The notes beneath the pieces are model-generated. The model searched no databases. It saw only the letters and a program-made list of their open reading frames with translations, and was not told where the DNA came from. This document shows, one piece after another, positions 1-19,102 of a stretch of 19,102 bases of DNA (position 1 is its first letter; each line of letters starts with the position of its first letter). Location: positions 27,994-47,095 of the forward strand of contig JBBIOR010000008.1 in NCBI GenBank assembly GCA_037443265.1, in the 5' to 3' direction. This DNA comes from Candidatus Fraserbacteria bacterium (GTDB lineage Bacteria > Bipolaricaulota > Bipolaricaulia > RBG-16-55-9). The translations under genes were made by a program, and so were the position numbers.

Positions 1-804
1 CCAAGCCTTCACAAAAGCATCGGCTGATGCGCGAGGGTTGAGCCGCCGGACAGAATCGGCCAGCTTGTGACGCGGCAAAATGACGAAATTTTCTGAAAGC
101 TGCTTCAGCACAAAGGCTCCGACTCCCCCATTGAGTCTAAGTCTCAGCTGGCGTTGGTCTAGTTTCTCAGCCTCTTGAATCATGAGCTGGCCGTCTCGAC
201 TGGTCAAGAATTGTCTCAAGCTGCTCAGACGATCGCTTTGGATTTCCGTGTTGAGCACGACATCGTTGATCGTGAACAGCACATCGTCGGCCGTAAGAGG
301 TGTCCCGTCTGAGAATTGAATCTCGCGGAGGGTCAGCGTGAGGGCCGACCCATCGGGCGCGATTTGATGCTCTTCGGCCACCGCGGGCTCGATCTCAAAC
401 GTGATCGGATTGATTTCAAAAAGCTTCGCGTTCATGAGCGAGGTCGTAACTATACTACCCGACACGTAAGGATTCAGCGTAGATAGCGGCGATATGGGGA
501 AGTTGAACGTACCTCCAGTTCGGCCAGGCTCGACGATAATGGGAGCTCCCACGACCTTGGGGTTGGGGGGGAGAATGCCCTGAGCCAGAGCCAGCACCCC
601 GGCAAGAAGCACCGTCCATAAAACTATTGCTTTCGTCACTTGTCGCATCTTGATATCATCGCTGCTGGCACGCAACGCCTCTTCTAGAGCCTGATCGAAA
701 TCGGGCTTCCACCGAGCTTTATCTGGGGGAGTCCGTTGAGCGGACTTGTGAAATAAATCTGCTAGGGCCTGAACACGAAGGGCCTCCCATTGCGGCAGAT
801 TCAT
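1..804 (-). CDS. ABC transporter substrate-binding protein, family 5 (peptide/nickel type); runs off the left edge of the window
   Basis: Hand translation from ATG 804 (SD AGAAAGGAGG upstream) is open to base 1: MNLPQWEAL...MRQVTKAIVLWTVLLAGVLALAQ...EIEPAVAEE...QFSDGTPLTADDVLFT. FSDGxPLTAxDV is the SBP_bac_5 signature. Not in the ORF track. Confidence 0.9.
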   Translation of the reverse strand, partial: MNLPQWEALRVQALADLFHKSAQRTPPDKARWKPDFDQALEEALRASSDDIKMRQVTKAIVLWTVLLAGVLALAQGILPPNPKVVGAPIIVEPGRTGGTFNFPISPLSTLNPYVSGSIVTTSLMNAKLFEINPITFEIEPAVAEEHQIAPDGSALTLTLREIQFSDGTPLTADDVLFTINDVVLNTEIQSDRLSSLRQFLTSRDGQLMIQEAEKLDQRQLRLRLNGGVGAFVLKQLSENFVILPRHKLADSVRRLNPRASADAFVKAW

Positions 805-834
805 GAGACCTCCTTTCTAAGCTCCGATTCTATA

Positions 835-851
835 ACTTGCACTTTGCAAGT
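835..851. promoter_or_regulatory. Palindromic operator 1, putative HxlR-family binding site
   Basis: Perfect 7-3-7 inverted repeat ACTTGCA-CTT-TGCAAGT in the divergent intergenic region next to the HxlR gene. Confidence 0.7.
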
Positions 852-857
852 AACCAA

Positions 858-886
858 AGGGTAGCACAAATGCTTGCAAAATGCAA
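858..886 (-). promoter_or_regulatory. Putative sigma70 promoter for the substrate-binding protein gene
   Basis: Minus strand TTGCAT (886-881), 17 nt, then TACCCT (863-858) preceded by an extended -10 TGn. Confidence 0.45.
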
Positions 887-888
887 GT
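872..888. promoter_or_regulatory. Palindromic operator 2, putative HxlR-family binding site
   Basis: gCTTGCA-AAA-TGCAAGt, a second copy 37 bp from the first; overlaps the predicted -35 elements. Confidence 0.7.
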
Positions 889-915
889 GTCAAGACAGAG
901 TGATTGCTGTATAAT
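887..915 (+). promoter_or_regulatory. Putative sigma70 promoter for hxlR-GNAT
   Basis: GTGTCA (887-892), 17 nt, TATAAT (910-915). Confidence 0.55.
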
Positions 916-932
916 AAGCACTTGGGAACACT

Positions 933-1286
933 ATGGGTAAGACCGGCCGAAGAAGCACTGTGCCTTGGCGCTCTTATTGCCCCATTGCCTGTACCTTGGA
1001 CCTGGTAGGCGACCGCTGGAGCTTGCTGATCGTCCGAGACCTCTTAACGGGGAAGAAGCGCTACGGGGAATTTTTGGAGTCCCCAGAGAAGATCCCCACG
1101 AACATCCTGGCCGAACGGCTTAAGCATCTAGAGAGCGCAGGGATCATCAAGAGAAAGCTCTACAGCTGGCACCCGCCGCGGGCAGAGTATCATCTGACCG
1201 CTAAGGGACGAGGGCTAGCGTCGGTGCTCCAAGCCATGTACGCATGGGCCATCAAGCATCTCCCACAAGTCCGTAAGAGCAGTTAG
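933..1286 (+). CDS. HxlR (MarR/DUF24) family winged-helix transcriptional regulator
   Basis: RSYCPIACTLDLVGDRWSLLIVRDLL...ILAERLKHLESAGII...PPRAEYHLTAKG; conserved N-terminal CP cysteine. Confidence 0.93.
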   Translation: MGKTGRRSTVPWRSYCPIACTLDLVGDRWSLLIVRDLLTGKKRYGEFLESPEKIPTNILAERLKHLESAGIIKRKLYSWHPPRAEYHLTAKGRGLASVLQAMYAWAIKHLPQVRKSS

Positions 1287-1296
1287 GTGAGCCTCG

Positions 1297-1731
1297 ATGG
1301 ACATCCGCATCCGTGACATTCGTCTGGAGGACTACGATGTGCTCATCGCGCTCTGGGAGGAGGCGGATCTGCCTTACAAGCCTCGGGGCCGGGATAGCCG
1401 CGAAGCCTTCGCCCGGCAGCTCGAACAGAAAAGCTCGATGTATCTCGTAGCGGAAGTCGACGGGCGAATCGTCGGCTCCGTCCTGGGAACCCACGATGGG
1501 CGCAAGGGCTGGATCAACCGCCTGGCTGTCCTGCCCGCGTATCGTCGTCGCGGCATCGCCCGCCGGCTCGTCGAGGGAGTCGAGCAGCGCTTAGAAGCCC
1601 AGGGCATCGAGATCGTAGCCGCTCTGATCGAAGACTGGAATGAGATCTCAATGAGGACCTTTGAGCACCTGGGCTACCGGCGACAGCCGGGGATCCTCTA
1701 CTTCAGCAAGAGGAAGCACCCCGAGGTCTGA
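1297..1731 (+). CDS. GNAT family N-acetyltransferase (YpeA-like)
   Basis: GTHDGRKGWINRLAV and the acetyl-CoA binding motif YRRRGIARRL. Confidence 0.9.
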   Translation: MDIRIRDIRLEDYDVLIALWEEADLPYKPRGRDSREAFARQLEQKSSMYLVAEVDGRIVGSVLGTHDGRKGWINRLAVLPAYRRRGIARRLVEGVEQRLEAQGIEIVAALIEDWNEISMRTFEHLGYRRQPGILYFSKRKHPEV

Positions 1732-1734
1732 CGG

Positions 1735-2562
1735 CTAGGCCGCGGACTGCCACCCCAATCTGAAGCGGCATGCGTGCCTAAGCGCAAGCGCCAGCCGCTC
1801 GACCTCGCTCTTCATCCTCTGTCTGCATCCCAGATGCTCTTCTATGAGCTTAATGAGAGCACTCCCCACAATCACCCCATCTGCACCAGCTCGCAGAAGA
1901 GACCACACCTGCTCCGGCCGGCTTATGCCAAATCCCACAAGCAACGGAAGCCCAGTAAGCCCCCGAATCCGCTTTATGGTCTCGATAGTCCTTGGCTCGA
2001 GCTCATCCCGCGCCCCGGTCACCCCCAAGACGGAGACGACGTAAATGAAAGCCTTCGAGTTTCTGATGATTTTGCGCAGCCGCCTCCCTGGCGTCGTGGG
2101 CGCAGCCAGGAAGATCTGAGCTAGGCCCTCTTCACAAGCGGCAGAGAGGACCGGAGCCGACTCTTCTATGGGAAGATCGGCAATAAGAAGGCTATCGACG
2201 CCCGCCTCAGCCACCTGCCCACAGAAATCTTCCACACCCCGGCCATAGACGAGATTATAATACGTGAGAAGGCCAATGGGGATCTCTCCATTCTGCTCGC
2301 GCACCCTTCGGATCAGCTCGAAGGCCCTGTCAGGAGTGATGCCGCTCTCTAGGGCGCGCTGGCTGGCTCGCTGAATCGTGGGCCCATCCGCGATCGGATC
2401 AGAGAACGGCAGCCCCAGCTCCAGCATGTCTGCGCCCGAATCCATGAGGACCTTTATGATATCCAGCGAGGTCTCATAATCCGGGTCGCCCAGGACGACA
2501 AAGGGCACAAAAGCTCCGCATCCCTCCCCGCGTAGCTTCTGAAAGATTTTATAGCGCTCCAT
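1735..2562 (-). CDS. trpA: Tryptophan synthase alpha subunit
   Basis: [39 protein letters not shown] motifs. Confidence 0.98.
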
Positions 2563-3745
2563 GGAGAACTCTTTCCACCTCGAAGAGATCTTTGTCTCCT
2601 CGGCCGCTCAGATTGACGATGATGATCTCGTCTCTTCTAGCGCTCCCGGCCAGCTTGAGCGCATAAGCCAGCGCATGAGCGGACTCCAAGGCCGGAATGA
2701 TCCCCTCCACTTTTGAGAGAATCTGAAAGGCCTCCAGGGCTTCTTCATCTGTGACGGAGACGTATTGCACCCGGCCGATCTCGCGCAGGAAGGCGTGTTC
2801 CGGCCCGACAGCCGGATAGTCCAGCCCGGCGGCGATCGAATGGGTGTTTAAAATCTGGCCGTGCTCATCTTGCAGCACATACGTGAGCGTCCCGTGGAGC
2901 ACCCCCGGCCGGCCCCGCTTAGGATCTCCAAACCGCGAGGCGTGCCGGCCCGTCTTAAGCCCCAAGCCGCCTGCCTCCACGCCGATCAGCTCCACGCGCT
3001 CCGCGAGAAATTCTTTGAAGATCCCGATGGCGTTCGACCCTCCTCCTACGCAAGCAATGATCGCCTGCGGCAGCTTCCCTTCCTCCTCTAGGATCTGCTC
3101 TTTGGTCTCACGGCCAATAATAGACTGAAAGAAGGCCACCATCTCCGGATAGGGGTGCGGCCCCAGGACAGATCCCAGAAGATAATGCGTGTGTTCGACG
3201 CTCTTCGTCCAGTCTCTTAGAGCTTCGTTTATGGCATCTTTAAGGGTCTGGGAGCCGCCGTCTACCGGGATCACTTCAGCCCCTAGAAGCCTCATGCGGA
3301 AGACGTTGATCCTCTGGCGCTCCATGTCTCTTCTACCCATGTAGATCTCGGTCTTGAGGCCCAGCTTAGCCCCGGCGGTGGCGGTGGCCACGCCGTGCTG
3401 GCCCGCCCCGGTCTCCGCGATGAGGCGCCTCTTGCCCATGCGCTTGGCCAGAAGAGCTTGCCCCAGGGCGTTGTTGATCTTGTGAGCTCCCGTGTGCGCC
3501 AAGTCTTCCCGTTTGAGATAGATCTTGCCACCGTATCTTCGGCTTAGATTTTGCGCAAACGTCAAGGGCGTGGGTCGACCGGCATACCGGCGCAAGAGAC
3601 CCTCAAACTCTTCCTTAAAGCTCTTATCGCTCTTGGCCCTATGAAACTTGCGGGCGAGCTCTTCGAGGGCGAACATCAACGTCTCCGGCACGAAGGTGCC
3701 GCCGTAGTTTCCGTACCGGCCTCTCGGGTCTGAGTAGGGCTTCAT
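2549..3745 (-). CDS. trpB: Tryptophan synthase beta subunit
   Basis: [16 protein letters not shown] (PLP lysine), [28 protein letters not shown]. Confidence 0.99.
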
Positions 3746-4515
3746 AGCTCTCCTAGAAGCTCCTTGACTTTGCTCGCTGGATCTTGAGCTTTCAAGATGG
3801 AGGTGCCTACGAGCACTCCGCGGGCTCCCGTGCTTTGAAGATAGAGCACATCGCCACGGGTCAAGACGCCGCTCTCGCTTAGGACTGGCCGATCAGCCCG
3901 CTCCTGTGAAAGAATTCTTTCTGTAACGGAGAGATCCACCGTCAGAGTCTTAAGATTTCTGTTGTTGATCCCGATGATGTCCGTCTCCGTCTCTTTCGCT
4001 TTGATGAACTCTTCCAGGGAGAAGACTTCTAAGACGGTCTCAAGTCCTAGCTCGTGGGCGTATGAGATCATCTCTTTTAGAGGGAGCTGCGTCAGCCCCT
4101 TCTCAAACAGACTCAAGATGAGCAGAGCCGCATCGGCTCCACAGCTCCCTGCCGCCTCTAGCTGCAGGGGGGCGATGACGAAGTCTTTATAGAGCACGGG
4201 CAGGCCATAGCTTTTGGCAATGGAGATGTCCTCCATCTGGCCCGAGAAGACCCGCTTTTCGCACACGATGGCCAGGGCCTGCGCTCCGGCGGCCCAAAGC
4301 TCCTCCACCAAGGGCCCAATCTCGCCCACCCACAGATCCCCCTCCACCGGCGAGCGATGCTCAATGACCGGAATGAGCAAAAAATCCCGAGATGCCATAA
4401 GGCGCCGCAGAGAGATGTGCGGGTAGCGCTGTCTCTTTACGACGTAATGTCCCTCGGCTATGGCTTTCTCGATCTCTGTGCTGATCCCCTCCAGGAAATC
4501 CGTCATAGGGGTCAC
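3742..4515 (-). CDS. trpC: Indole-3-glycerol phosphate synthase, atypical N-terminal active-site motif
   Basis: [36 protein letters not shown] motifs; position in the trp operon. Confidence 0.9.
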
Positions 4516-5543
4516 CTCATCCTTTTGAGGAGCAGCTTAAGTTTCTCATAGGCCGCTCCGCTCTTTAAGCTCTCGTGGGCCAGCATCAGGCCCTCCTCCA
4601 GAGAGCCGGCGGCGCCACTGGCATAGAGCGCGGCCCCAGCATTGAGGAGGAGCATCTCAGAGCGCGCGTCGTGGAGCTTGTTCCGGAGCAACTGTAGGGC
4701 AATCTTTGCGCTCTCTCTGGGAGGGAGCGCCCGAAGCTCATCCGGGTCCGCACGCCGCAGAAAAAACGCCTCCGGCGAGAGCTCATAATGACGGATCTTC
4801 CCATGGAGGAGCTCGCCCACGCGCGTGAGGCCCACATTGGAGAGTTCATCCAGCCCGTCCAGGCCGTAGACGACCAGTGCCCTCTTGATCCCCAGGGCTC
4901 GCAGCACTTCGGGATAGATCTCCACAAGATGGGGGTCAAAGACTCCCATGAGGTGTGCCTGGGCTCCCGCCGGATTGGCCAACGGCCCCAAGAGATTGAA
5001 GATCGTCCGGATGCCCAGGGCCTTCCTTACAGGAGCCGCATGTCTCATGGCCGGATGGAACTTGGGCGCAAATAAGAATCCGATTCCGATCTCCTCGATG
5101 CATCTTTGGACGATGCCGGGCGGGGCCTCCAGATTGAGGCCCAAAGCTTCTAAAAGATCGGCGCTGCCACAGGGGCCGGTGACACTGCGATTGCCGTGCT
5201 TGGCCACCGGCACGCCGGCCCCGGCGACCACAAAGGCCGCCAGCGTCGAGACGTTGAACGTCTTAAGCCGAGCTCCACCGGTGCCACAGACGTCCGTAAG
5301 CAGCCCGCCCATCGCCTGAACTTTGGGATGGATGCGGAGGCTCTTCTCGCGCAGCACTTGGGCACAGGCGACTATCTCTTCGAGCGTCTCGCCCTTGACG
5401 CGCAGCCCCATCAAGAACGCCCCGATCTGCGCAGGATCGCAAGAACCGCTCATCAACTCCCCCATCGCTCCTTTGGCCAGTTCCCCATTCAGATCTTCTC
5501 CCTCTGCCAGCAAAGCGAGGGCCTCGCTGATCTTTTCATTCAT
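4512..5543 (-). CDS. trpD: Anthranilate phosphoribosyltransferase
   Basis: DVCGTGG, TFNVST, VAKHGNRS, GSADLLEALG, RTIFNLLGPLANP, DGLDE. Confidence 0.98.
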   Translation of the reverse strand: MNEKISEALALLAEGEDLNGELAKGAMGELMSGSCDPAQIGAFLMGLRVKGETLEEIVACAQVLREKSLRIHPKVQAMGGLLTDVCGTGGARLKTFNVSTLAAFVVAGAGVPVAKHGNRSVTGPCGSADLLEALGLNLEAPPGIVQRCIEEIGIGFLFAPKFHPAMRHAAPVRKALGIRTIFNLLGPLANPAGAQAHLMGVFDPHLVEIYPEVLRALGIKRALVVYGLDGLDELSNVGLTRVGELLHGKIRHYELSPEAFFLRRADPDELRALPPRESAKIALQLLRNKLHDARSEMLLLNAGAALYASGAAGSLEEGLMLAHESLKSGAAYEKLKLLLKRMR

Positions 5544-6148
5544 GGCACACTCACCCTCCCGCCCCTTAAGATGGCCGGTCCCAGAAAGTTGGAGAGCAGC
5601 CGACGCCCGTATTCTGTCAAGATCGACTCGGGATGAAACTGCACTCCCTCAATGGGCAAGAAGCTGTGGCGAATGCCCATGATCTCGCTCTCTTCAGAGA
5701 TCGCGCTGATCTTAAGACACTTAGGGAGCGAGCGGGGGTCTACGGCCAAGGAGTGATAGCGTGCGGCGCGAAAGCCGTTGGGGATCTTTCGGAATATCCC
5801 CCGGCCATCGTGATAGATCCTAGACGTCTTGCCGTGAAGTATCCGCGTAGCTTGGATAATCTTTCCCCCAAAGACGGCTGCAATGCCCTGATGGCCCAGA
5901 CAGACTCCAAGAGTCGGCACGCGCGGCGAAAGCTCCTTTAAGACGCGCGCACAGAGGCCAAAATCCCGCGCGTTCCCTGGATGCCCCGGACCCGGCGAGA
6001 TCACAATCCGCTCGGGCTTCTGCTCTGCCAGCTGCTCCCACGGCAGCTCATCGTTGCGGAAGACGATGGGCTGCGCTCCCAGTTCGCCCAGATACTGCAC
6101 GAGATTGAAGGTGAAGGAGTCATAGTTATCGATGACTAGGACGCGCAT
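5540..6148 (-). CDS. trpG: Anthranilate synthase component II (glutamine amidotransferase)
   Basis: Start moved to ATG 6148 (MRVLVIDNYDSFTFNL, SD AAGGAGG). Motifs ISPGPG, LGVCLGHQ, RYHSL, GVQFHPES. Confidence 0.97.
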   Translation of the reverse strand: MRVLVIDNYDSFTFNLVQYLGELGAQPIVFRNDELPWEQLAEQKPERIVISPGPGHPGNARDFGLCARVLKELSPRVPTLGVCLGHQGIAAVFGGKIIQATRILHGKTSRIYHDGRGIFRKIPNGFRAARYHSLAVDPRSLPKCLKISAISEESEIMGIRHSFLPIEGVQFHPESILTEYGRRLLSNFLGPAILRGGRVSVP

Positions 6149-7538
6149 GAGGTCGCCTCCTTGAGAGCTGCTCTTAAGGCCGCCAGCTTGCGCTCCGTCT
6201 CCTCCCATTCGCGCTGGGGGACGGAATCATAGACGATCCCCGCCCCAGCTCTTAAGAATAACTTCTCTTTGTCGGCGTAGAGCGTGCGGATGGCAATGGC
6301 CATGTCCAAATTCCCGTTGAGGGAGAGATACCCTACAGCCCCGGCGTACGGCCCGCGGGCCGTCTTCTCCAGCTGGGCGATGATCTCCATGGCTCGAAGC
6401 TTTGGGGCTCCCGTGACGGTGCCCGCGGGGAAGAGCGCAGCGAACGCATCGAGCGCATCAAGATCTCTTCTAAGACGACCCTCCACCCGCGAGACCAGAT
6501 GCTGGACATGACTGAAGCACTCGACGCTTAAAAAATGGGGCACGCGCACGCTGCCGTATTCACTCACCCGGCCGATGTCGTTTCGGGCCAGATCCACGAG
6601 CATGGCGTGCTCCGCCCGTTCCTTCTCATCCGCCAGAAGCTCCTGGCGATAGCGTTCACGCTCCCGTTGCCTACTCCCTAACGGACGCGTCCCCGCAATG
6701 GGATAGGTAATGACGCGTTCGCCTAAGACGGCCACCAGCATCTCCGGGCTGCTGCCCGCGATGATTCGCTCGCCGAAATCTAAAAAGAACATATACGGCG
6801 AAGGGTTGATGCGACGGAGCGCTCGATAGAACGCCAGAAGATCTCCGTCATAGGAGGCAAAAAGCTCGCGTGAGAGCACGGCTTGATAGATCTCACCCGC
6901 GCGGATGGCTTGCCGGATCTGCTCAACGGCTCCTTGGAACTCCTGACGGCAGAGATCTTGGTCGAAGGGGCCAACTCGAAGGCCTTCGACCGGCAGCTCC
7001 GCCCCCTCTAAAGCCTCTTGCACGATGGGGAGGCGATCCTCCCCATATGAGAAGTAATAGGCACGCCCCTGACGATGATCATAGGTGATCCCGTCCAGGA
7101 AGAGCCCCAACTCGAAATCCGGGAAGTTTGAGGGGGGAGAGCGCCGCGGAAACCTCTCCAGATGGCACACAAAGGGGTAACTGAAGTAGCCTACCAGGCC
7201 TCCGGCGTAGCGCTGCAGGGGACCCTCAGCCGAAGCGCTATGATATTGAGCTAGAGTCTCTCTTAAGAACTCCAGCGGGCGACCAAAGCCGGTCTCGACG
7301 CTCCCCGTTTAGCAATAGCCTCCCGGCCTTGAGGGCGAAGAGGGCCACGGGGCTAAAGCCGAGGAAGCTGAACTGGGCCCTCCTCTCTGGAGACGGCGCG
7401 CTCTCTAGAAGAAAGCTGATGCGCGCTCTCTCGCGCAGACGGCGATATAGCTCTAGAGGCTCTAGGGGTGGGATCTCGCAGAAGACGGGGGGAATTTTAG
7501 AAGAAGAACCAAAGATACTCACCCGGCAGAGATCTCAT
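6136..7538 (-). CDS. trpE: Anthranilate synthase component I, encoded in three frames joined by two putative +1 frameshifts (466 aa if both occur)
   Basis: Frame A, 7538-7512: MRSLPGEYL. Frame B, 7510-7286: contains FLLES and FSFLG. Frame C, 7284-6136: contains PLEFLRETL, GGLVGYFSY, NPSPYM, SSPE, PIAGT, EHAMLVDLARND, PAGTVTGAPK, IRT. PIAGT and operon context indicate TrpE rather than PabB. Gene identity is secure; the frameshift mechanism is inferred. Confidence 0.85.
7282..7288 (-). other. Putative +1 frameshift site 2 (CTT TGG T)
   Basis: In-frame CTT (7288-7286) TGG (7285-7283), the only Trp codon in frame B. A +1 slip gives TTT GGT CGC CCG CTG GAG, the frame open to the trpE stop at 6136. 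Confidence 0.65.
7497..7538 (-). CDS. trpE leader / zero-frame ORF MRSLPGEYLWFFF
   Basis: ATG AGA TCT CTG CCG GGT GAG TAT CTT TGG TTC TTC TTC TAA, with SD AAGGAGG (7555-7549) 10 nt upstream and a promoter directly ahead. Confidence 0.8.
   Translation of the reverse strand: MRSLPGEYLWFFF
7508..7524 (-). other. Putative +1 frameshift site 1, prfB-like (GGGTGAG TAT CTT TGG T)
   Basis: SD-like GGTGA(G), TAT spacer, CTT, then TGG; prfB has AGGGGG TAT CTT TGA. A +1 slip enters trpE frame B at GGT 7510. Confidence 0.7.
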
Positions 7539-7562
7539 GGCGGATCATCCTCCTTGGGAGGC

Positions 7563-7591
7563 ATTATAGAAGCACCCTGGGGGAAAGTCAA
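7563..7591 (-). promoter_or_regulatory. sigma70 promoter of the trp operon
   Basis: TTGACT (7591-7586), 17 nt, TATAAT (7568-7563). Predicted start near 7556 leaves a 5' UTR of only about 18 nt. Confidence 0.85.
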
Positions 7592-7612
7592 GGGGCATGA
7601 GCGCGGCCGCCC

Positions 7613-7969
7613 TTAAAACGTGATCACCTGAAAGCCCTGAGCGATCAAGCCTCGCAGGCTGGGATGCTGAGCGTATTCATCTAACAGGGGGATCTTCTTA
7701 GCCAAGAGAGCGTTCTTGACCCCGAAGGCCGCCGCACAATAGCTACACGCCCCGGCTATTTTATCTTGCACGGCCTGATAGAGGGCATGGGCCTTATGGG
7801 AGGGCTCGGCCACTTCGGCCAGCCCCTTGGTCCCGCCACCATCGAAGATGAGCTTCACCTCATCGCGATGCTCCTTGAACTCCTTGGCCGCGATCAACGC
7901 GTTGACCAGGCGCCCCAGGCTCTCATGGGTCTCCGCATCCGCCAGCACGACAAGGGCCAGCTTCGCCAT
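7613..7969 (-). CDS. DsrE/DsrF-like family protein
   Basis: 118 aa; NAL..A, VKLIFDGGG, GACSYCA (CxxC), and GFQVITF C-terminus typical of the DsrE-like fold; purine-rich SD upstream. Confidence 0.75.
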   Translation of the reverse strand: MAKLALVVLADAETHESLGRLVNALIAAKEFKEHRDEVKLIFDGGGTKGLAEVAEPSHKAHALYQAVQDKIAGACSYCAAAFGVKNALLAKKIPLLDEYAQHPSLRGLIAQGFQVITF

Positions 7970-8045
7970 ATTCCCACCTTCTCCTTCTTCTTAAATCGAT
8001 TGAGTTGATTCTAGCCCTCTTCCAGTGGAGCGTCTGTAAGCCCCC

Positions 8046-9203
8046 TTACACGAGGCGGCGTGCGAGGAAGCGCTCCTCAATCTCTGGGAGGGAATCTCCG
8101 CTGAATTTCTCTAAGAAGGCATCGGCCAAGACGAGCGCTAACACCGCCTCGCCCACCACAGAAGCCGCTGGCACGGCACAGACATCCGAGCGCTCGATGT
8201 GCGCCTTCACGGGCTGCTTCGTGATCATATCCACAGAATCCAAGGGGCGCATCAGTGTCGAGAGGGGCTTCATCGCCACGCGTATGACCAGGGGCCCGCC
8301 GGTGCTCACCCCGCCTTCGATGCCCCCGGCCCGTGCCGTCTGACGATAGAACCCTCGCCCCTCTTCATAATAGATCAAATCGTGGGCTTCTGAGCCCCAG
8401 CGCTCGGCTACTTCCCTACCCAGCCCGAACTCCACGGCCTTCATGGCCTGAATGCTCAAGAGAGCCTGAGCGATGCGCGCATGCAGCTTGCGATCCCAGT
8501 GCACATAGCTTCCCAGGCCCACGGGCAGGCCAGTCGCCAGCAGCTCAAAGACCCCGCCCACAGTATCTCTCTTCTTTTGGGCCTCGTCGATGCGCTGGAT
8601 CATCTTCTCTTCGGCTGCTTTGTCCAGACAGCGCACGGGAGACTCATCCGCCCGCGCGGTGATCTCCTCAGGGGGGAGCGAAAGCGCATCCACTCTGCTT
8701 TGGGCATCGAGGATCTGCACTACGTGGCTTGTGATTTTAATCTGAAATCTCTCTAGGAACTGGCGGGCGATGGCCCCCAGAGCCACGCGCACGGCCGTCT
8801 CGCGCGCGCTGGCTCGCTCCAGCACATTGCGCAGATCCCGATGGCCGTATTTGAGAGCCCCGGCGAGATCCGCATGCCCCGGCCGCGGCACCGTCACCGG
8901 CTTATATTCAGCCGGCTTATGCCAAGGGTCCATCAGCCCTTCCCAGTTCTTCCAATCCCGATTCCAGATGAGCACCGCAATGGGACTGCCCAGCGTCACC
9001 CCAAAACGAACCCCCGCAAGAATCTGAGCTTCATCGTGCTCGATCTTCTGTCGAAAGCTGCGGCCATAGCCCCCCTGGCGCCGGCTAAGCTCGTGATTGA
9101 TCCTCTCTAAAGAAAGCTCCAGTCCGGCCGGCATGCCCTCTAAGATGCCGACCAGCGCCCGTCCGTGCGATTCCCCAGCCGTGAGATACCGCAGCCGACT
9201 CAT
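8046..9203 (-). CDS. aroC: Chorismate synthase
   Basis: LRYLTAGESHG, RRQGGYGR, PRPGHADL, ERASARETA, GGIEGG, ERSDVCAVP. Confidence 0.99.
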   Translation of the reverse strand: MSRLRYLTAGESHGRALVGILEGMPAGLELSLERINHELSRRQGGYGRSFRQKIEHDEAQILAGVRFGVTLGSPIAVLIWNRDWKNWEGLMDPWHKPAEYKPVTVPRPGHADLAGALKYGHRDLRNVLERASARETAVRVALGAIARQFLERFQIKITSHVVQILDAQSRVDALSLPPEEITARADESPVRCLDKAAEEKMIQRIDEAQKKRDTVGGVFELLATGLPVGLGSYVHWDRKLHARIAQALLSIQAMKAVEFGLGREVAERWGSEAHDLIYYEEGRGFYRQTARAGGIEGGVSTGGPLVIRVAMKPLSTLMRPLDSVDMITKQPVKAHIERSDVCAVPAASVVGEAVLALVLADAFLEKFSGDSLPEIEERFLARRLV

Positions 9204-9205
9204 GC

Positions 9206-10087
9206 CTATCCCCCTCTCTTCAGCAGAGCGCTCATTTGGGTTTTGAGTCTAGGGATCAGAGCTTCGGCCCTTCGGATCAGTTGCGGCCGGCCGAGAGGTG
9301 CCAGCCAGATCGCGAGCGATTCTAAAGCCTGATAGATCAGCATGTCTAGGCCATTCATGATCTGCGCCCCCTTCTCTTCGGCCTGCCTAAGGAGCGGAGT
9401 CTTTAAAGGATTATAGATCAAGTCATAGACGAGGAGGCCGGCATGTAGGCCGCAGGACCCTGCCAGTAGAGATTCCTCTTGCGCGGGATGCATGCCCACG
9501 GGCGTGGCATGGATCAAGAGCGAAACCTGTGGTAGAGCTTCGTCCAGGGTCGCTTCTTCCAGCACGTCAAACTGGTGGAAGCCCGTGGCCGAGGAGAGAT
9601 CCTGCGCGAGCCTGTGGGCACGGGCGGGAGTGCGATTCCAAAGGACGATCTTCCCAATGCCGCCGCGGATGAGCCCATAGAGAATAGCTCGGGCGGCCCC
9701 CCCGGCCCCCAGCACCACAGCCTGCTGCCCCTTCAGCGCGATGCCCCGCTCCCTAAGGGAGCGCAAGAACCCGATCCAATCGGTGTTATAGCCGATCAGG
9801 CAGCCAGCGTCGTTGTGGAGGGTGTTTACAGCCCCCACAAGCGCGGCTGCCGCATCCAAACCATCCAGCAACGAGGCGACTCGCTCCTTGTGGGGGAGAG
9901 TGACGTTCACTCCCACAAGGGAGCTCCCTCGCATCTCGGCCAAAAAGTCCGCAAGATCCTCGGAGCGCACACGCCAAGCCCGATAGTCCAACAGATCCTC
10001 CAAGCCCAGTTCCTTCAAAAGAGCGTCAAATAGGGCTGGGGAGAGCGAGTGCTGGATGGGATCTCCGATCACGCCTAAGAGTTTCAT
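9206..10087 (-). CDS. aroE: Shikimate dehydrogenase
   Basis: GDPIQHSLSP, NVTLPHK, GAVNT, NTDWIG, LGAGGAARA, YDLIYNP, GLDMLIYQA. Confidence 0.97.
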   Translation of the reverse strand: MKLLGVIGDPIQHSLSPALFDALLKELGLEDLLDYRAWRVRSEDLADFLAEMRGSSLVGVNVTLPHKERVASLLDGLDAAAALVGAVNTLHNDAGCLIGYNTDWIGFLRSLRERGIALKGQQAVVLGAGGAARAILYGLIRGGIGKIVLWNRTPARAHRLAQDLSSATGFHQFDVLEEATLDEALPQVSLLIHATPVGMHPAQEESLLAGSCGLHAGLLVYDLIYNPLKTPLLRQAEEKGAQIMNGLDMLIYQALESLAIWLAPLGRPQLIRRAEALIPRLKTQMSALLKRGG

Positions 10088-11367
10088 GGCTGCGCAAGCC
10101 CCCTAAGAGCTTGAAAGAAGCCGGGAAATGAGACATCAGCCCACTCGGCTCCGTGGATGACCGTCTCGCCCTGAGCGACTAGGCCCGCGACGGCAAACGC
10201 CATGGCGATCCGATGATCTCCGAAGCTCGCAAGCTGCGCCCCCTTTAGCGCTTGGGGTCCTGGGATCTCCCAGCCGTCTGCACGCTCCTTAAGCTCTACC
10301 CCCATGCGTTTTAAATTCAAAGTCACGGCCCGGATGCGATCCGTCTCCTTAACCCTGAGTTCTTGGGCATCGCGGATCACCGTGCGCCCATAGGCCTGGG
10401 TGGCTAAGAGAGCCAGAAGAGGCAGCTCATCGATCAAGCGGGGGATCTGCTCGCCTCCCACGGAGATGGCCTTTAAGCTCGAGCTCTCTATCATGAGATC
10501 GGCCCGCGGCTCGCCGCTTCTATCCCGCTCATTCTGGAGGGAGATTCTTGCCCCCATCCCACTTAGAGCCTCTAAGAAGCACGTCCGCGTGGGGTTTACA
10601 CCCACATCGCGAATGACCAGGCGAGAGTCCCTGACCAGCAGCGCCGCCGCGATGAAGAACGCGGCCGCGGAGAGATCACCGGGGATCTCTATCTGAATCT
10701 GAGAGGCCTTAAGATCCGACCCGCCGCGAAGGGCGATCGTGGGGCCATCTCGGGCCAGCTCGATCCCAAAGTGAGCCAGCAAGCGCTCGGTATGATCGCG
10801 CGTCTTTACCCTCTCTATGACGGTGGTGAGGCCTGCGGCATAGAGCCCGGCCAGCAGCACGCACGACTTGAGCTGGGAGCTGGCTACGGGCATCTCATAC
10901 GTGATGCCCTGCAAATTCCCGCCGCGGATCACCAGAGGGGCTCGTCCTCCCTGATGCTCGATGCGCGCGCCCATTCTCGTTAAGGGCTGGATGATCCGCG
11001 CCATCGGACGCCTCCTTAAAGACTCATCTCCCGTGATCGTGGCTGAGAAATCTTGGCCGGCCAGCACGCCGCAGAGCAGCCTCATTGTCGTGCCGGAGTT
11101 TCCCGCATCGAGGACCCCTTTAGGAGGGGAAAGATCAAGCCCGCAGCCGCGCACGATGGCTTCTGCCTCTCTTTTAGAGATCTCCACACCCAGCGCGCGC
11201 AGACAGCCCAGCGTGCTCCCTACATCCCGGCCCGACCCCAAATTCTCAAGGCGGGTCTCTCCCTCGGCCAGAGCCCCCAAGATCAGAGCCCGATGCGAGA
11301 TGGATTTATCGCCCGGCACCGTGAGGGTGCCTCTTAAGCCTTGCGCCGGCCGAATCCTCTGTTCCAT
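10084..11367 (-). CDS. aroA: EPSP synthase (3-phosphoshikimate 1-carboxyvinyltransferase)
   Basis: PGDKSISHR, DAGNSGTTMRL, RRPMAR, RDHTER, LRVKETDRI, DHRIAMA. Confidence 0.98.
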   Translation of the reverse strand: MEQRIRPAQGLRGTLTVPGDKSISHRALILGALAEGETRLENLGSGRDVGSTLGCLRALGVEISKREAEAIVRGCGLDLSPPKGVLDAGNSGTTMRLLCGVLAGQDFSATITGDESLRRRPMARIIQPLTRMGARIEHQGGRAPLVIRGGNLQGITYEMPVASSQLKSCVLLAGLYAAGLTTVIERVKTRDHTERLLAHFGIELARDGPTIALRGGSDLKASQIQIEIPGDLSAAAFFIAAALLVRDSRLVIRDVGVNPTRTCFLEALSGMGARISLQNERDRSGEPRADLMIESSSLKAISVGGEQIPRLIDELPLLALLATQAYGRTVIRDAQELRVKETDRIRAVTLNLKRMGVELKERADGWEIPGPQALKGAQLASFGDHRIAMAFAVAGLVAQGETVIHGAEWADVSFPGFFQALRGLAQP

Positions 11368-11374
11368 AGTGGAT

Positions 11375-12472
11375 TCAATCGATCATTAGGCTCTCATAGC
11401 CGATGGCCCTAAGCAGCTGCTGGACCCGGATCGCCTCCTCAGGCCGCGCAAAGTAGAGATGGAAGGTGCCACCGGCACCCTCGCGCACCCTCAATAACTC
11501 AATGTCGCTGATGTTGATCCCTGCCCGAGCGATGGCCGTGGTGATGGCGGCCAGTTCTCCGGGTCGGTCCGGGACGACCACCGCCAGCCGATAAAGAGCC
11601 TGCAAGAAGCCCTTGGAGCGCGGCGGAAGTGCGTTGCGGAAGTCTGCAGCCTTCTGGAAGCTCTCCCTAAGCGTGCCCCGCCTAAGAGCGCTATGCATCG
11701 CGCGAAGTTGCGAAATCATAGCCTCCAAGGCTTGCTCAATCTCTGGCTGATTGGTGAAGAGGATGTCGTGCCAGAGCTCATAAGGCGAGCTCGCAATGCG
11801 AGTCATGTCTCGCAAGCCTCCGGCTGCCAGCTCCCTGTAGAAGCCGTCGCGGGCACTCTTCTCCCCAATGAGATGGGTCAGAGCGACCGCCAACAGCTGC
11901 GGAAGATGACTGACGTAGGCTGCCAGGCGATCGTGGTGCTCTGGGCTGAGCAAGAGCGGAGAAGCTCCCAGCTGCCGCAAAAAATCGGCCAGCCTCTGGG
12001 CTTTTTCGTCATCCGGGCGAAGCGGGGTGAGCACATAGATGGCGTTCTCAAACAAGAACGGATCGGCAGCCTCTAGGCCCTTCCTCTCCGAGCCGGTCAT
12101 GGGATGGCCGCCCACGAAGTTTTGGGGCAGATATTTTTGGGCCGCGCGGCAGATCTCTCGCTTGGTCGAGCCCAGATCCGACACGATCGCTCCCGGCGGG
12201 ATACAGGGAGCTAGAGCGGGCAGAAGCGCTAAAATGGCTCCAATGGGCGTGGCCAGAAAGATCAAGTCCGCATCCGTCACACCCTCGACCAGATCGGGCG
12301 TGCCCCAATGGATGGCTCCGCGCTCCTGCGCTCGCAAAAGGATCGCAGTGTTCTGATCGACACCGATCACGTCCACTTCGGGGCAGAAGCGCTTGATGGC
12401 TAGGCCCAGCGAGCCGCCCATCAGGCCCACGCCCACAATCGTCACTCGCCTAGGGCTTGGTAGGGAGGCCAT
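11375..12472 (-). CDS. tyrA: Prephenate/arogenate dehydrogenase with C-terminal ACT domain
   Basis: IVGVGLMGGS, DLGSTK, GGHPMTGSE, HD..AYVSHLPQ, RDMTRIASS; ACT motif VPDRPGELA...GINISDI. Confidence 0.95.
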   Translation of the reverse strand: MASLPSPRRVTIVGVGLMGGSLGLAIKRFCPEVDVIGVDQNTAILLRAQERGAIHWGTPDLVEGVTDADLIFLATPIGAILALLPALAPCIPPGAIVSDLGSTKREICRAAQKYLPQNFVGGHPMTGSERKGLEAADPFLFENAIYVLTPLRPDDEKAQRLADFLRQLGASPLLLSPEHHDRLAAYVSHLPQLLAVALTHLIGEKSARDGFYRELAAGGLRDMTRIASSPYELWHDILFTNQPEIEQALEAMISQLRAMHSALRRGTLRESFQKAADFRNALPPRSKGFLQALYRLAVVVPDRPGELAAITTAIARAGINISDIELLRVREGAGGTFHLYFARPEEAIRVQQLLRAIGYESLMID

Positions 12473-13316
12473 AGCTCACCAGCCTGCGGTCGACTGTCGG
12501 AGCCAGGGCCGCCAGTCTTCCCATCAGTTGCCGGAACTCTTCTGGCCGCAGCGACTGAGGCCCATCGCTTAGGGCGCGTTCCGGGTCGTGATGGACTTCT
12601 ACGATCAACCCATCGGCACCTGCGGCAATCCCGGCCAGCGCCAAGGGGATGACCTTCGCCCGATCCCCGGCCGCATGGCTGGGATCAATAATCACGGGCA
12701 GATGCGACAGTTGCTTCAAGGCCGGAATGGCCCCGATGTCCAGCGTAAAGCGCGTGTGATCACAGAACGTACGGATGCCTCGCTCGCACAGGATCACGCG
12801 CGGATTCCCTGCCGATAGCACGTATTCTGCCGCCCAGAGCAGCTCTTCCAGTGTGGCCGCCAGGCCCCGCTTGAGTAACACGGGCTTATCGATCTGCCCT
12901 ATGGCTCGCAGGAGCGGGAAGTTCTGCATGTTGCGCGCCCCAATCTGCAAAATATCCGCATAGCGCGCGACCCGCTCTAAGTGCGTGCTCTCAAGCACCT
13001 CCGTGACGACCAAAAGGCCATGCTCATCGGCCGCCCTTCTCAGCCAGCGTAGAGCCTTCTCGCCCAGACCCTGAAAGCTGTACGGAGATGTGCGCGGCTT
13101 GTACGCACCACCCCGCAAGATCTTTGCGCCAGCCCTGGCCACCTGTTCTGCGATGATGCAGATCTGTTCGGGATCCTCCACGGAGCACGGCCCGGCCATG
13201 ATCACCAGTTCCGAGCTGCCAATGCGCACCCCGCTGAGTTCGATCACCGTGCCCTGGGGGTTCCAGGCCCGGCTGGCCAGTAGCCTCTCGCCAGGCTTCG
13301 TCGTCGCCATCACCAT
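12450..13316 (-). CDS. aroF: DAHP synthase, class I-beta, catalytic barrel only
   Basis: MAGPCSVE, RGGAYKPRTSPYSFQG, IGARNMQN, LCERGIRTF, DPSHAAG, SDGPQSL; 288 aa with no N-terminal regulatory domain. Confidence 0.96.
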   Translation of the reverse strand: MVMATTKPGERLLASRAWNPQGTVIELSGVRIGSSELVIMAGPCSVEDPEQICIIAEQVARAGAKILRGGAYKPRTSPYSFQGLGEKALRWLRRAADEHGLLVVTEVLESTHLERVARYADILQIGARNMQNFPLLRAIGQIDKPVLLKRGLAATLEELLWAAEYVLSAGNPRVILCERGIRTFCDHTRFTLDIGAIPALKQLSHLPVIIDPSHAAGDRAKVIPLALAGIAAGADGLIVEVHHDPERALSDGPQSLRPEEFRQLMGRLAALAPTVDRRLVSYGLPTKP

Positions 13317-13321
13317 AGCAA

Positions 13322-13438
13322 CCTCCTGATGCTTTTGAGCCCGCTGAGAGCCTCAGACGCTCTCAGGCGCTTGCCGTACCGTCGCGGAAAAGCAAAGGAA
13401 AAGTGAGATGGGAAGGTTTATTGGCCCCGGAGGGGCCA
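13322..13438 (-). promoter_or_regulatory. Structured leader region of the aroF operon (putative attenuator)
   Basis: Hairpin TGGCCCC-tcc-GGGGCCA (13438-13422); pyrimidine tract 13416-13386; hairpin CTGAGAGC-N7-GCTCTCAG (13366-13344); 13400-13388 can pair with AAAAGCA..AGGAG at the aroF SD. Confidence 0.6.
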
Positions 13439-13510
13439 GAAATAGAAGGCAAAAGAGAAGCTCAAGTAGAAGGCCTGTTGTGGAATCTTACTCAGCTGTA
13501 AGCCCGCCAT
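13418..13510 (-). CDS. Aromatic-rich leader peptide MAGLQLSKIPQQAFYLSFSFAFYFWPLRGQ
   Basis: 30 codons; SD AGAGGAG 8 nt upstream; 5 Phe, 2 Tyr and 1 Trp within codons 14-25; lies between the promoter and aroF. Confidence 0.85.
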   Translation of the reverse strand: MAGLQLSKIPQQAFYLSFSFAFYFWPLRGQ

Positions 13511-13536
13511 CTCTTACGCTCCTCTTGTGAGAGGTC

Positions 13537-13565
13537 ACTATAGCATGATTCACCGACTTTGTCAA
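13537..13565 (-). promoter_or_regulatory. sigma70 promoter of the leader-aroF-tyrA-aroA-aroE-aroC operon
   Basis: TTGACA (13565-13560, overlapping the pheA TGA stop), 17 nt, TATAGT (13542-13537) with extended -10 TGn. Confidence 0.88.
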
Positions 13566-14125
13566 GGCCTGGCTGCGAGCCGAGGGGCAATCACCAAGAA
13601 GCGTGTAGTATTGTCCGGTTGCGAGGAGATTCCTTCTCTCAAGATGATGAGGCCGTAGAGTCGGGCCACCCTCTCCCCAGCGATAGCAGCTCGGTCGAGA
13701 TCTCCTACGGCTTGGATCTGCTTGGCGGCTCCAGCCGTATCATAGAAGGCATGCACCTGGACTCCCAATTGCTCCAGAAAATCCCTACACTGCATAAGAG
13801 CCTGAGGATGAGAGTACACGTGCCGAATCGCTTCCAAGGAACTGCCCGGATTCCCCAAGAGGCAGTGCTCAATTCTTAGGGAGACGGAGTCGAGAATTCT
13901 CACCGGCTGCTTCGCTAAGAGTTCTTGAACTTCAGCAATGACGCCGGTGATCGAGTTCTCGATGGGAATGACAGCCGCTTCTGCCTCCCCTTGGCTTAGC
14001 CGCGCGAAGACCTCCGCAAAGGTGCGGCAGGGCACCGTCTGCGGGCTTGGGCCAAAATACCGTTCGATGGCTTCCTCTCCGTAGGCCCCTGGCTCTCCTT
14101 GAAAGGCAATGCGCTTCTTCCTCAT
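13562..14125 (-). CDS. pheA: Prephenate dehydratase, catalytic domain only (no ACT)
   Basis: IAFQGEPGAYGE, IPIENSITG, YSHPQALMQC, DTAGAA, NTTRFLVI; stops a few residues after the TRF motif. Confidence 0.93.
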   Translation of the reverse strand: MRKKRIAFQGEPGAYGEEAIERYFGPSPQTVPCRTFAEVFARLSQGEAEAAVIPIENSITGVIAEVQELLAKQPVRILDSVSLRIEHCLLGNPGSSLEAIRHVYSHPQALMQCRDFLEQLGVQVHAFYDTAGAAKQIQAVGDLDRAAIAGERVARLYGLIILREGISSQPDNTTRFLVIAPRLAARP

Positions 14126-14403
14126 CGCTTCTTTCTTTCAGGGACAGTGATCTGCTCCTCCAGGCGACGCGATTCGAGAAAGATGGCTTTAAAGATGCGC
14201 TGCACGGCGGCTTGACTGAGAGGTCCGCGATTCTGGGCCTCCAAGCGGGCGAGCACTTCCTCCTCCCGCTCCGGAGAGTGAATCGGCAACCCTTGACGAG
14301 CCTTCTCGCGCCCGATGGCCAAGGCGCACTCAGCACGCTCATTGAGCAGCTTGAGGAGCTGCTCATCGATCTCATCGATCCTCTTGCGCCGCTCTTCGAT
14401 CAT
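14122..14403 (-). CDS. Chorismate mutase (AroQ class / type II), standalone
   Basis: [18 protein letters not shown]...IGREK...PEREEEVL...IFLESRRLE. Confidence 0.93.
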
Positions 14404-14849
14404 CCAGAAGGCCTCCTCAGGGAAAGTTGCCGCAATCTCTCAATGCCCTCTAAATAGCTCTTAAGACCTCCACCACAGATCTGGGCCAAGCAGACAGGCG
14501 CGATGACGGACACAGCTCGAAATGCCTCTCTATGATAGATGTCGGACAGATGGACTTCCACGGTGGGAATCCCCACAGCCGCAATGGCATCCCGCAGCGC
14601 ATAGCTGTAATGCGTAAGCGCCCCTGGGTTGATCACAACGCCCTCGGCCCAACGCCGCTCCTCGTGCAACTTGTCGATGAGCGCCCCTTCATGATTCGAT
14701 TGGAAGATTTTAAGCTCGAGTCCCCGGGCAGAAGCAAAGCTCTCCAGGGCGCGATTGAGCTCCTCCAGCGTGAGCGGGCCGTAGATGTGCCTCTCCCGCT
14801 CCCCTAAGAGATTCAAATTCGGCCCGTGAAGGACGAGAATCCGCTTCAT
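14400..14849 (-). CDS. aroQ: Type II 3-dehydroquinate dehydratase
   Basis: [44 protein letters not shown]. Confidence 0.98.
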
Positions 14850-15934
14850 CTTCGCCCCTGAAGATACCCTAAGGCCCCTACGAGTTCCTCTTCGCTGACG
14901 TCATCGCGCACGACAGCCTCCCCGATCCGGCGAAGCAGCACAAAATGGAGCTTATTGTGATAGATCTTCTTGTCTTGATAGACGTAACTGAGCACCACCT
15001 CCGCCCTCAGCGGGGGCAGGCGAGAGGGAGCTAGCTGCCCCAGGAGCCACATAACGCGCGTAGACTCCTTCTTAGAGAGCAGGCCCTTCTCCCAAGAGAG
15101 CCAGGCGGCGGCCCGCATCCCCCAAGCCACCGCCTCCCCGTGCCGGATTTGATAATTCAGTGCTGCTTCCAGGGCATGGCCGATCGTATGCCCGAAGTTG
15201 AGCAGCCTCCGCACCCCCTGCTCCCGCTCATCCTCCACCACGATCGAACTCTTAATCGCCACACAACGGGCGATTATCTTTGGCCAAAGCCCCTCATCCT
15301 GCTTTTCCGCAAGAGAAGGCCAGCGCTCCTCTAAGAGCGCAAAGAATCTCTCATCGCGGATCAGGGCATATTTGATGATTTCCGCCAGGCCCGAGCGCCA
15401 CTCTCCCAAAGGCAGACTCCTCAAGAGCGCAGGATCGATCAGCACGAAGCGCGGCTGATGGAAGGCCCCTATGAGGTTCTTCCCCAAGCGGTGATTGATC
15501 CCGACTTTGCCTCCGACGCTGCTGTCGACTTGGGCCACGAGAGTCGTCGGGACCTGGACCCAGCAGACGCCGCGCAGGAAGGTGGCGGCCACAAAGCCCG
15601 CCACATCCCCGATGACCCCGCCTCCTAAGGCAATTATGGTCGCATCCCGCCGGAAGCGCGCTGCAATCAGCCTTTCAAAAATCGCATCCACGGTCGCTAG
15701 GCTCTTGGAGCGCTCTCCGGCCTCTAGCAGTATGGGCTCGGCTCGGATGCCGCATCGAGCCAGGCTCTCAAGGGCCCGATCGAGATAGAGCTTAGCTACG
15801 ATCTCATCCGTTACTATGGTGGCCTGAGGACCCAGGCTGTGATCTTGATAGAATCTTCCCAGCTCCTCTAGCAGGCCGCTTCCCATATAGATGGGATAAG
15901 TGCGCTCGGCCAGCTCCACCCGGATGATCTCCAA
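14846..15934 (-). CDS. aroB: 3-dehydroquinate synthase
   Basis: [60 protein letters not shown] start with SD GAAGGAGG. Confidence 0.98.
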
Positions 15935-15958
15935 ATTGGGCCCTCCTTCAGCCCCTCA

Positions 15959-15987
15959 CGTATAGGCCGTTTCCCCTGCCGTGTCAA
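15959..15987 (-). promoter_or_regulatory. Putative promoter of aroB-aroQ-CM-pheA
   Basis: TTGACA (15987-15982), 17 nt, TATACG (15964-15959). Confidence 0.55.
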
Positions 15988-16066
15988 GCGCCCCGGCGAC
16001 CGGACCTGCTCAAATTCCCCCAATCGCAAGCTCCGCCGTGTGAAATGCGAGGCAAGCAAGAGAGAG

Positions 16067-16096
16067 TTGATTTTCCCACTCCCTTTGGCGTACATT
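16067..16096 (+). promoter_or_regulatory. Putative promoter of the acyl-CoA dehydrogenase gene
   Basis: TTGATT (16067-16072), 18 nt, TACATT (16091-16096), 10 nt before ATG 16107. Confidence 0.45.
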
Positions 16097-16106
16097 GCCT
16101 TCATCT

Positions 16107-17309
16107 ATGGTGGATTTCAAGATCTCTGAGGAGATCCAGCTGATCTGCCGCGGGCTCCGCTCATTTATAGAGAAAGAGGTGCAGCCCCTAGAAGAGCGCC
16201 ACAGAAAATATCTGGAAGATGAGCGCACCCGCCTTAAGGACGACGGCCGCCTCGTCCCCGAGTTCAAAGCTCTCATGGATCAGGTGCGGAGACGCTCGGC
16301 CGAGCTGGGCTACTACGCCATGCACATGCCCCAGGAAGTCGGGGGCGGAGGGGTCGGCCGCGTCGGCCTCTTTTACGCCTATCGAGAAGTCTTCCGCCAC
16401 GGCTTGGGGCTCAATATCAGCGTGCTAGCCGGCCCCGAAGGCCCCAGCCCCATGCTCCTGGCGCTCAACGAGCCCCAGCGCGAAAGATTTTTAAAACCCC
16501 TCATCCGCGGGGAGAAGACCACCTGCTTTGCGCTCACCGAGCCCGAGGCCGGCTCCGATATCAAGAACCTCAAGACCCGGGCTGAAAAGAAGGGCAATCA
16601 TTACATCTTGAACGGCATAAAGACGTTCATCACCAACGCCGCAGACGCGGATTTCGCCCAAGTATTTGCCGTGACAGACCCGAAGATCTACAAAGAGCAC
16701 GGCTATAGGGGCGTGACGGCTCTTCTCGTGGAGCGCGATACGGCGGGCTATCAAGTGGGCAAGATCAATCGCAGCCTCCTAGACGACGGCTCGCAGGCGG
16801 AGCTCATCTTTGAGAATTGCAAAGTCCCGGCGGAGAACGTCATCGGCCCGGAAGGCATGGGGTTTTATATCGCCATGAGCTGGCTGGGGATCGGGCGACT
16901 CAACATCGCGGCCCTGAGCGTGGGCTTGGCCCATTATCTTTTAGAGTGCTGCCTCGAATACTCCAAGGTGCGCACGGCCTTCGGAAGCCCCATCGGTAGA
17001 TTCCAGCACATCCGGGGGATGATCGCCGAATCCGCCGCGGAACTATACGCCGCCGAGCAGATGGTCCTACACGCCTCCTGGAGGATGGATCAGGGCGAGC
17101 AGATCATTAAAGAGAGCTCGATGGCCAAGTGGTACGCCACAAACATGCTCTATCGCCTGGCCGATCGAGCTGTTCAAATTCACGGTGGCATGGGCGTAAT
17201 GAAAGAGCTTCCCATCGAACGCATCTTTCGATTCGCCCGAGTGCTGAGGATCGTCGAGGGCACAGACGAGATCCAGAAGGAGACCATCGCCAAATCCCTT
17301 GAACTCTAG
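16107..17309 (+). CDS. Acyl-CoA dehydrogenase family protein
   Basis: CFALTEPEAGSD, LNGIKTFITNA, RTAFGSPIGRFQ, AVQIHGGMG, RIVEGTDEIQ; ATG 16107 (MVDF) preferred over TTG 16095. Confidence 0.96.
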   Translation: MVDFKISEEIQLICRGLRSFIEKEVQPLEERHRKYLEDERTRLKDDGRLVPEFKALMDQVRRRSAELGYYAMHMPQEVGGGGVGRVGLFYAYREVFRHGLGLNISVLAGPEGPSPMLLALNEPQRERFLKPLIRGEKTTCFALTEPEAGSDIKNLKTRAEKKGNHYILNGIKTFITNAADADFAQVFAVTDPKIYKEHGYRGVTALLVERDTAGYQVGKINRSLLDDGSQAELIFENCKVPAENVIGPEGMGFYIAMSWLGIGRLNIAALSVGLAHYLLECCLEYSKVRTAFGSPIGRFQHIRGMIAESAAELYAAEQMVLHASWRMDQGEQIIKESSMAKWYATNMLYRLADRAVQIHGGMGVMKELPIERIFRFARVLRIVEGTDEIQKETIAKSLEL

Positions 17310-17317
17310 GGCTGGAT

Positions 17318-17346
17318 TTGGCGGGCACCCAGCGCGCCGCTATAAT
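17318..17346 (+). promoter_or_regulatory. Putative promoter of the membrane wHTH regulator
   Basis: TTGGCG (17318-17323), 17 nt, TATAAT (17341-17346). Confidence 0.6.
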
Positions 17347-17378
17347 GCGGAAAGCAGATGGGTGGAAGGAGCGCCGGC

Positions 17379-18323
17379 ATGACAGCCGCAGCCGGATCGG
17401 GAAGGAGAGAGGCGGTGTGGCGCAACCGCCCCTTCTGGAGCAGGGTAGCCGCCATGCTGATCATCGCGCTCCTCGTGGATGGGGTCCATCTCTACCTCCG
17501 CTGGCACAGCCTCCAGCAGGAGCGAGGCACCCAGGCGAAGATCTTCACCCGCTCTGTCGCTGAGATCATTGATCTCAAGCCCAAAACGGAGCCAGAGATC
17601 CGAGCTTTGCTTGAGACGATCGTACGAGGCAGCATCTACTACGCTCAGTGGGCCCTTGGGGGGCAGATTCGCGTGGAGTTGCGCAGCCCAGAAGCGGCCA
17701 GCTTGAACCTACCACCCCTGGAGACAGGAAGCAGACGACCCCACCTCGAGCTGCGAACTCTGGCGGATGGGCTTCCCATCCTCGACGTGACGGAGCCGCT
17801 TCCCTACTCCGATGGCTATGTGCGAGTCGGCTTCTCCATGGCTTCGGTCGTCTGGACAGCCATCCAGGAGACGTTGCTTGCGCTTGGGATCAGCGTGGCA
17901 GGCGTCTTTGGATTGGGGTTGCTAGTAACCGGCACGTTCCTGTTAAAAAGCCGAGCTGCTTTGAGAGACTCAGCCGAGTCGTCCTTGCGTGACGGGCAGA
18001 CTCCCACACAGCCCCAGGGGTCTACCCTCTCCGTCAGCGGCTTACGCATCGATGACGCCCGCAAGGCCGTCTTCAGCCACAATGGCCACGCCTTGCCTCT
18101 GTCTCCTAAGGAGTACAGTTTGCTGCGTCTTTTGGCTTCGGAGCCTGGCCGGGTCTTCTCCGCTGAGGAGATCCGCCGCGAGCTCTGGTCGAATGGCCAC
18201 GGGATGACCCGCAAGGACGTCACTCACTACGTCTATCTCTTGAGAAAGAGACTGCAAGCACAGGACATCTCTCCCCAGATCATCGAGAACGTTCGAGGCC
18301 ATGGATACAAGCTTTCGCTCTGA
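17379..18323 (+). CDS. Membrane-anchored regulator: TM, extracytoplasmic domain, TM, C-terminal OmpR/PhoB-type winged helix
   Basis: Hydrophobic segments VAAMLIIALLVDGVHLYL and LLALGISVAGVFGLGLLVTGTFLL. C-terminal LSPKEYSLLRLLASEPGRVFS..EI...LW...YVYLLRKRL...IENVRGHGYKL matches Trans_reg_C. ATG 17379 has SD AAGGAG (alternative start 17358). Confidence 0.85.
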   Translation: MTAAAGSGRREAVWRNRPFWSRVAAMLIIALLVDGVHLYLRWHSLQQERGTQAKIFTRSVAEIIDLKPKTEPEIRALLETIVRGSIYYAQWALGGQIRVELRSPEAASLNLPPLETGSRRPHLELRTLADGLPILDVTEPLPYSDGYVRVGFSMASVVWTAIQETLLALGISVAGVFGLGLLVTGTFLLKSRAALRDSAESSLRDGQTPTQPQGSTLSVSGLRIDDARKAVFSHNGHALPLSPKEYSLLRLLASEPGRVFSAEEIRRELWSNGHGMTRKDVTHYVYLLRKRLQAQDISPQIIENVRGHGYKLSL

Positions 18324-18324
18324 A

Positions 18325-18341
18325 TTCGATCCATTTTCGAT
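18325..18341 (+). promoter_or_regulatory. Direct-repeat box 1 (TTCGAT-N5-TTCGAT)
   Basis: TTCGATCCATTTTCGAT with 11-bp period; an extra phased TTCGCT at 18314. Confidence 0.65.
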
Positions 18342-18400
18342 GGCTTTCAGGGCAGACTTTCTGTTATATGGCAGAGGCACATCCAAGGGGGTCGGCGGAC

Positions 18401-18982
18401 ATGGCTAGCGTAGAGGCATCAGCAACGTGGAAGAGCTTGGGGGTGGCTGTACTGCTCCTGTTGTCTGCGGGAGTGATCCAGCCGGTGGCCAGCTCGACCA
18501 CCGCCGACTTGATTACCCAGACGCTAGAGCAACTAGATTTGGCTTTGCAACAAGCGGTCTTAGCGCATGTAAGGTTCCCGCTGGAAGATCTACAGCTCCA
18601 CGCTCATGCCGTGATCAACGTGCTCGAGGGACGAGCTGGAGCCCACTATGACTCCTCCTATGCCAACCCTGGAGATGGTGTGGGAGTCGTAAGCTATTTG
18701 GAGCAGATCCGCCAGGCCCCAGAGATTTGGGGAGCGAGCGAGGAGCTCCGGGTGGCCTTGGAGAACGTCTCCTCGTATCTAAAGCAGGCCATCGACCACA
18801 CCCTCCGAGCCTTGGCCGAGAAGGATCTCGCGAACGCTCAGGCCGAGATGCGCTGGGCTTTGGCGTTCTTGAGTGCGGCCAAGGGGCGAGAGGTGGAACT
18901 GACGGCCGTAAGCGGCCTGCTCGGCCTCAAGGCCCGGCTAGCCCCAACACCGGCGTCGTCGCCCTCGGGGTCTGAGAAGTAG
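18401..18982 (+). CDS. Secreted or membrane-anchored helical hypothetical protein
   Basis: ATG 18401 with SD AAGGGGG (alternative start 18368); signal-like KSLGVAVLLLLSAGVIQPVA; Ala/Leu/Glu-rich helices with HAHAVINVLEG and NPGDGVG. Confidence 0.75.
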   Translation: MASVEASATWKSLGVAVLLLLSAGVIQPVASSTTADLITQTLEQLDLALQQAVLAHVRFPLEDLQLHAHAVINVLEGRAGAHYDSSYANPGDGVGVVSYLEQIRQAPEIWGASEELRVALENVSSYLKQAIDHTLRALAEKDLANAQAEMRWALAFLSAAKGREVELTAVSGLLGLKARLAPTPASSPSGSEK

Positions 18983-18985
18983 AAC

Positions 18986-19024
18986 TTCGATCCTTTTTCG
19001 ATCCTCCCTCTGTTGTTTTTCGAT
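18986..19024 (+). promoter_or_regulatory. Direct-repeat box 2 (TTCGAT x3) with downstream -10-like TAAAAT
   Basis: TTCGAT at 18986, 18997 and 19019 (spacings 11 and 22); TAAAAT at 19038-19043. Confidence 0.65.
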
Positions 19025-19102
19025 GCAATCTGCTCTTTAAAATAAAAAGGGCTTGGCCCGGGCAGGGTGTGATTTGAGGACGCGGTTCGAGGCTGCAGGC
19101 CA

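Follow-up and report, generated by a model that had tools for sequence, protein, structure and literature searches.

The window analysed here, a stretch of 19,102 nt from Candidatus Fraserbacteria bacterium (GCA_037443265.1, contig JBBIOR010000008.1, 27,994-47,095), carries a tryptophan operon in which trpE is spread over three reading frames, and it raises the question of how a complete TrpE, which catalyses the first step of tryptophan synthesis, could be made from such a gene in this uncultured bacterium. The source genome is a metagenome-assembled draft of 1.69 Mb (44 contigs, 88% complete), and the comparisons described below cover 35 genomes of its order (relatives within Candidatus Bipolaricaulota/Acetothermia/Fraserbacteria). 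The answer that we favour, with a probability of roughly 0.8, is that trpE depends for its expression on programmed +1 ribosomal frameshifting, which reports how well the cell is supplied with charged tRNA-Trp.

Organization of the trpE locus

On the minus strand, trpE (6136-7538) is divided among three frames, and a CTT TGG T site marks each of the two junctions (Table 1). The first-pass annotation of this DNA had described the same arrangement, with identical heptamers at the two breaks and a TrpE of normal length as the product; every one of its coordinates was reproduced, the heptamers were found at 7514-7508 and 7288-7282, and the length follows from the same arithmetic (1403 nt minus 2, or 466 aa). 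The zero frame opens at ATG 7538-7536, 10 nt 3' of AAGGAGG, and encodes MRSLPGEYLWFFF up to the stop at 7499-7497. The second frame, recognizable by the motif FLLES, has a sole Trp codon, again in CTT TGG T (7288-7282), and ends at the stop at 7240-7238, while the third frame contains GGLVGYFSY and the chorismate-binding domain and continues down to the stop at 6138-6136. Pfam places PF04715 on the middle piece and PF00425 on the last. The ATG of trpG (6148) overlaps the end of trpE by 13 nt, and the expression of trpG to trpA is probably coupled to trpE translation. A classical-looking aromatic leader is present elsewhere in the window, at 13418-13510.

Table 1. Features of the trpE region (window coordinates)
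Feature	Position	Strand	Basis
Promoter-like TTGACT (7591-7586), 17-nt spacer, TATAAT (7568-7563)	7563..7591	-	Read from sequence; TTGACA/TATAAT layout also upstream of relatives' leaders
Shine-Dalgarno (SD) AAGGAGG, 10 nt 5' of leader ATG	7549..7555	-	Own 16S 3' end is GGATCACCTCCTTTCT
Zero-frame leader ORF MRSLPGEYLWFFF and stop; product if no shift occurs	7497..7538	-	Frame reading
SD-like GGGTGAG; its GGTGA begins 9 nt 5' of CTT, register as in the canonical GGTGATCGN cassette	7518..7524	-	Sequence and duplex energy
Candidate shift site 1, CTT TGG T: P-site CUU, A-site UGG, GGU next after +1	7508..7514	-	Sequence and comparison with relatives
trpE segment A (second frame): linker and N-terminal domain with FLLES	7286..7510	-	PF04715; dN/dS 0.19 against G001
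Candidate shift site 2, CTT TGG T within trpE, context GAC CGG CTT TGG (D-R-L-W)	7282..7288	-	Sequence and comparison; apparent 4-nt CTTT insertion when set against the sister genus
Stop met when site 2 is read unshifted	7238..7240	-	Frame reading
trpE segment B (third frame): remaining N-domain and chorismate-binding domain, stop 6138-6136	6136..7284	-	PF00425; best matches NCBIfam anthranilate synthase component I; dN/dS 0.10
trpG, trpD, trpC, trpB, trpA, successive overlaps of 4 to 14 nt	1735..6148	-	ORFs and domains

Control by a T-box or another known RNA leader at trpE was considered and rejected, as Rfam at the gathering score gives 0 matches in the whole window. A trpL-type attenuator was discarded on other grounds: only one Trp codon occurs in the leader, the frame of the enzyme begins within it, and the organism's own trpE has no later start. 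The earlier remark that there is no room for an attenuator or a T-box agrees with the lack of any Rfam family in the window and with the position of the promoter, which leaves a short 5' UTR.

Authenticity of the two breaks

Breaks of this kind may reflect sequencing or assembly errors, or the decay of a pseudogene, and such an origin has to be weighed for a draft genome assembled from a metagenome, all the more when the stretch is present in one run only (X1), which may be the source sample. A separately assembled contig from that run shows 0 differences and 0 gaps over 6900-7700, at a word depth of 16.6, a comparison that amounts to a second assembly and not to a second sample if X1 is indeed the source; the stretch was not found in runs X2 and X3 of the same study, and no RNA run was listed as containing it. 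The two breaks are also present, at the same sites, in the nearest relative (G001), which belongs to another genus and whose protein is 69% identical. Against this relative, dN/dS is 0.19 for segment A and 0.10 for segment B, each in its respective frame, at saturated synonymous sites (pS 0.66-0.72), so that the trpE segments are under purifying selection; the remaining trp and aro genes of the window are all intact. The breaks shared with G001 and the low dN/dS rule against the relaxed selection expected of a pseudogene, and error or decay is regarded as a very improbable explanation. The worry about indel errors that accompanied the first reading of the locus is thus answered by identical letters in the independent assembly and by the relative, and the check then suggested, whether the breaks are kept while synonymous sites vary, gave a positive result at both sites.

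The repeated heptamer is also unlikely to be a coincidence. The two strands of the 1.69 Mb genome together contain CTTTGGT 124 times (approximately 3.7e-5 per position), and with about 13 and 24 in-frame positions available for the two frame changes, the chance of finding it in both windows is approximately 4e-7 by our own arithmetic, and that of finding any common heptamer approximately 0.02.

The site 1 cassette across the order

Site 1 forms part of a cassette that recurs throughout the order and consists of a promoter, an SD, an ATG, about 9 codons, GGTGATCGN CTT TGG and the enzyme in the +1 frame; in the tabulated cassettes, 8-20 codons (most commonly 9) precede CTT. The search for trpE in 31 genomes found a leader ending in [C/G]TT TGG at 13 of 13 loci (12 with CTT, one with GTT). 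The base 5' of TTT is fixed at the trpE loci, with a variable residue at that place in the TrpE frame (I, G, A, D or T), and cassettes differ in the third base of CGN, a change that leaves the leader peptide unaltered. The same cassette precedes trpS at 20 of 30 loci, mostly in genomes and families where trpE was mostly not found, and DAHP synthase at one locus.

Pattern scans gave a similar distribution. GGGTGRTCNNCTTTGG matched 14 times in the 35 genomes, against one control match, with nine of the hits at trpE, three at trpS and two inside ORFs by chance, and GGTGATCGNCTTTGG had 28 matches within the order, 22 of which precede a gene of interest (trpE at 4, trpS at 17 and DAHP synthase at 1), its control giving one match in 184 genomes. 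Among 149 other genomes of the phylum, the strict patterns yielded 9 matches against 7 in the control and 6 against 1, and no fused cassette except for a related leader that precedes a TrpB-like gene in a genome of another order (G079). In a world-wide genome scan (at least 120 stretches), most of the listed matches outside Bipolaricaulota correspond to primase (VIGFGGR) or protein kinase (VIDFGIAK). When metagenomes were scanned with TrpE, 80 loci were obtained, none of them more than 61% identical and none from genera g1 or g2; the first cassette filter retained none of these loci, and under looser inspection the only cassette-like candidates were two contigs without assigned taxon (L260 and L261), which hint at variants of the cassette elsewhere.

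Given this layout, it could be argued that site 1 is not a shift site at all, and that TrpE starts at GTG 7522, for instance by re-initiation after the overlapping leader, with only site 2 being shifted. An enzyme-frame GTG is indeed found 4 codons 5' of the site in 31 of 31 tabulated cassettes, and an ATG without SD lies 8-10 codons 3' of it, near the leader stop, at 14 of 19 trpS loci, so that TrpRS could also be made without a shift. At trpE the situation is different: 8 of the 12 tabulated loci have no enzyme-frame start codon 3' of the site, the candidates at the remaining 4 are limited to GTG or TTG and lack an SD, and no such codon was found in the organism's own trpE. No SD precedes the GTG, whereas a strong one precedes the leader ATG; the fixed C before TTT, the fixed TGG and the identity with the prfB cassette would be left unexplained; and V-I-x-F would have to be the common N-terminus of five unrelated proteins. 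A ribosome stalled at UGG would, moreover, cover the GTG and give control of the wrong sign, and site 2 indicates that this organism has to shift at CUU UGG anyway. Initiation at the GTG is for these reasons considered quite improbable.

Relationship with the prfB cassette

The mechanism of prfB combines a CUU_U slip, an SD stimulator and a slow A site (PMC5009743; 10.1101/2024.09.24.614795), and the organism's own prfB reads GGTGATCGC CTT TGA C, which is why we interpret the trp cassette as that of RF2 frameshifting with UGG in place of UGA. In the order, CTT TGA is present at 29 of 29 prfB loci, with GATCGY 5' of it at 27 of them, and the trp and prfB cassettes have the same letters but for one base (UGA versus UGG). 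The earlier statement that CUU-U is the P-site slip of prfB agrees with the CTT and the cassette letters common to both, in this genome and across the order, and CTT T is found at both trpE sites of the window. The A-site codon of the trp cassettes is UGG and not UGA, so the trpE cassette appears prfB-like in its working and not a strict member of the prfB type; in our reading it is prfB-type autoregulatory +1 frameshifting in a new form, with a sense codon in the A site.

The predicted duplex with the anti-SD has an energy of -12.4 to -13.3 kcal/mol for the order consensus GGTGATCGN, the organism's own prfB (-13.1) and its own Cys leaders. The SD-like element is thus strong in these cassettes. 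It is moderate at site 1, where the corresponding value of -8.4 kcal/mol is reached by 11% of 128 ordinary in-frame CTT TGG contexts of the genome, and absent at site 2, where -3.2 kcal/mol is reached by 72% of them.

A further proposal, the decoding of a four-base codon (CUUU or UGGU) by a special tRNA whose anticodon loop is enlarged, is hardly credible. ARAGORN finds 40 ordinary tRNAs in the genome, including tRNA-Leu(GAG) and one tRNA-Trp, and none with an unusual anticodon loop; one could be missing from a genome that is 88% complete, but the cassette shared with prfB points to P-site slippage.

Site 2 and the question of a fixed shifting rate

Site 2 appears to be a 4-base CTTT insertion relative to the sister genus, is common to two genera and is known from two genomes only, with 28 of 33 bases around it identical to G001. 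The search for a duplex with the organism's own anti-SD found no SD-like stimulator there. Of the two breaks proposed to sense Trp, both are present in G001, and the cassette of site 1 extends over the order. A low yield is to be expected when two weak sites have to be passed in succession. They may also sharpen the response, a notion whose sole support is the recurrence of tandem cassettes in cysteine leaders.

These features invite the view that the shifts are real and needed, with a fixed rate that does not respond to Trp, and that site 2 is a tolerated 4-base insertion rescued by background shifting, corrective frameshifting being named as a known class in the portion of PMC5009743 consulted. 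In-frame CTT TGG is common and not avoided in the genome (133 cases, observed/expected 1.25), which also means that the bare hexamer cannot be very shifty. Site 2, on the other hand, has persisted while synonymous sites became saturated, and in every cassette seen the A-site codon fits the pathway, a match that a signal setting a constant ratio would have no reason to keep: UGG is found on trpE (13 loci), trpS (20) and DAHP synthase (1), UGU/UGC on cysteine and sulfur genes, and UGA on prfB. From these sequence comparisons the A-site codon appears to follow the pathway that is controlled, and a fixed rate is judged unlikely.

The UGU/UGC cassettes precede cysteine synthase-like and sulfur genes, often with two or three in series. 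The pattern GGTGATCGNCTTT followed by A, C or T gave 29 matches in the order, all of them apparently in-frame V-I-x-F inside ORFs, and no Phe, Tyr, Ser or Leu sensor was seen there with the strict GGTGATCGNCTTT pattern. A looser pattern applied to the organism's own genome marked 37 places, one of which (C1:6116) passed the architecture filter, with a +1 ORF that is not protein-like.

Proposed mechanism

According to the model that we favour, ribosomes would initiate at ATG 7538 on the strong SD, translate the short leader and reach the point where CUU occupies the P site and UGG the A site. With a prompt supply of Trp-tRNA, reading would continue to the stop three codons on and release a 13-residue peptide; if it arrives slowly, the peptidyl-tRNA-Leu would re-pair from CUU to UUU, aided by the SD-like element just 5' that pairs with the 16S 3' end, GGU would be decoded next and TrpE would be made. 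In this lineage the second CUU UGG, inside the gene, would have to be passed likewise. The shifting rate would thus rise as Trp-tRNA falls, and the downstream trp genes would follow by translational coupling. The cassette would be the prfB autoregulatory cassette with UGA swapped for a sense codon, and the same design would operate on trpS, DAHP synthase and, with UGU/UGC, the cysteine genes of related genomes. The original interpretation of the locus as a Trp-tRNA-sensing switch is supported by the breaks in G001, the order-wide cassette and the match between codon and pathway.

A broader proposal, which we hold with somewhat more belief than doubt, is that Bipolaricaulota possess modular translational amino-acid sensors derived from the RF2 cassette, in which the A-site codon (UGA, UGG or UGU/UGC) selects RF2, Trp-tRNA or Cys-tRNA as the quantity sensed, and which switch prfB, a trp regulon (the trpE operon, trpS, DAHP synthase and the TrpB-like gene) or cysteine/sulfur genes, with serial cassettes steepening the response. 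The cassette would control biosynthesis genes as well as the cognate tRNA synthetase, which is essential in the roughly 20 genomes whose synthetase gene bears it. The switch is compact (about 45 nt) and probably re-targetable through one codon, which would make it of interest to synthetic biology; the cassette accounts for split or truncated gene calls in Bipolaricaulota genomes. It also invites a search for switches that work in this way at other U-initial codons. One member of the phylum is reported to have been brought into culture (10.1101/2025.11.21.689855), and the idea can therefore now be put to experiment.

Comparison with known systems

In trpL attenuation and T-box regulation, genes of trp biosynthesis or trpS are expressed according to how Trp codons are decoded or how far tRNA-Trp is charged, which is the same physiological logic as that attributed to the trpE cassette. 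Those systems differ in that alternative RNA structures are used to control the termination of transcription or initiation; the trpE cassette has a single Trp codon, 0 Rfam matches and, in most trpE loci, no separate enzyme start.

To our knowledge, bacterial programmed +1 frameshifting that works as a sensor is known essentially from prfB alone. The likeness to it comprises the short zero-frame ORF, the predicted CUU_U slip, the presumably slow A-site codon and the functional protein in the +1 frame; an SD-like element before CUU, predicted to pair with the 16S 3' end, is strong in the order consensus but moderate at site 1 of this trpE and absent at site 2. The differences are that a sense codon (UGG or UGU/UGC) takes the place of UGA in the A site, and the sensed quantity would consequently be a charged tRNA and not a release factor; that the cassette is placed on biosynthetic and tRNA-synthetase genes; and that it can be double or triple in series and, in one case, lie inside a coding region.

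In yeast, Ty1, ABP140 and EST3 shift to the +1 frame at a CUU that precedes a slowly decoded sense codon, and they resemble the present case in that a slow A-site sense codon promotes P-site CUU slippage. They are, however, eukaryotic and lack an SD stimulator, their slowness comes from a rare tRNA and hence gives a fixed ratio, and we know of no case in which they serve as amino-acid sensors. Shifting at "hungry" codons under starvation has been regarded either as an error or as a tool for the laboratory. Frameshifting of Ty1 is mentioned in PMC5009743. In Trp-starved human cells, the shortage of charged tRNA-Trp leads to a change of frame at UGG (PMC8942854, PMC13751296), which the available portions of those papers describe as a stress error and not as an evolved cis-acting switch. 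Frameshifting also takes place in the leader of an amino-acid operon, E. coli pheL (PMC3082878, PMC5009743), where the portions consulted judge it incidental to attenuation, the structural gene not being in the shifted frame. As had been supposed from the start, the portions of the literature available to us contain no description of trp control of this kind. Taken together, these comparisons suggest that evolution has merged the prfB signal with hungry-codon shifting, and that the prfB signal with a sense codon would make the ribosome a direct meter of one charged tRNA; if the broader proposal of a modular sensor family is true, it would represent a fourth general bacterial route, beside attenuators, T-boxes and protein repressors, for linking amino-acid supply to gene expression.

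The three frames of trpE

According to ORF calls and Pfam, the minus strand of the window encodes a cluster of aromatic amino-acid genes (aroB, aroQ, chorismate mutase, prephenate dehydratase, DAHP synthase, tyrA, aroA, aroE, aroC, a DsrE-like gene, trpE, trpG, trpD, trpC, trpB and trpA; the window shows no trpF), of which trpE is the sole broken gene, the others being intact. The first-pass annotation had placed trpE in three frames joined at two CTT TGG T sites, and this is borne out exactly by sequence and ORFs: the leader frame, MRSLPGEYLWFFF-stop, begins 10 nt past AAGGAGG, the second runs via FLLES, and the third contains the chorismate-binding domain. Both frame changes are +1, and the two CTT TGG T sites lie within the only stretches where they are possible.

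Artefact or decay of trpE is highly unlikely. Positions 6900-7700 are identical in a separately assembled contig from the one public run that contains this DNA, a run possibly made from the source sample itself. The closest relative found, G001 (same family, other genus; TrpE 69% identical), has its trpE spread over three frames in the same way, both junctions carrying CTT TGG, and dN/dS between the two genes, each segment in its own frame, is 0.19 in the middle segment and 0.10 in the last. The check suggested with the annotation, that breaks and CTT TGG be conserved in a relative while synonymous sites vary, came out positive in G001, synonymous sites being saturated (pS 0.66-0.72).

Elsewhere in the cluster, the stops and starts of the trp genes overlap, prephenate dehydratase has only 187 aa, without an ACT regulatory domain, and a gene of its own encodes the 93-aa chorismate mutase, overlapping the dehydratase gene by 4 nt. 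Between prephenate dehydratase and DAHP synthase lies what resembles a classical aromatic leader peptide, MAGLQLSKIPQQAFYLSFSFAFYFWPLRGQ, with many Phe, Tyr and Trp codons and a GC-rich hairpin that covers its final codons and ends just before the stop; judging by this leader, control of the ordinary leader-peptide kind also seems to operate in this organism.

Features of the window and of related loci
Feature	Position	Strand
trpE leader start, ATG	7538	minus
Site 1, CTT TGG T	7514-7508	minus
Site 2, CTT TGG T	7288-7282	minus
Stop of second trpE frame	7240-7238	minus
Third trpE frame, to stop 6138-6136	from ~7300	minus
trp cluster, as called trpE, G, D, C, B, A	1735-6148	minus
Aromatic leader peptide	13418-13510	minus
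Promoter of aromatic leader	~13533-13565	
Hairpin at 3' end of aromatic leader	13423-13437	
Prephenate dehydratase	13562-14125	minus
G001 DAHP synthase cassette (L365)	C31, ~978-2010	
G079 leader before TrpB-like gene (L044)	~1480-1640	
Cysteine leader, source genome (L202)	C10, 1-270	
Other cysteine leaders (L216, L217, L220, L206, L207, L213, L219)		
Metagenome trpE loci (L260, L261)	~1050-1110	

A common cassette upstream of trpE

Among 31 genomes searched, 13 have trpE, and all 13 loci share one upstream anatomy: a TTGACA/TATAAT promoter, an SD of type GAGGTGATC, an ATG opening a leader in which usually 9 codons precede CTT, the stretch A(A)GGGTGRTCGN CTT TGG (GTT TGG in one genome), and a zero-frame stop 3-18 codons past the site; the +1 frame stays open and encodes TrpE. 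In the leader frame, the last base of the CGN codon is variable, a change that is silent there and residue-changing in the TrpE frame; the base preceding TTT is invariant although in the TrpE frame the residue at this point can be I, G, A, D or T; and the base following TGG varies, as expected of a third codon position if Gly is read in the +1 frame. Read from sequence comparison, this pattern shows which frame would be translated on either side of site 1. Of the 12 tabulated loci, 8 (that of the source genome among them) have no TrpE-frame start codon from the site to the conserved domain, and the other 4 offer only GTG or TTG without an SD; an enzyme-frame GTG is present inside every cassette. 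The SD-like element at site 1 of the source genome is weaker than the consensus (-8.4 kcal/mol). In-frame CTT TGG occurs 133 times in this genome (observed/expected 1.25) and is not avoided.

Kinship with the release factor 2 gene

The prfB gene of the source genome encodes ..K-A-L-G-D-R-L-stop through GGTGATCGC CTT TGA C, and RF2 lies in the +1 frame. Across the order CTT TGA is present in 29 of 29 prfB loci examined, followed by C in 28 and preceded by GATCGY in 27. With GGTGATCGN CTT TGG (G-D-R-L-W) as its consensus, the trp cassette is the RF2 cassette carrying a single base change. According to PMC5009743 and 10.1101/2024.09.24.614795, experiments in E. coli ascribe the prfB mechanism to a CUU_U slip, a closely spaced SD stimulator and slow A-site decoding. 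GGTGATC complements the 3' end of the source genome's 16S rRNA, and the duplexes predicted for prfB (-13.1 kcal/mol) and the cysteine leaders described below (-12.4 and -13.3) are stronger than in any of the 128 ordinary in-frame CTT TGG contexts. Its tRNA set includes tRNA-Leu(GAG) and one tRNA-Trp, and no unusual anticodon loop was seen among the 40 tRNAs found.

Other genes of a probable tryptophan regulon

Gene-blind pattern scans with control patterns also find the cassette. In the 35 genomes of the order, GGGTGRTCNNCTTTGG gave 14 matches (control, 1), comprising 9 trpE leaders, 3 trpS leaders and 2 chance matches within ORFs. The pattern GGTGATCGNCTTTGG gave 28 in the order (control, 1 in 184 genomes), of which 22 precede trpE (4), trpS (17) or DAHP synthase (1), the other 6 lying within ORFs or lacking the cassette architecture. 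By direct inspection, 20 of 30 trpS loci bear the cassette, all of them from families f5 and f3, in which searches mostly found no trpE, and none in f1, f2 or f4, which include the source genome. The shifted-frame product is a tryptophan--tRNA ligase (NCBIfam, above cut-off), and most cassette-bearing genomes yielded a single trpS match. Because 14 of 19 such loci (among L054-L079) retain an SD-less ATG 8-10 codons past the shift site, near the leader stop, some TrpRS may arise without shifting; this ATG is probably the old start codon, and re-initiation may occur there.

In G001, directly upstream of the frameshifted trpE, a DAHP synthase gene is joined in the +1 frame to a canonical cassette, MLKGDRLW. 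In G079, from another order, the leader MLNPGGPLWRR-stop, containing GGGTGGTCCT CTT TGG, precedes a TrpB-like gene with its own start; its +1 frame, 31 codons long, includes a TGG TGG pair and stops ~35 nt short of that gene's SD and GTG, and may represent a frameshift-dependent coupling variant. The genes affected indicate that the cassette marks a tryptophan regulon.

Two metagenome contigs have a trpE frame without a start for ~100 codons, with ATG GGG TAT AGT CTT TGG in the -1 frame and a hairpin upstream that differs between them by a compensatory change (GGATG..CATCC versus GGAAG..CTTCC); they may represent another variant from beyond the order. A world-wide genome scan returned at least 13 real cassettes among the matches listed, the 8 titled cassette records among them being Candidatus Bipolaricaulota, Acetothermia or Fraserbacteria.

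Cysteine-codon versions

The pattern GGTGATCGNCTTT matched 90 times in the order (control, 0), and 22 matches continue with GT or GC; 12 of these 22, in 8 genomes, are M-x-G-D-R-L-C leaders. Here the cassette, GGTGATCGC CTT TGT/TGC, occurs as a series of two or three. Three genomes have two serial cassettes that run, after two shifts, straight into a cysteine synthase-like gene, and other leaders precede a SelD-related sulfur-metabolism protein, a Cys/Met PLP enzyme or family-5 solute-binding proteins. The source genome has a double cysteine leader at the start of contig C10, whose doubly shifted frame stops 20 nt inside a RimK-family ATP-grasp gene. That the A-site codon tracks the pathway and that cassettes recur in series argues that the codon itself is what would be sensed.

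The second site

Site 2, known from two genomes only, repeats the final four codons of the cassette (D-R-L-W) without the SD-like part, and its duplex (-3.2 kcal/mol) is ordinary for the genome. Its surroundings are identical to those in G001 at 28 of 33 bases. The sister genus reads GAC CGG GGA or GAA CGC GGT (D/E-R-G) where the source genome reads GAC CGG CTT T GGT, which makes site 2 look like four bases inserted in the ancestor of genera g1 and g2. The metagenome collection yielded no closer relatives. A split TrpE protein is unlikely, since the third frame has no start codon before GTG 7170, itself past the conserved GGLVGYFSY strand. Site 2 may add sensitivity or may merely be tolerated.

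Proposed mechanism and relation to known systems

From the observed anatomy we infer the following steps. With ample Trp-tRNA, UGG would be decoded quickly and the ribosome would stop a few codons on, leaving trpE untranslated; when Trp-tRNA is scarce, a pause at UGG would allow tRNA-Leu, helped by the anti-SD duplex, to re-pair from CUU to UUU, and TrpE would then be produced. The overlapping downstream genes would probably follow by coupling, and the trpS loop would be directly homeostatic, as with RF2.

The annotation knew of no trp operon controlled in this way, and a full-text search of literature outside subscription journals agrees, having found no description of a Trp- or Cys-sensing programmed frameshift on trpE, trpS or cysK; nor does one appear in portions of a 2016 recoding review and of a 2024-25 prfB survey. 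Taken together, the cassettes on trpE, trpS and the cysteine genes would constitute a form of frameshift control mechanically akin to that of prfB and a functional analogue of attenuators and T-boxes.

Follow-up and report, generated by a model that had tools for sequence, protein, structure and literature searches.

A +1 shift site at the head of trpE looks like an unreported means of sensing tryptophan shortage

The slip site at the head of trpE in a 19,102-nucleotide stretch of Candidatus Fraserbacteria DNA (assembly GCA_037443265.1, contig JBBIOR010000008.1; the whole stretch is hereafter called the window, and all of its features described below lie on the minus strand) looks like an unreported means of sensing tryptophan shortage. 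Judged from its sequence, trpE is likely to be expressed by programmed +1 frameshifting of the prfB type that senses charged tRNA-Trp, and the literature searched yielded no description of a Trp-codon +1 frameshift switch in trpE. The source genome is metagenome-assembled and 88% complete. A second assembly, a Logan contig from the one DNA run that holds the stretch (a run that is probably the source sample), showed 0 differences over positions 6900–7700 at a depth of 16.6; no RNA run was listed for the stretch.

The trpE leader and the first shift site

Directly 5' of a short leader ORF stands a promoter-like TTGACT-17 nt-TATAAT (7563–7591), with 11 of 12 consensus matches and one such site seen against 0.2 expected; TTGAC..TATAAT pairs of a similar kind also precede the leader ORF in relatives. 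The Shine-Dalgarno (SD) region of the leader ORF, AAGGAGGATGATCC (7542–7555), lies 3 nt from the ATG and complements the 16S rRNA 3' end of this genome (GGATCACCTCCTTTCT, contig C19), its place being taken in relatives by GAGGTGATC. The leader ORF itself (7497–7538; ATG at 7538, stop at 7499–7497), which we treat as the zero frame, has 13 codons encoding MRSLPGEYLWFFF and contains a single Trp codon, a UGG that is codon 10 of the 13 and not part of a tandem, with the stop three codons later. The N-terminal frame of TrpE is +1 relative to this ORF, and the frames are as the preliminary description had given them.

Positions 7524–7509 read GGGTGAG-TAT-CTT-TGG; the preliminary description had this sequence right and gave it a range, 7508–7524, that was one base too long, taking in T7508. 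The SD-like box GGGTGAG (7518–7524) ends 3 nt 5' of the P-site codon and includes the GTG at 7522–7520, while shift site 1 (7508–7514) is made up of CTT 7514–7512 in the P site, TGG 7511–7509 in the A site and T7508, the next codon after a +1 slip being GGT 7510–7508. The complementarity of GGTGA to the 16S 3' end, given in the preliminary description, was confirmed against this genome's own GGATCACCTCCTTTCT, and GGTGA-N4-CTTTGG has one copy in the window against 0.01 expected (200 shuffles). The GTG is the sole start codon in the TrpE N-terminal frame at site 1 and is without an SD within 19–26 nt upstream, the nearest SD-like run (AAGGAGG, 7555–7549) ending 26 nt away. The genome has a tRNA-Leu(GAG) gene and one gene for tRNA-Trp(CCA). 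No terminator-like site was found in 7100–8100, the RNA fold of the leader (7562–7440) was not significant (z = 0.20), and a search of the whole window against Rfam gave 0 matches at gathering score to a T-box, a TRAP-binding or any other curated leader.

The second shift site and the TrpE product

The TrpE coding sequence is divided into two segments. Segment 1 (7286–7510, +1 frame, 75 codons) comprises a linker and then the N-terminal core (...LYRRLRE..SFLLESAP..., TIGR00564 positions 5–51), and segment 2 (6136–7284, second +1 frame, 382 codons and stop) encodes most of anthranilate synthase component I, its main body (TIGR01820, E = 5.9e-135). The segments meet at shift site 2 (7282–7288; CTT 7288–7286, TGG 7285–7283 and T7282, in the context GAC-CGG-CTT-TGG-TCG), which is the only route from the N-terminal segment into the main body: the zero frame past the site stops 16 codons on, at TAG 7240–7238, and the first start codon of the last TrpE frame, GTG 7170, lies beyond conserved residues. 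No SD-like box was found at the distance seen at site 1, CGAGAC standing there. A genome of another genus (G001, 69% protein identity) has GAC-AGG-CTT-TGG-TCG at the aligned site and needs the same +1 shift. A metagenome scan for further copies of site 2 with the pattern GAGACNGGCTTTGGTCGNCCG gave two matches; each lies in unrelated DNA of high GC content that lacks a TrpE frame. Downstream, trpG, trpD, trpC, trpB and trpA (1735–6208) overlap or abut one another, are intact with an NCBIfam match each, and are presumably carried on the same mRNA as trpE.

The conceptual product of reading through both sites, made by single-step reading of TGGT as G, has 466 aa and matches TIGR01820 over residues 27–458 (profile positions 1–448 of 449, E = 1e-140); its score of 470 bits is under the equivalog cut-off of 512.05, and it is collinear with nine relatives across both junctions. 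Decoding of CTTT as L was rejected because of over-shifting at L225, a third in-frame CTTT. The long ORFs of this genome show no avoidance of in-frame CTT-TGG (115 occurrences vs 89.7 expected in 1087 ORFs), so that on its own the dicodon cannot be strongly shifty, and no codon-pair avoidance of NTT-TGG was found in the genome. A candidate for a further frame break, in pheA/aroF, was dismissed as merely a 210-nt gap behind a PDT-only ORF.

Comparison with prfB

The preliminary description had seen in the trpE site a near copy of the prfB site with UGG in place of UGA, and the prfB gene of this genome bears this out. Its site, TTA-GGT-GAT-CGC-CTT-TGA-C, has the same box, spacing and CTT-T; frame 0 ends in ...ALGDRL-stop and RF2 lies in +1. 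Several traits of the prfB-type cassette are present in the window, namely a zero-frame ORF that has initiation signals of its own and terminates a short way past the shift site and, at both sites, a P-site NUU followed by U (CTT-T). A box complementary to 16S rRNA, 2–3 nt 5' of the P site, is found at site 1 and not at site 2, and the A-site codon at both sites is UGG (Trp), not UGA, which makes the trpE site no member of the RF2 system, only one built like it.

In this genome (G000), a strict cassette with these ORF properties occurs in prfB and trpE only. Sixty-one candidates for other CTT-TGG frameshift genes in it were discarded, nearly all being ordinary F-G near N-termini; C12:5298 has an ordinary ATG start. 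In G036, the prfB cassette (ATAGGTGATCGGGTTTGACC) and the trpE leader (ATAGGTGATCGGGTTTGGCC) have 17 nt identical up to the A/G of TGA/TGG, and the leader peptides of relatives read G-D-R-L-stop in prfB and G-D-R-L-W in trpE. The P-site codon is CTT in 21 of 22 prfB cassettes and GTT in 20 of 32 trpE cassettes; co-variation of this codon between the two genes was considered and rejected, GTT being found in prfB only in G036.

Distribution in Bacteria and Archaea

The bacterial phylum was surveyed for a leader ORF, the motif [GA]GTG[AG][TG]-NNN-[CG]TT-TGG and TrpE in +1. Among 184 genomes searched, 36 trpE places were found in 35 genomes and 33 of their 5' regions were recovered; the layout is present in 32 of these 33, with one leader Trp codon, at the cassette, and a leader stop 3–23 codons past the W. 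TTTGG is invariant (32/32), as is [CG]TT-T at the P site (32/32). The box consensus at positions −10 to −3 is (G/A)GGTGATC, with 2 nt spacing, and its changes at −10 (G/A), −5 (A/G) and −3 (C/T) preserve pairing with 16S GGAUCACC. The codon before the P site (CGG, CGC, CGA or CGT) varies silently in the leader frame and gives Gly, Ala, Glu or Val in the TrpE frame, and right after TGG the variants TCG, TCA and TCC are silent in the TrpE frame. A search for related loci gave at least 80 matches, at 54% identity or less; among the matches listed, none is from the window's phylum and the cassette is present in L075, L076 and L077 only. L079 and L098 resemble cassette loci and were rejected for want of a leader ORF.

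A search of 76 genomes from the archaeal class of G186 gave 36 with trpE. Thirty loci were fetched, of which 28 were evaluable (the other two being cut), and all 28 have the cassette. GTG is absent from 13 of the 28 cassettes, and 11 of those 13 have a TAG directly 5' of TTT-GG in the TrpE frame. Thirteen loci have no ATG, GTG or TTG in the TrpE frame 5' of the site, and four (L169, L175, L176 and L179) also have no start in the next 50 codons, a span that reaches beyond the conserved YLLESVSGP core. The TAG in the 11 loci leaves no usable start codon, and TrpE would therefore be reached there by a +1 shift only. In several of these TAG-type loci the leader ORF is without an ATG and possibly starts at TTG. 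Among the Methanobacteria, 28 of 30 loci combine an SD-ATG leader M-x-x-[SC]-E-C-F-W with TG[TC]-TTT-TGG and TrpE in +1, and the cassette carriers include complete genomes and are thus probably culturable. Over both domains, the site 1 layout is found in ~90 genomes. Two loci (L003 and L188) have a second ATG, 4 nt past the leader ATG, that opens the TrpE frame directly.

Discussion

In the mechanism that we propose, ribosomes would initiate at the leader ORF (SD, ATG 7538) and come to codon 9 with a P-site CUU and an A-site UGG, the GGGUGAG box 3 nt upstream being paired with the 16S 3' end. With Trp-tRNA plentiful, UGG would be decoded, the stop would be reached three codons on and no TrpE would be made; with Trp-tRNA scarce, the A site would stand empty, peptidyl-tRNA-Leu(GAG) would slip from CUU to UUU, and translation of TrpE would go on from GGU in the shifted frame. 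A further CUU-UGG-U, 75 codons on, would be passed likewise in this genus and one sister genus, and with two sites in series TrpE output would vary approximately as the square of the shift rate. The sequence features suggest that shifting occurs in this organism, that the box works through rRNA pairing and that the level of Trp-tRNA sets the shift rate, the invariance of UGG being the basis for the last of these and for the earlier proposal that the site has been re-tuned to sense Trp-tRNA. Counting against this reading are the missing box at site 2, the CTT-TGG dicodon that long ORFs do not avoid, a P-site codon that fails to co-vary between prfB and trpE, the sub-cut-off score of the conceptual product, the second ATG of L003 and L188 and, in several archaeal TAG-type loci, the leader without an ATG. 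On balance we also favour the broader reading that this is an ancient Trp-tRNA-sensing 'ribosomal attenuator', in which a NUU-UGG +1 shift would gate anthranilate synthase in Bacteria and Archaea, travelling with an archaeal-type TrpE and with two sensors stacked here; its range would be one bacterial phylum, a class of Thermoproteota-like archaea and the Methanobacteria.

We think it improbable that no frameshift takes place at site 1, that is, that a Trp leader peptide overlaps a true TrpE start at GTG 7522, with regulation by occlusion or coupling and recoding at site 2 only. The same-register GTG is invariant in the trpE cassettes of the phylum (32/32) and of the Methanobacteria (28/28), and the TrpE frame of the phylum always opens at this GTG or shortly before it, whereas only 11 of the phylum's 22 frameshifted prfB cassettes retain it, an extra constraint on trpE that would fit a GTG start codon. 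The preliminary description was correct that GTG 7522 has no usable SD, which it took to favour entry by frameshifting; given this invariance, a GTG start at site 1 keeps a small probability. The missing SD counts against such a start, and with a ribosome held up at UGG the GTG would be covered and starvation would lower TrpE, the opposite of what a biosynthetic gene calls for. Site 2 needs a +1 shift at an identical CUU-UGG-U anyway, and among the archaeal cassettes 13 of 28 do without the GTG, a TAG intervening in 11 of them. The GTG moreover belongs to a perfect 16S complement, GGTGATC, whose neighbours vary only in ways that preserve pairing, and changes in the codon that separates the GTG from the shift site are silent for the leader frame and not for the TrpE frame.

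A constitutive role for the frameshifts, as a fixed low-efficiency throttle or as tolerated 'savior' indels insensitive to Trp, seems similarly doubtful. CTT-TGG is common in-frame in this genome, so the pause at UGG may be brief in normal growth, and archaeal trp operons are regulated otherwise, TrpY being one described regulator (PMC6737238). However, UGG occupies the A site in every cassette (32 bacterial, 28 of the archaeal class and 28 of the Methanobacteria) amid variable flanking codons, it recurs at site 2 in both genera, the gene concerned is always the first of Trp synthesis, and the layout mirrors that of prfB, in which the A-site codon is the sensor. That trpE is a pseudogene, or its frame breaks assembly errors, is scarcely credible. 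The gene does occupy three frames in an incomplete (88%) metagenome-assembled genome, and the sole run with the stretch is probably that genome's own source, but a second assembler produced the same letters at a depth of 16.6, a second genus (69% protein identity) shares both breaks while its frames are otherwise open and conserved, ~90 genomes from two domains have the site 1 layout, and trpGDCBA downstream is intact.

The trpE layout shares with prfB a short, independently started zero-frame ORF, a functional protein in +1, an SD-like box 2–3 nt before NUU-U and a slow A-site codon. In prfB, UGA fills the A site and the gene's own product is sensed, whereas in trpE the codon is UGG, Trp-tRNA is putatively sensed and the product is a biosynthetic enzyme; unlike prfB, trpE in the window carries a pair of sites, one after the other, the second boxless, and the layout extends to Archaea, in which we know of no prfB. 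As in trpL attenuation, a short 5' leader ORF in the trp mRNA would report Trp-tRNA through pausing at its Trp codon or codons, but the trpE leader has a single Trp codon and no terminator or antiterminator, it overlaps trpE, and it would act on the reading frame and not on transcription. A classical trpL-type leader, MTAWWPR-stop, was seen far 5' of the core in L080, an Armatimonadetes MAG. Frameshifting within the leader peptide gene of an amino-acid operon has reportedly been noted in a study of pheL, where it is said to be 'apparently incidental'; it is alike in falling within an operon leader and unlike trpE in that the structural gene is not known to be accessed thereby.

Antizyme is a eukaryotic system with a stop codon in the A site, polyamines as the sensed signal and a product that inhibits the pathway, unlike TrpE, which is the first enzyme of its pathway. 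Polyamine feedback through the rate of +1 frameshifting is mentioned in one antizyme source (10.1101/469692). The likeness to trpE is that a metabolite pathway would be fed back through a +1 frameshift rate. Hungry-codon frameshifting has been known for decades from laboratory constructs. A review by Atkins explains 'hungry' codons, reports 40% shifting at CUU_AGG_C in Ty1 and describes the natural role of hungry-codon frameshifting in starvation as unclear (PMC5009743). In Ty1, as proposed for trpE, a P-site CUU slips onto UUA/UUU when the A site holds a slow sense codon; Ty1 differs in being a eukaryotic mobile element with a rare tRNA, and so a fixed ratio, and in having no rRNA-pairing box.

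If the proposed mechanism is true, this would be the first natural amino-acid biosynthetic pathway under hungry-codon frameshift control, and a designed amino-acid sensor, common to two domains, that works without an RNA switch or a protein regulator. Leader-peptide control would gain a third mode besides transcription attenuation and translational arrest, and the mechanism would account for broken-looking or oddly started trpE genes in many genomes, which would then be a gene-calling problem. The cassette would also be a compact, portable Trp-responsive part and, since Methanobacteria carry it, should lend itself to direct tests in culture. In the window's lineage, two sensors in series would make for a steeper switch.

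Organisation of trpE in the window

An aromatic amino-acid supraoperon lies on the minus strand of the window, in the order DAHP synthase, prephenate dehydrogenase, aroA, aroE, aroC, a small DsrE-like ORF, trpE, trpG, trpD, trpC, trpB and trpA. The trpE-G-D-C-B-A operon (1735-7538, minus) lacks trpF. The DsrE-like ORF (118 aa, 7613-7969, minus) separates aroC from the trp promoter; its DsrE/DsrF-like match is weak, at 21.8 bits against a cut-off of 22.7, and it is an odd neighbour for such an operon. Further away, a 210-nt gap (13353-13561, minus) with no notable ORF or Rfam match separates the DAHP synthase gene from a prephenate dehydratase ORF that has a PDT domain only, without an ACT domain.

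The trpE gene is spread over three frames. A promoter-like TTGACT-17-TATAAT (7591-7563, minus; 11 of 12 matches) and a Shine-Dalgarno (SD) sequence, AAGGAGGATGATCC, precede a 13-codon leader ORF (MRSLPGEYLWFFF) that begins on the minus strand at ATG 7538 and has 7499-7497 as its stop codon. Relative to this leader, the N-terminal part of TrpE is in +1, open from 7534 to a TAG at 7240-7238 (minus) with GTG 7522 as its sole start codon, and the main body occupies a further +1 frame (7308-6136, minus). Both junctions carry the identical heptamer CTT-TGG-T (site 1, 7514-7508; site 2, 7288-7282; both minus). The site 1 sequence of the preliminary description, GGGTGAG-TAT-CTT-TGG, is present at 7524-7509 (minus); the expected number of GGTGA-N4-CTTTGG occurrences per window is 0.01. 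A possible 5-bp hairpin, CCUCC-CAA-GGAGG (7549-7559, minus), that would mask the leader SD is part of the minimum-energy fold and of the centroid fold; the stability of the region as a whole does not exceed that of its shuffles (z = 0.20).

Conceptual translation, with TGGT read as a single step (equivalent to CTT, skip T, GGT), gives a TrpE of 466 residues through both sites. Residues 27-458 match positions 1-448 of the 449 in TIGR01820 (archaeal-type TrpE) as one stretch (E 1e-140; 470 bits, below the curated cut-off of 512.05), and its alignment with nine relatives is collinear through the two junctions, neither of which shows a gap. A sensible TrpE would need two +1 shifts: without the second, the earliest start codon of the last frame is GTG 7170, past conserved residues such as GGLVGYFSY.

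Site 2 is shared with the closest relative that has trpE, a genome (G001) of a different genus at 69% identity. It carries the identical GGGTGAGTATCTTTGG at site 1 and, at the aligned internal position, GAC-AGG-CTT-TGG-TCG, requiring the same +1 shift; the zero-frame stop follows site 2 after 19 codons there and 16 in the window. The remaining relatives are uninterrupted at this position. The codons of site 2 read D-R-L-W, and no SD-like box stands at the distance found for site 1. Inactivation by a common mutation is unlikely, since the flanking frames have stayed open and conserved over this divergence.

Conservation of the cassette in the phylum

Of the 184 species-level genomes searched in the window's phylum, which comprises one class, 35 contain TrpE, at 36 places in all. 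Trp synthesis appears to be missing from many members, or to use a different TrpE; this trpE occurs in none of 74 genomes of one family (f8) and in 6 of 50 of another (f9). Recovery of 33 trpE 5' regions (the window and 32 loci, 3 more being cut by contig ends) revealed a common layout in all except L008 (genome G035): an SD and start codon (ATG in 31, GTG in L029), 10-17 codons, [GA]GT-G[AG][TG]-NNN-[CG]TT-TGG, TrpE in +1 and a leader stop 3-23 codons past the Trp codon. TTTGG and the GTG at -8 to -6 are invariant in the 32 cassettes, and variation at -10 (G/A), -5 (A/G) and -3 (C/T) allows pairing with 16S rRNA (GGAUCACC) to persist by wobble. GTT occupies the P site in 20 cassettes and CTT in the other 12. 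The codon before it (CGG/CGC/CGA/CGT) varies silently in the leader frame, giving Gly/Ala/Glu/Val in the TrpE frame, and the codon directly 3' of TGG (TCG/TCA/TCC) varies silently in the TrpE frame. Silent changes thus swap frames around the proposed shift site, so that protein-level selection, judged from few codons, appears to change frame there.

Comparison with prfB

The organism's own prfB, with which the preliminary description had proposed a comparison, ends frame 0 with ...K-A-L-G-D-R-L-stop (TTA-GGT-GAT-CGC-CTT-TGA-C), and RF2 continues in +1. The 16S gene of this genome (contig C19) has the 3' end GGATCACCTCCTTTCT, so that GGTGATC is a perfect 7-base complement, bearing out the complementarity earlier ascribed to GGTGA; in the window box, GGGTGAG, 5-6 bases pair. 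When the whole genome was scanned for a box, NTT and the correct ORF geometry, strict GGTGA boxes came up at prfB and trpE only.

Among 26 prfB 5' regions read in the phylum, 22 have NTT-TGA in the shift register, mostly as GGN-GAT-CGY-CTT-TGA-C (...G-D-R-L-stop); relatives' trpE leaders end G-D-R-L-W or G-D-R-V-W. The other four (L048, L052, L063 and L067, from G039, G084, G041 and G106) have no frameshift, and the trpE cassette is kept despite the uninterrupted prfB in G039, G084 and G041, as it is in G106 at L040; the trpE element therefore does not rely on a frameshift in the genome's own prfB. The proposal that site 1 is a prfB cassette re-tuned from UGA to UGG is supported by relatives. 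In G036, 17 bases leading up to the A/G of TGA/TGG are the same in the prfB and trpE cassettes, and the trpE cassette of G008 (GGT-GAT-CGC-CTT-TGG) is one base from the prfB cassette of the window's genome. However, the T that makes GTG is kept in 11 of 22 prfB cassettes versus 32 of 32 at trpE, and the two genes show no co-variation of the P-site codon, which is CTT in 21 of 22 prfB cassettes; both features speak against a simple copy. Overall, the earlier observation at site 1 is confirmed, and its interpretation is supported and extended.

Archaeal trpE loci

The window TrpE is of archaeal type, and its matches in a named genome collection (best 80 loci listed) include archaeal MAGs at 49-53% identity. 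Three of the 80 listed matches share the layout: L075 (Methanobacteriaceae MAG; leader MKGSECFW...), L076 (uncultured archaeon; MNGGYLW...) and L077 (Candidatus Wolframiiraptor allenii, genome G186; MNGGCLWL-stop). Another listed locus, L080 (Armatimonadetes bacterium CSP1-3 MAG), has far upstream of the trpE core (about 974-995) a 7-codon ORF, MTAWWPR-stop, which looks like a classical attenuation leader with tandem Trp, in contrast to the single-Trp leaders overlapping trpE.

In the class of G186 (76 genomes searched, 36 with trpE, 30 loci taken), the cassette is present in 28 loci, the other 2 being cut by contig ends. Eleven (L168-L176, L178, L179) read GGN-G[GA]T-[TC]TA-GTT-TGG, the shift site itself being the point where the TrpE frame (...TAG-TTT-GGC) opens; the class does not conserve the GTG. 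In 13 loci the TrpE frame has no ATG, GTG or TTG 5' of the site, and L169, L175, L176 and L179 likewise have no start over the next 50 codons, reaching beyond the conserved YLLESVSGPRKLAE core. In these genes ordinary initiation cannot yield TrpE, and the sole reading found is a predicted +1 shift out of the leader frame. Six loci (L169-L172, L176, L179) have a conserved leader C-L-R-G-L-(S)-R-G-G-L-V-W without ATG, a TTG directly 3' of GAGG as sole conventional candidate for a leader start, and a TATA-like TTAAATA/TTATATA about 30-45 nt upstream.

Methanobacteria (201 genomes sampled, 186 with trpE) have an SD-ATG leader M-x-x-[SC]-E-C-F-W, [AT]GT-GAA-TG[TC]-TTT-TGG and TrpE in +1 in 28 of the best 30 loci examined, several in single-contig genomes; of the other two, L187 has N's in its sequence and L194 could not be resolved. 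TGC replaces TGT in L212, a change that is silent in the leader frame and turns Val into Ala in that of TrpE. In Methanothermobacter, TrpY is described as the known trp regulator (PMC6737238).

Alternative readings

For site 1 in the phylum, the serious rival is that GTG 7522 is the true TrpE start and the short ORF a plain leader peptide. The invariance of GTG in the phylum cassettes favours such a start, but this GTG also belongs to the best rRNA complement and, as the preliminary description held, has no SD in reach. The predicted control would moreover have the wrong sign, an equivalent start is impossible in the 13 archaeal loci, and the same shift is needed at site 2 anyway; we regard this start as improbable. 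In L003 (G009) and L188 (G405) the leader starts ATGAATG, the second ATG, 4 nt downstream, directly opening the TrpE frame, and a shift-free TrpE could be possible there. A pseudogene or assembly error is scarcely credible, given that a second assembly of the sole run containing this DNA (probably the source sample) is identical in its letters, the breaks are common to G001 and the product is collinear with its relatives.

Constitutive shifting, without a Trp response, would fit the finding that in-frame CTT-TGG is not avoided in the window's genome (115 seen versus 89.7 expected), which also indicates that this dicodon alone is not strongly shifty. All 88 cassettes, and each copy of site 2, have the Trp codon in the A site, and the gene concerned is the first of Trp synthesis; we consider constitutive shifting unlikely.

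Proposed mechanism

Expression of trpE is probably by programmed +1 frameshifting that senses charged tRNA-Trp, by analogy with prfB and hungry-codon behaviour as treated in PMC5009743. The design would combine a leader ORF with an rRNA-pairing box slightly too near the P site, a slip codon of the form NUU-U and, in the A site, a slowly decoded codon, which here is the leader's single Trp codon. When Trp-tRNA is scarce, an empty A site would give tRNA-Leu(GAG) time to re-pair on UUU; with Trp plentiful, the leader would merely be completed. Two sites in series may steepen the response. The genome has tRNA-Leu(GAG), and tRNA-Trp(CCA) in one gene. Such a mechanism would regulate in the right direction with no need for a terminator, a fold or a known RNA family, none of which was found in the leader region.

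Full-text search, with subscription journals mostly outside its coverage, found no paper linking frameshifting with trpE or anthranilate synthase. The covered portion of the review of Atkins et al. 2016 (PMC5009743) does not contain 'anthranilate', 'Trp' or 'CUU UGG', nor do 'anthranilate', 'trpE' or 'tryptophan' occur in Antonov et al. 2013. The design at trpE is the same as at prfB, except that its A-site codon is the sense codon UGG, and the cassette for that reason falls outside the RF2 system. It fits best as a new form of programmed +1 frameshifting that would do the job of a trp attenuator.
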